64,000 bases of DNA from a bacterium (GTDB lineage Bacteria > UBA8248), in contig OZ242260.1 in NCBI GenBank assembly GCA_965207065.1, forward strand, positions 192,001 through 256,000. Direction: 5' to 3'. This document shows positions 1 through 64,000 of this stretch, piece by piece. Positions within the stretch are counted from its first letter, which is position 1; each line of letters begins with the position of its first letter. The position numbers and the translations under genes are program-made. The notes beneath the pieces are model-generated. The model was not told the DNA's origin. It ran no database searches and was given only the letters and a program-made list of their open reading frames with translations.

Positions 1-250
1 CATCGCCCACCCAGAAAATCACGCGCGCTCTTTCGAGCTCTCTGGCGTCGGAGGGTTTGAGGGAAAACGTATGGGGCGAGGCAACGCCCTTTATCAGAAG
101 ATAGGGTTCGCCGATCCCTTTCATGACTCCCGAAACCAGCGAATGAAGCGGTTTGATAGAAGTCACCACCCTTGGGGCGGCCGATGCGGGAGCGGCATGG
201 TGAGCTGTCAAGACTATTGCCAGAAACCCGACGGTCAATAAATTTTTCAT
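1..250 (-). CDS. znuA: Zinc ABC transporter substrate-binding protein, N-terminal part (runs off the window start)
   Basis: Hand translation from ATG at 250: MKNLLTVGFLAIVLTAHHAAPASAAPRVVTSIKPLHSLVSGVMKG...SPHTFSLKPSDARELERARVIFWVG. Has a signal peptide plus the cluster A-I VVTSIKP and SPH motifs; divergent from zur-znuCB. Not in the ORF track. Confidence 0.92.
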   Translation of the reverse strand, partial: MKNLLTVGFLAIVLTAHHAAPASAAPRVVTSIKPLHSLVSGVMKGIGEPYLLIKGVASPHTFSLKPSDARELERARVIFWVGD

Positions 251-294
251 GAATAATATCCCTTTTGGCCTGGAATGTGATTGAAGACAATGCA

Positions 295-317
295 ATAATG
301 GTATAGTATAATATATC
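295..317. promoter_or_regulatory. Putative Zur box in the znuA/zur divergent region
   Basis: ATAATGGTATAGTATAATATATC matches the proteobacterial Zur consensus GAAATGTTATAnTATAACATTTC at about 17 of 22 positions by manual alignment, at the expected location. Confidence 0.65.
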
Positions 318-342
318 TATTTTCTGATCAAGGAATAATTAA

Positions 343-831
343 ATGCCATCAAGCAACAATAATTTTCCCAACAGACATCACGACCATGCGGTCTGTATCG
401 AGAGTGCGCTGGTACAAGCCGAATTGCTTTGCAGGGAACGCGGAGTAAGGCTCACGCCGCTCAGGAGGCGCGTTCTAGAAATCGTATGGGAGAGCCACGC
501 GCCCCTTGGCGCCTACGACGCGCTCCAGCGCATGAACGCAGGCGGGGAGCGAAACGCTCCGCCCACCGTCTACCGGGCGCTGGATTTTCTCCTGAAGCAC
601 GGCCTCATTCACCGCATCGAGAGCATGAACGCGTTCGTGGGATGCGCCACACCGGAGTATACTCACAAAGGCCAGTTCTTCATCTGCCGAGATTGTGGAA
701 ACGTGGCCGAGGCGCACAGCAAGGAAATCAGCGAGGCCATCGAGGCAAGCGCCACCCGAACCGGTTTTCTGGTGGAAACGCCAGTCGTGGAAATCAGCGG
801 TCAGTGCCTGGAGTGTCATGACAATGAATGA
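343..831 (+). CDS. zur: Fur-family zinc uptake regulator Zur
   Basis: RLTPLRRRVL, PPTVYRALDFL, HRIES, CRDCG and CLEC motifs; first gene before znuC/znuB; RBS AAGGA. Confidence 0.93.
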   Translation: MPSSNNNFPNRHHDHAVCIESALVQAELLCRERGVRLTPLRRRVLEIVWESHAPLGAYDALQRMNAGGERNAPPTVYRALDFLLKHGLIHRIESMNAFVGCATPEYTHKGQFFICRDCGNVAEAHSKEISEAIEASATRTGFLVETPVVEISGQCLECHDNE

Positions 832-1609
832 AGCGCGACCTCCCCTCATTTCCGTTGCGAACCTCAACTTCGGCATCGGGGAGACGACGATTCTCCAAAA
901 CATCAACCTCGAAATATCGGCGGGCGAAATCCTCACTCTTGTCGGCCCTAACGGCGCGGGCAAAACCACCTTGGTCCGCGTGCTGCTCGGACTGCTCAAG
1001 CCCGACTCGGGCGAGATCCGCCGAAAGGAGGGCATTTCGGTCGGCTACCTTCCCCAGGCTTTCGAGGTGGACCCCTCGCTTCCGCTCACAGTGCGCAGGT
1101 TGTTAAGCCTCACGCAAAAGCCGTCGCTCAAGCAGATGGAGGCGCATCTCGAAGAGGTGGGCGCGAGAAACCTGCTGGATCATCCCGTCCAGAGCCTCTC
1201 GGGTGGAGAGCGCCAGCGCGTGCTTCTCGCCCGCGCCCTGCTGCGCAATCCCGAACTTCTCGTTCTCGACGAACCCATCCAGAACGTGGACATCAACGGA
1301 CAGACCGAACTCTACCGACTCATCATGAAGATCAGAGACAACAGGGGCTGCGGTGTTCTCATGATCTCGCACGACCTCCACCTCGTTATGGCGTTCACCG
1401 ACCTCGTGGTGTGCCTCAACAAGCACATCTGTTGTTCCGGACATCCCGAAGCCGTGAGCAAGCACCCCGAATACCTCGCCCTGTTTGGAAAGCAGGCGGC
1501 TGAGAGCCTGGCGGTCTACACACACAGGCACGACCACGTTCACGGACCAGAAGGGGAGATACTCCCCATCGAACCCGAAGAAGCCCATCACCATCATGGA
1601 GACACCTGA
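818..1609 (+). CDS. znuC: Zinc ABC transporter ATP-binding protein (start 818 or 824)
   Basis: Walker A GPNGAGKTT, signature LSGGERQR, Walker B LVLDEP, ISHDL, CCSGHP, His-rich C-terminal tail. Confidence 0.93.
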   Translation: MTMNEARPPLISVANLNFGIGETTILQNINLEISAGEILTLVGPNGAGKTTLVRVLLGLLKPDSGEIRRKEGISVGYLPQAFEVDPSLPLTVRRLLSLTQKPSLKQMEAHLEEVGARNLLDHPVQSLSGGERQRVLLARALLRNPELLVLDEPIQNVDINGQTELYRLIMKIRDNRGCGVLMISHDLHLVMAFTDLVVCLNKHICCSGHPEAVSKHPEYLALFGKQAAESLAVYTHRHDHVHGPEGEILPIEPEEAHHHHGDT

Positions 1610-2400
1610 TGGAGGATTTCATGCTCAGAGGTCTCATGGGAGGGGTGGGCGTCGCCCTGGTCACGGGCCCCGTGGGCTGTTTCATCGTCTGGCGCAAGAT
1701 GGCCTATTTCGGGAATTCCATGTCCCACACGGCTCTCCTCGGCGTGGCGATAGGGTTCGCCTTCGGGGTGGATATCAGGCTCGGCATCCTCATCTCCTGC
1801 ATCGGCCTCGCGCTCATCCTCCTGATGCTGCAAAGCCGGAAAACACTCTCCACCGATACGCTGCTGGGCATCCTGGCGCACACGGCGCTTTCGGTGGGCA
1901 TCATCGCCGTCAGCGTGCTGGAGACGCTCCGGGTCGATCTGATAGGCTATCTCTTCGGCGACATCCTCGCGGTCGGCCCGCTGGATTTGTGGTGGATCTA
2001 CCTCGGCGGGGCGGCGGCGCTGGGTACGCTCGCGTGGCTGTGGCGAGGCCTTCTCGCCGTCACGGTGAACGAAGAACTCGCGAGCGCCGAGGGGATACCG
2101 ACATTCGCCGTGAAACTCGTCTTCATGCTCCTGATCGCCTTCATCATCGCCATCGCCATGAAGTTGATAGGAATACTGCTCATCACCTCGATGCTCATCA
2201 TACCGGCGGCGGCGGCGCGGCGATTCTCCAAAACACCCGAGCAGATGGCGGCGCTCGCCGCCCTGGCGGGGACCGTATCAGTAGTGGCGGGTCTGTGGGT
2301 GTCGGTCGCATGGAACGCGCCCGCAGGGCCGTGCATCGTTGTGGCGGCGGCGGCGCTGTTCCTTTTCAGCCATACCTGGGAGATCCTGACCGGTAGGTGA
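1609..2400 (+). CDS. znuB: Zinc ABC transporter permease
   Basis: GCFIVWRKMAYFG, SHTALLG and YLFGDIL motifs; multi-TM; 1-nt overlap with the znuC stop. Confidence 0.93.
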   Translation: MEDFMLRGLMGGVGVALVTGPVGCFIVWRKMAYFGNSMSHTALLGVAIGFAFGVDIRLGILISCIGLALILLMLQSRKTLSTDTLLGILAHTALSVGIIAVSVLETLRVDLIGYLFGDILAVGPLDLWWIYLGGAAALGTLAWLWRGLLAVTVNEELASAEGIPTFAVKLVFMLLIAFIIAIAMKLIGILLITSMLIIPAAAARRFSKTPEQMAALAALAGTVSVVAGLWVSVAWNAPAGPCIVVAAAALFLFSHTWEILTGR

Positions 2401-2907
2401 TGAACGGCGCGGCACCCCCTGACTAGACTGCATCGAACGCACCGTTACCTCGGATGTAAGCATTCGGTGGCAAGGTGATGGCCGTGCTGAAACCGGTGCC
2501 TACATGAAGCATTGTCCGAAAAGAGTCAGACCAGCGCAGTGTCCTCACCACTTCGGCAGTGGCAGGAGATTCTGGTGGTCCCGGTGAATCAGCAGCATTC
2601 TCACTTACCGTGGGGGACATTGGCCCGCGTCGTTAGCACTCACTCCGGAGAGTCTGTGGTCCGCTCTATCATCCCACCAGCGAACGGATACCCCGACATA
2701 GACCCGCCGGGATATGCAGAAGTTAGAATTCGCCCGCTTTCGGCTTGTTTACGGACTGCGGAAGGCGAATTCTGAAAGAAACCTCCAATTACCGATACTG
2801 ACAATACTTTCAACAATTTATAATTGTTTCACCCCCGCCGGAATTCCCCCACCGTCTGTAAACGGGCGGAATATCCTATTTTAAATGCACCTCATATTCA
2901 GCAGGAA

Positions 2908-3342
2908 TTATTCTCTTTTGAAAGATTTGATAGTTTCAATCTCAATACCTTCATTGTATTTGTCCACCTGATTCGGAATCGTGAACAAGTCGATAAACCA
3001 CCAGATTGCATAGGCAAACAACCCCATGAAACCAATCGCTATTATGAATTCTCCCTCTGATAATTCTTCGCTCGATACATGAAGCGCACTCGGATCAAAA
3101 CTCATGATGAGGCCAGATAACAGAAAGATGGAAGCAATGGATGGTCCGATGATATAGAGTATTCCCGCCCAAATATTGCCGAGATAGAACTTGTGGATGC
3201 CGAGAAAACTAAGGAAGAACCATAACACATAAGTGAGACTGACGGATTTTTTCCGTCGCTCAATTTCACTTTGCAAGATATGAAATTCCCTGTCGCTAAG
3301 ATTGGATTTTAGAGCTATCAGTTCTTTGGAGCGGTCTGTCAT
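2908..3342 (-). CDS. TM2-domain membrane protein
   Basis: KKSVSLTYVLWFFLSFLGIHKFYLG and WWFIDLFTIP are typical TM2 family motifs. Confidence 0.85.
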   Translation of the reverse strand: MTDRSKELIALKSNLSDREFHILQSEIERRKKSVSLTYVLWFFLSFLGIHKFYLGNIWAGILYIIGPSIASIFLLSGLIMSFDPSALHVSSEELSEGEFIIAIGFMGLFAYAIWWFIDLFTIPNQVDKYNEGIEIETIKSFKRE

Positions 3343-3848
3343 ATTATTGCTTCCTCATTGGTTTTCTCGTCATTATTCTTAACTTCAAGTCGAGGAATTT
3401 CTATATGCCATTTTGTCTCCAATGAGTCCAAAAACTCATTCATGGGAAAATAAGAATAGCCTTCATCTGGCTTTGCCTTGAACCCTTTTTTGAGTAATCC
3501 TCGGATATATATTTCGTTATAAAAGAAGGGAAATGATAAGATGCAGATTATGGTTAAACCCACCATGGATAGGGCAATATATTGGGTGGATTGAGAGAAT
3601 TCGGCTAAACTAGTTTGTGTGAAAATTGACGATGCGTAAACTCCGGGAATCCCGCACAAAAACATAATGATTGCCCATTTCGAGTCTCCTCTCCACGCTG
3701 GTACTCCCCAGGCAAAGAGTAGTCCTAAAAAAAGGGCTGACCATGAAAAACCAACTGGCGCTTTTTTAATGTGCGCTCTCTTTTTCCACCACGATAATGA
3801 TTTGGTATCTTGATTTTCTTTCATAAACACGATCTTCGCGTAAGCCAT
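3339..3848 (-). CDS. DUF2628-like membrane protein
   Basis: KKAPVGFSWSALF..PAWRGD and FFYNEIYIRGLLKKGF; ATG at 3848 with RBS (GAGGCAGGA); ATGA overlap with the TM2 gene. Confidence 0.65.
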   Translation of the reverse strand: MAYAKIVFMKENQDTKSLSWWKKRAHIKKAPVGFSWSALFLGLLFAWGVPAWRGDSKWAIIMFLCGIPGVYASSIFTQTSLAEFSQSTQYIALSMVGLTIICILSFPFFYNEIYIRGLLKKGFKAKPDEGYSYFPMNEFLDSLETKWHIEIPRLEVKNNDEKTNEEAII

Positions 3849-3986
3849 GTATTCCTGCCTCAAAAAGAAATATGGGAATAGCCCGTCTTCGCTGTCGGGC
3901 CGGTGGCCTTTCAATTCAAGAAAACTCAACTAAAACCAACTTTTTATTTGACGGTTATCATTTGCGGTTTTTTTATTTTGCAAACT

Positions 3987-4145
3987 TCAATTATCTGCCC
4001 AGTATCTGAAAAGCATTCTTATAAATAAGGCGGAAACGAGAATGATTCCGTAAATTTGATATTTCCATTTTCGCCAGAAATCTTTTTCTTCTTTGTCTCT
4101 ATCGTCTTGAGCCTCTTGAGCGATTGACTCTTTGTCTTTAGTCAC
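3987..4145 (-). CDS. Small 52-aa single-TM protein (not in ORF track)
   Basis: GTG start preceded by AGAAGGAAGG; MTKDKESIAQEAQDDRDKEEKDFWRKWKYQIYGIILVSALFIRMLFRYWADN; fills the gap in a same-strand gene run. Confidence 0.55.
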   Translation of the reverse strand: MTKDKESIAQEAQDDRDKEEKDFWRKWKYQIYGIILVSALFIRMLFRYWADN

Positions 4146-4166
4146 ATTTCCTTCCTTCTAGGATGA

Positions 4167-4778
4167 TTACGACTCTTTGCTATGGTCGTTATTTTGTCTT
4201 TTTTCATCGCCCATCATTCGCGCCCTTATAGAACCAGACGATAAGAGCAGACCTAAAGCGGAAAGAAGAATCAATACCATTTTCCCGCCATAGGTTTCCC
4301 AAAATGGTAATTCTGTATTATGTGGTAGAGAGACATGCGCGAGACTTGCGAGTTTTTCTAATTCAGTGCGATTGAATTCAACATAGACAACTTGGTCTGA
4401 GATTTTTGAGTTCTCAATATAACCACACCATCGGATGTGATAATTCCAAACTGGTAACGAAAAGATCGTAATCGACTTGTAAATTATTCCGACATCAAAG
4501 AAATGTCCGTCTGTTGTTTTGAAAGGTGGAGTATCCGGAAAATCTACGATTTTGATCGTGTTTTCCCCGCCGTAAGTAAAAGGAGCAAATTTTCGGATCC
4601 AAGTCTCCACTGAAGGTGGCTCGTAATATTCAACATATCCAAGAATGGCGATCATGATGATTACGGCAATACTAATTCTCAGTGGTTTGGACGCAGTAGA
4701 TGAGCGAGTCACAGTCCCCTCATATGAAAAGGGAATATCCAACCGTCCCGACACTTGATCGGGCCGGTTGCCAGACAA
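4167..4778 (-). CDS. Hypothetical membrane-anchored protein (start uncertain)
   Basis: Hydrophobic segments near both ends flank a soluble region; same strand as the other island cargo. Confidence 0.6.
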   Translation of the reverse strand: MSGNRPDQVSGRLDIPFSYEGTVTRSSTASKPLRISIAVIIMIAILGYVEYYEPPSVETWIRKFAPFTYGGENTIKIVDFPDTPPFKTTDGHFFDVGIIYKSITIFSLPVWNYHIRWCGYIENSKISDQVVYVEFNRTELEKLASLAHVSLPHNTELPFWETYGGKMVLILLSALGLLLSSGSIRARMMGDEKRQNNDHSKES

Positions 4779-5245
4779 CGCACAGATTGCTCGGTGGGTT
4801 CCCGCGTATTCCCGCAGGGATGCGGTCTTCTATTTCGCAGGCGACCCGAATTAAAGGTCGATCTGCACGTTATCTGGCAAGAAGTAATATGGATGATGGG
4901 GTTTGGATTTGTCAATGATTAACAGTTCGTCGTTGATTGAATTTTACGAAAACTTGAACTTATCTTCGTGTTTCGTGTGTTATCCAGGTGGGTCATTTCA
5001 TTAGAGAATGGTCAATTCAGATTGAATCTGGAGAAGTGAACTAGGCTTTGCGCTGAAACGACCTTGGAAACATTTTCGTTGGAAACCAAGAACTTTGGAT
5101 ACCGGTCGAAAATTGCGAAACAACAAGCTCAAACGACTTCGGCTGTCACGGAAATCCATCTAATGCCGGAGTATATTTTTGTCCTACCAGGCCATCGCGA
5201 TGAATGGTCCTCTCCCACTTCAAGTAGGCTGTCAGCACCAGAAAC

Positions 5246-5275
5246 TTGACATATTATATTAAAATATGTTATAAT
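5246..5275 (+). promoter_or_regulatory. Consensus sigma70 promoter with overlapping inverted repeat, facing xis-int
   Basis: TTGACA (5246-5251), 18 nt spacer, TGn-TATAAT (5270-5275); ACATATT-N7-AATATGT inverted repeat spans the spacer. Confidence 0.65.
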
Positions 5276-5680
5276 ATTATTAATATTTAGCATGAATGTG
5301 TCTGGTTTTTTCTTGTGCCAAGCCCACAAATTTATTCAATGCCAATGATGTAACGCTGTGGGGCTCTTCCTTGATTGAGGAAATCCAATAGGGGGAATTG
5401 TGCGCAAGTTATGCTGCTTAAAACCAAGAAAAAGAAATCTGTATTTTGGTGAATTTTTTTATCATAAGGAGAAATTTATATGCATGAAATGAATCACAAT
5501 CCACAAAATTACGAACCACGGTTACTTCAATTTCCGCTAGGGATAGAGGAGGATGCTGATAGCAAGATGAAGGCGAAAATCCCAATGCATTCTCTAGAGG
5601 CACAATTCCCACCTTTAACAAAAAACGGGACTCTGCGAAATTCTCAACCTGCAAATGACCGAAAGCGCAGATCCTCCACT

Positions 5681-5899
5681 GTGCCGACCATCTCGGCGAA
5701 AGATCTCGAAAACAACAAATACCTAACCGTCAAGGAAGCAGCTATTTATACCAACACTCCAGAGAACACTATCCGCAGTAAATGGATAGCGATGCGAAAA
5801 GCCCCATATCACAAGATAGGGAAATCAGTAATGTTCAATCGTGTCGAACTAGATGAGTGGATGGAGCAGCAGAAAATCGAACCCATTACTATAGATTAG
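5681..5899 (+). CDS. Excisionase-type helix-turn-helix protein (HTH_17); ORF open from 5480, start uncertain
   Basis: YLTVKEAAIYTNTPENTIRSKW...PYHKIGKSVMFNRVELDEWM is a typical excisionase/MerR-like HTH, directly upstream of the integrase. Confidence 0.8.
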   Translation: MPTISAKDLENNKYLTVKEAAIYTNTPENTIRSKWIAMRKAPYHKIGKSVMFNRVELDEWMEQQKIEPITID

Positions 5900-5910
5900 A
5901 GGAAGTATGA

Positions 5911-7038
5911 ATGGACAAAAGAAGAAAACACATACCCGCCAACTCGAAGTCATTGCCAAAAGGGATTCAGTTTTTTCCTGAAAAAAAGAAGTTTGGGATT
6001 GATATACATGCAGATGGGCGACGCATCAGGAAAGGCAACCTCCCCAATAGGGCAACTGCCGAGCGCGTGCTAGCCAAACTTAGAACCGAGATCGCCGAGG
6101 GAAAATATCTGGATAAGAAGAAAATTAAAAATCCCCTTTTCTCTGCGGTCGTCAAAGAATATGAAAAATGGGCACAGTCCCGAAAGAAAAGCTATGAGAA
6201 CACAGAAAAATATCAGCTTAAAGAATTGATGCGCGAGTTCGGAGAAAAGAAACTCGCCGATCTCACTCCCACAGTGATTGAAAAATTCCTAACCAAATTA
6301 ATGGAGCGCGAGGGTCGAACACCAGCCACATGCAATCGATATCGTTCTTTACTTAGTCGTGTATTTCATAAAGCCATCGATTGGGAATTCTTCGAAGATC
6401 GAAATCCCATCACCAAAGTGTCCAAAATGAGGGAGCCATCTGGGCGTGAAAGAGTGCTTCGGGGAAATGAGAGGGAATGTCTGCTAGCGGCGGCTGAAGA
6501 ACCACTTAAGTCATTCATTCTCGCCGCCCTTTGTACAGGTTGCAGGAAAGATGAACTCCTCCAACTTCAGTGGGCAGAAGTCGATCTTGATTCCGATATC
6601 ATCAAAATATTAGGTGAGAATGCAAAAACAGGTAAATCTCGGGAGATACCAATCCATCCAGAACTTAAAGAGATTCTAATCAATCTTCCTAGTCGCTTTC
6701 AGGGTCAGTTCGTCTTCATCAATCCAAATACCCTCAAACCTCTGCGTCAGCCAAAAGGTGGTTCCATTTACATTAGGAGGGCATGGAAACAAGCTACCGA
6801 ACGTGCAGGTATAAAGGATCTACAATTTCATGATCTTCGTCATGACTTCTGCACAAATGCCATGAGAAGTGGTATCCATCCAAAAATCGTTCAGGAGTGG
6901 ATGGGGCACTCAAAATCCATCATGACAGACCGGTATACCAATTTTGGTTTTGAGGAAACCCGAGCAGCAATGGCTAAACTTTCATCTTCTAACGATGATG
7001 CAACGTCCACTAAAACGTCCATCGCAAATTTAGGTTAA
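5911..7038 (+). CDS. Tyrosine recombinase / phage-type integrase
   Basis: Catalytic set intact: TGCRKDE (R), AKTG (K), FHDLRH (HxxR), MGH, DRY (Y); ends 31 nt from the tRNA 3' end. Confidence 0.95.
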
Positions 7039-7069
7039 CCGCAAAACTCATCCAAGTCATTGTATTTGT

Positions 7070-7145
7070 TGGTGGAGCTGAGGGGGATCGAACCCCTGAC
7101 CTCATGACTGCCAGTCATGCGCTCTCCCAGCTGAGCTACAGCCCC
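7070..7145 (-). tRNA. tRNA-Ala(GGC)
   Basis: Reverse complement GGGGCTGTAGCTCAGCTGGGAGAGCGCATGACTGGCAGTCATGAGGTCAGGGGTTCGATCCCCCTCAGCTCCACCA: 76 nt cloverleaf, anticodon GGC, G3-U70 pair, encoded CCA. Confidence 0.97.
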
Positions 7146-7244
7146 ATACAGGAGGATTTTCCTGAAACCCCCGAAGGGTGCGCGAAGGAATGTAGCGGAA
7201 ACCGCGCGCCCTCGTCAACGCTGGAGTGAGAGGAATGAAGCGTC

Positions 7245-8366
7245 TCAACCGCCTGGATCCGGCTCCTCAGCAAACGCCTGCACCTGATCCGCAAGTTCCG
7301 AGAAATCGGCGGCGCCCGTCGTATCCTCGGTAATGACTTCCACCTCTTCGGGTCCGCTCGCTCCGAGCCCGAGTTCGACCGCGCGCCTGATCTGGCGGTG
7401 CGACCAGACGGGGTAATCGCGCAGGAGTTCGGACCCCATGGCGCGCACCACCGATGCGCCCACAACGTCCACGGCGACCCGGTCATCCCCTGCGATGATC
7501 ACGTTCGGTTCGCGCTCCTCCCCGGTGTAGGGACCGCCCGATATCCAGCACTTCGTGCCGTCGAGCACGATGAGGGAGGGCGAGTAGAGCAGGTTCGTCT
7601 CCATGATCATCTCCGCCATCTGGGAGACGAAATGCGCGCGAACGCGGTCCCTCGGATGCACGAACCCGTAGACGTTCTTGAGCGAGAGACTGAAGCGCGG
7701 CCCGCCGCCGTGACTCTTCATGGTGGGCAGGTTGACGACGTGCTGACCGGGCGTCATGAGGCGCTCGATGCAGTGCACCCAGCCACCCCAGCGAATCGCC
7801 TCAGGAACGCGGGCCTTCACCCAGGGCTCCTCGTCGAAGCGAAGGAGGCTCACGCCGGTTCGCTCCTGAAAATCGTTCATCCCCCAGCGCTCGAAGTTCC
7901 CGCGCGCCGGCAGGGAGAGGAGTCCGCCCATCTCGCCCACGGCCAGTTCCTCACAACCCGCATCTTTCAGGAGCGCGACGACGGTATCGAGCGTATCGGG
8001 ATGCGTTGAGGCCGGGAACGGGTCGGCGGAGTTGAAGTTGGGTTTCAGGAGCGCGGGTGCTGCCGAATCGATGATATGCCGGACCCCGCCCAGTTTTTCG
8101 ACCGCCAGGCGTATGGCCTCATCGCGCGTCTCCCCGCGCACCATGGCCACGAGGCTCCTGCCCTCTCGCTTGAGTCTGGGCGGGCGAAGGGGCGGCACTT
8201 CCGCTTCGGGGTAAACCTGTTTCGTCTCCTGGAGCGCGCGGTAGGCCGCCGATTCATCGAAATCAAGAACATTCCTGAAATTCTCGGCCCGCGTCTCCAC
8301 GGGGGTATCGAGTGGAACGATCATCTTCACATCCTCCCGAAGAAGATGGTAATCCTCATTTCCCAA
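7245..8366 (-). CDS. DUF362 domain protein
   Basis: LLKPNFNSADPFPASTHP, VVNLPTMKSH, SLSLKNVYG and DRVAVD motifs. Confidence 0.85.
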   Translation of the reverse strand: MGNEDYHLLREDVKMIVPLDTPVETRAENFRNVLDFDESAAYRALQETKQVYPEAEVPPLRPPRLKREGRSLVAMVRGETRDEAIRLAVEKLGGVRHIIDSAAPALLKPNFNSADPFPASTHPDTLDTVVALLKDAGCEELAVGEMGGLLSLPARGNFERWGMNDFQERTGVSLLRFDEEPWVKARVPEAIRWGGWVHCIERLMTPGQHVVNLPTMKSHGGGPRFSLSLKNVYGFVHPRDRVRAHFVSQMAEMIMETNLLYSPSLIVLDGTKCWISGGPYTGEEREPNVIIAGDDRVAVDVVGASVVRAMGSELLRDYPVWSHRQIRRAVELGLGASGPEEVEVITEDTTGAADFSELADQVQAFAEEPDPGG

Positions 8367-8470
8367 AGAAATTGATTCTACCCCGAAGGGCTGATTTGCG
8401 AAACTGCCAGGGCCTCTCTCATTCCTTGAGGGTCAATGACATCTGATGAAAAAGAACCACTCCCCCTTTG

Positions 8471-8719
8471 GGGGTCGTTGAAAAAGACCTCTCCGCCTCA
8501 TCCTGAATAGCGGCGAAGCCGCGTATCGAAGGATGCCCTCTCGCCCCGGCGCGAGGCGTTCGACTCCCCTCGCCCTTCGATGCAAACGCTCCTTTCTCAG
8601 CCGCGTTCTACCTTTGGCGGCTACTCAGGGTGAGGAAAGAGGCGTTGGCGGTTTGCGTGGGTCGAACGCGACCGGGGAGGGAGCGTTCGCTGCCTTTGAC
8701 GAGGCTTTTTCAACAGCCC
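8471..8719. mobile_element. MITE-like element A (IS-like terminal IRs, internal inverted hairpin pair)
   Basis: GGGGTCGTTGAAAAAG ... CTTTTTCAACAGCCC; internal CCTCATCCTGA..ATCGAAGG paired with CCTTCGATG..TCAGGGTGAGG. Confidence 0.7.
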
Positions 8720-8960
8720 TTGAAGGCATTTATGGCGTAACCATTCTTCCATGATTATGATTTCACTCGTCCGGCGAGGCCAGAACGAAACCCGAGAGGC
8801 AAGAGATTTTGACCGGATGAAATTGTCTTTCGCCTTTATCCTGTATTAGACTCTGGCCCCATCAGCGCAAGGCAGGACAAGCGAGTCCCAAAGACGCATC
8901 GCCTCCCGAAGCCTCCCAAAGCGCCTCGACGAAGATAATGAACCTTTAGGAAGGTTTTTG

Positions 8961-9797
8961 ATGCTTTTTTTCATTCAGTTCCTGGCGATGGGCTTAGGGG
9001 TAGGCGTGCTGGGCACGCTGGTGGGCGCGGGCGGCGGCTTCATCCTCACGCCCCTTCTCCTGCTGATCTTCACCGACCAGCCCTCGGAAGTCATCGCCGC
9101 CACTTCACTCAGCGTGGTCTGCCTGAACGCCCTTTCCGGCTCAGTCGCCTATTACCGCCAAAAGCGAATCGACATCAAGACAAGCGTCTCTTTCGCGCTG
9201 GCCGGTTCGGTCGGGGCGATAATCGGCGTCTTCGCCACGAGCGAGGTCGCGCGGGGGCCGTTCGACTTCCTGCTGGGAATGGCCTTGCTGATCCTTTGCA
9301 TCTCCATCATCAACCCGCCGCCGCCCTTCGAGGCAACGCGCGAGAGCCCCGGCGGCATCGGCGCGCTGGCGCACCGGCGCATTGTGGACAGCCATGGCAA
9401 AGTCTATGAATACGCCTTCCGCTTCCGGCTCGGCGCAGCCTTAAGCTCCATCGTGGGTTTTCTGGCGACGTTTCTGGGCATCGGGGGCGGCCCCATGCAT
9501 GTGCCGCTGATGATACGAATCTTGAGGATTCCTCCCCACATCGCCACCGCCACCTCGCAGTGCGAGCTTCTCTTCACCACTGCGCTCGCCGTGGCGTTTC
9601 ATTTCATCCTCGGCAACCTCCACGCGATGAAGAGCGTGATTCTTCCCCTCGCGATCGGGATAATCGTTGGCGCGCAGGCGGGAGCCGCCATCTCGCACCG
9701 GGTGAAATCCCTCACCCTCACGCGGATTCTGGCGGTACTGATGACGCTCGTCTCTCTACAGCTTCTCTACAAGGGGGCGAGCGAGTGGTTCTGGTAG
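8961..9797 (+). CDS. TSUP (TauE/SafE) family transporter
   Basis: GTLVGAGGGFILTP and FLGIGGGP repeats, AATS motifs, multi-TM. Confidence 0.9.
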   Translation: MLFFIQFLAMGLGVGVLGTLVGAGGGFILTPLLLLIFTDQPSEVIAATSLSVVCLNALSGSVAYYRQKRIDIKTSVSFALAGSVGAIIGVFATSEVARGPFDFLLGMALLILCISIINPPPPFEATRESPGGIGALAHRRIVDSHGKVYEYAFRFRLGAALSSIVGFLATFLGIGGGPMHVPLMIRILRIPPHIATATSQCELLFTTALAVAFHFILGNLHAMKSVILPLAIGIIVGAQAGAAISHRVKSLTLTRILAVLMTLVSLQLLYKGASEWFW

Positions 9798-9924
9798 TTG
9801 TCACGCCGACCTGGAAAATCGATGCGGCGTATGTGAAAATAAGGACTCTGGTCAAAGACCACCGGGACAATTCCATTCAACAAGGCGTCCGCACGGAGCG
9901 GCGGACGAGAAGGAGATTTTGAAC

Positions 9925-10707
9925 ATGTCGGAAAGAGTAACCGTCGTAGAGGTCAGGGACAAAACCCTCTGGGTGGGGCTCAACCGCCCCAAAACGCTGA
10001 ATGCGATGAATTTCCAGATGATCAACGAAGTCATCGAAGCCTTCACGCGGCTCGATGAGGACCCCGATATCGGCGTGGGCGTCATGTACGGCCTGAACGG
10101 GAACTTCTCCTCGGGCGGCGACATGGACATGATGCTGGGGCTGAACTACCAAACGGGCCACATCTGGAACAACAAGATGCGGCGTCTGTGCATGACGCTC
10201 AGGAACTCGGGCAAGCCCACCATCGCCATGGTGCGCGGCTGGTGCATCGGCGGCGGCAACGAGTGGCAGCTCTACTGCGACCTCTGCATCGCGAGCGAGA
10301 ACGCGACGTTCGGCCAATCGGGCGCGCGCGTGGGCGCGCTGCCCGTGGTGGGCGCCACGCAGTACCTCCCGCTTCTGATGGGCGATCGCAGGGCGCGCGA
10401 GATGCTGTTCCTGGCCAAGCGCTACCCGGCGCAGGAGGCCAAGGAAGTCGGCCTCATCAACGAAGTCGTGCCGGATAACAAGCTCGAGAAGACTACCGAG
10501 GAGTGGTGCGCCACCATCAACTCCCACGCCCCGGCCACCCTGCGCTACATGAAGACGAACCTGAACTTCCTGGGCGACCTCCACTACCCCTCCTGGATGC
10601 ACGGCAGCGAACTACTGAACGCCGTGTGGAACAACGAGCAATCCGTCGAGGGAATGAACGCGTTCAAGGAGAAAAGGCCACCCGACTTCAGCCGCTTCCC
10701 CCGCTAG
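9925..10707 (+). CDS. Enoyl-CoA hydratase/isomerase (crotonase) family, MenB/BadI-like
   Basis: LNRPKTLNAM, FSSGGD, GWCIGGGNE, FGQSGARVG and EGMNAFKEKRPPDF; RBS AAGGAG. Confidence 0.88.
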   Translation: MSERVTVVEVRDKTLWVGLNRPKTLNAMNFQMINEVIEAFTRLDEDPDIGVGVMYGLNGNFSSGGDMDMMLGLNYQTGHIWNNKMRRLCMTLRNSGKPTIAMVRGWCIGGGNEWQLYCDLCIASENATFGQSGARVGALPVVGATQYLPLLMGDRRAREMLFLAKRYPAQEAKEVGLINEVVPDNKLEKTTEEWCATINSHAPATLRYMKTNLNFLGDLHYPSWMHGSELLNAVWNNEQSVEGMNAFKEKRPPDFSRFPR

Positions 10708-10788
10708 GGGCGACGGAGAAATCTGGCGAAGAGAATTTATTACGACCCCGTCGGACGTGCGCCCTGCGCGTCCGCCGGTTCACGTACC

Positions 10789-11283
10789 ATGCCGCTTCAC
10801 TCGATGTCCACCGGAGGAAAATGGGTGGCGCGCGAGAAAGTCGGGCCACGCCCCGGTCATGTACGCAGCGGTGCGGGCGTAAATGCGCGCTTCGTGGATG
10901 CGGAAGCCCTAGACTTGCTGCTACTCCCGCGCGATGCGTTCGGCTTCGACGCGGAAATTTACGCCGGGGCCGAGATTCTGGTCGACAGCATGGAGCCGCT
11001 GCTTCCGGAGGGCTGCTTCGTCCTCATCGATTTGAGCGACAAGACGCCGCGCCGAAACGGCATTTACGCCCTGCACGGGGCGGACGGGCAGTGCGCGGTC
11101 AAACACGTCGAGGTGATCGACGCGAGGCGCATGGCCCTCATCCCGGAGAATCGCGCGGCGTTTCGTGCAGAATTATGGGAACTGGCGACCGGAGAAACAA
11201 TGGAAGATAAAATTATCGGCAGGGTCGTCTGGCGCACCCTTCGCTTGAAGAATAACGCCGGAGAAGAGCCGCCGGGCCGCTAG
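10789..11283 (+). CDS. Stand-alone S24-family peptidase (LexA/UmuD-like catalytic domain)
   Basis: DSMEP (Ser), AVKHV (Lys), IPEN and IIGRVVW; no N-terminal HTH; frame stays open upstream to a CTG at 10723. Confidence 0.75.
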   Translation: MPLHSMSTGGKWVAREKVGPRPGHVRSGAGVNARFVDAEALDLLLLPRDAFGFDAEIYAGAEILVDSMEPLLPEGCFVLIDLSDKTPRRNGIYALHGADGQCAVKHVEVIDARRMALIPENRAAFRAELWELATGETMEDKIIGRVVWRTLRLKNNAGEEPPGR

Positions 11284-11945
11284 CGGGCGTAGCCCTTTCG
11301 CCTGTAGACGCCGGGGGAGCCCGGCTCCTGGCGGTAGTAGCTCCTCACGCGCGACGTCCACTCGGAGGCGTTCATGTGCTTCCACTCCGGCGTTTCGCGC
11401 ACGGATTCATCCTCCATCTCATAGAGGACGATCATGAGCCGCTCCCCCTCCACGGGGCTGTAGCGGCGCATGCGCCTCACCCCCGGCACCTTCTCGCAAA
11501 GGGGGCCGCGATCCCGTGAATACCAGCCGTTGAAATCGGCGAGCCTGTCCTGGGGCACGTTGATTCTGCCGAACTGAATAACGGGGCCGAGACCCGCCGC
11601 CTCCACCGAGGGGAAATCCGGCGGCCGGCCCGGCAAGCCAGGATAGACCTGCGCGCTGACGAGGCGAATACGGGTCGTCGGAGCGACGGGGGAGCCCATC
11701 TCGGCCGAATCCATGAGCGAGGCGAACTCCTCTCCATAGTATACGTGGACGTTCTCCGCCTCCACGAGGTTCAGAAAGCGCGGCGCGCCGTCTATCACCT
11801 CATAGCTCGCCCCTCCACTCACGCCCGGGACTTCGAGCATCCGCGAGAGGCGAACCTCATTAAGCCACGCGCTTGCTTCCGCCTCCTCGCCTTCCGCGAA
11901 GTCGAACAGCTCGGCGAGCAAACCCATTCCATGCGTGCGTACCAA
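11280..11945 (-). CDS. Tandem EthD/DUF4286-like dimeric alpha-beta barrel protein
   Basis: Two repeats of WxxExxxxxxxxVPGVxxxxxY (WLNEVRLSRMLEVPGV; FNGWYSRDRGPLCEKVPGVRRMRRY). Confidence 0.7.
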   Translation of the reverse strand: MVRTHGMGLLAELFDFAEGEEAEASAWLNEVRLSRMLEVPGVSGGASYEVIDGAPRFLNLVEAENVHVYYGEEFASLMDSAEMGSPVAPTTRIRLVSAQVYPGLPGRPPDFPSVEAAGLGPVIQFGRINVPQDRLADFNGWYSRDRGPLCEKVPGVRRMRRYSPVEGERLMIVLYEMEDESVRETPEWKHMNASEWTSRVRSYYRQEPGSPGVYRRKGYAR

Positions 11946-11994
11946 AACAGTCTTGCCTCTTTGACGACGGGAAATAGAATAAGGAGAGTCTACA

Positions 11995-12306
11995 CTATTC
12001 CTTCTGGAGAGCCACCCGTATCGTCCCCCCGTACTGCGCGGCCACCAGGTGATGGGGGCGATACCCTTCCTTGAGAATTTCGACCGTGAACGTATCGGCG
12101 TAATGATCCTTTATCTTCTTCCAGGGGATGAGGACCGGCGATTTGCCTATCTTCTCCTTGCCGAGCTTGACCGTAGCGCCCGGAGGCTCCGTGATCACCT
12201 CCACGCCGCGCGGCACCATGTCGCCGCATCCGCTCAAAACGAGAAAGGCGGCGAGAAGCGCCCATCCCATGCCGAGGGTCTTGCGCATTTTTTGTTTCTC
12301 CTTCAT
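11995..12306 (-). CDS. PEGA-domain lipoprotein
   Basis: Lipobox VLSGC; VEVITEPPGATVKLG..IGKSP..VEILKEGY. Confidence 0.8.
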   Translation of the reverse strand: MKEKQKMRKTLGMGWALLAAFLVLSGCGDMVPRGVEVITEPPGATVKLGKEKIGKSPVLIPWKKIKDHYADTFTVEILKEGYRPHHLVAAQYGGTIRVALQKE

Positions 12307-12457
12307 TGCTGTGCCCATCAAATACCATGTATTCATACGAAGCGGGTTCACCGGAAGGCCCCCACATTGAATCTTACAAGATTATGAACCCATCTCTTGA
12401 CAAAATCCACCTCGAAACACATTCTCGGCGAGAAATTCGGGAGGGGAGGAGTTCCAC

Positions 12458-12931
12458 TTGCGCTGTCACCGCTATTATTTCGACCTCATACTCGAGGGCA
12501 TGGACAAATACAACCTCGCCGACTGCATCGTGGACGAATACCTGCCCCTCACCGCGCAAATGCCCATCTGGGAGATTGCGGAAAAAATCCGCGAGGGACA
12601 CCTCCACTTCGAGCACGAAAGCCTGGAGCCTCTCGAGGAATTCCCGAAAAACCTGGAGGCTTTCAGCGCCTATCTCCACCAGGTGGTCAAGGGCTTTCAC
12701 GCTGTCGAAGAGGCGGAAGACGCCCGAGTCCGACTCGTGAAGGCCCAAAAGATACTCGCGCTGAGAGGCGAAGTCGTCACACTACCGCTACGGCTTCCGC
12801 CCACGCTCCTGCTCAACGACCTGGACCCCGACGCGGAGGACCTCGACCACATCGAGGCTCGCTGGCCCGACTACCCGCGCTGGTTCCAGGACGGGATGCG
12901 CAGAAAACACCCCTACTTGAGGCGTCTCTAG
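12458..12931 (+). CDS. Hypothetical protein
   Basis: TTG start with a GGAGGAG RBS; host-like codon usage; family not recognised. Confidence 0.7.
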   Translation: MRCHRYYFDLILEGMDKYNLADCIVDEYLPLTAQMPIWEIAEKIREGHLHFEHESLEPLEEFPKNLEAFSAYLHQVVKGFHAVEEAEDARVRLVKAQKILALRGEVVTLPLRLPPTLLLNDLDPDAEDLDHIEARWPDYPRWFQDGMRRKHPYLRRL

Positions 12932-12949
12932 GTGACTCGGTGAAGCGAA

Positions 12950-14482
12950 TCAGGGACTGATCTTCAGGAAGTTCGGGTCGCTCTCATCCCCATAAGCTTC
13001 GAGCGGCTCGCCCGCATCCTCCGTGTCGCCCGCTCGGGGGGGATCCTCCTCGGGAGTGGCGCGCTCGCTCTCCTCTGCCTCGTTCGCGTCATCTGCTTCC
13101 AGCAGCTCGGGTGAGTCATCCGCGGAGAAGATTTGCGTGCCGTCATCCTCCTCGCCCGCCTCACGCGCCTGCAGCGCGCGCGGGGTTTTCTCCACGGGAG
13201 AGACCACGCCGATCTCCCCTCCCGGCGCGCTGCCGTACTCGCCGAATTTTCTCGCCGACACCAGCACGCGTGATTCATACGAACCCACCGCCTTGTTGTA
13301 GGCTTCGACGGCGCGGTCCAGACCCCGGCCCATGGCGTCGAAATGCTTCGCCAGCGTCTTCAAGCGCGCATGGAGTTCCTGACCGAGCGCGCTTACCGCT
13401 TGGGCGCTCTCGGCCACCTTCTCCTGCCGCCAGCCGTAGGCCACCGCGCGCAACAGGGCGATGAGCGTCGTGGGCGTCGCCAGAATCACCTGCCGGCTCA
13501 CGCCCTCCTCTATCAGTCCGGGTTCCTGTTCGAGCGCCGCGCTGAAGAAACTTTCGCCGGGCAGGAACATCGCCACGAACTCAGGTGTTGACTCGCACTG
13601 ATCCCAGTACGCCTTCGAACTCAGGCGGTTCATGTGATCGCGAATCTGGCGCGCGTGATCTCCCAACAAGGCGCGGCGCGCCTCCTCATCCTCCGCTTCG
13701 AGCGAGTTGAGATAGGCGTCGAGCGGCGCCTTGGCGTCGACCACCACGTTCTTCCCACCGGGCAGCTTCACGATGAGGTCGGGGCGCAGGCGCGCCTCCT
13801 CGCCCTCGAGTGTCTGCTGCTCCACGAAGTCGCAATGCGCCACCATTCCGGCCATCTCCACCACGCGCCGAAGCTGCATCTCTCCCCAGCGGCCGCGCAC
13901 GTTCGGCGCACGCAGGGCCTTTACGAGATTCCCCGTCTCCGATTGAAGCTCTTTCTGGCTGCTCGCGAGGGATTTCACCTGCTCGGTGAGAGAACCATAG
14001 GCCTCCCGCCTGGCTCGTTCGAGGTCTTCCACCTGGGTGCCCACCTTGTCGAGCGATTCCCGGATGGGAGTAACGAGGGTCTCCACCGCCTTCTGGCGCG
14101 CTTCGAGGTCGCCCTTGGCCTCGCTCTGGAATTTTTCGAGGGTCGACTTGGCCAGATCGAGGAAAGAGGCGTTGTTGCTCTTGAGAGCGTCTGCGCTCAG
14201 CGCGCCGAAACTCTCGCGCATCTCCTCCGTCGCGCGGCGAAGCAGATCGAGTTTTTCCTGCGCCGATTTTCGCTCGTGCGCCAGATCGGACTCGAGGCGC
14301 GCCACGTCCTCGCGCAGGCTCATGCTCTTCTCCAGTTCTGCGGCGTGGGACGCCTGGGCGTCGGCCTTTTCCATCTCGGAGTTGCGCAGCATCTGGGACA
14401 GGCTCGAAATCCGCGTTCTCATGGCAAACCAGCAGCACAATACGAGAACTGCGGCTCCCAAGGCGACGTGCCAGATTTCCAT
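12950..14482 (-). CDS. rmuC: DNA recombination protein RmuC
   Basis: N-terminal TM and coiled coil, [34 protein letters not shown]; acidic low-complexity tail. Confidence 0.93.
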
Positions 14483-14599
14483 GCGGGGATTCTCCCGGGG
14501 GCGGTGATTTTTCGTGGCGGGCGGGGTTCGGCAAGTTCTGCGGCTATTGTATCAGGATTCGCGCAAATATGCTCACTGGCAGATTTTGGTCATGAAAAC

Positions 14600-14779
14600 G
14601 GGCAGCCACGGGGGGCCGCCCCTACGGAACACTGCGCCCGAAACGAGGCGTAGGGACAGGCCCCTGTGCCTGTCCTGACGAAGGACGACCACGGAGGGCC
14701 GGACAACCCCGTGGAGGGGTTGTCCGGCTACAAAACCAACGTACCCCACCGCTTCAGGGGACCTTTTCAACAACCTCTC
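14600..14779. repeat. REP-like hairpin cluster B with right-end IR
   Basis: GTAGGGACAGGCCCCTGTGCCTGTCCTGACGAAGGACGACC is the near-exact reverse complement of ~53026-53068; ends CCTTTTCAACAACCTC. Confidence 0.7.
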
Positions 14780-14849
14780 TCCGCCCGCAAGAAACGGCTC
14801 GTCCGGGCTACAAGGCACCAGGGAACCCCTCCTCCCCGCCCCTATGAAC

Positions 14850-15125
14850 TCATTCTTCTTCTAGGCGGACGGCGGTGTCGATGAGGATGCGGTATATCCG
14901 CTCGAGGACCTCGGGCGGGCACGGACCTTCATTGCCATCCAATATCCTGGCGATCACCTCGTTCTCGCGCGCCTCGTCCCTGACGGCGATGCCTTGCGCG
15001 TTCTTGTATTCGCCGACTTCGAGGCAGATTTTGAGCCGCTCGTTGATGAGGCGGATGATCTGCGCATCGCACGCATCTATCCGCTCCCTGAACCCGGACA
15101 AACTATCCGCCATGCGGAACTCCAT
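14850..15125 (-). CDS. Monofunctional chorismate mutase (AroQ type); start 15125 or 15113
   Basis: LSGFRERIDACDAQIIRLINER, VGEYK and VRDEARENEVI. Confidence 0.88.
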   Translation of the reverse strand: MEFRMADSLSGFRERIDACDAQIIRLINERLKICLEVGEYKNAQGIAVRDEARENEVIARILDGNEGPCPPEVLERIYRILIDTAVRLEEE

Positions 15126-15254
15126 TTGAGCTTAGTGAAAACAGATACGCGATTATACCACGATTCGCGGCGGTTTCATTCCTTCAGGCCCAATCCCTGC
15201 GAAAACGCCGTATCGGGGCCTCATCCTGAGCAGGCGCGCAAGCGCTCCTTCATC

Positions 15255-15509
15255 GGGGTTGTTGAAAAGTACTCAGAAGGAGCGCGCAAAATTTCACTCC
15301 ACCCTTGAGGGGGAGTCGATGAGGTGAGGGTGTGAACCCGAAACCGAATCGGTGGGGGAGATTAATTCTGTGGCATGTCCCCCCACCGAATCGGCCTTCG
15401 CCCAAGGGCTTGGCCTCTTCGACTCCTCCTCGAGGGGGGAGTGATGTCTCCTCTCTCGTCAGTCGCTTATATACTTCGAACCACGAAATCAGGACTTTTC
15501 AACTACACC
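15255..15509. mobile_element. MITE-like element C
   Basis: GGGGTTGTTGAAAAGT ... GGACTTTTCAACTACACC; internal inverted pair CACTCCACCCTTGAGGGGGAGTCGA / TCGACTCCTCCTCGAGGGGGGAGTGA; its right ~60 nt matches 54980-55040 in inverted orientation. Confidence 0.7.
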
Positions 15510-15627
15510 GGCGCGGGGCGTTTTTCATTGCCGTTTGCGCCGTGAATTTGATATGTTGCTCTCATTCGACGCGCGAATCTTTTCGCTACATCGACATAAA
15601 TTCTCTCCCGAAAAAGGAGTCTTTCAC

Positions 15628-17478
15628 ATGCCGCATCGTTTTCGTCTGCTTGGCGCCATCATTTTCGTTCTCGCACTTGGATTCGCCGGAAGCGCTCAGG
15701 CGCAGAGCTTCAGCAACGTCGTCGTCTTCGGCGACAGCCTGAGCGATTCGGGCAACGCGGCCGCCGCATCGGGGCTGCCGCTGCCGCCCGGCACCAGCTT
15801 CACCACGAACCCCGACCCCGTCTGGGCCGAAATAGTCGCGGAGTCCTTCGGCGCATCCGGTGCATACTCGCTCGCGGGCGGGCCGAACTACGCCTTCGCC
15901 GGAGCGTGCATGAACCCGGCTACGCCCTGTGATGTCGACGATTCGCCGACCGTGACGGAGCAAATCGGCATGCATCTCGCCGCACGGGGCGGTAGCCTCG
16001 ACACGAATTCGCTCTATACCATCTGGGGCGGTTTGAACGACATCGCCGACTCCGCGCTGAGCAATCCGGCTACCGCGCTGGGCCACGTTATCGCGGCCGC
16101 AGACGTGAACGCCGCGCAGATACGCCGCCTCCGAGAAACGGGCGCCCGCCACATCGTGGTGTTCAACATGCCCGACGCCTCGCTGGCGCCTTTCGCCGTC
16201 GCCCTGGGTCCAGCCAATCAAGCGGGGCTCAGAGCACTGGTCGACCAATACAACCAGAAACTCTACGCCGGCATTCGCGAGAACGAGGGGGGCGTCGTTC
16301 CCATCAACATCCATGCCGCGCTGGGCGCGCTCGCCGCGAACCCGGGGAGGTACGGCATTACCAACACCAACGGAACGGCATGCGGGGTGCCGAATGCGGG
16401 CAGCGCGGTCTCCATCCAATGCGGGCCTGCGGGTACTCCCTTTCCCGTAACCTATGCGCCCGGCGCGAACGAGACGTATCTGTTCGCGGACCGCAGCCAT
16501 CCAAGCGGCGCTGTCCACGCGATGCTCGCGAACATGGTCACCTCCACGCTCGCGGCTCCGCTGCAGGTATCTCTTGCGGGCGAGGCGGGCGCAGATGCGG
16601 CGGCCGCTCACCACGGCGCCATTTCGGCGGAGCGGGATGCCGACTTCGCACTGCCCGAGGGAGGCTGGCGCGGTTATGCGCGGGGGCAGTTCGGCAGGAA
16701 CGACGCAGGCGCTCTGCCGCGTCTCGGGGAAATCGAATCCGAGATGACCGGCATTACCCTGGGCGCAGGCCATCGCGCCGGGCCGGACCTCTCCTGGGGC
16801 GCCGCGCTCAGCGTCGTCCGCCACGGGAACGAACTTTACGGGGCGAACCTGGAGGGCGACGTCGTGCTCGGCTCGCTGCACGGCGCGTGGCGCAGCGGCG
16901 GCCTGCAGGTGAGCGTCGCCCTGACCCTGGGACAGTCGTCGATAGACGTCGAGCGTCCGGTCACTCTCGCGGCGTTCACGCGCACCGAGCGCGGCTCCAC
17001 CGAAGCCGCCCAGTTCGGGGGCGAATTCGAGCTGGCGTGTATGCTGGGCGCTTCGGAGACGCTCCGGCACGGCCCGTTTTTCGGACTCTCGCTGCTCAAC
17101 CAGGAGGTCAAGGGCTACCGGGAGAGCGGGAATTCCTCGACCGCGATGAATTTTTCCGATTTCTCGCGCAACTCGCTCATCATGAGCGGCGGCTACCGCT
17201 TCGGCTGGAGCGTGGGCGGACTTCGCCCCTACGCCCGCATCGCCTATGAGCATGAACTCGAAGACGACCCCATCCTCGTCTCGGCGGGGTCGAACACCAT
17301 GCCGGGGCGCTTCAGCATCCCGGGCTTCGAGCCTGCGAGCAGCATCGTGAGCACCGACTTGGGCGTGAGCGCGAAACTGGGCGAGCGCACGAGCGGCCTC
17401 TTGAACTACTCCGGACGCTTCGGCGAAGACTCGCGCCGCAGCCACCAGTTCTCGCTCGCCTTGAGGATGGTGTTTTGA
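15628..17478 (+). CDS. estA: GDSL/SGNH esterase autotransporter
   Basis: Signal peptide; FGDSLSDSGN, GGLND and FADRSHP blocks; C-terminal beta-barrel ending in F; RBS AAGGAG. Confidence 0.92.
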   Translation: MPHRFRLLGAIIFVLALGFAGSAQAQSFSNVVVFGDSLSDSGNAAAASGLPLPPGTSFTTNPDPVWAEIVAESFGASGAYSLAGGPNYAFAGACMNPATPCDVDDSPTVTEQIGMHLAARGGSLDTNSLYTIWGGLNDIADSALSNPATALGHVIAAADVNAAQIRRLRETGARHIVVFNMPDASLAPFAVALGPANQAGLRALVDQYNQKLYAGIRENEGGVVPINIHAALGALAANPGRYGITNTNGTACGVPNAGSAVSIQCGPAGTPFPVTYAPGANETYLFADRSHPSGAVHAMLANMVTSTLAAPLQVSLAGEAGADAAAAHHGAISAERDADFALPEGGWRGYARGQFGRNDAGALPRLGEIESEMTGITLGAGHRAGPDLSWGAALSVVRHGNELYGANLEGDVVLGSLHGAWRSGGLQVSVALTLGQSSIDVERPVTLAAFTRTERGSTEAAQFGGEFELACMLGASETLRHGPFFGLSLLNQEVKGYRESGNSSTAMNFSDFSRNSLIMSGGYRFGWSVGGLRPYARIAYEHELEDDPILVSAGSNTMPGRFSIPGFEPASSIVSTDLGVSAKLGERTSGLLNYSGRFGEDSRRSHQFSLALRMVF

Positions 17479-17716
17479 GCGGGGCGGGGGAAAAGGGTTG
17501 GGGCCGGGCGACAAACGAGTCGCAGGAGAGATTGTCCCACGCATATATGCGGTCCGACCGACGGCGGTGAGCAAATCCCTCGGCGCCGGATAGCAGGACC
17601 GCTCGCCGCTCCGCCCGATGCGGCCTTGCGGCTTTCCGGGAAAAGCGCGATGATGAAACGTCTAACTGAGGCGAAAACAGGTTATTTCATCCTCCATACA
17701 AAGGAGCGGAAAACCC

Positions 17717-18049
17717 ATGAGCAGCGAGTTGGCGGCCAAGGAATGCGTGCCTTGCAAAGGCGGCGTGCCCCCGCTTGAGGGAGAGGCCCTCTCCGCCCTG
17801 CAGGAGCAGCTGGGCGGCGATTGGCAGGTGGTGGACGAGCATCACCTGGAAAAAGAGTACCGCTTCCCCGACTTCCGGACGGCGCTTGATTTCACGAACC
17901 GGGTGGGTGAGATGGCCGAGGAGCAGGGCCATCATCCCGACATCTATCTGGCGTGGGGGAAGGTGAAGGTCACCGTGTGGACGCACAAGATAAACGGCTT
18001 GACGGAGAGCGATTTCGTCTTCGCGGCCAAATCGGACCAGGCATTGTAG
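17717..18049 (+). CDS. phhB: Pterin-4-alpha-carbinolamine dehydratase
   Basis: CVPCKGGVPPL, AEEQGHHPDI and WTHKINGLTESDFVFAAK. Confidence 0.93.
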   Translation: MSSELAAKECVPCKGGVPPLEGEALSALQEQLGGDWQVVDEHHLEKEYRFPDFRTALDFTNRVGEMAEEQGHHPDIYLAWGKVKVTVWTHKINGLTESDFVFAAKSDQAL

Positions 18050-18127
18050 AGAACGCATTCTTATCGTGAGGACGCACGAAGAGGACGTGAAACCGCGTCC
18101 TCTTTTTCTTTTCGGGGCAGGGGAAAC

Positions 18128-19192
18128 TTGCGAATCGCTTTTCTGAACTCCTGGACCCTCGACGTCGCGAAAGGCTCGGGCACGGCGGCGGCCATCACGG
18201 GCCTGGCGGGCGGGCTGGAAGCAAACGGGCATACGGTGGAGATCATCGGCCCGGACGAGCGCGCATCGAGCCTTCTGCTCCAGAGGCTGCTGTATAATCT
18301 GGAGTTGAAGGACCGCATATCGCCCGATGATTTCGACCTCATCGTCGGCTTCGACATCGACGGCTTCGACCTGAGCATAACAGTCCCCTTCATCGTCTAT
18401 CTGCACGGAATCTCGGCCGACGAGATGCGATTCGAGCGCGGCGCGCCTCGCCAGTACCTGCGCGCGCTCTCCCATCTCGAACGCGCCAACGCGCATCGCG
18501 CCGACAGGGTCATCGTCACCAGCGAATACAGCCGGGGCGTGGCCTGTGAGGCGTATGGACTGCCGGCGGAGAAAGTCGGCGTCGTGGGAAACGGAATCCA
18601 TCCGGCCCATTGGGAGCGCGTGAGTGAGTTGAGGCGTCCGGCAGGCCGCACCATCCTCTCGGTGGCGCGTCAATACCCCAGGAAGAACACCAGGAGCCTC
18701 GTGGGGGCCATGCCGAGGGTGCTCGCGGCCGCGCCCGATGCGAAGTTGCGCGTCGTGGGCGGCGGCCCGGAATGGAAGAGCCTGGAAAAACAGGTAGACA
18801 GGCTGGGCCTCGGGACCGCCGTGACGCTTCTGGGCGAGGTGCCCGGCGACGAGGCCGTGCGCCGTGAATACGGGGCGGCGGACGTTTTCTGCCTGCCCTC
18901 GCTCCAGGAGGGCTTCGGCATCGCATATCTCGAAGCCATGGCGGCGGGCCTGCCCGTGGTGGCGCTCGACGTGGCGGCGGCGCCCGAGATTGTGGGGGAT
19001 GCGGGCGTCCTGCTGCCGCCGCCTGTGGATGAGGCCGCCCTGGCCGGCGCGCTCATCGACCTGCTGAAGAACCCGGCCTTGCGCGAAGAACTCGGCCGGC
19101 GCGGAGTCGAGCGCGCCGCCGCATACTCTTGGCGCGCCGTGGCCGGGCGCTTCATCCGGGAGGTCTCTCCCTGCCTGGGCGGCGCACCCTGA
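18128..19192 (+). CDS. Glycosyltransferase family 4
   Basis: NGI, VARQYPRKN and FCLPSLQEGFGIAYLEAMAAGLPVV. Confidence 0.92.
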   Translation: MRIAFLNSWTLDVAKGSGTAAAITGLAGGLEANGHTVEIIGPDERASSLLLQRLLYNLELKDRISPDDFDLIVGFDIDGFDLSITVPFIVYLHGISADEMRFERGAPRQYLRALSHLERANAHRADRVIVTSEYSRGVACEAYGLPAEKVGVVGNGIHPAHWERVSELRRPAGRTILSVARQYPRKNTRSLVGAMPRVLAAAPDAKLRVVGGGPEWKSLEKQVDRLGLGTAVTLLGEVPGDEAVRREYGAADVFCLPSLQEGFGIAYLEAMAAGLPVVALDVAAAPEIVGDAGVLLPPPVDEAALAGALIDLLKNPALREELGRRGVERAAAYSWRAVAGRFIREVSPCLGGAP

Positions 19193-19826
19193 CTCCCCGC
19201 GCCCCCGAATGCGGGCAGTTGCGGGGAGATGCGCGGTAGGCGAAAAACTTTATTTACCGCCATATCTGAGTGCAGGACGCTAAGATTTACATGGCAACCC
19301 TTTTGATTACAACCACTTGCAGGAGCACAACATTTCAGGAATTTATCGAAAAACCCCGTGAATTTATCTGAATTTATCGAAAATATGATTATTTGCATTT
19401 TCTTCGTCACGCCTGGGCCCACGAATACCCCTCCCCTGCTCATGGTGATGAAACCCGAGAGAGAATCGAGGCCGAACCAGGCCAATGCGGCTGAAACCGC
19501 CGTCATCACGCTCACCCCATCGCCTGAATCCATGAGAAAGCCTCCGCGTCTTTTGTCAATTCCGGCTGAGGAAGAAGGAATTGACCGAATCATGCGGGAA
19601 AATCGTTTTCCCGCGCCTGGCGCACGATAACAGAGGGCGGGGTTGCAGGAAGTACGGCAATTGCGGGGAAATGCGGGTCAAAGCTGGAGGGAGACAGAGT
19701 TTACGTCTTAGTAGGGGCGGCTCGCGAGCCGCCCGAATTCTTTTGAAGTTTTCGTCATTCCCGCGAATGAAGGTGAGAATCGACAGGTTGACCAGAATCA
19801 ACGTGTTACTCGTGAACGTAGAGCTT

Positions 19827-19953
19827 CCGTAGTGGTGTCGGACTTCCTCGAGGAGGGGGAGTTCGAGCGTGTCCGCCCTATGGCGTTAGAGGGGAAAGAC
19901 ACCGTAGGGGTGTCGAGCTTCCCCGATGAAGGGGAGTTCGAAAGCGTCCGCCC
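19827..19953 (+). repeat. Two tandem ~52-bp GTAG-type REP-like units (19827-19878, 19902-19953)
   Basis: CCGTAG(T/G)GGTGTCG..CTTCC..GA.GA.GGGGAGTTCGA..G.GTCCGCCC; an inverted copy lies at 23941-23989 and a further relative near 57044-57080. Confidence 0.7.
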
Positions 19954-20056
19954 ACACCCCCCTCGCCTGCTTCCAGCTGTTCGTTGATTCGGAGGGAGAA
20001 GGTGGGGCAGGCTTAGTAAGAAGTAGACAATCGCCATTCTCACTAATAACTATAAT

Positions 20057-21019
20057 CTATTCATTACCATAGTCTGGTTCATATTCAGCCTCTCGTTCTT
20101 CTGTTTCAAAATGTTCCGTCTCCAAGCCAGCCACTTCAATTTCTGCTTGGTTTACTAAGTGAAGTTCACAAACAGCGCAGTAAAATTCTTCTGCAACAAA
20201 GCATTTCTCAACAATTTCCCACAATCCCCCCCACCAATCCTCTCCCACATCAGAGATTGCGTCTACGACAATTTCTTCTCCATATTGTATTCCCGCCATA
20301 AACGCCTTTCCTTCGCAAGCGGGACATTTCAATTCCCAATCCGCATCAGATATGAGCGTGAAAAAATCGCGATACTGAAATACGCTTTTGGTCTCGGCGT
20401 CAGCAAGGGCTTTCTCACGGTCTCGTTTATTCTTTTTCTTAAACTCATTTGCTGCATATTCGATCTTGGTCTTAACGGCATCTCTAATTGCTTCTTGAGC
20501 TTGTTTGACAATCTCTTTGGGGGCCTTAGCTCGGTCGGCTCCTAACCATTCATCTAATGAAGAAAATGATATCTCTAATATTAGTTGAATAGCATGCCAG
20601 TAATGACGCTCCCAAGCCTCTAATTTCATGTTTTGAAATGGAACTTCACCAGAATGCAATTCTGCATTTCTCCTGTGAGAAATCGCATCGCAAAACTTTT
20701 TTACATTCTCATCGAATTTCTTTGACAAGCGACGTAGCCGTTCGAATAGTGTTTTAGCTGTGATCGTCTTTATATCGGTACTAATGTTTATACCCGATGC
20801 AGCAAAAAGTGACTGGTAATGAGTAGGATCGACTATCAAACTAGGATGAATCGAAGATAGCGTAGACTTGCCCAGCAATTCGATCGAAAGCGAAGCCCAA
20901 AGCTGGTATTGATCTAAATCTCCTTGACTCTTACATCGAAGCGCCCTCTGTATATAAACTTTAGATTTTCCTAGTAACGCTTCTTTCTCTATCGCTAATT
21001 GTAGATTACCCTTTTTCAT
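20057..21019 (-). CDS. Putative HEPN-domain protein with C-terminal Zn ribbon (320 aa)
   Basis: Helical N-terminus with SIELLGK and the RxxxxH motif RRNAELH; CPAC...CAVC pair; acidic tail; ATG at 21019 overlaps the upstream stop (ATGA). Confidence 0.65.
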   Translation of the reverse strand: MKKGNLQLAIEKEALLGKSKVYIQRALRCKSQGDLDQYQLWASLSIELLGKSTLSSIHPSLIVDPTHYQSLFAASGINISTDIKTITAKTLFERLRRLSKKFDENVKKFCDAISHRRNAELHSGEVPFQNMKLEAWERHYWHAIQLILEISFSSLDEWLGADRAKAPKEIVKQAQEAIRDAVKTKIEYAANEFKKKNKRDREKALADAETKSVFQYRDFFTLISDADWELKCPACEGKAFMAGIQYGEEIVVDAISDVGEDWWGGLWEIVEKCFVAEEFYCAVCELHLVNQAEIEVAGLETEHFETEEREAEYEPDYGNE

Positions 21020-21738
21020 TGAACGTACACCCTGAGAAGTAAACGATCCGTTGTAGTATTCAACTGCTCTCCACGACCGTGGAGAACGCGCCAATTATCA
21101 ATAACAAGCACATCACCAATACACCAAGATATTTTATTGAGTTGATGCTTCTGTTTGACATAGCTGTAGAGTTCCATCGCTACTTTACTTTCTTCGTTAA
21201 TAGCCACCATACAACCAGGATCGAGGCGGATAAATTTTCGCTGAGTTGATAAAATGCTTGAATAAAAGGATCTCCGTCCATTTTTAATCAGGAATACTGA
21301 TGACTGAACTAATGTCCGTTCCTCTGGAGATAAAATTATTTCAGAAGTATCAAGTAACAACGTAGATGTAGGGATAGCCCCAGGATTGACACAACCAAGA
21401 AACATATAACGACAAGGAACGCGCCAATGACTGGTATCACAATGCAAGGGGAATGGTGCTAAACTATATCTCCCGCTTAATGAATTCGGGTTTCCCGTTT
21501 CTGCATGTCGGGGAGAGAGTTTTTCGACGACCCCAAATTTATGACGAAAGGGTTCTCCGATGCGAGAAGCAACAGTTTCCAGAAATTCTGCTAGCTCATC
21601 AGGATCGCTAATGCCAGCCGATGTCTTAGCCCAGCCTTTACGTTGTAACTCTTCGAGAAAGCTTGACTCAGAATGCTCGAACCATTCTTTTATACGCAAA
21701 CCCAATGCTAAGTTCTCACTACACATAAGAAACACCAC
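21016..21738 (-). CDS. TauD/TfdA-like 2-oxoglutarate/Fe(II) dioxygenase (compact; start 21738 or 21726)
   Basis: FPLHCDT (HxD), GDVLVIDNWRVLHGR (distal His) and RLLLRVY (2OG-binding Arg). Confidence 0.85.
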   Translation of the reverse strand: MVFLMCSENLALGLRIKEWFEHSESSFLEELQRKGWAKTSAGISDPDELAEFLETVASRIGEPFRHKFGVVEKLSPRHAETGNPNSLSGRYSLAPFPLHCDTSHWRVPCRYMFLGCVNPGAIPTSTLLLDTSEIILSPEERTLVQSSVFLIKNGRRSFYSSILSTQRKFIRLDPGCMVAINEESKVAMELYSYVKQKHQLNKISWCIGDVLVIDNWRVLHGRGEQLNTTTDRLLLRVYVQ

Positions 21739-21945
21739 CCGCTCTGGCCTGCTACACCTCGTCTATGTCGGACCGTTAATTCATTTCCAATCTCGTCCGC
21801 TCATAGCTCTGTAAAGACTGGCAACGTCCCGGATGAAATCTCTCCCTGCATGAAGGGATGTACACCCCATTTCACCACTGAAGGCTTTTGGGGTATCGAC
21901 GCGCCATGACCATTTCCTATTATGCAACTAAATTGAAAGGATTAC

Positions 21946-22290
21946 TTAGTCTGGAAATGCGCGAATGAACGTAATAACAAGAGCAACCTTCCCTAGCGGT
22001 GTTTCTACCTGCACAATTTCACCAGCAGCATCTCTAGGCAAGGAAAATTCAACCACAAACTCTATTCCGCCAGACGGTGCAAAATATCCTTGTACTAATT
22101 GGATGCCCTCTGGAATCTTGACTGTAATTTTGAAATCAAACTTCTGCTTCTCTGTATTCTACACGTAGCTTCCATCGTACTCGCCGCCTGCTGAGTCTGC
22201 TCCGATGACCATGTTAGTATCCAAAACAATGACCCCGGCACCAAATCCAGCTGAGCCTGCGTACTCAATTTTATAAAAACCTTCCCTCAC
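21946..22290 (-). pseudogene. GrlR-like beta-barrel protein with in-frame TAG at 22159-22161
   Basis: RBS AGAGGAG, GTG start; MREGFYKIEYAGSAGFGAGVIVLDTNMVIGADSAGGEYDGSYV*NTEKQKFDFKITVKIPEG...FPD* (115 codons in one frame). Not in the ORF track. Confidence 0.65.
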
Positions 22291-22549
22291 ACGAATTCTC
22301 CTCTAAGGAAACGCTAAATGAACGACCTTACGGTATCATGTCCTAATGTTCATCTACAATTTTGAACTCTTACTTTATGATAGATTAAATTGACTTAGGG
22401 GATTTTTTACTACCTCCTCAACCTCTCCGCTGAAATCCGTGATGCCAACACATGCCCCCGAAACGAGAGAAGAAACCATCCAGCTCAGAATAGCGATTGA
22501 CAAGCAACGCTTGACAGTCGACTATCACTGCATGAAGAAGAAACCCCCC

Positions 22550-22843
22550 ATGCCCATGAAGAATCCACCGCATCCCGGCAAGGTCGTGCGCGTATCGTGT
22601 CTGGAGCCGCTGGGCCTGAGCGTGACCGAAGGCGCCAGGGCGCTGGGCGTCAGCCGCCAGGCGCTCTCGAACCTGGTGAACGGGCGCGCGCGGGTGTCGA
22701 GCGAGATGGCGATTCGCCTCGCCAAAGCCTTCGGCTCGACGACGGAGACCTGGATACGCCTCCAGACGGCCTACGACATCGCCCAGGCGCTTGAGCGTGA
22801 GGATGAAATCAAGGTCGAGCGCTACGAGCCGCAACCGGCGTGA
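22550..22843 (+). CDS. higA: HigA-family antitoxin (orphan)
   Basis: [59 protein letters not shown]. Confidence 0.92.
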
Positions 22844-22919
22844 GGCGAGGTTATTGAAAAAGCCCCCTTTCAAGGGGTAGAAGCGATACCCCCACCCGCT
22901 CGGAGCCGATCAAACACCC

Positions 22920-23104
22920 CAAGATCCAATCTCGCTGAGGAATTACCGGGAGTTCGGTTGAGCAGAAAGCAGAACAGCAGGGTGACGATCGCCCGCGCTA
23001 GTCGGCCGCGTCCTCGCCTCGGGCGTGCGCCAGCTCGCGCGCGCTCGGGTTGACCGACGGGCGGAAGGGGACCTCGCAGACCTCGGCGCGGTCGGGCCGC
23101 CCCG
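22920..23104 (-). pseudogene. Displaced diverged copy of the 3' end (last ~35 codons plus downstream) of the 24095-25399 gene
   Basis: Direct repeat of 24017-24201 (offset 1097); encodes PDRAEVCEVPFRPSVNPSARELAHARGEDAAD*. Confidence 0.9.
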
Positions 23105-23252
23105 ACACGGCGATAAGGATTGCGAGGTTCATCCCTACGACGCGGAGAATTGGAGCCGCGTCGGGGAAATGATAGGATGGGTCGCTCCGCGAGGCTCCAT
23201 TCCAGACCCCACAAGGAAAACGGACGATGCAAAGCGTTGAGAGACTCGCGCC

Positions 23253-23747
23253 ATGAAGCCCACCGCATACATCGAAACATCGGTTATCAGCTATCTCACT
23301 GCGCGACCATCCCGCGATGTCGTGGTCGCAGCGTATCAGGAAATAACACGCGAGTGGTGGCGAGATGCGCCGGACAGATTCGCTCTCGTCGCCTCGGCGC
23401 TCGTCGTCGCGGAAGCCGGAGCGGGCGACAAGGATACGGCCCACTCCCGCATGATGGCCCTCGAAGGCGTTGCGCTTCTTGATGCAACCCTGGACGCCGA
23501 GGAACTCACCCGGAACCTGCTTGATTTCGGGACGCTTCCGCGCCAAGCCGTCGATGATGCCGCGCACATCGCCATTGCCGTTACGAATGGCGTCGATTAT
23601 CTGGTAACATGGAATTTCCGGCACATTGCGAATGCCGCAATGCGAGGCCGGATCGAGCGCGTATGCAGAGAGTCGGGTTATGAACCGCCCGTCATATGCA
23701 CGCCCAACGAACTGATGGAGGCCGACCGTGCGGACAACGCAGACTGA
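23253..23747 (+). CDS. PIN-domain (VapC-like) toxin
   Basis: AYIETSVISYL, DDAAHIAIA and DYLVTWNFRHIAN. Confidence 0.9.
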   Translation: MKPTAYIETSVISYLTARPSRDVVVAAYQEITREWWRDAPDRFALVASALVVAEAGAGDKDTAHSRMMALEGVALLDATLDAEELTRNLLDFGTLPRQAVDDAAHIAIAVTNGVDYLVTWNFRHIANAAMRGRIERVCRESGYEPPVICTPNELMEADRADNAD

Positions 23748-23922
23748 CCCCATAATCGCCGAGGTCCGGGCCGCGCGGGATGCGCACGCGGCGCGCTTCG
23801 GTTACGACGTGGCGGATATTTTCCGGGACATTCGGGCCATGCAGGACGCATCCGGTTCCGAATACGTCCGCCGTCCCGCGCGCCGCGTCACCGCCATACC
23901 CGACGATTCACCATCGCCGTAA
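23728..23922 (+). CDS. Small putative antitoxin partner of the PIN protein
   Basis: DPIIAEVRAARDAHAARFGYDVADIFRDIR, typical of small genes downstream of this PIN subfamily; overlaps the toxin stop. Confidence 0.7.
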   Translation: MRTTQTDPIIAEVRAARDAHAARFGYDVADIFRDIRAMQDASGSEYVRRPARRVTAIPDDSPSP

Positions 23923-24094
23923 TGCCCGGCGCGGACGACCGGGCGGATACGATCGAACTTCTCTTCCTCAGGAAGCTCGACACCCCTACAAAACCCTCCA
24001 TCTCCCATCACCCCCGCAAGACCCGATCTCGGTGAGGATTCGCCGGGAGTTCGGTTGAGCGGACAGCAGAACAGCAGGGTGACGATCGCCGGTG

Positions 24095-25399
24095 CTAGTC
24101 GGCCGCGTCCTCTCCCCGGGCGTGCGCCAGTTCGCGCGCGCTCGGGTTGACCGACGGGCGGAAGGGGACCTCGCAGACCTCCGCGCGGTCAGGTTTCCCC
24201 GGCTCGCCGGCATACTCGTCCGGCAGCCAGACCAGCAGCTCGGTCCCGACCGCCGACTTGCCGACCGGCACGTAACCCAGCGCGATGTTGCACCCCAGCT
24301 CCGGGGCGTGCCACGGCGAAGTCAGGTAGCCGATCGGGTCGCCTCCGCCTGTATCCGAGACCAGCCAGAAGTCGGGCGCGTAGTCGTCGATCGGCTTGCC
24401 GCCCAGCTTCATGCCCACCATCACCATCGAGAACGGCGGACGCCCCGCGTCGATCTCGTCCCGCATCCGTTCGAGGGCCGCCCGGCCGATGTAGTCGCCC
24501 TTTTTCCTGCGCGGCACCTGATAGGCCAGGTTGCACTGAAAAGGCGCCGTCTCGTGGTCGATGTCCTGCCCCCAGGAGAGGATGCCGGCCTGGATGCGGC
24601 GCTGATGGCCGGGAGCGGTGACCATGAGCCGGTGCGGTTTGCCTGCGTCAATCACCGCGCGCCAGAGCTTCTCGGCGTGCAGGGTGGCGTCGCGCAGATA
24701 GATCTCATAACCCTTCTCTCCCGAAAAGCCGGTCTGGGTGACGACCACCGGGCAGCCCGCGACCTCGCCTTCGAGGACGCCGTAGTAGGGGATGTCCCGG
24801 ACGCCCTCGCCCAGTAAGTCGACCATCAGCGCGAGCGACTTCGGCCCCTGGATCTGGAGCGGGCAGACGTCGATCTCGTTGATCTCCACGTCCATCCGCT
24901 TCCCGACGTTGACGCCTTGCAGCCAGAACAGCAGGTCGGAGTCCGCCAGCGAGAACCAGAATTCCTCCTCGGCCAGGCGCAACAGGACCGGGTCGTTCAG
25001 AATCCCGCCCTTCTCGTTGCAGAGAATGACGTACTTCGCCTGCATCGGCCGGATGCGGGTCGCGTCGCGGGTGATGACGTAGTCGACGAACCGCTCCGCA
25101 TCCGGTCCCCTGACCTGGATCTGCCGCTCGACCGCGACGTTCCAGAGCGTCACGTGGTTCGTCAGCGCCTCGTGCTCGACGGCTGCGCCGCCCGCCTCCG
25201 GCCTCACGTAGCCGCGCGGATGGTAGACGCGGTTGTAGACCGTGGCCCGCCAGCAGCCCGCCTCGTGGGAGAGATGCCAGTAGGGCGACTTCCGCACCCG
25301 CGTGGAGATGAGCATCTCCACGGGCGTCCGACCACTCTGGCGCAGGTTGACGGGAACGATTCGGTCGGACTGGTCGACGCTGTGCGGCTGGCCGCTCAT
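24095..25399 (-). CDS. Folate-binding aminomethyltransferase (GcvT/DmdA-like) family protein
   Basis: GGILNDPVLLRL, LQIQGPKS, TGFSGEKGYEIY and RRIQAGILSWGQD; RBS AGGAG before ATG 25399. Confidence 0.9.
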   Translation of the reverse strand: MSGQPHSVDQSDRIVPVNLRQSGRTPVEMLISTRVRKSPYWHLSHEAGCWRATVYNRVYHPRGYVRPEAGGAAVEHEALTNHVTLWNVAVERQIQVRGPDAERFVDYVITRDATRIRPMQAKYVILCNEKGGILNDPVLLRLAEEEFWFSLADSDLLFWLQGVNVGKRMDVEINEIDVCPLQIQGPKSLALMVDLLGEGVRDIPYYGVLEGEVAGCPVVVTQTGFSGEKGYEIYLRDATLHAEKLWRAVIDAGKPHRLMVTAPGHQRRIQAGILSWGQDIDHETAPFQCNLAYQVPRRKKGDYIGRAALERMRDEIDAGRPPFSMVMVGMKLGGKPIDDYAPDFWLVSDTGGGDPIGYLTSPWHAPELGCNIALGYVPVGKSAVGTELLVWLPDEYAGEPGKPDRAEVCEVPFRPSVNPSARELAHARGEDAAD

Positions 25400-25457
25400 G
25401 GCTTCTCCTGCTCCGCCGCGCCTTAGGACTTTCCGGCGCGGCAAACGCTCGCTCCCC

Positions 25458-25680
25458 GGGGCTGATGAAAAAGTCCTGATTTCGTGATTCGGTTCAACGA
25501 ATGTAAAGTTGTAGGGGTCGCATATATGCGACCCTGCCTTTTATGCCTGTCGACCATGGGCCGCATATATGCGGCCCCTACATGACCAATCACACCCGTT
25601 CGCGCCGAGCCGGTTTCCCCTCCACCATCGCGTGAGACTCCATACTGCCCGTAACTTGAACGGGCTTTTTCAGCAGCCCC
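25458..25680. mobile_element. MITE-like element D
   Basis: GGGGCTGATGAAAAAGTCC ... GGGCTTTTTCAGCAGCCCC; internal REP pair GTAGGGGTCGCATATATGCGACCC / GGGCCGCATATATGCGGCCCCTAC. Confidence 0.75.
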
Positions 25681-25815
25681 CTCGCGGGGCGAGTTCGCCG
25701 CCGCTACCGGGGCGTCCCCCGACTCTCGCGACCCTTGAAAATAACGCTGATTATATGCCATATATGCCGTATATGCCATGTTTCAAGGCTGACCCTTCCG
25801 ACTCCGGGGCCGGGC

Positions 25816-28407
25816 ATGCCGCGGGTCGTGACCGTCATCCGTACGGGGGGAACCGTTCTGAAAGACGCCGTCACCAGCCCAGCCGAGAGCGCTTCGCCGC
25901 CGCCGCGGGCGACGATTGCCGTGATCGGCGCCGGTATCGTCGGAAACTGCCTGGTGGGACACCTGGCGGATCTGGGGTGGGAGGACCTGCTGCTGATCGA
26001 AAAAGGGCCGCTGCCCGACCCCGGCGGTTCGACCGGCCACGCGTCGAACTTCATCTTCCCCACCGACCACAACCGCGAAATCACGATGCTGACGCTGGAG
26101 AGCCAGCGCCAGTATGCCGCGCTCGGCGTCAACACCACGTGCGGCGGCATCGAAGTGGCGCGCACGGACGCCCGCATGGAAGAGCTGCGCCGGCGGATGA
26201 CCTCGGCCCTGTGCTGGGGCATCGAGGCCGAGCTGCTCAATCCCGCCGAAGTGGTCGCCAGGGTGCCGTTCGTGAACGGTGACGTGATCCTGGGCGGCTT
26301 CTACACGCCGAGCGTCTCGGTGGTCGACCCGGTCCGGGCGGGCGCCATCATGCGCGAGGGGGCGCAGGCCAGGGGCGTGCTGACCGTACTGGAGGGCACC
26401 GAGGTCACCGGGCTCGAGGTATCGCGCCCGCCGTTCGGCCGTCCGCGGGTCCGGGCCGTGGCGACGACGCGCGGCGTGATCGAGGTGGAACAGGTGGTGA
26501 TCACGTGCGGCGTCTGGAGCCCGAGGGTCGCCGCGCTCGCCGGAGCGACCATCCCGCTCACCCCGGCGGTGCACCAGATGGCCGACATGGGATCGATCGA
26601 CCTGCTGCGAAGGACGGGAAACGAGATCGACTATCCGATCGTCCGCGACATGGACACCTTCATGTACGAGCGGCAGAGTCACGGGGCGATGGAGATCGGC
26701 TCGTACGCCCACCGCCCCATCCTGGTGCATCCCGATGACATTCCTTCCAATGCGGAGGCGGAGCGGACGCCCACCGAGCTGCCCTTCACCGGCGATGACT
26801 TCGCGCCGCAGCTCGAGCATGCCCGGGCGATCATGGGCGAATTGCTCGCCGGTTCCGAAATGCAGTATTCGGTGAACGGACTGCTGTCCCTGACCCCGGA
26901 TGCGATGCAGGTGCTGGGCGAGACCGCCGAGGTGGAGAAGCTCTGGTCGGCGGCCGCCGTCTGGATCAAGGAGGGCCCCGGCACCGCGCGCCTGATCGCC
27001 GAGTGGATCACCCACGGCTATCCGCGCCTTTGCGATCCGCACGGCTCGGACATCACGCGGTTCTACCCGCACGAGCGAACCGAGCGGCACATTCATCAGC
27101 GATGCCGCGAACACTTCAACAAGACGTACGGAATCGTGCATCCGCGTGAGCAGTGGGCGTCCGATCGCGGCATGCACCGGGCGCCGTTCCACGATCGCAC
27201 CGTGGACCTGGGCGCCGAATTCTTCGAAGCGCACGGCTGGGAGCGGCCCCAGTGGTACGCGTCGAACGAGGACCTGGTCGCCCGCTACGGCGTTCCGGAT
27301 CGTCCGCACGAATGGGATCGCCGCTGGTGGTCGCCGATCATCAACGCGGAGCATCTCCACATGCGGGAGAAAGTCGGAATCGTGGATTTGAGCGCCTTCC
27401 AGATCTTCGACGCCTCAGGCCCCGGCGTCGTGCCCTACCTGGAGCGGTTGACGGTCAACCCCTGCGACCGTCCGGTGGGCTCCTCGATCTACACCCCGCT
27501 GCTGACGCCGGACGGCGGTATCCGCGCCGATCTCACCATCCAGAGGCTGGCGGACGACCGGTTCCGCATCGTGACCGGCGTCTTCGACGGCGCGCGCGAC
27601 GAGGTCTGGTTCCGCCGCCATCTGCCCAATGACGGCTCGGTTCAGTTCGAGAACCAATCGTCGGCGTTCTGCACGATCGGGGTATGGGGGCCGGATGCCC
27701 GCGCGTTGCTCTCAGAGATTGCGGACGCCCCGCTGACGCAGGAAGCGTTTCCGTACGGGACGGTGCAGGAGGTGATTATCGACGGCGTTCCGGCGACGAT
27801 GCTGCGCATTTCCTACGTGGGCGAGAGCGGATGGGAGATCTACACGCGCACCTCGCACGGCGCGCGCCTGTGGGACGCGATCCGGGAGGCGGGCCGCGCC
27901 TTCGACGCCCGACCCGTCGGCATCGGCGTCTACGGCACAACGGGACGCCTGGAAAAGGGATACGCGCTCATGGGCGCCGATCTCACCTCCGAATACTCGC
28001 CGGTGGAGGCCGGTCTGGCTCGGCCCCGCGTGAAGGCGGCGGAATTCATCGGGAAGCAGGCCTACCTCCAGGCGCGCGACGAAGGTCCGGCGGCGAAGCT
28101 GTGTACGCTGACGGTTGATAGTCACGCCGGCGAATCCGGTGCGGAACGGTTCCCCGCCGGCGGCAGCGAACCGATCCTGACCCTTGAGGGCGAGCGCCTC
28201 GTCGACGCCCGCGGACGGGAGTCCTTCGTCACCTCGGCCGGCGCGGGACCCTCCCTCGGCCAATACCTCCTGCTGGCCTATCTGCCGATCGATCAGGCAG
28301 CGGCCGGCAACAGGTTACAGGTGCAATACATGAACGAGCGCTTCCCCGTGACCGTGGCCTCGCCCTCTGAGATGTTCGACCCCGAGGGCGCCCGCATGAA
28401 AGCATAG
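25816..28407 (+). CDS. Dimethylglycine oxidase/dehydrogenase-like flavoprotein (DAO plus GcvT domains); start uncertain
   Basis: VIGAGIVG dinucleotide fold; GGSTGHA (covalent-FAD His position of DMGO); C-terminal THF-binding ISYVGESGWEIY, RLEKGY and FDPEGARMK. Confidence 0.9.
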   Translation: MPRVVTVIRTGGTVLKDAVTSPAESASPPPRATIAVIGAGIVGNCLVGHLADLGWEDLLLIEKGPLPDPGGSTGHASNFIFPTDHNREITMLTLESQRQYAALGVNTTCGGIEVARTDARMEELRRRMTSALCWGIEAELLNPAEVVARVPFVNGDVILGGFYTPSVSVVDPVRAGAIMREGAQARGVLTVLEGTEVTGLEVSRPPFGRPRVRAVATTRGVIEVEQVVITCGVWSPRVAALAGATIPLTPAVHQMADMGSIDLLRRTGNEIDYPIVRDMDTFMYERQSHGAMEIGSYAHRPILVHPDDIPSNAEAERTPTELPFTGDDFAPQLEHARAIMGELLAGSEMQYSVNGLLSLTPDAMQVLGETAEVEKLWSAAAVWIKEGPGTARLIAEWITHGYPRLCDPHGSDITRFYPHERTERHIHQRCREHFNKTYGIVHPREQWASDRGMHRAPFHDRTVDLGAEFFEAHGWERPQWYASNEDLVARYGVPDRPHEWDRRWWSPIINAEHLHMREKVGIVDLSAFQIFDASGPGVVPYLERLTVNPCDRPVGSSIYTPLLTPDGGIRADLTIQRLADDRFRIVTGVFDGARDEVWFRRHLPNDGSVQFENQSSAFCTIGVWGPDARALLSEIADAPLTQEAFPYGTVQEVIIDGVPATMLRISYVGESGWEIYTRTSHGARLWDAIREAGRAFDARPVGIGVYGTTGRLEKGYALMGADLTSEYSPVEAGLARPRVKAAEFIGKQAYLQARDEGPAAKLCTLTVDSHAGESGAERFPAGGSEPILTLEGERLVDARGRESFVTSAGAGPSLGQYLLLAYLPIDQAAAGNRLQVQYMNERFPVTVASPSEMFDPEGARMKA

Positions 28408-28471
28408 CAGCCCGAGGTACCGCACGGCCCGGCCACCGCAGGAAGCGTCCCGGAGGGTCGGCTCCGCGCGG

Positions 28472-28507
28472 GGATGAAATCGAGGTCGAGCGCTACGAGC
28501 CGCAACC
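28472..28507 (+). repeat. 36-bp copy of the higA 3' end (22801-22836)
   Basis: GGATGAAATC(A/G)AGGTCGAGCGCTACGAGCCGCAACC, 35/36 identical. Confidence 0.9.
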
Positions 28508-28517
28508 CCCCTTGTCA

Positions 28518-28730
28518 GGGGTGTTGAAAAAGCCCGCAATGCCGGTATGACGGCAACGGGATACCGCCTTGCCGGAGGGAGTGTAGGGGTCGCATACATG
28601 CGACCCGCATGCCACGAACGGGAAGGGCCGCATAATATGTCGGACATATATGTCCGACCTACAACAGAAACGACATTAACGCCGGTATGACGGTGGTTTT
28701 CCCGCATTAAGGGTCTTTTTCAACAACCCC
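28518..28730. mobile_element. MITE-like element E
   Basis: GGGGTGTTGAAAAAGCCC ... GGGTCTTTTTCAACAACCCC; interior nearly identical to 55105-55204. Confidence 0.78.
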
Positions 28731-28733
28731 TCA

Positions 28734-30074
28734 TCAGTCGCGTTTGACCCCCACCGCCTGCTCGAAAACCTTGATCGGATCGAAATCCTCAATCTCGACC
28801 TCGGGCAATGTAAGGCCCGCATACGCTCCCGCCGCGTGGAATTTCTCCAGCAACTCCTCATCGCTCAGCGGCCTCTCCGGCATCCCGCGGGCCGCGCCGC
28901 AGAACCCGGCGGCGGAGCGGCCATCCTTCAAGGTCAGCGTGAGGCGGATGCTTTCGGGGTATTTTTTGCGCATGGCGTCGGTGGAAAGGTCCGGGGCGCG
29001 CTTCACGCTCACCCGCGCCATGATGGCGGCCTTCTCGGGGCTGACGGCGCCGGGCGCCAGGTCCTCGAAGCGCACCCGGCCATGGAGCGCGGCGCAGGCC
29101 AGGGCGTAAGGCAGGCTGAACTGCATCTCCTGCGGCGTGGCCGGATTCTGGAAGACGAGACTCTCATACACGAGCTGCGGTACTTCGGCATGAACTCCTG
29201 CGACCTCATCCGCGCTCGCGCCGAGTTCCGCCATGAGCGCGTTCATCTGCTCGATGGCCGCGAGCGCCGCCGAGCAGACCGGACTGGTCTTGAACAGCAG
29301 GCCCGGGTCGCACAGGCGCCAGCGCCGGCCGATGGTCTCGAGTTCGGCTTCTACGGCTGCGCCCTGATTGAGCAGTTTCAAAAAACCCCGCTCGTCCTCG
29401 AACGCGTCTTCCGGTCCGGTAAGCCCGGCCCGGGCCGCCCGGGCGAACGTGACCGCCCGACGCGCGCTCTCGCCGACGAGGAGGGGCTTGGCGTCCGTGC
29501 CCAGCACGGCCTTCCCGCCGCCTGAGGCGGCCGCAGCCAGACCGATAGCGCTCGTCATCGCGTCCTCATCAAGCGCCAGCAGGCATCCCGCGGCGGCGGT
29601 CGCGCCCGTGAGCCCTAAGGTGACCGTGCTCCACCAGCCGCGAAAGTAGTGCTCGTGCGTGCAGAGGTCGGCGAGTGCGTACGCCACCTCGGAACCCGCG
29701 ACGAAGGCGCGGCGAAGCGAGTCGGCGCCGGATCCGAGTTCCTGCGCGAGGGCCATGGCGGCGGGCAGCACCACCGCCGAGCCGTGCATGATCCCCGTGT
29801 AGGACGTATCGTCGAAGTCCCAGACGTGCGCCGCCGTTCCGTTCACGAGCGCCGCGGATTCGGCATCCGCCCGCCCGCCGGTCGCCAGCGCCGCCCGCCC
29901 TTCCCCGCGCGTCACCTCGGCCAGGGCGCGGGCAGATGGATGGGCGCCCCCCGCGAGAATGACGCCCAGGGTGTCGAGCATGGCCCTGTTCGCAGCCGTC
30001 CTGACCTCGGAATCGACCCGCTCCAGACCGCAGGCGAACCCCGCGAATCGCCGGGCGATTGACGGTGTTTTCAT
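28734..30074 (-). CDS. MmgE/PrpD family protein
   Basis: AALVNGTAAHVWDFDD, FKTSPVC, QFSLPY and ARGMPERPLS. Confidence 0.9.
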   Translation of the reverse strand: MKTPSIARRFAGFACGLERVDSEVRTAANRAMLDTLGVILAGGAHPSARALAEVTRGEGRAALATGGRADAESAALVNGTAAHVWDFDDTSYTGIMHGSAVVLPAAMALAQELGSGADSLRRAFVAGSEVAYALADLCTHEHYFRGWWSTVTLGLTGATAAAGCLLALDEDAMTSAIGLAAAASGGGKAVLGTDAKPLLVGESARRAVTFARAARAGLTGPEDAFEDERGFLKLLNQGAAVEAELETIGRRWRLCDPGLLFKTSPVCSAALAAIEQMNALMAELGASADEVAGVHAEVPQLVYESLVFQNPATPQEMQFSLPYALACAALHGRVRFEDLAPGAVSPEKAAIMARVSVKRAPDLSTDAMRKKYPESIRLTLTLKDGRSAAGFCGAARGMPERPLSDEELLEKFHAAGAYAGLTLPEVEIEDFDPIKVFEQAVGVKRD

Positions 30075-30304
30075 GTGGCGATGCTGTTCCGGGGCGGGGG
30101 AAACGAGGCCGTAGCGGAAATTATCGCTGCGGGTCCGCGCAAGAATAAACCAAACGAGAAATTTCGGGAACCAAGAAATCACGAGCGGTATCAAATAACG
30201 CTCGCATGATCGCGGGCGTCCACCCGGGACACGCAGATACTTCCCTTAAGTGCGTTTCCCGACCGGTAGGGCCACCCCCGCTCACCCGCAATCCTTCCCT
30301 CTTC

Positions 30305-30512
30305 GGAGTTTTAAAAAAGCCCTGAGAGGGTAAAGGCAACTCCATTGAAAGGGAAACCCCGTATAGTCAACCCCCCCTACCCCCCCTTGTCAGGGGGGTA
30401 TAAGAAGGCGATGCATTCCCGCCGGGCAGAGGGGGCTTTGCTTTTTCTTGCCCCCCTGATAAGGGGGGGTAGGGGGGGTTACTCCCTTGACAAAGGCTGT
30501 TTCAACAAGCCC
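30305..30512. mobile_element. MITE-like element G (poly-C/poly-G hairpin pair)
   Basis: Degenerate ends GGAGTTTTAAAAAAGCC / GGCTGTTTCAACAAGCCC; inverted pair AACCCCCCCTACCCCCCCTTGTCAGGGGGG / CCCCCCTGATAAGGGGGGGTAGGGGGGGTT. Confidence 0.68.
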
Positions 30513-30515
30513 TTC

Positions 30516-30956
30516 TCAGTCGAGCCCTCTCCTCCCCTTCACCCGCAGCGCCGCGCGCCTCAGGCGGCGGAACCAGGGATAGAACGCGCGGGCGCGCTTT
30601 GGGTTCGAGGCGAACCACTTGGCGAGCCTGCCAAACCAGCCAGTCCCGCTCGTCATCGCTTCGAGCGCCGTCATCGCATCTGCGCCCTGATAACTGCGGC
30701 CATCCAGGACGAGCACCATCCCCTCATCGACCTCGCAGCCAGCCTCCCGCAACTCACTGATGAGTTCGGGCGCCCGGTTCGCGTCGATCAGCGTGAGAGG
30801 CCGCCCGTCCGGCGTCTCGAACCCCGATTTTCGCGCATAAAAGCTGCAAAACGGACACTCGCCGTCATAAAGTAAATATGCGTCCTGCGCGGATGCGCTT
30901 GCGGGTTCTTTGTGATCGGCCTCTTGCGAAGTCATCATCGCCTCCCCCGTTTCCAC
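30516..30956 (-). CDS. DCC1-like thiol-disulfide oxidoreductase (DUF393)
   Basis: LLYDGECPFC, YQGADA and YPWFRRLR. Confidence 0.88.
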   Translation of the reverse strand: METGEAMMTSQEADHKEPASASAQDAYLLYDGECPFCSFYARKSGFETPDGRPLTLIDANRAPELISELREAGCEVDEGMVLVLDGRSYQGADAMTALEAMTSGTGWFGRLAKWFASNPKRARAFYPWFRRLRRAALRVKGRRGLD

Positions 30957-31047
30957 GTCCGCATTCTCCGCGCGGAAGGGCGCCGAAGCAAGCGAGTGCA
31001 GCTGTACAGCGGAGGATCATGAGTTGGAGGTAAATCGAGATTAAAAA

Positions 31048-31527
31048 CTAGATTGAGTGGCGCTTCTCAAAACCCTGAAAATGCGTGAAATTCACAGCCG
31101 TGTCCCGACCTTTCGACAAGGCCGCGCGATAGAGGTCGAGATCAACCGTAAGAAGCGGCGTCTCTACTGTGGCGACTTCAAGGAGCGCGGCATCAGTAAG
31201 CCCGAGCCGCCTGAACGCGTTATTTGCCGAGGCAATCTCGCTGACTACGTGTATTTCTTCACTTTCCTGAATAACGAATCGGAGCCTGTCCAAAAAGCGC
31301 GATCGCTCAGGTTCTCCGTGCTGGGCGAGCAAGTTGGACGTTTCGGTAAGCGTATTCGGTGTGACGAATACCTGCTCAACCCGGTCAAGCAGGTTCCGTA
31401 GACTTTCAAAATCTTCGGCAGTGAAATTTTGTAGACGGCGATGACTGCTGATCAGTTTCTCGCCCATGCTACCCACGATGAGCAAAACAAGAAGGTTCGT
31501 GTCGATGAAGAATCCAGACGGGGGCAT
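31048..31527 (-). CDS. PIN-domain protein
   Basis: FFIDTNLLVLL, TPNTLTETSNL, LGLTDAALL and LLTVDLDLY. Confidence 0.85.
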   Translation of the reverse strand: MPPSGFFIDTNLLVLLIVGSMGEKLISSHRRLQNFTAEDFESLRNLLDRVEQVFVTPNTLTETSNLLAQHGEPERSRFLDRLRFVIQESEEIHVVSEIASANNAFRRLGLTDAALLEVATVETPLLTVDLDLYRAALSKGRDTAVNFTHFQGFEKRHSI

Positions 31528-31531
31528 CTAT

Positions 31532-31813
31532 TTATGTTGAAGCGGGCAAGACACGATCTGTGATTGACAACACATGGCCGCTACGAGCATGAATGACCAC
31601 GACCTTATATGAGCGTGCCGGATATTGTTCACCAAGCGCAGTAGTCAGTTTATTTCGATGATCCCATGGCCGATGAAATCCGATAGTCACTTCCCACTGA
31701 TCGAGGTCCATATCCAACCGAACTTCCTCGAGTCCAATATCCGTAATCGTTTCATCACTGAATAAATCGATAATGTATTCTTTCGCCGTTTTCACGGCCT
31801 GCTTCACTTCCAT
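31532..31813 (-). CDS. Small hypothetical protein upstream of the PIN gene (putative TA partner)
   Basis: MEVKQAVKTAKEYI..LEEV..WEVTIGF..RSYKVV; RBS AAGGAG; 4 nt from the PIN start; AT-rich pair. Confidence 0.7.
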   Translation of the reverse strand: MEVKQAVKTAKEYIIDLFSDETITDIGLEEVRLDMDLDQWEVTIGFHRPWDHRNKLTTALGEQYPARSYKVVVIHARSGHVLSITDRVLPAST

Positions 31814-31912
31814 TGGAGTCTCCTTTTCGTTATCGGGTCCTCCAAGAAAAGTCATATCACGACTCTAAAACAGGGACAAGGAAACCGCCCTGATCGGGAG
31901 ATACGCCCCCCC

Positions 31913-33679
31913 CTACCACCCCACTGCGTAGGACTCGCGCCTCGGGTCGGCGCCGCCGAGCAGGAAGCCCGTCTCGGGGTCTTTCACGATCGCGCAGACG
32001 CTGCCGGGCGGCCAGCTGAAATCGGGCCACGAACCCATCTTGTAGCCCATCCCGGTGAGCGCGGGGCCTGCGTCGCCCATAAGCCGCGCCTCGGCCTTGG
32101 CGCTCGCGGGCTCATAGGCATGGGGCCAGAATGAATTGGGGAAATTGGCTGTGGCCGCCCTCGGCGCTTCGATCGCCATCTGGGGCGGCATGCCGAAGAG
32201 CGCGTGGTTCAGGAACACCTGCAGCATGGCCTGGGGCTGGACGTCGCCGCCCGGTGTGCCCAGCGTCATGTAGAACGCGCCGTCCTTGAGCGTGAGGGCG
32301 GGGTTCGGCGTGAGCCTCGGCCGCTTCCAGGGTGCTAAGCAGCTCGGGTGCGCCGGGTCGAGCCAGCTTTGGGAGCCGCGCCCCGAGACGGTCGCGCCCA
32401 CGCCGGGCACGAAGGGCATTGTGTTCGCGGGGTCCGAAGGCGTGCAGGAAAAGGCGTTTCCCTCCGAATCCACCGCCGTGCAATAGGAGGTATCGTGCTG
32501 GTATTCGGCCTCAGAGGCTTGCGGGACCCGGTGCGCGCCATCGTAACGCCACGGGTGCGCGCCCCCCTGGTGCGTCCAGGGGTCTCCGGGTTCGGGCATG
32601 TCAGCGAACGCTTTATTCATATCAATCCGCTCCGCCTGCTTTGCGGCGTATTCTGTAGAGAGAAGGCCGTCTATCGGCACGTCCACGAACTCGGGGTCCC
32701 CGACATAAGCCTCCCTGTCGGCGAACGCTAGATTGAGCGCGGCCATCAGCGTATGCAGGTAGCCGGGAGAATTGTGGCCCAGGGCCGCGAGGTCGAAGTT
32801 CGATACGATGTTCATCGCCTCCAGCAGCGTCGGCCCCTGGCACCACGGGCCGCAGGCGTAGACCTGGTGTCCCAGGAACTCGGTCATTACAGGCTCTTCT
32901 TCCAGAACGTGGAAATCGGCCAGGTCGTCCATCGTCATCAGCCCGCCCTCGCGCTGGATGAAATCGACCATCAGGCGGGCCGTCTCCCCGGTGTAGACTT
33001 CATCGCGCGCCGCGCGCACGCCCCCGGCGCGACCGCCGCCCGCCCTTTGCTCCGCGCGCACCATGCGCCGCATCGTCTCGGCCAGGTCGGGATTCCGCAC
33101 CCGCCCGCCCACGGGTATGAGGTCGCCACCCGGAAAATAGACGGGCCGCGTCGATTCCCAGCGGTAGTAGTCTCCTTCCGCCGATTTGATGTGGTCGTAC
33201 ATGAAATGGTGCATGGGGAAACCATCTTGTGCCAGGGAGATGGCGTCCTGGGAGACCTCCGCAAAGCTTTTTGTGCCGTAACGCTCAAGAGCGGTGAGCC
33301 AGGCGTCTATCGCCGCGGGGGTGACGGCGCGCCGGACTCCGGGTGGAATTTCCCCACCGCAGTTTTTCTCGAACCACTCGATAGAGGCCGCCTTGGGCCA
33401 GCGCCCCAGACCGCTGATGGTGAGCACGCGGCGCTCTTTCGCCAGGTAAATCATCGTGGGTGCGACGCCCAGGAACGACACCATGTCGGAGTGCAGGACG
33501 CTCAGGCAGATCCCCGCCGCGACGCCTGCGTCTATCGCGTTTCCGCCTTTTTCCAGAATCCTCAGCCCCGCCTGGCTCGCGTAATGATGGCCGGATGCGA
33601 CCATCGCCTCGCGCGCGCTCACCTGCGGCCTGTGGGCGATGTATTCGCGGCCTTCGGGGGTGGTGTGGCGAAACGCCAT
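31913..33679 (-). CDS. ggt: Gamma-glutamyltransferase family (Ntn hydrolase)
   Basis: GGNAIDAGVAA, autoproteolysis Thr in HDTSYCTAVDSEGN, GTPGGDVQPQ and GGADPRR. Confidence 0.92.
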   Translation of the reverse strand: MAFRHTTPEGREYIAHRPQVSAREAMVASGHHYASQAGLRILEKGGNAIDAGVAAGICLSVLHSDMVSFLGVAPTMIYLAKERRVLTISGLGRWPKAASIEWFEKNCGGEIPPGVRRAVTPAAIDAWLTALERYGTKSFAEVSQDAISLAQDGFPMHHFMYDHIKSAEGDYYRWESTRPVYFPGGDLIPVGGRVRNPDLAETMRRMVRAEQRAGGGRAGGVRAARDEVYTGETARLMVDFIQREGGLMTMDDLADFHVLEEEPVMTEFLGHQVYACGPWCQGPTLLEAMNIVSNFDLAALGHNSPGYLHTLMAALNLAFADREAYVGDPEFVDVPIDGLLSTEYAAKQAERIDMNKAFADMPEPGDPWTHQGGAHPWRYDGAHRVPQASEAEYQHDTSYCTAVDSEGNAFSCTPSDPANTMPFVPGVGATVSGRGSQSWLDPAHPSCLAPWKRPRLTPNPALTLKDGAFYMTLGTPGGDVQPQAMLQVFLNHALFGMPPQMAIEAPRAATANFPNSFWPHAYEPASAKAEARLMGDAGPALTGMGYKMGSWPDFSWPPGSVCAIVKDPETGFLLGGADPRRESYAVGW

Positions 33680-33769
33680 GAAGGGTCCTCCTTAGCCAGG
33701 GGGCATAGAGTAGCCGCCATCTTGCCAGATGTGTTCGGATGAGCGCAAAGAGTCATTCCCGACCGAAGA

Positions 33770-33932
33770 GGGGCTGTTAAAAAAGTCTTTTCCCAGGGAA
33801 TACCCCCCCCTACCCCCCTTGTCAGGGGTCAAACGCGAGTGAGGAACGAGCGTTTGCATATGCCATTGACGAGAAACACATCGGCTCGCAAAACCTCCCT
33901 CTTCGGTCGGTTTTGACCCTGACAAGGGGGGG
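33770..33932. repeat. MITE-like element H (left end plus poly-C/G hairpin pair)
   Basis: GGGGCTGTTAAAAAAGTC then CCCCCCCTACCCCCCTTGTCAGGGG ... CCCTGACAAGGGGGGG, the same unit as element G. Confidence 0.65.
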
Positions 33933-33951
33933 TGCCTTTCAAAGCGAGAGC

Positions 33952-34854
33952 CTACGCCATCGCTTGCTCCACGAAGCGCATATCCACGGCCTGCTCGTAT
34001 GAGACGCCGGTTCCGATCAGCCCGCCGCTCAGGCATGCGGCACGCAGCCACTCGAAACTCTCCTTCGCGAGGCGGGGGTTCCGGTTCCAGAGGCCAAGGC
34101 TCTTGTAGCGCGCAATCGCCGCCGCGAGAAGATCAAAATCCATATCCTCGAACCAGGACTTCACGAGGCGGGCGACGGCCTCCGCATCGTTCTCCGCGAG
34201 CCAGCGCTCGGTCCTCAGTATGGCGCGCGTCATGCCGAGGGCGGATTCTGGCTGCTCCCTCAAAAACGAGGCCGGCGCGTAGAACGCCGTATAGGTCGTG
34301 AGTCCCCGCTCCGCCGCCTGATACCAGATGTGGCCCGCGCCTTCTCGGATCAACTCCTCGGCGAATGGCTGAAACACCTGGATGACGTCCACCTCGCCCG
34401 CGCGCAGGGCTTCTGCGTTTTCGCCCATCGTACGATCCGGGATTCTCTCCAGCGCCGCCGGGTCGAGCCCCGCCAATTGCAGGTCGTGCTGCAGGCACAT
34501 CCAGGGAGTGGGCACCTCGCTCACCGTGGCGACTTTAGGTCCCATCAGCTCGCCCATCCGGAACACCGGGTTCGGTTCGCGCCCAATCAGGAAAAACGGG
34601 TCGCGGCAGACGACCTCGCAGAACACCTTGAGGTCGCACTCGGGGTTTTTGTCATACGCCACCAGGACGCGCATGGGCCCGCCCCAGCTCACCTGCGCCT
34701 CACCGGACATGAGCAACTCCGCGTTCCGGGCGGGATCGGGCGAGGTTTCGATACGAACGTCGGCGCCCTCCTCCTCATAGGCCCCCAGCGAGAAGGCGGC
34801 GTAGAACGGCGTGTAGAAAACGGCTCTGAAATTCTCCAGCAGCGTGATGCTCAC
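33952..34854 (-). CDS. NMT1/THI5-like substrate-binding protein (no obvious signal peptide)
   Basis: ENFRAVFYTPFYAA, SWGGPMR, CRDPFFLIGR and QVFQPF. Confidence 0.8.
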   Translation of the reverse strand: MSITLLENFRAVFYTPFYAAFSLGAYEEEGADVRIETSPDPARNAELLMSGEAQVSWGGPMRVLVAYDKNPECDLKVFCEVVCRDPFFLIGREPNPVFRMGELMGPKVATVSEVPTPWMCLQHDLQLAGLDPAALERIPDRTMGENAEALRAGEVDVIQVFQPFAEELIREGAGHIWYQAAERGLTTYTAFYAPASFLREQPESALGMTRAILRTERWLAENDAEAVARLVKSWFEDMDFDLLAAAIARYKSLGLWNRNPRLAKESFEWLRAACLSGGLIGTGVSYEQAVDMRFVEQAMA

Positions 34855-34864
34855 GTAAACCTCC

Positions 34865-36088
34865 TCAAAGAATCGGCGTTATGGTTTTCGACATCAGTTC
34901 GCGCTCGTCTATCCCGAACACATCCGACAGCCAGTCGGCGAGTACCTCCTGCCCGATGGTGGGATTGTCGTGCTGGCAGTGGTCGGCGCCCGTCTCCTCC
35001 TCGTCGACGAGCCTGAGCGTCACGTCCACCCCCGCCGTCTGGGCAGCATCATACACCTTGCGCGCCTGGGCCACGCCGAGCACGTCGTATCCCCCGTGGA
35101 CGATGAGGTATGGACACTCCATCCGCCCGATGTGTCCTTCCAGCGTAAAGGGCGCGAGCTTCTCGACGGCTTCTCTCATGCTCGCGGCCCCGAACACCCA
35201 CTTGATGGAATCGGCGAGGCGGTGATCCTCGTCCGCGTCGCGCCATGTATCATACAGGCTCCACCCGGCGGTGTGGGAGAGCGCGGCGGCGAGCCTGTGC
35301 TCGTAGCAGGCCGCCCGGGCGGCGAAATGGCCCCCGATTCCCCCGCCGCAGACGGCGATGCGCGAGGCGTCCACGTCTCCCCTCGCCTCCAGATAGTCGA
35401 TGCAGCGGCCCACGGGCGCCTCGTAGTCGTGGCGGCAGGTGATGCCCCCTCTCCTGAGCGTGCCGCCCTGGCCGGGGCCGTCGATCATCAGGACCGATAT
35501 GCCGCGCTGCAGGAACCCCCGCCCCGCCATGAACCACATCTCATCCTTATAGGCGTCCAGGCCGCCGAAGCTGATGACGGCGGGCTGCCTTTCCACCCAA
35601 AAGGGCGCAGGCACGATATAGGCGTCCAGATGCGCGCCGTTCTCATAGGGAACCCGCACCACCTCGCCGGGAGGTGTGAGATGGGCGAGAAACGCCTTGG
35701 AACACGCCTCCACCTTCTCGAAGGTCTCTAGCCGGCGCGGATCGTCAGACTCCAGCCAGAACTCCGCACTCCGGTAGTAATCCGCCGCGCGCAGCCAGCA
35801 GTTGCGCGCCGTCTGGATGCGCCCCGCGGCGGCGGCCTCATCCCCTCTCGCGCGGTTGCGCTCGCCCACGCGCGTCCACTCCACATACCAGCTCTCGTTG
35901 TCGCCGGGCGTCATGCGGCTCGCGGCCTGGAAGCACTCGCTCACCGAGCCGCCGCCCTCCTGCGTCTCGCCCAGGGCGCGCCTGAATTGATAGGACATCC
36001 AGGGATGCTCGGGCCAGTGGTGCCAGCCGTAGGGTTCGTAGTGCGCTCCCCGGGATTCGTCGATCCGGTCGATCGCTTTCTCTTCCAT
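34865..36088 (-). CDS. Alpha/beta hydrolase, DHPON-hydrolase/FrsA-like, with atypical nucleophile elbow
   Basis: GGLDAYKDE, IDGPGQG and ETGADHCQHDN; elbow reads CGGGIGG. Confidence 0.85.
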   Translation of the reverse strand: MEEKAIDRIDESRGAHYEPYGWHHWPEHPWMSYQFRRALGETQEGGGSVSECFQAASRMTPGDNESWYVEWTRVGERNRARGDEAAAAGRIQTARNCWLRAADYYRSAEFWLESDDPRRLETFEKVEACSKAFLAHLTPPGEVVRVPYENGAHLDAYIVPAPFWVERQPAVISFGGLDAYKDEMWFMAGRGFLQRGISVLMIDGPGQGGTLRRGGITCRHDYEAPVGRCIDYLEARGDVDASRIAVCGGGIGGHFAARAACYEHRLAAALSHTAGWSLYDTWRDADEDHRLADSIKWVFGAASMREAVEKLAPFTLEGHIGRMECPYLIVHGGYDVLGVAQARKVYDAAQTAGVDVTLRLVDEEETGADHCQHDNPTIGQEVLADWLSDVFGIDERELMSKTITPIL

Positions 36089-36249
36089 GAGAAAACCCTC
36101 CCCGTTAGTCTGCCTGAATGGTGGAGCGTCCGCCCGGTCAAGGGATGGAAGAATCTACCCCCGCGCGAGCGGAAGTGAAATCAGATGGTGAGTGATGATC
36201 CCCGGCCCTTGTTCGAACCACAAAGCCGCCCTCGAACCCGCCAACTCCC

Positions 36250-38223
36250 CTATGCGGAAGCGGCTCCTCCGGCCACCGGGGCGGGCGTGGGCTCTCCCTC
36301 CTCGGCGAGGCGTCTTCTCTGCAGGATGAAAACCGCGCCCAGCATAATCGCGCCCGCCAGGTGGTTCAGGTAGCCCGGCCAGAACAGGAGGCCCGCAGCC
36401 AGGAACAAGTACCCGCGCATCGGGGTCGAGAAGCGGAAATACATGAACCCGACCATACCGGCGGCCAAAGCCTGGAAGCCGAGAAGCCCCGCGGCGAAAG
36501 TTTCGAGCGAGAGCCAGGGCTGGCGGATGAGCAGAATCGGCGTGAATGCGAACATCAGCGGCAGGATGTACATGCCCTTCGCCGTGCGGAAAGACGCCCA
36601 GGCCGCCTTCGCCGGGTTGGCGTCCGCTATGCCCGCCGCCGTATAGGCGGGCACGCATACAGGGGGCGTGAAGCAACTGTCCAGGCTGTACCAGAAAACG
36701 ATGAGATGGGCCGAGAGCAGCGAGAGCTTGAACGGCTCCCCGAGTTCCAGTAGCGCGGGCACGGCCATGACGGACAAGACGATGTAGGCCGCGCTCGTCG
36801 GCAGGCCCATGCCCAGCACGAATGAGGCAATGCCCACCAGGAGGATTCCCAGGAACAAGCTGTCGTTCGCCAGATTCGTGACCAAAGAGGAGAACTTTAG
36901 CCCCAGGCCGGTCTGGAACAGCGCCCCCATGATGAGGCCCACCGCGCCCACCGCCGCGCATATGGGCAGCGACTGAATGGCGCCCTTCTCGAGCGCGAGG
37001 ACGATGTTCCAAAGCCCGCGGCCGATTTCGCTCACTACTTCCGATACGCTCGTGCCCTCTCTTCTTGCTTTTTCCAGCAAGACGAGGGCGCCCTTGAGGC
37101 CCGCCAGGAGCACGACGGAGAGAATACCGACAAGGCCCGCGTAGGGCACCGGTCTCCCCGTCATGAGGATCGCCAGAATCACGATGGGGGGCAGAAGGTA
37201 GAACCACCCGTCCTTCATGATGGGTCCCAGGGGAGGTATCAAATCCCTGGGCATGCCGACCAGGCCCTCTTTTCTCGCTTCTAAGTGCACAGTCGCGTAG
37301 ACGGAGAAGAAGTACAAAACGGCCGGCAGAATCGAAACCTTCACGATTTCCCAATACGAAATGCCGGTGAACTCCACGATCAGAAACGCCGACGCCCCCA
37401 TGATGGGCGGCATGATTTGGCCTCCCGTAGAAGCCGCCGTCTCGATGGCCGCCGCCATCTCGGGCCTGAAGCCTGTGCGCTTCATCATCGGGATGGTGAA
37501 CGAACCCGTGGTAACCACATTCGCGTTCGCGCTGCCCATGATGGTGCCCGTCATGGCGCTGGCGAAAACCGCCGCCTTCGCCGGCCCGCCGCGCAGCCTG
37601 CCCGCGGCCGACATGGAGAGTTTCACATAGAAATCCGCTGCCCCCATGCGGTCGAGAAACGCGCCGAAGAGGATGAACAGGAAGATATAGACCGAAAAAA
37701 CGCTCAAAGGCGCCGTCCACAGGCCGTCGTAGGTCATGTACTGATGGTCCACGATGTGCATGTAGGTTGCCCCTTTGTGCGCAAGAAACCCGGGGAAATA
37801 GGGGCCGAAATACGAATAAACGATGAAGAATAGCGATATCACGGGGAGCGCCAGGTTGATGGTCCTGCGCGCAGCCTCGAAGGCGAGCACCAGAACTACC
37901 GAACCCAGTATCAGATCCATGGTTTCGAGCGGTTCAACGAAATGCAGACGATTCAGGTAATAGTCGATGCGCAGTATCGGGTAAGAGATGGAGGCGACCG
38001 CCAGGAGGCAGACGGCGGCCGTAACAACGGCGCGCCACCCGCCTCCCGCAGGTTTTCTGTAGACGATGAAAATCAGGGTCATCCCGAAGAGGTACGAGAG
38101 CGCCCTCTGGGTAAGCGGCTCATAACCTCCCGTGTAGGCCACCTGGATGTGAAACCAGGACATACCGACGGCTATCGCCAGGACAAGCCAATCCAGAGGG
38201 GTTCTTTCCTGTATATCGTTCAC
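36250..38223 (-). CDS. TRAP transporter fused permease (4TM/12TM)
   Basis: GGPAKAAV, GSANANVVTTGSFTIPMMK, ASTGGQIMPPIMG and LGMGLPTSAAY. Confidence 0.95.
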   Translation of the reverse strand: MNDIQERTPLDWLVLAIAVGMSWFHIQVAYTGGYEPLTQRALSYLFGMTLIFIVYRKPAGGGWRAVVTAAVCLLAVASISYPILRIDYYLNRLHFVEPLETMDLILGSVVLVLAFEAARRTINLALPVISLFFIVYSYFGPYFPGFLAHKGATYMHIVDHQYMTYDGLWTAPLSVFSVYIFLFILFGAFLDRMGAADFYVKLSMSAAGRLRGGPAKAAVFASAMTGTIMGSANANVVTTGSFTIPMMKRTGFRPEMAAAIETAASTGGQIMPPIMGASAFLIVEFTGISYWEIVKVSILPAVLYFFSVYATVHLEARKEGLVGMPRDLIPPLGPIMKDGWFYLLPPIVILAILMTGRPVPYAGLVGILSVVLLAGLKGALVLLEKARREGTSVSEVVSEIGRGLWNIVLALEKGAIQSLPICAAVGAVGLIMGALFQTGLGLKFSSLVTNLANDSLFLGILLVGIASFVLGMGLPTSAAYIVLSVMAVPALLELGEPFKLSLLSAHLIVFWYSLDSCFTPPVCVPAYTAAGIADANPAKAAWASFRTAKGMYILPLMFAFTPILLIRQPWLSLETFAAGLLGFQALAAGMVGFMYFRFSTPMRGYLFLAAGLLFWPGYLNHLAGAIMLGAVFILQRRRLAEEGEPTPAPVAGGAASA

Positions 38224-38249
38224 GCTCTCGCCTCTTTATCGGGGATGGG

Positions 38250-39233
38250 TTACATCGAGCCCCCGATTTCCTTGTAGAAGCGCTTGGCGCCTTCATGCAG
38301 CGGCACTCCGAGATGCATTCCCGCCTTCTTGGGGTCCCAACTCTTGTAGATCTTGTGAACGCCGCCGAGGAACTTCCTCTCCTGACTCGCTATCTTGAGG
38401 ATCGAGTAAACCACGTCGGCGCTCATCTTGGTCGTCGTGAGCAGCACGCCGAAAAGCCCCATCGATTCCTTGGGCTTGGGGTTGCCCCTGTACATGCCGC
38501 CCGGAATCTGGCAGGACGTGAAGCCGTTGCCCGCCAGCATTTTTTTCACGTCATCGGACATGTCCAGGAACACGAGATTGCGGCCCAGAGCCGCCTGGAT
38601 GCCCGCGCCGTTGGGGTCGCCAGAGTTGTGGAAGTAGAAATCGAGCTGTCTCGCTTTAATCGCGCGCGACATGCCGTTAACACCCGCGAAATTGAGTTTG
38701 TAACCACGTTCCCTGAGTTGCTTGTAGTTCGTCTTGTAATGCTTGACGATCAGGCTTCCCACGTACTCCGTGCTGGTTCCCTTCTTGGCCACACCTACCT
38801 TGAGCGGCGTTTTCGACTTGATGATGTCGCCCCAGGTCTTGATGCCGGAGTCGTAGAGTTCCTTGGAGGCGTACTGGTGGTAGCACGAAGGCCAGAAGCT
38901 GGCGATGCCCCGGAGGGTCTTATAGGACTTCTTGAATGGGGTCTTGCCTGCCATGGCGGCGCCGGCGAAGTTCGAGAAGGTATAGCCGAAGTCGGCGCCT
39001 CCTCCTCCCACGCGGGCCGGGTTCGCCCGTCCGCCGCCGGGCACCACGCTTAGGATAACCTTTTTCTGTTTCCTGTTGACGATTTCGCTGAGGCCCGCGC
39101 CCAGCCTGCCCATCGTGCCGCCCAGGCTGCCGACCGCGACGTCGTACTTCGCGGGCGCGGCGTAGGCGTCGCCTAGCGTCAGAAACGGCAGGGTCAAAGC
39201 CAGAATTCCGAACATCATGATGATTCTTTTCAT
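38250..39233 (-). CDS. TAXI-family TRAP substrate-binding protein
   Basis: Signal peptide, GSLGG, and the VPLHEGAKRFYKEIG C-terminus; upstream of the fused permease. Confidence 0.9.
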   Translation of the reverse strand: MKRIIMMFGILALTLPFLTLGDAYAAPAKYDVAVGSLGGTMGRLGAGLSEIVNRKQKKVILSVVPGGGRANPARVGGGGADFGYTFSNFAGAAMAGKTPFKKSYKTLRGIASFWPSCYHQYASKELYDSGIKTWGDIIKSKTPLKVGVAKKGTSTEYVGSLIVKHYKTNYKQLRERGYKLNFAGVNGMSRAIKARQLDFYFHNSGDPNGAGIQAALGRNLVFLDMSDDVKKMLAGNGFTSCQIPGGMYRGNPKPKESMGLFGVLLTTTKMSADVVYSILKIASQERKFLGGVHKIYKSWDPKKAGMHLGVPLHEGAKRFYKEIGGSM

Positions 39234-39490
39234 TTTTCCTCTCCCTGATGAAGTGACGTAAAACGTAAAGTCACATGAATCGAACAACCCTCGCTCATCA
39301 AGACACATTTCACTGAGAACAAACCGGCTCGCTGCGTTCTCAATGAGCGCTCTTTTCTGTATGCTTGCGGCTGAATCTTACAGACGGGAGCGTTCCGCTG
39401 TCAATGAAACTTGAGGACTCAAACGAGCGTTTCCGTCTCGATATCCGGAACGACCCGTAAAAACCGTTTTCTTCGACAAGGAGCCGTAAC

Positions 39491-39841
39491 ATGCCGTTTT
39501 ACCGTTGGGACGAAATGAAGCGAAAAAATCTGGCGAGGCCGTCCGATTCAGAGGGCAGCATCATCATCGGCGAGCACGTCACCCTGAACCGTTCGGTGAG
39601 CCAGCCGGGCAAGCTGGCCCGCCCGCATACGCACGACTGCGAGCAGTTGATCAACGTCGTCGAGGGGACGGCCTGGTTCCGGGTGGGCGATGAGGCGAAA
39701 ACCGTCACCGCGGGCGACATCATCCATGTTCCCGAAGGCACCGAGCACGAGTTCAAGAACGATAGCGACGGCGAATTCATCTACCTCTCGTTCAAGAACA
39801 AATCGGAGGGCTGGCCCCCGCCGACCGCGACGATGGACTAG
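39491..39841 (+). CDS. Cupin-domain protein
   Basis: PHTHDCEQ..VVEG and GDIIHVPEGTEH. Confidence 0.9.
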   Translation: MPFYRWDEMKRKNLARPSDSEGSIIIGEHVTLNRSVSQPGKLARPHTHDCEQLINVVEGTAWFRVGDEAKTVTAGDIIHVPEGTEHEFKNDSDGEFIYLSFKNKSEGWPPPTATMD

Positions 39842-40968
39842 CTTCTCGCCTTAAGGCCCGCGTGAAGCTCCTCGGGATCAATGGGCAGCTTCACGACTTC
39901 CTTGCGCTTGGCGGATAGGTCGCACGCCATGCAGAGCATGAGGTTGCGGTGTCCCTCCGCCCCCGTGGCGTGGGGCATGTCCGTTCCCGTATAGACGTGC
40001 GCGAGCCAGGCGATGGACTCATCGCGCATGGGGCCCCAGAACTGCCCTTTGGACATATCTCCCGCCGGGTAGCTCTCGAGCAGGTGTACGTTGCGCTCCT
40101 CCCCCCGGTGGGAGGCCAGCGGGTTCTCGGACGCCATGATGAAATCGGCATGGGTGTCGTCGATGGTGAGCGCGCCGTCGGTTCCCACCACGCTGATGGT
40201 CACGCCGTACGTCGAGGCGGGCCAGATGGTGGGCATCCCCCAGTTGCACTCCATGCTCCAGATGGTCCCGTCGTCGAAGGTGAAGATGCTGAAGGTGGCG
40301 TCCTGCGTGCCGATGCCCGTCATCACGCGCGAGATGGAGCGCGAGACGACCTCGACGGGCTGCTTCTCAGGCCCCATCACGAACAGCATGACGTCCAGCG
40401 CATGGGTGCCGGAGATCACCATGGGCGTGAGCATGGAGCGGTCCTCGTTCTTGGACAGCCGCGTGATGCCGACCTGGCGGTTCAGCAGCGCGCGCGTCGT
40501 CGCGGAGGTCACCTCGCCCAATACCCCCGACTGCACGTGCTCGCGCGCCGTGAGCCAGCGCCTCCTGAAGCGCTGGGTGTAGCCCACGAGCAACTCCACG
40601 CCCGCAGCCTCCGCCGCCTCCACGATTTTCGCCGATTCCACCACGCTCGTGGCCAGCGGTTTTTCCACTAGTATTTTGTGGCCCTGCGCTATCGATTCCC
40701 AGAGCGGCTTCGCGTGCCATTCCTCATCCGTGGCGATGATGACGGCGTTTACCTCGGGACGCTTAATGAGTTCGGCGAAATCGGTCGTGAAAAAATCGGC
40801 CCCGAACTCCTCGGCCATGGCCTTTCCTTTTTTCTCGTCGATGTCGCAGCAGCCCAGCCACTCCGTGCCCGGATACTCCCTGGCGCAGCGCGCGCGAATG
40901 CGCCCCACCCGCCCGCAGCCGACTATCGCCAGACCAATCGGATTCTTCTCACCTCCCAAAGCCGCCAT
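39838..40968 (-). CDS. Gfo/Idh/MocA family oxidoreductase (paralog 2)
   Basis: IVGCGRVG, LVEKPLA, GYTQRF and SGTHALD. Confidence 0.92.
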   Translation of the reverse strand: MAALGGEKNPIGLAIVGCGRVGRIRARCAREYPGTEWLGCCDIDEKKGKAMAEEFGADFFTTDFAELIKRPEVNAVIIATDEEWHAKPLWESIAQGHKILVEKPLATSVVESAKIVEAAEAAGVELLVGYTQRFRRRWLTAREHVQSGVLGEVTSATTRALLNRQVGITRLSKNEDRSMLTPMVISGTHALDVMLFVMGPEKQPVEVVSRSISRVMTGIGTQDATFSIFTFDDGTIWSMECNWGMPTIWPASTYGVTISVVGTDGALTIDDTHADFIMASENPLASHRGEERNVHLLESYPAGDMSKGQFWGPMRDESIAWLAHVYTGTDMPHATGAEGHRNLMLCMACDLSAKRKEVVKLPIDPEELHAGLKARS

Positions 40969-41149
40969 CTTCTTCTCCCGTTAAGTCATCGTGACGTAAA
41001 AAATGCGCCGGAGCCCGGCCCGACGCCTTTTGGATTCCCCTTCATACCAGTTTCAGGGAATGGGCGCATCTTTAGTACGAGCCTTTGTAAGGAGCGATAT
41101 TCCGACGATGGGAGGACTTGCGCCTTCGCAACAAACAGGAAATCTCGCC

Positions 41150-41267
41150 GTAGGGACAGGTCGCGACCTGTCCTTACGAGGCTGTGCGGCTTCGTTCGTA
41201 ATCCCGGCGAAAGGCGAAATTACGGCGCTGGTCAATTCCGAGCGAGGAGGGGTTTTTCAACAACCTC
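41150..41267. repeat. REP hairpin plus right-end IR (element I)
   Basis: GTAGGGACAGGTCGCGACCTGTCCTTAC (inverted copy at ~57265-57292); end TCCGAGCGAGGAGGGGTTTTTCAACAACCTC matches 55261-55291. Confidence 0.7.
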
Positions 41268-41360
41268 GAAAAAGGAGCGTTTGACGAGCGAGGACAGGGA
41301 TTTGTAGATGCGGACCTGACGGCCTCATCCTTGAGAGAACCTGCGGGGAGCGGCGTCCGC

Positions 41361-42476
41361 CTATTCAAAATCCTCAGGCTGAACCGGAAGCGATACCGCC
41401 CTTCCGGTTTTGGCCGATTGATCCATCGCCAGGCACAGCATCAAGTTCTCGTGCGCTTCGCGCGCGGTGGTGTGCGGCGTTTGGACACCCAGATATATCC
41501 TGTCGAACCACGAGCGCGTCTCCTCGCGCATGGGCCCCCAGAGCTGGTCGAACACCAGGTCCCCCGGCGGATAGCTGGTGAGAAAACTCACGTTGCGCTC
41601 CTGCTTCAGACGCGAGGATTCGTGCGGCTCCGCGGTGGCGAAGACGATGTCGCGGTGCGTGTCGTCTATCGTGAGCACGCCCCCCGTCCCCACGACCCCC
41701 AGTTCGAGCGAATAGACCTCCGCCGGCCAGACGCGCGGCAGCGCCCAGCTCACGTTCATGCTCCATATCGTCCCGTCCTCATAGGTGACGATGGCGAACG
41801 TGGAATCTTTCGTGAGGTATGGCGCCATCGCCTTGTCCACAGAGCGCGCGTAGACCTCGACGGGACGATGCCCCTCCAGGAGCCAGGAACACAAGTCCAC
41901 GCTGTGGGTGCCGGAGATGACCATGGGGGTGAACTTCGTCGGGAACTCGGTTTTGGTGGAATTCGCCACCGGGTTCATGCGGTTCAGGAAGGCGCGGCCC
42001 GTCACGGAGGAGACGTCGCCCAACTCGCCCGAGCGAATCTTCTCCTTCGCCACCAGAAAACGTCGGCGGAACCGCTGCGTATAGCCCAGAACGGCGTCGA
42101 TACCTGCGTCGTCGACCGCGCGCACCAGCCTCGCGGATACGTCGGCGTCCACCGCCAGGGGTTTTTCGACCAGCATCCGGTGGCCTCGCTCCACGCCGAT
42201 GAGGATGGGCTCCAGCCGCTCGTTCGCGTAGGTGGCCAGAACGGTGGCGTTCACCTCATCGCGCTTCAAGAGTTCGCGGTAATCGGTGGTGAAAAAATCG
42301 GCCTGGACGTCTTCGGCCAGTTTTCGGCCCACCTTCTCGTCGATATCGCACAGACCCATCCATTCGACCGCCGCGTTCTGGCGCGCGAACTCCGCTCGGA
42401 TGCGCCCGATCTTACCGCATCCCACCACCGCGAGGCCGATGGGCTTTCTCGCATTAACCGATACGTTCATGAACAT
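41361..42476 (-). CDS. Gfo/Idh/MocA family oxidoreductase (paralog 1)
   Basis: VVGCGKIG, LVEKPLA, GYTQRF and SGTHSVD. Confidence 0.92.
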   Translation of the reverse strand: MFMNVSVNARKPIGLAVVGCGKIGRIRAEFARQNAAVEWMGLCDIDEKVGRKLAEDVQADFFTTDYRELLKRDEVNATVLATYANERLEPILIGVERGHRMLVEKPLAVDADVSARLVRAVDDAGIDAVLGYTQRFRRRFLVAKEKIRSGELGDVSSVTGRAFLNRMNPVANSTKTEFPTKFTPMVISGTHSVDLCSWLLEGHRPVEVYARSVDKAMAPYLTKDSTFAIVTYEDGTIWSMNVSWALPRVWPAEVYSLELGVVGTGGVLTIDDTHRDIVFATAEPHESSRLKQERNVSFLTSYPPGDLVFDQLWGPMREETRSWFDRIYLGVQTPHTTAREAHENLMLCLAMDQSAKTGRAVSLPVQPEDFE

Positions 42477-42555
42477 CCCTTTGATTGGAGAGCGTTAATT
42501 CAAAACGGGCGCATCTTCCCACCCGGGCCCTTCGCGGCGCAAGCTGGGGTTCGAT

Positions 42556-42882
42556 TCAAACCGGGACGCGGTAGATACCCGGTTGCAACTCTCCAGAAAG
42601 AGTTGCGATTACTTCAGAGACGAGGGGCTGTAGCTCCTGTAACCGGTTTCTGGAGGCGATCATGATGATGACGGGAATCGCCAGTTCGGAGAGGTTCTGT
42701 TGGTATTCGATCCCCTGATCCACCGTGATGAAAGCGTCGAATCCACTCTCGGCCGCCATGCGCAACAAATCACCGTTCTTGCTACCCGCCCAGTCCATCT
42801 GCTGGACCGTGCGCACTTCGAATGAACCAGAGAATAACGAACCGAGCCGCCTGGGAACCGACTCGTCAAGCAGCAGTTTCAT
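42556..42882 (-). CDS. DUF5615 PIN-like toxin
   Basis: MKLLLDESVP, WAGSKNGDLL and FITVDQGIEYQQNL. Confidence 0.88.
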   Translation of the reverse strand: MKLLLDESVPRRLGSLFSGSFEVRTVQQMDWAGSKNGDLLRMAAESGFDAFITVDQGIEYQQNLSELAIPVIIMIASRNRLQELQPLVSEVIATLSGELQPGIYRVPV

Positions 42883-43090
42883 CGGCGCCGCTGGTGAGCA
42901 TCCCCTTCGCGCGTTCGAGCGCTCCGAGCGCCTGCTCTCGCGACACCGTCGGGAAGTCTTCCAGAAAATCGTCGAGCCTGTCGCCTGCTTCGAGATGCTC
43001 CATCAGAGTGCGCACAGGGACCCTAGTGCCTGCGAATACCGGAGTTCCTCCGAGGATATCCGGGTTTCTCTCGATAAGCGTATCGGACAT
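42866..43090 (-). CDS. DUF433 antitoxin
   Basis: PDILGGTPVFAGTRVPV..FLEDFPTVSREQ. Confidence 0.9.
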   Translation of the reverse strand: MSDTLIERNPDILGGTPVFAGTRVPVRTLMEHLEAGDRLDDFLEDFPTVSREQALGALERAKGMLTSGADETAA

Positions 43091-43298
43091 CGCACACTCC
43101 TTGAACACGGCGCAATAGTGAGAATCAAAGGCGCTCACAGTTTCTATTCTTCACCAAACCACCTTCCTGCACAACTCACGATAAAGAACGGCATCAAGCG
43201 CAAGCTGGGGCATAAAGACCGCCGCGGTTCCAATAATTCGCGTTTCATCGGAAAATGGGACATTCTCATGAAACCTGAATACCAAAAGGAGTGATACC

Positions 43299-43949
43299 GT
43301 GTCCCGCGTACCCATGCTTGAATCAGGCGCCGACGACCCCGTTGTGAACCACCTCTTCGACCATGCGGGCGTCCTGCTGAACCGAATCCCGAACGCCTGG
43401 CGCGTGATGGCGAACCAGCCGTTCATCACGAAGTTCATGCTGCCGCTCACCTCGTCTCTCCTGCGCCAGGGCCTCGGTTCGGCCCTCGACACCAGGACGA
43501 AGGAACTCGCCATCATCAACACCAGCCGTCTCAACAACTGCGCCTACTGACTGGCGCACAACACGCCGGTTGGTCAATCGGTGGGCATCACGGAGGCAGA
43601 TATCGCCGCCATCAGCGCGGGCGATTACAGTTCCTTCACCGAAAAAGAGCGCGCCGTCCTGCTCTGGGCGGAGCACGTCACGCTCAATACGGCCAGGGAG
43701 CGGGACGACGTATTCGAGGAGGTAAAGCAACATTTCGACGACACGGAAATCGTGGAACTCACCATGGTCATCACCTACTTCAACATGAGAAACAAGTTCA
43801 ACGACGCGCTGGGGATTCCCATCGAGGCGCAGGATGAGATCGACAGGAACAAGATCCGCCGCAAGAACCCCGATGATCTCAAGGCCTATCTCGAAGCCCT
43901 GCTCGCCGACTGGCCGGATGAATTCCCCGAGGCGGGAAGCCGCGCATGA
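43299..43949 (+). CDS. AhpD/carboxymuconolactone-decarboxylase family selenoprotein (CxxU; UGA at 43548-43550), 216 aa
   Basis: ORFs 43299-43550 and 43581-43949 are in one frame separated only by TGA, which falls at the second Cys of the motif SRLNNCAY*LAHN (family CxxCxxH); SECIS-like hairpin follows. Confidence 0.85.
43565..43582 (+). promoter_or_regulatory. Putative bacterial SECIS element
   Basis: GCCGGTT-GGTC-AATCGGT, a 7-bp stem with G-U pairs; apical loop starts with G 22 nt after the UGA. Confidence 0.65.
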
Positions 43950-45292
43950 CGAAAACCCTCATCCGAAACGCTGCGATTCTCTCGATGGACCCCGAGGTCG
44001 GGGAGATCGAGTGCGGCGACGTCTTGATCGAGGGTGCGCAAATTTCCGCGGTCGGCGAGAGTCTCCCGGTAGCCGATTCAGAGACCATCGACGCGGCCGG
44101 CATGATCCTCCTGCCCGGCCTCATCAACGCCCACATGCACACCTGGCAGACCGCGATTCGAGGCCTGGGCGGAGACTGGGGCGGGCGCAGCTATTTCGAA
44201 ATTGCGCATGAGACCATGGCTCCGCGCTACCGGCCCGAGGACGTCTACATCGCGACACTTGTGGGCGCGTGGTCGCAGATTGACGCCGGAACGACGACGC
44301 TTTTCGACTGGTGCCACAACAACCCCACGCCCGAGCACACCGACGCAGGAATCGACGCTCTTGAAGAGTCCGGCATCCGCGCCCTTTTCGGGCACGGCAC
44401 GCCCAAGCCGAAACCCAGAACGGGCGAGCCTCATTATTCGCTAATCCCGCATCCGGTGAGCGAGATAAAACGGTTGCGGACGGGCCGCCTGGCCTCTGAC
44501 GAAGGCCGCATAACTCTGGCGATGGCCATTCTGGGCGCCGATTATTCTCCCCTCGAAGTGGCGCTTCACGACATGCGCCTGGCGCGCGAATACGGGCTCC
44601 TGTCGAGCGCGCACATCTGGGGCGACGCGAGCAGGAAGGTGCAGGGCGGGTACCACATACTTGCAAAAGAGGGCGTTCTGGGTCCCGACCACAACCTCGT
44701 GCACTGCAACTACGTGGGCGATGAGGAGTTGAAGATCATCATCGACTCGGGCGCATCCGTCACCGCCACGCCCTCCGCCGAGATGCAGACGAACCGGGGC
44801 GAGGCCGTCTGCGGGCGCGTGAGCGCGCTTGGCGGCAGGCCGTCCCTCGGTGTGGATCTCGAGACCTACGTCAGCGGGAACATGCTCCACGCCATGCGCC
44901 ACGCTCTTCAGGTCCAGCGGATTTTCGATAACCGCCGCCTGGACGAGAGCACCTATCGCGCGCCTGCCCTTTCATTCTCGGCGCGCGACGCGCTCGCGTG
45001 GGCCACCATCAACAACGCGCACTCCATGGGCATGGCGGAGAGAATCGGCTCCATAACGCCCTGGAAGCAGGCCGACCTCATACTCATCCGAAAAGAAGAT
45101 ATTAATATGACGCCCGCCGGAGACCCGGCCCGCGCCGTCGTCTTCTATGCGGAACGCTCGAACGTGGATACCGTCTTCATCGCAGGGGCAAAAGTGAAAG
45201 CGGGCGGAAAGCTGCTCGTGGATTCAGGTAAAATCGACCGGGCGAAGGAGCAGCTTACAGAATCCGCGCGTTGGATTACTGAATCGCCTTGA
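43946..45292 (+). CDS. Metal-dependent amidohydrolase (deaminase/AtzA-like)
   Basis: LPGLINAHMHTWQ, SAHIW, LVHCN, LGVD and GSITPWKQADLILI; ATGA overlap with the selenoprotein gene. Confidence 0.92.
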   Translation: MTKTLIRNAAILSMDPEVGEIECGDVLIEGAQISAVGESLPVADSETIDAAGMILLPGLINAHMHTWQTAIRGLGGDWGGRSYFEIAHETMAPRYRPEDVYIATLVGAWSQIDAGTTTLFDWCHNNPTPEHTDAGIDALEESGIRALFGHGTPKPKPRTGEPHYSLIPHPVSEIKRLRTGRLASDEGRITLAMAILGADYSPLEVALHDMRLAREYGLLSSAHIWGDASRKVQGGYHILAKEGVLGPDHNLVHCNYVGDEELKIIIDSGASVTATPSAEMQTNRGEAVCGRVSALGGRPSLGVDLETYVSGNMLHAMRHALQVQRIFDNRRLDESTYRAPALSFSARDALAWATINNAHSMGMAERIGSITPWKQADLILIRKEDINMTPAGDPARAVVFYAERSNVDTVFIAGAKVKAGGKLLVDSGKIDRAKEQLTESARWITESP

Positions 45293-45456
45293 AGTAGAAG
45301 TTGTTGGCAATTCCGGACTCAATTCCGACGAATCAGGCATTGCCGAATGAGGCTTGAGGTGGGTGGGTAAAAACATCAACACAATTGATTCTCGCCAGGG
45401 AATAACCGCCCGGACCACGGACAATAACGCATGGCGCGTCACGTGGTTTAAGTGGA

Positions 45457-45684
45457 TTATTCCCGGAGAGAGGACGAATCGGGATCAAGCGGCGTCGCCT
45501 GATTCGCTTCCTCGCCTTTGAGAACAGCGCCGCGCATGGCCTCTACTTTCGTCTCGTGCTCTTCGAGTAGCCGAAGCCCGGCGCGCACCACGTCGCTTGC
45601 CGAGTTGTAGCGCCCCGATTTAACCCGCTTGCTGATGAAAGCCATAAAATGATCCCCGAGCGAAACCGATGTATTCCGTGGCAT
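45457..45684 (-). CDS. parD: ParD-family antitoxin (orphan; C-terminus looks eroded)
   Basis: MPRNTSVSLGDHF..SGRYNSASDVVRAGLRLLEEHE; no ParE ORF downstream. Confidence 0.85.
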   Translation of the reverse strand: MPRNTSVSLGDHFMAFISKRVKSGRYNSASDVVRAGLRLLEEHETKVEAMRGAVLKGEEANQATPLDPDSSSLRE

Positions 45685-46666
45685 GAGAACCTCCCTTACA
45701 GGCGCAATGGCGTAGCATATTGTAAAAACTGAGCGTCCCAACCTGCGATACGAATGACCGCTTCAGCGCATCAACCCAAATTATCGATAAGGCGTGGTAG
45801 CCCTCGCGCCACGAGACATGATTCGGGAATCATCAAGCAGGCTTACGAAACCGCCCCTCGTGGCAAACAGTGTCGGTGTGCTCGTTGCCAGGATGGAGTC
45901 GCATGTATCCAGCTATCCAGTCCTGGCCTACGGTATTCGGGGTTGGCCAATTCCTTCCCCGTGGTAATTCTTCTGCGTCGCAACATTCTTGAAACCAGAA
46001 TACCAAGTTTAGCGGAGAAATTCCACTCCACCATTCATGGTTAGTTGACCCGAAGAGGATTGCGTAGGATCGATCCTCCGCGCACATCCTGAACACGGAG
46101 GTGCGGTCCGTGAGCAGGTCGTACATTGGGAGACTGACGCAGAGGCCGACCCTACGCAATGCTCATTTCGTCATGCCCCGCTCTTCAAGGCGGGGGTTTG
46201 CTTGTTCCTCGCTTTCGCCTGAGATTGTTTCGCCGAATCTCAGGATATTGAAACCCTGGTTTCCTGACAGTGCGGGCCCCATATATCCCTGTTGACCCAC
46301 AATTACTGAAATACCAATCATAATCATTAAAATACCAATCGAATTACATTACTTCAAGTTGAATAAATTTATAAATCCAGGAGCCCTGATCCTCACTCCT
46401 CCTCTTGCCACCGCCCGTACGCTTCCGCATGCGCGCAACACTCGTTACGCCTTAGCACACGCGTTTCATCTATCGGAGTATTGGGATGACGCCAGACCAG
46501 AAGTATGGCCCGGCAGGCTCAGCGGAGAATCACGGAAACGCTCCCACGCGAAAGTGGCGAGAAATTCCCGCAAGTCATCCAAATTCCAAAGAAATGATTC
46601 CATGGGTACTTCAGCGAAGCTGCCGGATCAAAGGGCGTGAAACCCTTTAACTTCCATATTCAATAG

Positions 46667-46960
46667 TCAGCCCCCGTTGTTGCGCGCACCGCTCCTGCGT
46701 CCATCGCTACTACGACCACTGCGCCAGCGGGTGATGTGGATGACCAGAACGACGAGGGCGTCGTCCTGCACTTCGTAAATCACCCGGTATTCACCCACGA
46801 GGAGCCGCCTGAGCCCCCGTGCATCCCCCTTGAGCGCGTGGCCCAGCAATGGCTGCTCCGCCAGTCGGTCGATGGCCTCTGCAATTCGCTTGCGATCCGC
46901 AATATCGAGGCGTTCCAACTCCCTGGCAGCGCTTTGTTTAATTTGTATCGAGAAATTCAC
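46667..46960 (-). CDS. relE: RelE/ParE-family toxin (aberrant C-terminus)
   Basis: AARELERLD, LKGDARGLRRLLVGEYRVIYEVQD. Confidence 0.82.
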   Translation of the reverse strand: MNFSIQIKQSAARELERLDIADRKRIAEAIDRLAEQPLLGHALKGDARGLRRLLVGEYRVIYEVQDDALVVLVIHITRWRSGRSSDGRRSGARNNGG

Positions 46961-47159
46961 GCCTTACCTGATCCCAGTCGAGCACCGGATCGTTCGGGTC
47001 GCGCAGCCGATCCACGGCTACCGAAAGATCGTCAAATTCTTCTAGATAACGCTCGATCGCCTGCCGGATAATTTCAGCTCGGCTCCGTTTGAGTCGGTTC
47101 GCCGCCTCATCCAGCGCATCGACCACCTCATTCGGCAAACGTGCGGTTATTTGAGTCAT
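46938..47159 (-). CDS. Ribbon-helix-helix (CopG/RelB-like) antitoxin
   Basis: QITARLP..LDEAA..RSRAEIIRQAIERYLEEFDDL; overlaps the toxin start. Confidence 0.88.
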   Translation of the reverse strand: MTQITARLPNEVVDALDEAANRLKRSRAEIIRQAIERYLEEFDDLSVAVDRLRDPNDPVLDWDQVRREFLDTN

Positions 47160-47259
47160 AATGAGTCCACCTCACTGTGATGTCAAATACATTACAACTT
47201 AGCGGCCTTGGAGTCAACAAAAAAATGCGATCACTCCATCATCCTACCACCCCACCACT

Positions 47260-48723
47260 TTAATACCCATCATCCGCGTAATCGCCCGGCGTAGGCGTAG
47301 CGCCGATTTTTGCGGTTTCGATAACGTGGTCGCGTCCGCCGAGCCGTTCGATGAGAGCCGCCTGATCGCGCTTGGCGCGCGCATCCACCTCTATCGGGTC
47401 AATAAAAACACGCAAGTCGCTTTCGAATTCACGGATTACCGCCTCCCTGCCGGGTTTTCCTGCGAGGTCGTCCTGCTCCTCGGGATCCGTTTCCAGGTCA
47501 TATAACTCAGGCGGGTAGCCCACGTAGTAGATGAATTTCTTCTTGCCCTTCCGGATGAGGTAGGCCGCCGTCTCCGCGCCCGAAGCGTGGTATTCGCTGA
47601 ATACCGCCCGTTCGGGGTCAAAAGGCGCGCGCGCGATCTCATACAGTGAACGGCCCGTGCGGGTCTTGTCATTATCATCTGGTGCAACGCCCACGGATTC
47701 GAGGATGGTGGGATAAAAATCGAGCAGCGATACGGGCGTCTCGACCACAGCGCCCGCCTCGACGTCCGGCCCGGCCATCATGAGCGGCACGGCGGCCGAT
47801 TCCTCGTACATCGTGCCCTTGCCCCAGGTTCCCCGCGCGCCCAGGTTCTCGCCGTGATCACTCGCGAAGACGACGCGGGTGGATTCCGCGAGACCCGAGC
47901 GATCGAGACTTTCCAGCACATGGCCCACCAGATCGTCCAGAAACGTGCAAAGCCCGAAGTATGAGGCGATGGCGACCCGCCTTTTCTCGTCGTCGAAAAA
48001 ACTGTCAGACGGCACGTATTTGCGGTACGCCTCTATCCACGGATGCCGGGGGCGTCCATCCAGCGCATGGGCCTTGGGCATGGGCACGGCGTCGGTCGGA
48101 TACATCTCGAAATACTTCTTCGGCGCCATCAGGGGGAAATGCGGCGAGACGAAGGAGACGAAGGTCATCCAGGGTTTCCGGCCGTCACAATATTGTTCCG
48201 CCTCGTTCTCCAGCCACGAGCAGGCTTTTTCGGCGATGTCCAGGTCGTAGTTCGAATAGCTCGTCTCGCCCGGACCGATCTCGCGCGCGAGCTTATCCGC
48301 CTTCTGGACGATCAATTCATCCCGGATGGAGCCGAGCACGCTGCCCACGCCGCCGTCACGCGCGTGCATGGGCAAGATTTGCTCATCGAATCCGGTGGGG
48401 TCGTTGATGTTCCTGTAATGGAGCTTGCCGATGGAGGTGACGCGGTGGCCCTCGGCTTGCAAGCGATGCCCCCAACCGGTGGGTTCGCCCGTATAAGGGC
48501 TCGCGTTGTCCCAACAGCCGATCTCGTGCACGTAGCGGCCCGTGGCGAAACTCGCCCGCGCGGCCGTGCAGATCGGGGAATTCGTATAGGCGCTCGTAAA
48601 CCGCGCGCCCGAGGCCGCCAAACGGTCGATGTTCGGGGTTTTCACCATCGGGTGTCCGTAGCAGCCGAGCGTTCTGACGCTCAATTCATCCGCCATGATG
48701 ACGAGCAAATTCATCGGTTTCAT
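47260..48723 (-). CDS. Sulfatase (choline-sulfatase-like)
   Basis: NLLVIMADE, TPNIDRLA, SPICTAARASFATG, IGKLH and SDHGENLG. Confidence 0.92.
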   Translation of the reverse strand: MKPMNLLVIMADELSVRTLGCYGHPMVKTPNIDRLAASGARFTSAYTNSPICTAARASFATGRYVHEIGCWDNASPYTGEPTGWGHRLQAEGHRVTSIGKLHYRNINDPTGFDEQILPMHARDGGVGSVLGSIRDELIVQKADKLAREIGPGETSYSNYDLDIAEKACSWLENEAEQYCDGRKPWMTFVSFVSPHFPLMAPKKYFEMYPTDAVPMPKAHALDGRPRHPWIEAYRKYVPSDSFFDDEKRRVAIASYFGLCTFLDDLVGHVLESLDRSGLAESTRVVFASDHGENLGARGTWGKGTMYEESAAVPLMMAGPDVEAGAVVETPVSLLDFYPTILESVGVAPDDNDKTRTGRSLYEIARAPFDPERAVFSEYHASGAETAAYLIRKGKKKFIYYVGYPPELYDLETDPEEQDDLAGKPGREAVIREFESDLRVFIDPIEVDARAKRDQAALIERLGGRDHVIETAKIGATPTPGDYADDGY

Positions 48724-48778
48724 CGCAAAATATCTCTCATTGAATGGGGAATATGAAGGAGGAACGCAGCGCTTCGCC

Positions 48779-49654
48779 TCACATGTGCGGCCACACCGGG
48801 TCCGTCCGGTTGCCGAGCGGACCGGAAGGGTGCTCTTCCAGGTAATCGTAGATGTTGCCGAGCCCTCCCTTTCTCAGCATGGTGAGGCGCTCGCCCAGGT
48901 GATCCATGCTGTTCAAGTCGGTCTCATACACCTCGAACACCTTGTCCTGCACTTCCTCGCGGCTGAGTCCCCCGTTCTTGAGGACCCTGACCTTATCTAT
49001 CAGCTCATGGAGCTTCTCGCGCTGGCGGGGTATCTCGTTTTTTTGACAAGGCCTCCCGTGCCCGGGCACGTACCAGTCCACGTCCAGGGCTTCGAGCACG
49101 CCCAGCGACTGGAACCAGCCCCACACGTCGGCGGAATGGCACGCCACGTTGAATGCGGGCGTCAAGTTGTCCGCCGTGAAGGCGACGCGATCATCCACCG
49201 CGTGGACGACCGTCTGCCCGCGCGTGTGGCCGGGGGATTCGATGAGGATGAACGTCTTGCCGCCCAGGCGTATCGTCATGCGCCCCTTGTAGGTGATGTC
49301 GGGGGGCCTGAGCTCGAAACCATCGAGCAGCGCCTCGTTCTCGGGGTCATACTTGAGCATGCGCTCCTTGCCATCTTCCGGCGTGGCGATGGAGGTGTAG
49401 AAGTCCGCATAGGTGATCTCGCTCGAAATGATCCGCTCGGGCTGCAAGAACCAGTTCGCCGCGATGTGATCCTGATGGTGCTCGGTATTGACGAGATAGC
49501 GAAGCGGGCCCTTCTCGGCGACAAATTCGCGCCAGGCGATGGCTTCCGAGGGCCGCATGGGGCCGTCTATCGCGATGACGCCGTCATCCGTCACCACCAT
49601 GCCCAACGTCGGGTAGCAATCATAAAAAAATACGTTGTCGGTCAACTGTTCCAA
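48779..49654 (-). CDS. MBL-fold metallo-hydrolase (cyclase-like)
   Basis: NTEHHQDH, PGHT, FTAD and VPGHG. Confidence 0.88.
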   Translation of the reverse strand: MEQLTDNVFFYDCYPTLGMVVTDDGVIAIDGPMRPSEAIAWREFVAEKGPLRYLVNTEHHQDHIAANWFLQPERIISSEITYADFYTSIATPEDGKERMLKYDPENEALLDGFELRPPDITYKGRMTIRLGGKTFILIESPGHTRGQTVVHAVDDRVAFTADNLTPAFNVACHSADVWGWFQSLGVLEALDVDWYVPGHGRPCQKNEIPRQREKLHELIDKVRVLKNGGLSREEVQDKVFEVYETDLNSMDHLGERLTMLRKGGLGNIYDYLEEHPSGPLGNRTDPVWPHM

Positions 49655-49695
49655 TCGTCCATCCTCCTGAACGGCATCCGGTAAGATAGCCTTAC

Positions 49696-50580
49696 TTAAT
49701 CATTCAAACCCGCCTCACGCTCGAACCACTCTCGTATGACACCCTGGTCGAGATCGCCCAATCCCATATCCATCGCGCCCTGGTACGCCTTCCCGACCGC
49801 GTCGATCACCGGTGCGGAAGCGCCGTTTTCACGGGCGAACTCGCGGATCAGCCCCAGGTCCTTGTGCATGAGGGCGAGGGCGAACTTCACGGGTTCATAT
49901 TCCTTTTTCCTCAGCCCCCAGCCGCGCGTGTTCATCACGCGGAACACGGTGCTCGAATAGAGATATTCCATCATCTGGTCCGGGTCCAGGCCCGACTTCA
50001 CTCCGAGGGTGAACCCTTCCGCCAGAGCGCATAGCTGGGCCGAGACGAGATGGTTCGTGATGAGCTTCATCCTGAGTCCCGATCCGTTGGGGCCGAAATA
50101 ATCGAGCAACTCGCACGCGGAATCAAGCACCGCGCGATGCGCGTCCAGCACCTCTTTCTCTCCTCCCACCATGAAGCCGATTTTCGCATCGCGCGCGATG
50201 ATGGCGTTTCCGCTGATGGGGGCGTCCAGGAAATGAAAGCCGCGGCTCGCGGCCTCTTCGGCGACGGCAATGCTCTCCTCGGGCAGGATGGTGGAAAAAT
50301 CGAAACACACAGCACCTTCTTTCGCTGTGAGCAGCGCGCCCTTCTCGCCCAGGTAGGCGTCGCGCACGTGCTCTCCTTTCGGGACCGAACTGCACACATA
50401 GTCCGCCTCCCGGGCCGCCTCGGCGGGAGATTCGAAGACGGGGATGCCGGCTTCTTTCGCCGCCTCCTGCGCCGCCGGACTCGGGTCGCAGCCCACGACT
50501 TCGAAGCCCGCCTTCTTCATATTCGCGGCGACGGCCCCGCCCATGTTGCCGAGCCCTAGAAATGCGATTCTCTTCGCCAA
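49696..50580 (-). CDS. 3-hydroxyisobutyrate/beta-hydroxyacid dehydrogenase family
   Basis: FLGLGNMG, FLDAPISG, catalytic Lys in MKLITN, and KDL. Confidence 0.92.
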   Translation of the reverse strand: MAKRIAFLGLGNMGGAVAANMKKAGFEVVGCDPSPAAQEAAKEAGIPVFESPAEAAREADYVCSSVPKGEHVRDAYLGEKGALLTAKEGAVCFDFSTILPEESIAVAEEAASRGFHFLDAPISGNAIIARDAKIGFMVGGEKEVLDAHRAVLDSACELLDYFGPNGSGLRMKLITNHLVSAQLCALAEGFTLGVKSGLDPDQMMEYLYSSTVFRVMNTRGWGLRKKEYEPVKFALALMHKDLGLIREFARENGASAPVIDAVGKAYQGAMDMGLGDLDQGVIREWFEREAGLND

Positions 50581-50592
50581 ACCCGCTCCTCC

Positions 50593-51678
50593 TCAAGCGC
50601 CATATCGCCGTATGGCCTCCTCAGAAAATTCCACTCCGTGTCCGGGGACGTCCGGAACCTCCATGCAGCCGCTCACAACGGGAAACTCCCGCGTCAGGGT
50701 ATCGGGAGGAAGCATCTCCACGTACTCCACCATGTAGCCACTCGGCGTCGCCGCGAGAAGGCTTAACGATACCTCCTGCAAGAGATGCGCGCACAGCGAG
50801 AGGTTGTAGGCTTCGGCCAGATGAGCCGCCTTGCGAAATTCCGTCACCCCGCCGCAGCGGCCCACGTCGGGCTGCAGGAACGCCGCCGCCCTTCTCTCGC
50901 AAATCTCCCGGAAACCCCAGCGCATGTATGCGTTTTCTCCCGCGGCGATGGGCACGGGACTTCTTTCGGCCACTTCCGCCAGATCGTCCACCGAATCGGC
51001 GAGTACGGGCTCCTCGAACCAGCGCACGTCGTATTCGTCGAGCATCGCGGCCACCTCGAGCGCCTCGCGCGGGTTGTACTTCTGGTTCGCGTCCGTGAAC
51101 AGGACGACCGAATCGCCCACCTCATCGCGCAAGAGGCGGACCCGCTCCTCATCCCGGTTGGTACCCAGCTTCAGCTTGTACGCGCTGATGCCCTTCTCCA
51201 TGAAGCCCATGCACTCATCCACCATCTCGGCGTCGGTGAACGTGAGCCAGCCCCCACTGCCGTATACAGGCACCTCGTTCCTGAAGCCGCCCAGAACGCG
51301 GGAGAGAGGCAGCCCCGCCGCCTTGGCGAGCGCGTCCCAGCAGGCGGTATCCACCGCGGAGAGCGCCTGCACGCCCAGCCCGCCGCGCATCCTCGGCTTG
51401 TTCGGCCCCCAGAGGCGCGCCCAGAGCGCCTCTGGCGCCAAGGCGTCCTGCCCCACCGCCAGCGGAGCCAGTTCTTTTTCGATGTAGGGAACAAGGGTCG
51501 TCGAGGTCTCCCCGCCCAGGCCCATCACGAAACCGCAGCCCGTCGGGCCGTTTTCGGTGTGGAGAAAGACCACCAGGTAATCGAGTTCCGACTTCGTGCT
51601 GTTGGCGCTTCCTATCGCGCGGGCGAGTGGCACTTTGAGCGATTTCGCCTCTATCCCTGATATCTTGAGTTCAGCCAC
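50593..51678 (-). CDS. Mandelate racemase/muconate lactonizing enzyme family
   Basis: SAVDTACWD, KLK, DANQ, FEEP, AGEN, QPD and PGHG. Confidence 0.92.
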   Translation of the reverse strand: MAELKISGIEAKSLKVPLARAIGSANSTKSELDYLVVFLHTENGPTGCGFVMGLGGETSTTLVPYIEKELAPLAVGQDALAPEALWARLWGPNKPRMRGGLGVQALSAVDTACWDALAKAAGLPLSRVLGGFRNEVPVYGSGGWLTFTDAEMVDECMGFMEKGISAYKLKLGTNRDEERVRLLRDEVGDSVVLFTDANQKYNPREALEVAAMLDEYDVRWFEEPVLADSVDDLAEVAERSPVPIAAGENAYMRWGFREICERRAAAFLQPDVGRCGGVTEFRKAAHLAEAYNLSLCAHLLQEVSLSLLAATPSGYMVEYVEMLPPDTLTREFPVVSGCMEVPDVPGHGVEFSEEAIRRYGA

Positions 51679-51777
51679 CCGTCATACTCCGTGAAAGCTC
51701 TCGCTACGATACAGCAAAACAAAGGCTGCGGAGGCTCAATGCAAGCCCCCGCAGCCTTAGGCAACGAACCAAATAAC

Positions 51778-52788
51778 CTAGTTCATCTTCATGCTGGCCA
51801 GCGCTTTGGTGAGCGGGCCTCTCTCGATGCCTTCACCCCCTGCGAAATCGGGCAGGCGCCGAATCTTGCCGCGGCCCTTCTGCACCTTGGCCGTCGCGTT
51901 GAGCGCGTTGATGATGCGCGGCGTGATCTTGTACAGCGGACGCACCACGTTGATGGAGCGCCTGGCGATGGAGTAATCCACCTTGCGGCCCTTCGCTGTC
52001 AGCCACTTGTGATAGACCTTGGCGAATTTGTCGGGGTCTTTCTTCCAGAGGTTCGCGGACTTGAGGTAGGCGCGCAGATACTTCACCACGCCCCCGGGGT
52101 TGCTCTTGAGCGTCCTGGGGTTCGCGAGTTCGATGAAGATCATCGCCGGCGGATTGTCGTACTTGCAGTAATCCACGATGGGACGGCCCCATTTCTTGTC
52201 CGCGAGACGGAACGAGGTGGGCGCGCCGATGACCATTGCGGAAACCACCTTTGCCCGGAAGGCGGAGAGCCGCTCCGCCGTGGTGGTGTTCATGATCTTG
52301 ATGTCTTTCGGCTTCATCCCGAACGCGGGCAGGATGCCGTTGTCCAGCACGAAGTGGGTGGACGTGCCCTTCTTCTCGGCGATGGTCTTGCCCTTGAGAT
52401 CGGCCACCGTCTTGACCGGAGAATCGGGCGGCACCCAGATCGAGATGGATTTACACCATGAGGAACTGGCGGAAACCATCACCAGGCCCGCCTTTTTCGC
52501 CACCCCGTCCACGTAGGGCCGCGTGGCGCCGTGGCCCACGTCGAGACTGCGCGAGAGCAGCGCCTCGATGACGAGCTTGCCCTGCGCGAATACTTTCACG
52601 TCCCAATTGCCTTTTCCGAACTCCTCATCGAAATAGCCCATCCCCATGGCGACCGCCGTGAAGGAGCCGAACGTCTGGCGGTGCATGCCGATGCGGAACT
52701 TGGCCGCCTCGGCGTCCGTCGCCTGGAAGCCGACCGGCACGAGGCTCAATGCAAGAAACAGACTTAACAACCCGAACCACTTTCTCAT
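51778..52788 (-). CDS. ABC substrate-binding protein, SsuA/TauA/NrtA-like (orphan)
   Basis: Signal peptide from MRKWFG; SPVKTVADLKGKTIA..GTSTH; RBS AGGAG. Confidence 0.88.
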   Translation of the reverse strand: MRKWFGLLSLFLALSLVPVGFQATDAEAAKFRIGMHRQTFGSFTAVAMGMGYFDEEFGKGNWDVKVFAQGKLVIEALLSRSLDVGHGATRPYVDGVAKKAGLVMVSASSSWCKSISIWVPPDSPVKTVADLKGKTIAEKKGTSTHFVLDNGILPAFGMKPKDIKIMNTTTAERLSAFRAKVVSAMVIGAPTSFRLADKKWGRPIVDYCKYDNPPAMIFIELANPRTLKSNPGGVVKYLRAYLKSANLWKKDPDKFAKVYHKWLTAKGRKVDYSIARRSINVVRPLYKITPRIINALNATAKVQKGRGKIRRLPDFAGGEGIERGPLTKALASMKMN

Positions 52789-52916
52789 CTTGTTTCTCCT
52801 CTCGGAAAATGAAAATGGATTGCTTACCTCACGAAAGCGTGAACGCTTATTTGAACTGGATGGCCAAAGTATGCCACAGACGAGATTTCGTTGCATCCGA
52901 CAAGCGCGGCCTGGCC

Positions 52917-53127
52917 GGTGTTGTTGGATAAATCCGTTTCGGAAGCGGGCGGCATGGATGTTCACTTGGCGTGGGCGGGCGCGATGGTTTTGTAGGGACA
53001 ACCCTCCGTGGTTGTCCTGCCCCCATGGTCGTACTTCGTCAGGACAGGCACGGAGGCCTGTCCCTACGGTGAACAATTCGATGATCAGGATTCCCTCCCT
53101 CCTCGGAGGGACTTTTTCTACAGCCCC
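52917..53127. mobile_element. MITE-like element with GTAG REP pair
   Basis: GGTGTTGTTGGATAAATCC ... GGACTTTTTCTACAGCCCC; internal GTAGGGACAACCCTCCGTGGTTGTCC / GGACAGGCACGGAGGCCTGTCCCTAC. Confidence 0.68.
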
Positions 53128-53195
53128 GATGAATGAGCGTTTACGCGCCTACTCAGGATGAGGGTGGGGTGTCGAACGCCCGCGCAGCGCCCGCC

Positions 53196-54011
53196 TCAAA
53201 GCCGCATCAAATCCTCACCGGCGATGATGGGTCCGTTGAAATATGGGGCTATCGCCTCGCGCACCTTGTCGTTCGGCGCCAGGGGAGGAACGACGTGGGC
53301 GAAAACGAGCTGGCCGACGTCGGCCTCGCTAGCCGTTTTTCCGACTTCTTCCGCCGTGGCGTGATGAGCCGCCACAATCTTCGCCGTGGCTTTGAAACTC
53401 CCGAACCTCTCGTCAATCAACTCCGGCAGGCAGGGGTGCATCACCAGCACGTCCGCCCCTCGCGCCAGGGGAACCAGCTTATCCGTTGGGCTGCCGTCGC
53501 TCGCGATGACGATTTTTCTCCCCTCCGCCTCGAACGCGTAGGAGATGATGTCGTCCACGTTCCCGTGGCGCGTGCCCTTCTCGGCGCGGATGGCGATGCC
53601 ATCCACCTCGATCGAATCGCCGGGCTCAAGGACGGACACCTCGATATCGGTTCCCGCCCTGGGTTTTCCCTCCTCCGCCCTCAGATCGATGTCGTACTCG
53701 TAATAGCGGAGCATCCGCTCGACTATCTCCTCGACGGGTGACGGCCCGTAAACCTTGAGCGGCGTCGATGCGCCCATGATCCACCGCGAGATGAAGAACT
53801 CGCCGAAGCCGGTGTAGTGATCGGAGTGAAAATGCGTGAAAAACAGGTGGTCCACACCGCTCACGTGAAAACCCGATTTCATGATCTGGGTCGCGGCGTG
53901 GCGGGCGGCGTCCACCAGGTAGAGTTTCCCGTCTTTCACGACCGCGTTGCACGGGCCGCTTTTCTGAGGGGTCGGCGGCGGCGCGCCCACGCCCAGGAGT
54001 ATGAGTTCCAA
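53196..54011 (-). CDS. MBL-fold hydrolase, RNase Z/AtsA-like
   Basis: ILLGVGAP, LVDA, FTHFHSDHYTG, HHAT and GEDLM. Confidence 0.88.
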   Translation of the reverse strand: MELILLGVGAPPPTPQKSGPCNAVVKDGKLYLVDAARHAATQIMKSGFHVSGVDHLFFTHFHSDHYTGFGEFFISRWIMGASTPLKVYGPSPVEEIVERMLRYYEYDIDLRAEEGKPRAGTDIEVSVLEPGDSIEVDGIAIRAEKGTRHGNVDDIISYAFEAEGRKIVIASDGSPTDKLVPLARGADVLVMHPCLPELIDERFGSFKATAKIVAAHHATAEEVGKTASEADVGQLVFAHVVPPLAPNDKVREAIAPYFNGPIIAGEDLMRL

Positions 54012-54122
54012 AACAGGGTTTCCTCCCCTTCACGAAAGTGGATATGTGTCTTGCCGGAACGGATTCTTGTAGGTATTCTTGCGCGAATATCCTCACTCAC
54101 GTCAACCAGAAGAGAGGCCGCC

Positions 54123-54989
54123 ATGGATCGTCTGTCCGAACACCTGTACGCAGAGACCGCCTACGACTGGGCGAACGTGGGCGCCGCCGTCACGGAAAGC
54201 GGCGTCGTCCTCCTCGACTCCCCGGTTCGGCCGAGCGATTCGCGCAAGTGGCAGGAAGAAGTCTCTTCTTTAAGTCCGCTGGGCGTGCGCTACCTCATCG
54301 CCACCGATTATCACGGCGACCACACGACGGGCTCCTCCTTCATCGAAGGGGACGTCACCCGCATCGCCCCCCAATACGTCTACGATGAAATATCGAAGGG
54401 CGACAACGCATTCTCGAAGGAAATCTTCGTGAAGACGCTCCGGGATCTCGGCTTCAACGAGGAGGCGGATGAAATCGAAAACGCCGCCGTGCCGCTTCCC
54501 CAGTTCTGCTTCGAGGACAACCTCACCCTGCATCTTCCGCCGCTCACGTTCGAGATTCACCGCAAGGGGGGCCACTCCCCCGCCTGCACGTCCGTCCTCG
54601 TGCCCGAGGAGGGCGTACTCTTCGCCGGCGACGTCGTCATCAACGGCCCCTCGGCCGGCATGCGCGACGCCTTCGTGCAGGAATGGATAGACGCGCTCGC
54701 CTGGGTGGAGGGCCTCGATATCGAGACCATCGTCCCCGGCCACGGCGAAATATGCGGCAAGGAAGTGGCCACGAAACTCAAAAATACCCTGAGCGGAATG
54801 ATGGAGATCATGGTCGAGGTCGTCTCCGGGGGTAAAGAGAAAGCCGAAGCCACGGAGGACCCGAAATTCATGAAATATTTCCACGCCGACGAAACGCGCG
54901 GCGAATACTGGCTCCAGCAGAGAAAAGAAACCTTCCGCGATGGTCTCGAACGCCTGTACGACGAGGTCGCCGCGCAGCGGGGGTTGTAG
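54123..54989 (+). CDS. MBL-fold metallo-hydrolase (cyclase-like)
   Basis: ANVGAAV, ATDYHGDH, GGHS, FAGD and VPGHG; RBS AGAGG. Confidence 0.88.
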   Translation: MDRLSEHLYAETAYDWANVGAAVTESGVVLLDSPVRPSDSRKWQEEVSSLSPLGVRYLIATDYHGDHTTGSSFIEGDVTRIAPQYVYDEISKGDNAFSKEIFVKTLRDLGFNEEADEIENAAVPLPQFCFEDNLTLHLPPLTFEIHRKGGHSPACTSVLVPEEGVLFAGDVVINGPSAGMRDAFVQEWIDALAWVEGLDIETIVPGHGEICGKEVATKLKNTLSGMMEIMVEVVSGGKEKAEATEDPKFMKYFHADETRGEYWLQQRKETFRDGLERLYDEVAAQRGL

Positions 54990-55291
54990 AAATAGTCCTG
55001 ATCTCGTGATTTGGCGTATGTAATCGACAGACGAGAGAGAAGACAACACAATCCCTCTCGCCTTGGTCGGGATTGACCCCTTGAGGGGGCCGCTGAAAAA
55101 GTCCTGCAATGCCGGTATGGCGGCGACGGGATACCACCTTGCCGGAGGGAATGTAGGGGTCGCATATATGCGACCCGTATGCCTCGAACGGGGAGGGCCG
55201 CATATATGCGGCCCCTACAACAAAAACGGAAATGATGCCGAAATGACGGCGGTGATCAAATCCGAGCGAGGAGAGGTTTTCCAACAACCCC
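54980..55291. mobile_element. Composite MITE-like element F (two left ends, at 54980 and 55086; one right end)
   Basis: GGGGTTGTAGAAATAGTCC; GGGGCCGCTGAAAAAGTCC; REP pair as in D and E; GGTTTTCCAACAACCCC. Confidence 0.75.
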
Positions 55292-55337
55292 GCAGGGATA
55301 GAAGCCTGTTCCACCAACATCCGAAAAGGAGACTTCA

Positions 55338-55766
55338 ATGAGAGTAGAAGAGAGGAAACTGGGCCGCATCTTCCGCGTTACGCTCGAGGCCGGCGATAAT
55401 TTCTATACGAATTTATGCAACCTCGTGAAGGAGAAGAACATTCGCGCGGGTTCGGTCTTCCTCATCGGCGCCCTCGCCGAGACGGACATGATATCGGGCT
55501 TCAAGAGCATGGACGGCTACGACGTCGACCGGCTGCACTTCGAGGGCTGGCGCGAACTCGTGGCGCTCGGGAACATCACCTGGCCGGACGAGCCGCCCCT
55601 CGCTCTGGGCGACGTAACCTGGGACGAACCCCAGCCCTACGTCCACGTGCACATGGCCATCAGCGGCGGACCGGGCGAGCCGGAAAAGGTTCTGGCGGGC
55701 CACCTGAGCGACGGCACCATCAAGGGCGGCATGGTCGTCGAAATCTACGAGCACCTGGACGCCTAG
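55338..55766 (+). CDS. PPC/DUF296 domain protein
   Basis: LIGAL, ELVALGNI, YVHVHMA and AGHL. Confidence 0.85.
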   Translation: MRVEERKLGRIFRVTLEAGDNFYTNLCNLVKEKNIRAGSVFLIGALAETDMISGFKSMDGYDVDRLHFEGWRELVALGNITWPDEPPLALGDVTWDEPQPYVHVHMAISGGPGEPEKVLAGHLSDGTIKGGMVVEIYEHLDA

Positions 55767-55811
55767 AGCGGTTCGTCCGCCGCTGCGGACGGATTTTCGC
55801 CGAAAGAAACG

Positions 55812-56960
55812 ATGAACGACACGCCCCTCGAAAACCTCCCCTTCGCGCCCAGCGAAGACCCCTTCGTCGTGGAGCACGGCGGTTTCTACCGCCGGTGGTT
55901 CTCCATGATCGAGGACCTCGAAGAGTTGAAAGACGCCGTGGCGTCTCTCAAGGGCACGACCGACGACCTCTGGGTGCCCCTCTGGAGCGGGATTGGAGCG
56001 CGCTATGAACGAGAAGCGGAGGAGCTCGCCGCCCAGGGAGAGACAACCGCAGCGCGAAATAAATTCCTCCTCGCCAAGACCTACTACAGCCTTGCGCGGT
56101 TTCCCCGCCCTCTGACCCCGCTCAAGGAACAAGCCAACCAGGACTGCATTCGCGCTTACTTGAGAGCGTGTGAATCCCTGGACCCGCCGCTCGAAGTCGT
56201 AAGCGTGGAGTGCGAGGGTGAGCGCATCACATCCCACTTCCGCGCGCCGAAAGACGCGAACGCGGATAACCCCGCGCCCGCCGTCCTCATCATGTGCGGC
56301 GGGGACATGTTCAAGGAAGACCGCGGCTGGGCGGGCGGGATGGCCCTGGAACACGGCCTGGCCTCCCTGGTGATGGACGGTCCAGGGACGGGGGAGAACC
56401 CCTTTCCCTACGAACCGGAATCCGTCTCGGCGTGGAAGGCGGCGGTGGACTATCTCGCCGCGCGTCCCGAGGTGGACGGGGGGCGCATCGGCGCGTTCGG
56501 CATCAGCCGGGGCGGACATTCGGTGATGCTGCTCGCGGGCTCTTATCCCGAGAAGGTGCGCGCCGCCGTGGCGAGCGCGGGCCACCACTTCGGCTACCGC
56601 ATGACGGAGGCGGAGATGGAGAACTACGTCGCCAACAGGAACAGGCGGGCCGCCTACATATTCGGCGCGCCGGGAGACGGGCCATCGTTTCCGCCCACCA
56701 CGGTCGAGCAGGAAGAGGCGCTGTTCCGGCGCTGGTCGCTGAGCGAACTGGGGCTGGTGGAGAAAATCGTCTGCCCCGTCCTGATGATCAACGGAAAACA
56801 GGATCACCTCGCCCCTATCGGGAACATCTACTACATGCTCGAACACGGCCCCGTGACCGGCAAGGAGGCGCGCGTCTATCCGGATGATGGCCACTGCGCC
56901 TTCAAGCACTTCGCCGAGTGGGCGCCCGAGTCGTTCCGGTGGCTGAGGGAGAGGTTGTAG
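55812..56960 (+). CDS. Alpha/beta hydrolase, FrsA/DUF1100-like
   Basis: DGPGTG, nucleophile GISRGG, NGKQD and DGHC. Confidence 0.88.
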   Translation: MNDTPLENLPFAPSEDPFVVEHGGFYRRWFSMIEDLEELKDAVASLKGTTDDLWVPLWSGIGARYEREAEELAAQGETTAARNKFLLAKTYYSLARFPRPLTPLKEQANQDCIRAYLRACESLDPPLEVVSVECEGERITSHFRAPKDANADNPAPAVLIMCGGDMFKEDRGWAGGMALEHGLASLVMDGPGTGENPFPYEPESVSAWKAAVDYLAARPEVDGGRIGAFGISRGGHSVMLLAGSYPEKVRAAVASAGHHFGYRMTEAEMENYVANRNRRAAYIFGAPGDGPSFPPTTVEQEEALFRRWSLSELGLVEKIVCPVLMINGKQDHLAPIGNIYYMLEHGPVTGKEARVYPDDGHCAFKHFAEWAPESFRWLRERL

Positions 56961-57042
56961 GCAATCGGGCGGACACGCCGGTCACCGGACGGGCAAGGGG
57001 GCTGTCCGCTGCCAAGAAAACCACGCAAATCGAAACGAGCCT

Positions 57043-57292
57043 TTAGGGGCGTCGAACTTCCTGAAGAGGGGAGTTCGACCGTGGCCGCTCGTGGTCCGCC
57101 TTTGGCCGTCATTCCGGCGCATGCCGGAATCCAGGGGTTTCTCATTTCCTTTATCTTCTGTCGCATTTCCGCCAATGTGAGGGCATGAAACGCCGCATAT
57201 CTCCAATCCCATCGGCTCTGGATTCCGGCTTTCGCCGGAATGACGAACAATACCGAACCGCCTCGAAAGGACAGGTCGCGACCTGTCCCTAC
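57043..57292. repeat. Cluster of three different REP-like hairpin types
   Basis: GTCGAACTTCC..GGGAGTTCGAC; inverted pair GTCATTCCGGCGCATGCCGGAATCCAG / CTGGATTCCGGCTTTCGCCGGAATGAC; GGACAGGTCGCGACCTGTCCCTAC. Confidence 0.75.
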
Positions 57293-57507
57293 GAAACCAT
57301 ACAAATAAAACGAAGCCGCAGAAGGGTGGTCTCCAAAACCGCCCTACCCCGTGGCCATCCACGATTCGTTGTTGACCGCAATCGCTGCATCCTCTTCATC
57401 GCGCCGCATGGCCGCATCGCCTGAAAACGATGTATAATCCCGCCACCGCACCGGCCGCCTGGTGCCGATCGTTTCTTCATTCCATTTCTCAAAACCAGGA
57501 GACAGCC

Positions 57508-58395
57508 ATGGAGCGCAGACAAGCGAGTGATTTCGACCAGGAACTGCTGGACCTGTTCGACGAGTACGTGCACGGCATCATCGAGCGCAGGGAGTTTCTC
57601 GACAGGGCGGCCAAGTTCGCCGTGGGCGGCCTCACCGCCGCCGCCCTGCTGGATATGCTCTCGCCCGATTACGCGCTGGCGAAACAAGTCGAGGAGAACG
57701 ACGCACGCATCAAGGGGCAGATGATTGAATACGCCTCTCCAAAAGGACACGGGAAGATAAAAGGCTATCTCGTCCGGCCCGCCGGCGGGGGCAAGCGCGG
57801 CGGCGTGGTCGTCGTGCACGAGAACAGGGGCCTGAACCCCTATGTCGCGGACGTGGCCCGCCGCGTGGCCGTGGCCGGCTACACCGCGCTCGCGCCCGAC
57901 GGACTCACCCCGCTGGGCGGATACCCCGGCAACGACCCCGACGGCAAGGTTATGCAGCGAAAGCTCGATAAGGCGAAACTCCTGCAGGATTTCTTCGCCG
58001 CCTTCGATCACCTGAAAGCCGACGCGAGCGCGAACGGCAAGGTGGGCGTGGTGGGCTTTTGCTACGGGGGCGGCGTTTCGAACGCCATGGCCGTTCACAA
58101 GCCGGACCTCGCCGCGTCCGTTCCCTTCTACGGCCGCCATCCTAAGACCGAAGCCGAGGTCGCCCGGATCAAGGCGCCCCTACTGATCCATTTCGGCGAG
58201 CTCGACGCGCGCATCAACAAGGGCTGGCCCGCCTATGAGGCCGCGCTCAAGAAACACGGCAAGGAATACACCGCGCATTTCTACCCCAAGGCGAACCACG
58301 GCTTCCACAACGACACCACCCCGCGCTACGACAAGGCGGCGGCCGAACTTGCCTGGAAACGCACGATAGACTTCTTCCGGGCGAAGCTCGTATAG
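57508..58395 (+). CDS. Dienelactone hydrolase family (YghX-like, Tat-type RREFL)
   Basis: [30 protein letters not shown] and [12 protein letters not shown]. Confidence 0.92.
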
Positions 58396-58562
58396 ACCGA
58401 TTGAAGGCCGCCTCCCCCGAGAGGTGGAGGCGCCTTCTGAATTTATGCCGGACCGTTTCCACTGCCTCACACATCTGACATAATGGATTGCCATGAGGAC
58501 CCCTGTTCGGTCGAGCAGTTTCTCGGCCCCTCGTTTCCAACGAGACAGGGAATCACGACCTC

Positions 58563-59318
58563 ATGCGCGGCCTGCCAGGAAAATTCATCGACTTCAACAA
58601 ATGCCTCTCCAGACGTTTCGACGCGGTGCTGCCCAAATCATTCCGGGTGGATGGACATAAACATTTCAGAGAAAAATTCGCGCCGCCTCAAATCCCCGAT
58701 GGTGCTCTGGTATACGAAGTGGGCGGGGGGAAACATCCTCTGCACTCCAGAGAAGAGAAGGTGCTGCGGGATCTTCATGTCGTAGGCCTCGACATCGACG
58801 AGGGAGAGCTGACCAGGGCGCCGCGCGGGGCCTACGATGCGACCATCCGCGCCGACATCACTGAATACCGGGGACGCGAAAACGCCGATGTGGTGATCTG
58901 CCAGGCGCTGTTTGAGCACGTCGCGGACACGAATTTCGCATTCGCCGGTCTGGCAAGCATATTGAAAAAGGACGGCGTTGCACTCCTTTTCACGCCATCG
59001 AGAAACGCCGTCTACGCACGGGTAAATCTTCTCATTCCCGAGAGGCTCAAGCGAATTCTGATCAGGCTCCTCTATCCCGAACTCGCGGATCAGTCCGGGT
59101 TTCCGGGCCGCTACCATCACTGCACGTTGTCCGAATTCGAAGATATGGCGCGTGGGCAAGGCTTCGCCGTAGTTCAGAAAAAGACCTATTATTTCAGTGA
59201 GTATTTCAGCTTTTTCGCGCCCTTTCACGTTCTCTGGCGACTTTGGCTTTGGGGTTTCTTTCTCTTTGCGCGAGACGGGGCGGCTGAAACCTTCAGCATG
59301 GCGCTTCGCAAATTGTGA
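58563..59318 (+). CDS. Class I SAM-dependent methyltransferase
   Basis: VYEVGGG, VVGLDID, FEHV and LKKDG. Confidence 0.85.
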   Translation: MRGLPGKFIDFNKCLSRRFDAVLPKSFRVDGHKHFREKFAPPQIPDGALVYEVGGGKHPLHSREEKVLRDLHVVGLDIDEGELTRAPRGAYDATIRADITEYRGRENADVVICQALFEHVADTNFAFAGLASILKKDGVALLFTPSRNAVYARVNLLIPERLKRILIRLLYPELADQSGFPGRYHHCTLSEFEDMARGQGFAVVQKKTYYFSEYFSFFAPFHVLWRLWLWGFFLFARDGAAETFSMALRKL

Positions 59319-59370
59319 GGATGGAATCCTGGGCGCGTCCCGGTTCTTTCATTCAAGCTGAGCGGACATC

Positions 59371-61317
59371 ATGTGTGGCGTTGCGGGTTTTCTCTTCACG
59401 CATCTAGAGACGGACGACCCCCGGAGAGTCGTTTCGAGGATGGCGGAGCGCCTGCGCCACCGTGGGCCCGACGACGGGGGAAGCTGGGTCGATGGGGAGG
59501 CGGGCATTGCTTTGGGGCACAGGAGGCTCGCCGTCATCGATTTAAGCGCGGACGGCCGCCAGCCGATGATTTCGCGCGAAGAAAGATACGTCCTCTCCTG
59601 CAACGGGGAAATCTATAATTTCATCGAACTGCGCGATGAGTTGATTCGCGAGGGCGTGCGCTTCAAGGGACGCTCAGACACCGAGGTCCTAATCGCTGCG
59701 GTGGAGACGTGGGGGCTGGAAGCGGCCATCAAGCGATTCGTCGGCATGTTCGCCTTCACCCTTTGGGATCGTTCGGAAAAAACGCTGCATCTAGCGCGTG
59801 ACCGCATGGGCGAAAAGCCCCTCTACTACGGCTGGTGCGGAAAATCCTTTCTATTCGGCTCGGAACTCAAGGCCCTCCGCGCGCACCCTGACTGGGAAGG
59901 CGAAATCTGCACCTGCGCGCTGGCCCTGTACACAAAACTCGGCTGCGTGCCTGCTCCCTATTCCATCTACCGGGGAATTTACAAGCTGCCGCCCGCCTCC
60001 ATCTTGAGCCTGCGCGCCTCGGACGCACCAGGTTTTCTGCCAGAAGCAAGGGCTTATTGGTCCGCCCAAGATGCCGTGAGGCGCGCTTCCGCAGACAAAT
60101 GGGCGCTCTCCGACGATGAAGCGCTTTACAAACTAGAAGAAGTGCTGAAACGCTCCGTACGCCAGATGCTACGCTCCGATGCGCCGCTCGGTGTGTTTCT
60201 CTCAGGCGGAGTCGATTCATCGACAGTGGCAGCCCTGACGAAAGAGGAGAGCGGCGCTCCCGTCAGGACGTTCTCCATCGGATTTCATGAGAAAGGTTAT
60301 GACGAAACACACCATGCGCGTGAGATGGCCCGCCATCTCGAAACCGAGCACACCGAACTCTACGCAGGTCCGAAAGAAGCGCTCGAGGTCATCCCGCGCC
60401 TACCCATGCTCTATGACGAGCCGTTTGCGGACCCGTCCCAGATTCCCACGCACCTGCTGTGCGCACTCACGAGGAAGCACGTGACGGTCGCCCTCTCGGG
60501 CGATGGGGGCGATGAGCTTTTTGGTGGCTACTACCGCCATTTCTGGGCGCCCAGGGTCTGGAAGTGGACTCATCGGCTGCCGCAGTGCGTGAAAACGCAA
60601 ATCGCGATGGGTTTGACCAGGCGGCATCTCGCGCTGGCGCGGTATTATGAAAAAATTTCTCCCCTGCTGCCCAGGCGTTACCAAGTCGAGATGGCCAGGG
60701 AGAAGATCCCGAAGCTGGCGGATATCTTCGGCGCAGCAAGTCTTGATGCGATGTATGAGCGCCTGAGGGCGCACGGGGATGTTTCGGTTTGTCTGCCGGG
60801 GAATCAAAACGTGGAAAAAACCATCGGCCCGATACCAATTCCGCACGGCCTTCATCCCGCCGAGAGGATGATGTACCGCGACATGATGGAATACCTGCCC
60901 GATGATATCCTCGTAAAGGTGGACAGGGCGGGCATGGGAGCGAGCCTCGAGGTGAGAGCACCATACCTGGATCACCGTGTCGTGGAGTTCGCCTGGAGTC
61001 TCCCTCTGCGGCAAAAGCTAAGGGATGGCGAGGGAAAATGGATTTTAAGGCGGTTGTTGTCCCGCTACGTTCCCGGCTCGCTGATCCAAAGGCCTAAAAT
61101 GGGGTTCGCCGTCCCTGTCGGTGAATGGTTGAGAGGACCTCTTCAGGACTGGGCGGAAGATTTATTGGGAGAATCGCGACTCAGGGAAGAGGGATTTTTA
61201 CATGCGGAAACCATTCGCCGGATGTGGATACAGCACTTATCTGGCGCAAGGGACTGGCAATTCGGGCTTTGGAGCGTGTTGATGTTTCAATCCTGGCTGG
61301 ATGAGCAAGAGCGTTGA
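59371..61317 (+). CDS. asnB: Asparagine synthase (glutamine-hydrolysing), polysaccharide-cluster amidotransferase type
   Basis: MCGVAG, RHRGPD, GHRRL, NGEIYN, LSGGVDSS, SGDGGDE and RPKMGF. Confidence 0.95.
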   Translation: MCGVAGFLFTHLETDDPRRVVSRMAERLRHRGPDDGGSWVDGEAGIALGHRRLAVIDLSADGRQPMISREERYVLSCNGEIYNFIELRDELIREGVRFKGRSDTEVLIAAVETWGLEAAIKRFVGMFAFTLWDRSEKTLHLARDRMGEKPLYYGWCGKSFLFGSELKALRAHPDWEGEICTCALALYTKLGCVPAPYSIYRGIYKLPPASILSLRASDAPGFLPEARAYWSAQDAVRRASADKWALSDDEALYKLEEVLKRSVRQMLRSDAPLGVFLSGGVDSSTVAALTKEESGAPVRTFSIGFHEKGYDETHHAREMARHLETEHTELYAGPKEALEVIPRLPMLYDEPFADPSQIPTHLLCALTRKHVTVALSGDGGDELFGGYYRHFWAPRVWKWTHRLPQCVKTQIAMGLTRRHLALARYYEKISPLLPRRYQVEMAREKIPKLADIFGAASLDAMYERLRAHGDVSVCLPGNQNVEKTIGPIPIPHGLHPAERMMYRDMMEYLPDDILVKVDRAGMGASLEVRAPYLDHRVVEFAWSLPLRQKLRDGEGKWILRRLLSRYVPGSLIQRPKMGFAVPVGEWLRGPLQDWAEDLLGESRLREEGFLHAETIRRMWIQHLSGARDWQFGLWSVLMFQSWLDEQER

Positions 61318-62491
61318 GATGAGTAATACCTTACTTCTTCTGGACCTGGAGGACAGATACTTCTTGAGCCACAGGCGCGCGCTCGCGCTGGCGGCAAGGG
61401 ATGCGGGATACCGCGTCGTCGTATGCGTGAGAATCGGCGGAAATTACATGGAACAGATACAAACGGAGGGTTTCGAATGTATCGATTTGGGAATTAAAAA
61501 CAGGGCGGGGATCAATATTTGGAGCGAATTTCTGGCTCTTCTCAAACTCTTTCGCGTCTACCGGAAGTACCGTCCCCGAATCGCCCACCATTTCGGTGTG
61601 AGAAACCTGCTTCACGGAACACTCGCCGCGCGACTGGCAAAAACGCCTTTCGTCATGAATTCGTTTCTGGGACAGGGCTCGCTGTTTTCTGAAAAATCGC
61701 TGAAATTCCGTTGCCTGAAGAAAATCGTATTGTCCATGCTGCGATATCTCCACCGAAGGAAGAACACCCGTGTAATCGTGCAAAACGACTCCGATAAGGA
61801 GATGGTTCTCCAGAACGTGCTACCCGATGAATCACGTCTGAGTGTCGTTCTCGGCTCGGGCGTAAACGTCCAATCCTTTTATCCTGCACCGGAGCCCCCG
61901 GGCACGCCCTTGGCGGTGCTCGCTTCCCGGATGCTCGATGAAAAAGGGGTGTATGAATTTGCAGAGGCGGCGGTCCTGCTGAAAGAAGAAGGCATAAAAA
62001 TTCGCATGGTGCTGGTGGGAAGCCCGGACCCCAAGAATCCATCGTCCATTCCCGAATCCACGCTTTCTCGGTGGCACCGGGAGGCCCGAGTCGAATGGTG
62101 GGGCTACAGGGAGGACATGGCCGAGGTCTGGAGAAGCTCTCACATCGCCGTCTTGCCGACGTATTACAAAGAGGGGCTCCCGAGAAGCTTGCTGGAAGCC
62201 GCGGCATGCGCGCGCCCGCTGGTGGCCACGGATGTTCCCGGCTGCCAGGATATTCTGAAGGACCGGGTGAACGGACTAAGCGTCTTTCCCCGTGACGCCA
62301 GGAGTCTGGCCGACGCCATCGGGAAGCTGGCGCAGAACTCTAGCTTGAGGCGAAGAATGGGCGAAGCGGGGCGGAGGATTGTGGAGCAGGAGTTTTCCGA
62401 TAAAATCGTGACTGAAAAAATCCTGGAACTCTATGAGCGTATGGGCGGAGCCGAAGTGAAACCGGGGAAGAATCAAGCGCAACTCACGTAG
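61301..62491 (+). CDS. Glycosyltransferase family 4 (CapM/WbnE-like)
   Basis: FLSHR, GSGV, SRMLDEKG and EGLPRSLLEAAAC..TDVPGC. Confidence 0.92.
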   Translation: MSKSVEMSNTLLLLDLEDRYFLSHRRALALAARDAGYRVVVCVRIGGNYMEQIQTEGFECIDLGIKNRAGINIWSEFLALLKLFRVYRKYRPRIAHHFGVRNLLHGTLAARLAKTPFVMNSFLGQGSLFSEKSLKFRCLKKIVLSMLRYLHRRKNTRVIVQNDSDKEMVLQNVLPDESRLSVVLGSGVNVQSFYPAPEPPGTPLAVLASRMLDEKGVYEFAEAAVLLKEEGIKIRMVLVGSPDPKNPSSIPESTLSRWHREARVEWWGYREDMAEVWRSSHIAVLPTYYKEGLPRSLLEAAACARPLVATDVPGCQDILKDRVNGLSVFPRDARSLADAIGKLAQNSSLRRRMGEAGRRIVEQEFSDKIVTEKILELYERMGGAEVKPGKNQAQLT

Positions 62492-62537
62492 AATTCCGTA
62501 TGAGGGATACCAGGCTCCCGCAAACGGCGCCGAGAGC

Positions 62538-63224
62538 CTAGGCGCGTTGCCGCCGGACGCGCAAGAGGGTGAGTATCGTCAGGAATACTACCTGCAAATC
62601 CATCCAGAACGAGTAGTTCAGAATATAGTATAAATCATGCTCCAGCTTGATTCTATATTCTTCAATCTGGTCGACGTGGCCTTGCTTGATCTGCGCCCAT
62701 CCCGTGATTCCCGCCGGAACGAGCTCGCGATACTCGAATTCCGGGTAGTGCTTCTTGGCAATCTCCAGCGTCTTGATGTATTCCGCCCTCGGACCGACGA
62801 TGCTCATATCCCCTTTGATGACGTTCCAGAGTTGGGGAAACTCATCGAGGTGATACCGGCGCAGAAAACGCCCGAATGGATAGATTCTCGGGTCGTTTTC
62901 CTTCGTGGACATGGTTCCCGGCGGTTGATCGGCATTCGCGCGCATGGTCCGGAATTTATAGAGCGTGAACAATATCCCACCCTGCGTGACGCGGGCCTGG
63001 GAATAAAATATCGACCCCTCGCTCGCGAGCTTGATCAGGATGGCGATTAGGAGGCCAAAAGGGGCGAACAAGACCAGAACCGTTATGCTGAACCCCAAAT
63101 CAAACGCGCGTTTGCATAGATACTGACGCCGGCTCAAGACCCAACCGCTCTTCAGGGCGGATAATTTCCCGCTACCGGAAATGGATTCCAAAGGAACGCG
63201 GCCTTCCATAAGAGAACTCAACAC
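62538..63224 (-). CDS. Polyprenyl-phosphate sugar phosphotransferase (small sugar transferase)
   Basis: KRAFD, YKFRTM, LDEFPQLWNVIKGDMSIVGPR and GITGWAQ. Confidence 0.92.
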   Translation of the reverse strand: MLSSLMEGRVPLESISGSGKLSALKSGWVLSRRQYLCKRAFDLGFSITVLVLFAPFGLLIAILIKLASEGSIFYSQARVTQGGILFTLYKFRTMRANADQPPGTMSTKENDPRIYPFGRFLRRYHLDEFPQLWNVIKGDMSIVGPRAEYIKTLEIAKKHYPEFEYRELVPAGITGWAQIKQGHVDQIEEYRIKLEHDLYYILNYSFWMDLQVVFLTILTLLRVRRQRA

Positions 63225-63644
63225 ATTTCACGAGCGCTTAGAACTCGATACGAAGAATGAGAACGCAAAGTTCTGGCGTTTGCTATTTTTCGCTTTACAT
63301 TCAAGCCGGATTCCCTTATATTCGAATGAATAGCGAAAATACAACGAAAATATTGTCGCACGACCGAGACAACATTCATATTCCACCATGAGAGCAGAAA
63401 ATTCGATATGGCTTCATGCAAATTCCGACTTGGAGACAGCCGCCATCTATTCTGCGAGCAGCCCGTGAATCTTCGCGCATGAATTGTATGCCAACAGGCA
63501 TGTTGTGAGGAAAACCCAAGATTGTCAACTCATAAGCGAAGCAAAAGAAATTTGAGGCACATACATTTTTACCGATCTTGAAAGTGTGAGATTTTCGGTC
63601 CCTTTCAAGAAAATCTCCGCTTCCTGGAGGCTATTTTTTTCGTG

Positions 63645-64000
63645 ATGAACCCTTCGCTCTTGGCATATGGCGCCATGACCGTAGGCGCTGCCGCAATCAT
63701 CTGGACAAGCTTGTACAACCTCGGAGCCGCGGGTGCGTTGTTCTTGTTCCTGAATCCACTCGTGAACATCGAGGTCGCATTCTACGATACGGGAAGAAGC
63801 ATCTCATACGACAAAATGGCGCTCCTGGCCCTGGCCTCAGGCTTCGCGCTGCATGTGCTGAAATACAAAAAATCTGTTCGCTTAAAGAGCCAACCGATTT
63901 TTTGCTATATCTGGCTCGCCTACATCGTCTGGAGTCTCATTGCGGCATGGCTGAGCGGCGCTCCCTTGAAACAACAATTCTGGGGCCTCGCCGAAACAAT
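63645..64000 (+). CDS. Multi-TM membrane protein, partial (possibly O-antigen ligase/polymerase)
   Basis: Open frame from ATG 63645 to the window end (MNPSLLAYGAMTVGAAAIIW...IWLAYIVWSLIAAWLSG) with GGAGG upstream; function inferred from context only. Confidence 0.55.
   Translation, partial: MNPSLLAYGAMTVGAAAIIWTSLYNLGAAGALFLFLNPLVNIEVAFYDTGRSISYDKMALLALASGFALHVLKYKKSVRLKSQPIFCYIWLAYIVWSLIAAWLSGAPLKQQFWGLAET

What the first reader, a model, noticed from the sequence alone, without database searches (positions are those of the whole stretch)
20057..21738. Coupled TauD-like dioxygenase + HEPN/Zn-ribbon protein in an AT-rich islet: candidate undescribed defence or toxin-antitoxin system
Seen: two minus-strand genes joined by an ATGA overlap (21016-21019) in DNA much more AT-rich than the host. 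Gene 1 is a compact 2OG-Fe(II) dioxygenase with a complete HxD...H...R set. Gene 2 has a HEPN-like ELLGK helix, an RxxxxH motif (RNAELH), two CxxC pairs and an acidic tail. Established: HEPN RxxxxH domains are RNases in Abi, TA and CRISPR-effector systems, and are often held in check by a modifying partner (e.g. MNT-HEPN). Inference: the dioxygenase may modify and neutralise the HEPN protein, or sense or oxidise modified phage nucleotides to trigger it. I do not recognise this pairing as a named system, and there are no transport or sulfonate genes in the islet to suggest a metabolic TauD role.
Basis: partly seen in the sequence, partly recalled or inferred. Interest (0 to 1): 0.8.

Follow-up and report, generated by a model that had tools for sequence, protein, structure and literature searches.

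The report
Dioxygenase paired with HEPN RNase
A small, horizontally moving two-gene unit couples an iron/2-oxoglutarate oxygenase to a predicted RNA-cutting HEPN protein, a pairing kept across many bacterial phyla that looks like an undescribed toxin-antitoxin or anti-phage module.

Summary
Two minus-strand genes with an ATGA stop/start overlap lie in a 2.4-kb islet of 40-47% GC, in a genome of 62-70% GC.

- **Gene A** (21016-21726/21738) is a compact TauD/TfdA-fold Fe(II)/2OG dioxygenase with an intact HxD...T...H...R set.
- **Gene B** (20057-21019) has no Pfam, PADLOC or NCBIfam family. Its model is a textbook HEPN domain: the 12 best structural matches are all HEPN, top Z 12.1. [quoted passage not shown] A Cys4 zinc-ribbon-like domain and a conserved acidic ...EYGN tail follow.
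- **Pairing:** 79 of 80 genomes carrying gene B have the dioxygenase immediately upstream, from Pseudomonadota to Verrucomicrobiota, Planctomycetota, Gemmatimonadota and Actinomycetota. No third gene is conserved.
- **Context:** neighbours are often restriction-modification, Gabija, Lamassu, OLD, Ppl, HerA, HipA, integrases and IS elements. The pair is on 37 plasmids and in 0 of 50,697 phage records.
- **Prior description:** neither gene hit PADLOC v2, and my literature searches found no description.

Best reading: a mobile HEPN-RNase conflict module whose enzymatic partner is a dioxygenase, similar in logic to type VII toxin-antitoxin pairs. Toxicity, defence and the dioxygenase's substrate are untested.

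The parts
20000..22420 (.). AT-rich islet (GC 0.40-0.47) holding the cassette plus 0.68 kb of non-conserved upstream DNA
   Evidence: Composition profile. The flanking DNA 21739-22420 and 19701-20056 has no match in the 80 related loci.
21016..21738 (-). Gene A: compact TauD/TfdA-fold Fe(II)/2OG dioxygenase. Probable start is the ATG at 21726 (236 aa); the longest ORF starts at the GTG at 21738 (240 aa).
   Evidence: Pfam PF02668 E 6e-15. AlphaFold2 pLDDT 93.3. Foldseek top match BBOX1 3ms5, E 4.7e-14, then clavaminate synthase, NapI, VioC and AsnO. Public gene call of 236 aa.
21436..21444 (-). H99-C-D101 iron-binding motif of gene A
   Evidence: Read from the sequence. H in 79 of 80 sequences and D or E in 79 of 80.
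21079..21081 (-). H220, the distal iron-binding histidine, in the DNWRVLHGR motif
   Evidence: H in 79 of 80; N215, W216 and R222 in 80 of 80.
21043..21045 (-). R232, the predicted 2OG-binding arginine
   Evidence: R in 80 of 80. It aligns with the C-terminal R of NapI and clavaminate synthase.
21016..21019 (-). ATGA stop/start overlap joining gene A to gene B
   Evidence: Sequence. A 4-nt overlap occurs in 24 related loci and an 8-nt overlap in 15.
20057..21019 (-). Gene B: 320-aa HEPN + Cys4 zinc-ribbon-like protein with an acidic C-terminal tail
   Evidence: Translation. Family of 739 and 1325 homologues. No Pfam, PADLOC or NCBIfam family.
20549..21004 (-). HEPN domain (residues about 6-157)
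   Evidence: AlphaFold2 model with pLDDT 85.9. VIA-align top 12 matches are all HEPN, with 2hsb at Z 12.1, rmsd 3.1 and 124 residues aligned.
20867..20881 (-). E47-LLG-K51: the Ex3K motif in helix 2
   Evidence: E in 79 of 81 and K or R in 80 of 81. E47 is invariant in the 42 divergent members. The motif is defined in PMC3710099.
20654..20671 (-). R117-N-A-E-L-H122: the Rx4H catalytic motif at the end of helix 3
   Evidence: R, N and H each in 81 of 81. Helix 104-123 is followed by a loop.
20090..20344 (-). Cys4 zinc-ribbon-like beta domain (residues about 226-310), with CPAC at 20315-20326 and CAVC at 20168-20179
   Evidence: Beta strands in the model. The four Cys are present in 80, 81, 81 and 80 of 81 sequences and are invariant in 42 divergent members. 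Pfam zinc-ribbon hits are only weak.
20060..20107 (-). Conserved acidic C-terminal tail (...EREAEYEPDYGNE)
   Evidence: Y317 in 80 of 81, N319 in 80 of 81, G318 in 77 of 81. [DE][YF][GM]N-type endings persist in many divergent members.

Best explanation
The pair is a self-contained, horizontally mobile two-gene conflict module of the toxin-antitoxin or abortive-infection kind.

Gene B is the effector. It is a metal-independent HEPN endoribonuclease that probably acts as a dimer, as HEPN RNases do (inference). Its zinc-ribbon domain and acidic tail would serve substrate binding or regulation.

Gene A is translated first and is coupled by the ATGA overlap. It is an active Fe(II)/2-oxoglutarate oxygenase that acts as the cognate controller. 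The mechanism I think most likely is that it binds the HEPN protein and keeps it inactive, probably by oxidising (hydroxylating) a side chain of the RNase or its tail. This has the logic of type VII toxin-antitoxin pairs such as HepT/MntA and Hha/TomB. The RNase would then be released when O2, iron, 2OG or synthesis of the partner fails, for example during phage infection or after loss of the element.

Shown here: both folds, both catalytic motif sets, the obligate pairing, the mobile and defence context, and the lack of any catalogue entry.

Inferred: RNase activity, toxicity, neutralisation, and the identity of the dioxygenase's substrate.
For: 1. HEPN domain with all defining sequence and structure features. 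R117, N118 and H122 are each present in 81 of 81 sequences.

2. Dioxygenase with a complete catalytic set under purifying selection: H99 in 79 of 80, D/E101 in 79 of 80, H220 in 79 of 80, R232 in 80 of 80. The fold is confirmed.

3. The pairing holds in 79 of 80 genomes across at least 7 phyla, with stop/start overlaps. It holds down to 25-28% identity on Streptomyces and Acinetobacter plasmids. No third gene is conserved. Pairwise distances of the two proteins correlate at r = 0.90.

4. Decay is asymmetric. None of the 80 loci has an intact HEPN gene without an intact dioxygenase gene. In both loci that lost the dioxygenase (L051, L066) the HEPN gene is truncated too. One locus (L061) keeps the dioxygenase beside a split HEPN gene.

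5. Context. Adjacent genes include type I and type ISP restriction-modification, GmrSD, Gabija GajA, OLD, Lamassu LmuA/B, Ppl/TrlF, HerA, SIR2, AbiJ, HipA, HicA, YoeB, Fic, integrases and IS elements.
   - The cassette has lower GC than its flanks in 63 of 76 loci.
   - It is on 37 plasmids, 12 of them conjugative.
   - In this genome it sits in a variable hotspot that holds other cargo in 3 same-genus genomes, next to an orphan HigA gene.

6. Complex prediction gave weak support.
   - Score 0.45, best control 0.00.
   - The mark was reached by 116 of 157 solved complexes and 2 of 215 mismatched pairs.
   - At a score of 0.60 or under, only 18 of those 157 solved complexes reached it, along with both mismatches.
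   - The runs agree in at least 93% of contacts, and the partner's pLDDT is at least 81.

7. There is precedent for enzymatic antitoxins that modify a HEPN or other toxin (passages of PMC7641770).
Against: - No experiment of any kind bears on this pair.
- All solved relatives of the dioxygenase act on small molecules: gamma-butyrobetaine, arginine, lysine, asparagine, clavam precursors. None is a protein hydroxylase.
- The complex prediction is only weak, and no interface was reported.
- No fused dioxygenase-HEPN protein was found among longer proteins (weak evidence).
- Neighbourhood enrichment was judged by my own classing of family names, without a random-gene control. The 35 neighbours sent to PADLOC were hand-picked.
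- Some loci have only housekeeping neighbours.
Confidence: 0.5

Rival explanations
1. The pair is a defence module, but the dioxygenase does not modify the HEPN protein. It acts instead on a small molecule or nucleic acid. It might make or destroy a signal, oxidise a phage-modified nucleotide, or deplete an amino acid such as arginine or 2OG as a second effector. The HEPN RNase would be triggered or assisted by that chemistry.
For: The closest solved relatives by sequence and fold are free amino-acid and betaine oxygenases: NapI E 3.4e-14, clavaminate synthase 1e-12, VioC, OrfP, AsnO, KDO1, BBOX1. Both enzymes keep their catalytic residues, as expected if both do chemistry on cellular or phage targets. 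The defence-island context is the same as for the best explanation.
Against: A strict 1:1 translationally coupled pair with co-varying divergence and asymmetric decay fits a direct toxin-neutraliser relation better. The enzyme is about 215-235 aa, against 280-385 aa for its small-molecule relatives, so it probably lacks their substrate lids (inference). The weak complex prediction points to contact.
Confidence: 0.22
2. The pair is not a conflict system. It would be a sporadically distributed RNA-processing or stress-response pair, for example an O2, iron or 2OG-responsive RNase that tunes translation. Its place in islands would simply reflect horizontal transfer.
For: HEPN domains also serve in RNA processing (PMC3710099). 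Several loci have only housekeeping neighbours. The hosts are nearly all aerobic or microaerophilic lineages, which fits any O2-dependent role.
Against: The distribution is sparse and patchy: 163 confirmed matches in a collection of 185,579 species genomes, found by a pattern-limited scan. The genome holds a single copy, and 3 same-genus genomes lack the cassette at the same site. It is carried on plasmids. It repeatedly lies next to restriction-modification, Gabija, Lamassu, OLD and toxin-antitoxin genes.
Confidence: 0.13
3. The dioxygenase is a metabolic TauD-type enzyme (sulfonate or amino-acid catabolism), and gene B is an unrelated or regulatory neighbour.
For: RefSeq names gene A's relatives 'TauD/TfdA family dioxygenase', and Pfam places it in PF02668.
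Against: No transporter, sulfonate or catabolic gene is conserved nearby; only the two genes recur. No NCBIfam equivalog reaches its cutoff: the best is GntD at 31.6 bits against 345. The enzyme is much shorter than TauD-type enzymes.
Confidence: 0.03

Closest known systems
HepT/MntA (HEPN/MNT) type VII toxin-antitoxin system
   Same: It is a two-gene module with the modifier gene first and a HEPN RNase with an Rx4H motif second. The antitoxin there is an enzyme that chemically modifies the toxin (passages of PMC7641770). HepT/MntA-family structures 7ae2, 8xdj and 5yep match the model at Z 8.6, 8.1 and 7.9.
   Different: The partner here is a TauD-fold Fe(II)/2OG dioxygenase, not a minimal nucleotidyltransferase. 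The motif is RNAELHSG, which lacks the RX4HXY tyrosine that MntA AMPylates. Gene B is 320 aa, with an added zinc-ribbon domain and acidic tail. Modification of the toxin is not shown here.
Hha/TomB (oxygen-dependent enzymatic antitoxin)
   Same: The antitoxin neutralises the toxin by oxidising it (passage of PMC7641770). The proposed logic here is also oxidative.
   Different: The protein families are unrelated. TomB is not a 2OG dioxygenase and Hha is not an RNase (recalled, not tested here).
Restriction-modification-associated and abortive-infection HEPN families (ApeA, EC042_2821/DUF3644, AbiV, AbiJ, AbiA C-terminal domain)
   Same: They are HEPN RNase domains found in defence islands (PMC3710099 Table 1). 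There are faint profile hits to HEPN_Apea (E 0.41; 3 of 42 members, best 0.034) and to PADLOC DUF3644 (E 0.032). AbiA matches the model at Z 7.9 and AbiV at Z 5.4.
   Different: No hit is significant, so membership of any named HEPN family is not shown. None of those families is described with a dioxygenase partner: the 2013 survey has 0 mentions of dioxygenase, 2OG or TauD.
Clavaminate-synthase-like amino-acid oxygenases (NapI, VioC, OrfP, AsnO, KDO1) and BBOX1 within the TauD/TfdA superfamily
   Same: They share the fold, the HxD/E...H triad and the C-terminal Arg. Profile E-values run from 3.4e-14 to 1e-5, and Foldseek E-values down to 4.7e-14.
   Different: Gene A is about 100 residues shorter, with only 14-20% identity. 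It is never found in a biosynthetic cluster here and is always coupled to the HEPN gene.

Membership tests
HEPN superfamily | [quoted passage not shown] | tested here: met
   Model helices are 12-31, 35-57, [insert 58-103], 104-123 and 133-150. The 12 best of 48,161 chains are HEPN domains: 2hsb Z 12.1, 3o10 Z 10.5, 4nqf Z 10.3, 1ufb Z 10.2. Foldseek alone gave no E<=1e-3. The tool warns that helical bundles can reach Z of about 13 by arrangement alone, so the motifs below matter.
HEPN superfamily | Rx4-6H motif at the end of helix 3, with a polar residue (N, D or H) after the R | tested here: met
   R117-N118-A-E-L-H122 lies at the end of helix 104-123. R, N and H are each present in 81 of 81 sequences. 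R117 is invariant in 42 divergent members. Definition from PMC3710099.
HEPN superfamily | Conserved acidic residue in helix 2, typically Ex3[KR] | tested here: met
   E47-x3-K51 lies in helix 35-57. E is present in 79 of 81 and K or R in 80 of 81. E47 is invariant in A3.
HEPN superfamily | Significant match to a curated HEPN sequence model | tested here: inconclusive
   HEPN_Apea E 0.41 for the window protein; 3 of 42 members match, best E 0.034. The PDB profile search gave nothing below E 0.17.
HEPN superfamily | Metal-independent RNase activity | not testable with these tools
   Needs an enzyme assay.
TauD/TfdA family Fe(II)/2OG dioxygenases (PF02668) | Match above Pfam's gathering score, and the double-stranded beta-helix fold | tested here: met
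   56.3 bits against a cutoff of 27. Model pLDDT 93.3. Foldseek found 288 PDB matches at E<=1e-3, all listed ones from this superfamily.
TauD/TfdA family Fe(II)/2OG dioxygenases (PF02668) | HxD/E...H iron triad and a 2OG-binding Arg | tested here: met
   H99 in 79 of 80, D/E101 in 79 of 80, H220 in 79 of 80, R232 in 80 of 80, T126 in 78 of 80. That T126 binds 2OG as in E. coli TauD is recalled, not tested.
Taurine/sulfonate dioxygenase proper (TauD function) | Sulfonate transport or assimilation gene context, and an equivalog-level match | tested here: not met
   No such neighbour is conserved. No NCBIfam equivalog reaches its cutoff.
HepT/MntA type VII toxin-antitoxin | The partner is a minimal nucleotidyltransferase (MNT) that AMPylates the Tyr of RX4HXY | tested here: not met
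   The partner is of TauD fold, and the motif is RNAELHSG with no Tyr at +2. The pair works like a type VII system at most; it is not a member.
Toxin-antitoxin or anti-phage system in general | Toxicity of one component neutralised by the other, or protection from phage | not testable with these tools
   Only indirect support: obligate pairing, asymmetric decay and island context.
Catalogued defence systems (PADLOC-DB v2.0.0) | A match of either protein to a system model | tested here: not met
   Gene A had 0 families at E<=1. Gene B had only DUF3644 at E 0.032 and HNH_I-A at E 0.041. DefenseFinder and later PADLOC releases could not be run.

The most novel reading that the evidence does not exclude
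This would be the first toxin-antitoxin or defence family in which a 2-oxoglutarate/Fe(II) oxygenase is the antitoxin. It would hydroxylate its HEPN RNase partner, perhaps an arginine near the RRNAELH site or the invariant Asn or Tyr of the ...EYGN tail. The toxin would then stay off only while O2, iron and 2OG are available and the partner is being made. That amounts to a metabolic dead-man switch linking central metabolism to abortive infection or plasmid addiction.
Probability: 0.3. Interest if true: 0.85.

Novelty: new variant of a known kind. Interest (0 to 1): 0.72.

Why it matters
HEPN RNases are effectors in CRISPR (Cas13, Csm6), abortive infection and the most abundant predicted toxin-antitoxin family. 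How they are held in check is a central question. A large HEPN family is obligately coupled here to an oxygenase: 1325 clusters at 50% identity matched the profile, none of the 42 members scanned has a Pfam model, and no published description turned up in my searches. That coupling would add a new chemistry, oxidative and dependent on O2, iron and 2OG, to the ways toxins are controlled. It would also give protein- or RNA-directed work to the TauD/clavaminate-synthase clade, which is so far known for small molecules. The family deserves its own profile model in defence and toxin-antitoxin annotation tools. The test is simple: express each gene alone and both together, with motif mutants.

Tried and rejected
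- **Sequence-only routes to name gene B failed.** This covers Pfam, PADLOC and NCBIfam, PDB phmmer and profile searches, Foldseek against PDB (no E<=1e-3) and the ESM Atlas (none of the 30 nearest clusters has a common Pfam family).
- **Fusions.** A search for fused forms among proteins of 561-2000 aa found none (the tool calls this weak evidence).
- **Phage carriage.** There were 0 matches in 50,697 phage records and only 4 loci in IMG/VR, so I dropped a phage-borne reading.
- **Expression.** No RNA holder was listed among the sequencing runs.
- **Regulatory signals.** The promoter and terminator scan of 19700-22500 gave no excess over shuffles and no minus-strand site for the operon.
- **Mobile-unit boundaries.** No convincing terminal repeats bound the islet; only 17-18-nt imperfect matches were found. 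The flanks are not shared with other loci.
- **Inter-protein co-variation.** D101/E101 in the dioxygenase tracks G124/A124 in the HEPN protein (52 D-G, 26 E-A, 1 E-G). The E-A set looks like one clade, so I do not count this as evidence.
- **A third component.** A TrlF/Ppl-like ATPase lies beside the cassette in only 9 of 80 loci, 8 of them close relatives of one island. I judge it a neighbour, not a part.
- **The interrupted small ORF at 21946-22302.** It has no family and no counterpart near other cassettes.
Full report
**Observation**

The window has a sharp compositional islet. GC is 0.40-0.47 from 20000 to 22499, against 0.57-0.71 on either side. Two minus-strand ORFs lie inside it, 21016-21738 and 20057-21019. 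The TGA of the first overlaps the ATG of the second as ATGA at 21016-21019.

- Gene A has H99-C-D101, H220 and R232.
- Gene B has ELLGK (47-51), RNAELH (117-122), CPAC (232-235), CAVC (281-284) and an acidic tail ending EYEPDYGNE.
- Gene A most likely begins at the ATG at 21726. The public gene call for this genome is 236 aa (P0271), and relatives align only from about residue 32 onward.

**Gene A**

It matches Pfam TauD PF02668 at E 6e-15, 56.3 bits against a cutoff of 27. No NCBIfam equivalog comes near its cutoff; the best is GntD at 31.6 bits against 345.

An AlphaFold2 model built from 27 partners of gene-B homologues has pLDDT 93.3. Foldseek finds 288 PDB matches at E<=1e-3. The top ones are BBOX1 (3ms5, E 4.7e-14, TM 0.73 on the query), TmpA, clavaminate synthase, PvcB, NapI, AsnO, KDO1, OrfP and VioC. 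A profile of the 27 sequences hits NapI (6daw) at 3.4e-14 and clavaminate synthase 1 at 9.9e-13.

The enzyme therefore sits in the clavaminate-synthase-like, amino-acid-oxygenase part of the TauD/TfdA superfamily. It is compact, though: its subfamily runs mostly 214-235 aa, against 259-386 aa for the matched structures.

Across 80 sequences the catalytic set is kept: H99 in 79, D or E at 101 in 79, T126 in 78, H220 in 79, and R222, R232 and R236 each in 80.

**Gene B**

No curated library recognises it. Pfam, PADLOC and NCBIfam give only noise-level hits (HEPN_Apea E 0.41, PADLOC DUF3644 E 0.032). Of 42 divergent family members, none has a significant Pfam hit. The PDB sequence searches are empty, and none of the 30 nearest ESM Atlas clusters has a common Pfam family.

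Yet the family is large. It has 739 homologues at E<=1e-3 in the word-indexed search. A profile search of the 50%-identity library found 1325 clusters at E<=1e-3, 755 of them at <=1e-10. Nearly all are 300-330 aa with the same architecture.

The AlphaFold2 model has pLDDT 85.9 and pTM 0.78. It shows an N-terminal helical domain, a long helical linker (168-210) and a C-terminal beta domain. Foldseek gave no significant match, although its highest-probability rows were Csm6 and AF_0298 HEPN domains.

The Foldseek-independent VIA-align scan of 48,161 chains returned HEPN domains as its 12 best matches. These include 2hsb (Z 12.1, rmsd 3.1, 124 residues aligned), sacsin HEPN (10.5), 4nqf (10.3), 1ufb (10.2), 1wol (9.8), the HepT toxins 7ae2 (8.6), 8xdj (8.1) and 5yep (7.9), and AbiA (7.9). 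Csm6, HepS, AbiV and RnlA come further down. The tool cautions that helical bundles can reach such Z values by arrangement alone, so I checked the defining motifs against the HEPN survey (PMC3710099, passages read).

That paper places the Rx4-6H motif at the end of helix 3, with a polar residue after the R. It places a conserved acidic residue in helix 2 as Ex3[KR], and an insert between helices 2 and 3. All three are met here.
- R117-N118-x3-H122 ends helix 104-123.
- E47-x3-K51 lies in helix 35-57.
- Residues 58-103 form the insert.
- R117, N118 and H122 are each present in 81 of 81 sequences. E47 and R117 remain invariant in members down to 23% identity.

I conclude that gene B carries a catalytically competent-looking HEPN domain of a family with no curated model.

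The C-terminal part keeps four cysteines (80, 81, 81 and 80 of 81; invariant in the divergent set) on predicted beta hairpins, with only weak zinc-ribbon hits. The last residues...E-x-x-Y-G-N-x, are also strikingly kept: Y317 in 80 of 81 and N319 in 80 of 81.

**Pairing**

A scan of one genome per species (185,579 species) found 163 confirmed relatives of gene B, and the best 80 loci were kept. tblastn with gene A finds a homologue immediately upstream on the same strand in 79 of the 80.

Stop/start overlaps of 4 nt occur in 24 loci and of 8 nt in 15. Other values are inflated because I used longest-ORF starts.

All-against-all clustering of every ORF of at least 70 aa in the 80 loci found only these two genes shared widely (80 and 79 loci). 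The next clusters are antisense shadows of the two genes, or genes shared by at most 8-9 closely related loci.

The hosts span Alpha-, Beta- and Gammaproteobacteria, Bdellovibrionota/Oligoflexia, Verrucomicrobiota, Planctomycetota, Gemmatimonadota, Armatimonadota and Leptospiraceae. On plasmids the pair also occurs in Streptomyces and Acinetobacter at 24-28% identity, still next to a 'TauD/TfdA family dioxygenase'. Pairwise distances of the two proteins correlate at r = 0.90 over 77 pairs of genes, so they are inherited as a unit.

Three loci are damaged.
- L051 and L066 have lost most or all of the dioxygenase, and the HEPN gene there is truncated too.
- L061 keeps the dioxygenase beside a HEPN gene split by an insertion.

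No locus has an intact HEPN gene without an intact dioxygenase gene. L034's dioxygenase is cut only by the contig end. This is the asymmetry expected if the HEPN protein is harmful without its partner. It rests on only three cases.

**Context**

I scanned the nearest ORF on each side of the cassette against Pfam: 141 ORFs from 77 loci. Thirteen of the 154 ORFs I had listed were left out, 4 as duplicates and 9 to fit the size limit.

By my own classing of the family names, about 34 of the 77 loci have an adjacent gene of a defence, toxin-antitoxin or mobile-element family. They include:
- type I restriction-modification subunits (L013, L022, L028, L049) and a type ISP enzyme (L073);
- GmrSD with Schlafen/AlbA_2 (L023), SIR2 (L029) and a caspase (L022);
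- OLD/Gabija-type ATPases (L060, L063) and HerA (L032, L052);
- HipA (L031, L047), HicA (L006), YoeB (L065), Fic (L041) and Abi_C (L064);
- DUF3644 (L035, L040) and nSTAND3 (L036);
- integrases, a resolvase, IS66 and IS200 transposases, and a conjugative coupling protein.

A hand-picked set of 35 neighbours was sent to PADLOC, and 22 had hits. Full-length or strong ones include GajA (E 3e-278), SngC (7e-234), HerA (1e-159), Ppl (9e-142), PDC-S11, LmuB (2e-114), PDC-S19, PDC-S01, Old and PDC-S31. No random-gene control was run, so I cannot give an enrichment factor.

Other context points:
- The cassette has lower GC than its flanks in 63 of 76 loci, by more than 5 points in 24.
- It is on 37 plasmid records: 12 conjugative, 5 mobilisable and 20 non-mobilisable.
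- It is absent from 50,697 phage records, and only 4 IMG/VR contigs carry it.
- On plasmid pSinA it sits among DUF2326, TIGR02391, a TrlF-family ATPase and a GIY-YIG nuclease.
- On P. aeruginosa megaplasmids it sits next to a TrlF-family ATPase.
- A TrlF/Ppl-like gene is adjacent in 9 of 80 loci, 8 of them one alphaproteobacterial island type. I treat it as a neighbour.

**This genome**

The cassette is single-copy. Its closest relative is only 68% identical at both the protein and DNA level.

It lies between a glycosyltransferase gene (18128-19192) and a GcvT-like gene (24095-25444). In three complete same-genus genomes that share the GcvT-like gene at about 93% identity, the same interval holds entirely different cargo, and none has the cassette. 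That cargo is a Fic protein, ankyrin/Sel1 proteins, DUF6602, and a DruA-like protein with an IS66 transposase.

The interval here also contains an orphan HigA antitoxin gene (22439-22843, TIGR02607 E 1.6e-29). A 196-nt direct repeat duplicates the 3' end of the GcvT-like gene around two small ORFs. So the site is an insertion hotspot.

**Mechanism**

What is shown:
- two enzymes, both with intact catalytic motifs under strong purifying selection;
- translational coupling in the order modifier then HEPN;
- movement together as a two-gene unit through islands and plasmids.

What I infer is that the HEPN protein is an RNase toxin or effector and the dioxygenase its controller.

The nearest known logic is the type VII toxin-antitoxin class. 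There the antitoxin is an enzyme that modifies the toxin: MntA AMPylates HepT, TomB oxidises Hha, and TakA phosphorylates TglT (passages of PMC7641770). The pair is not a member of HepT/MntA. The partner is not a nucleotidyltransferase, and the motif lacks the target tyrosine.

The complex predictor gave weak support.
- Score 0.45, best control 0.00.
- The mark was reached by 116 of 157 solved complexes and 2 of 215 mismatched pairs.
- At a score of 0.60 or under, only 18 of those 157 solved complexes reached it, along with both mismatches.
- The runs agree in at least 93% of contacts, and the partner's pLDDT is at least 81.
- No interface was reported.

The main weakness is that every solved relative of the dioxygenase acts on a small molecule. 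The rival in which it makes, destroys or senses a metabolite or nucleotide, rather than modifying the HEPN protein, therefore stays well alive. Because its best-scoring relatives act on arginine, asparagine and lysine, a peptidyl Arg or Asn is a reasonable first guess for a protein substrate. Candidates are R116/R117 beside the active site and the invariant N319 of the tail. This is speculation.

**Novelty**

My searches of the held library found no description of this pairing.
- HEPN + TauD: 9 papers, none relevant by title or abstract.
- HEPN + dioxygenase + gene neighborhood: 3 papers. I checked passages of two and saw only the listing of the third; none is about this.
- HEPN + dioxygenase + antitoxin: 5 papers, none relevant by listing.
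- TauD + defense island + anti-phage: none of the 15 papers shown (of 445 holding at least 2 of the 3 terms) contains TauD.
- 'TfdA family dioxygenase' + toxin-antitoxin: 1 paper, an unrelated genomics study by its abstract.
- The 2013 HEPN survey has 0 occurrences of dioxygenase, 2OG, TauD or oxoglutarate in its main text.
- A 2026 domain-centric defence screen has none of these words, nor HEPN.

I did not open the supplements of these papers, and subscription journals are not covered. RefSeq annotates the pair as 'TauD/TfdA family dioxygenase' plus 'hypothetical protein'. Earlier notes of this scan held nothing on it.

I rate it a new variant of a known kind: a HEPN toxin module with a new class of enzymatic partner.

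**Verdict**

The finding is real, the HEPN call is right, and the pairing is obligate and ancient. The genomic company strongly suggests a conflict system. The function remains untested. Interest 0.72.

Noticed in passing
window 22917-23112 and 24014-24209: A 196-nt direct repeat (89% identity) duplicates the 3' end of the GcvT-like gene 24095-25444(-). It brackets two small overlapping plus-strand ORFs (23253-23747, 164 aa; 23728-23922, 64 aa) that have no Pfam, NCBIfam or PADLOC family. This looks like a small inserted two-gene cassette, possibly toxin-antitoxin-like, with a duplicated target.
   Followed up: partly
window 22439-22843 (+): An orphan HigA-family antitoxin gene (TIGR02607 E 1.6e-29; Pfam HTH_3). 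No HigB-like ORF lies upstream. The AT-rich islet abuts its 5' side, so the islet's insertion may have displaced the toxin gene.
   Followed up: partly
window 21946-22302 (-): A small minus-strand ORF in the AT-rich islet is interrupted by an in-frame TAG at 22159-22161. Neither half has a family, an Atlas hit or a counterpart near other cassettes.
   Followed up: partly
window 19827-19953 and 23971-23989: GC-rich 52-nt tandem-like repeats lie at 19827-19878 and 19902-19953 (83% identity). A perfect 19-nt inverted copy lies 4 kb away. They resemble REP-type intergenic elements at the islet's left border.
   Followed up: no
window 19200-24095; loci L097, L098, L099: The interval between the glycosyltransferase gene and the GcvT-like gene is a variable hotspot. 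Three same-genus genomes carry different cargo there: a 550-aa Fic protein (two genomes), Ank/Sel1/FGE-sulfatase proteins, DUF6602, and a DruA-like protein with an IS66 transposase.
   Followed up: partly
L030, L039, L040, L044, L045, L053, L054, L058 (upstream), L069 (downstream); plasmids NC_021209.1 and NZ_CP073083.1: A roughly 950-990-aa TrlF-family AAA-like ATPase, related to the anti-phage protein Ppl, lies directly beside the cassette in 9 of 80 loci and on pSinA and P. aeruginosa megaplasmids. In some cases the gap is only 10 nt. Whether it cooperates with the pair is open.
   Followed up: partly
alignments of the 80 loci (gene A residue 101; gene B residue 124): The iron ligand is D in 52 sequences and E in 27. 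This tracks G against A two residues after the catalytic His of the HEPN partner (52 D-G, 26 E-A, 1 E-G). The E-A set appears to be one clade, so it may be a single event.
   Followed up: partly
L013 list of hosts: The hosts are almost all aerobic or microaerophilic lineages. No Bacillota, Bacteroidota or archaea appear among the 80 best loci. This fits an O2-dependent function, but the scan used only two peptide patterns.
   Followed up: no
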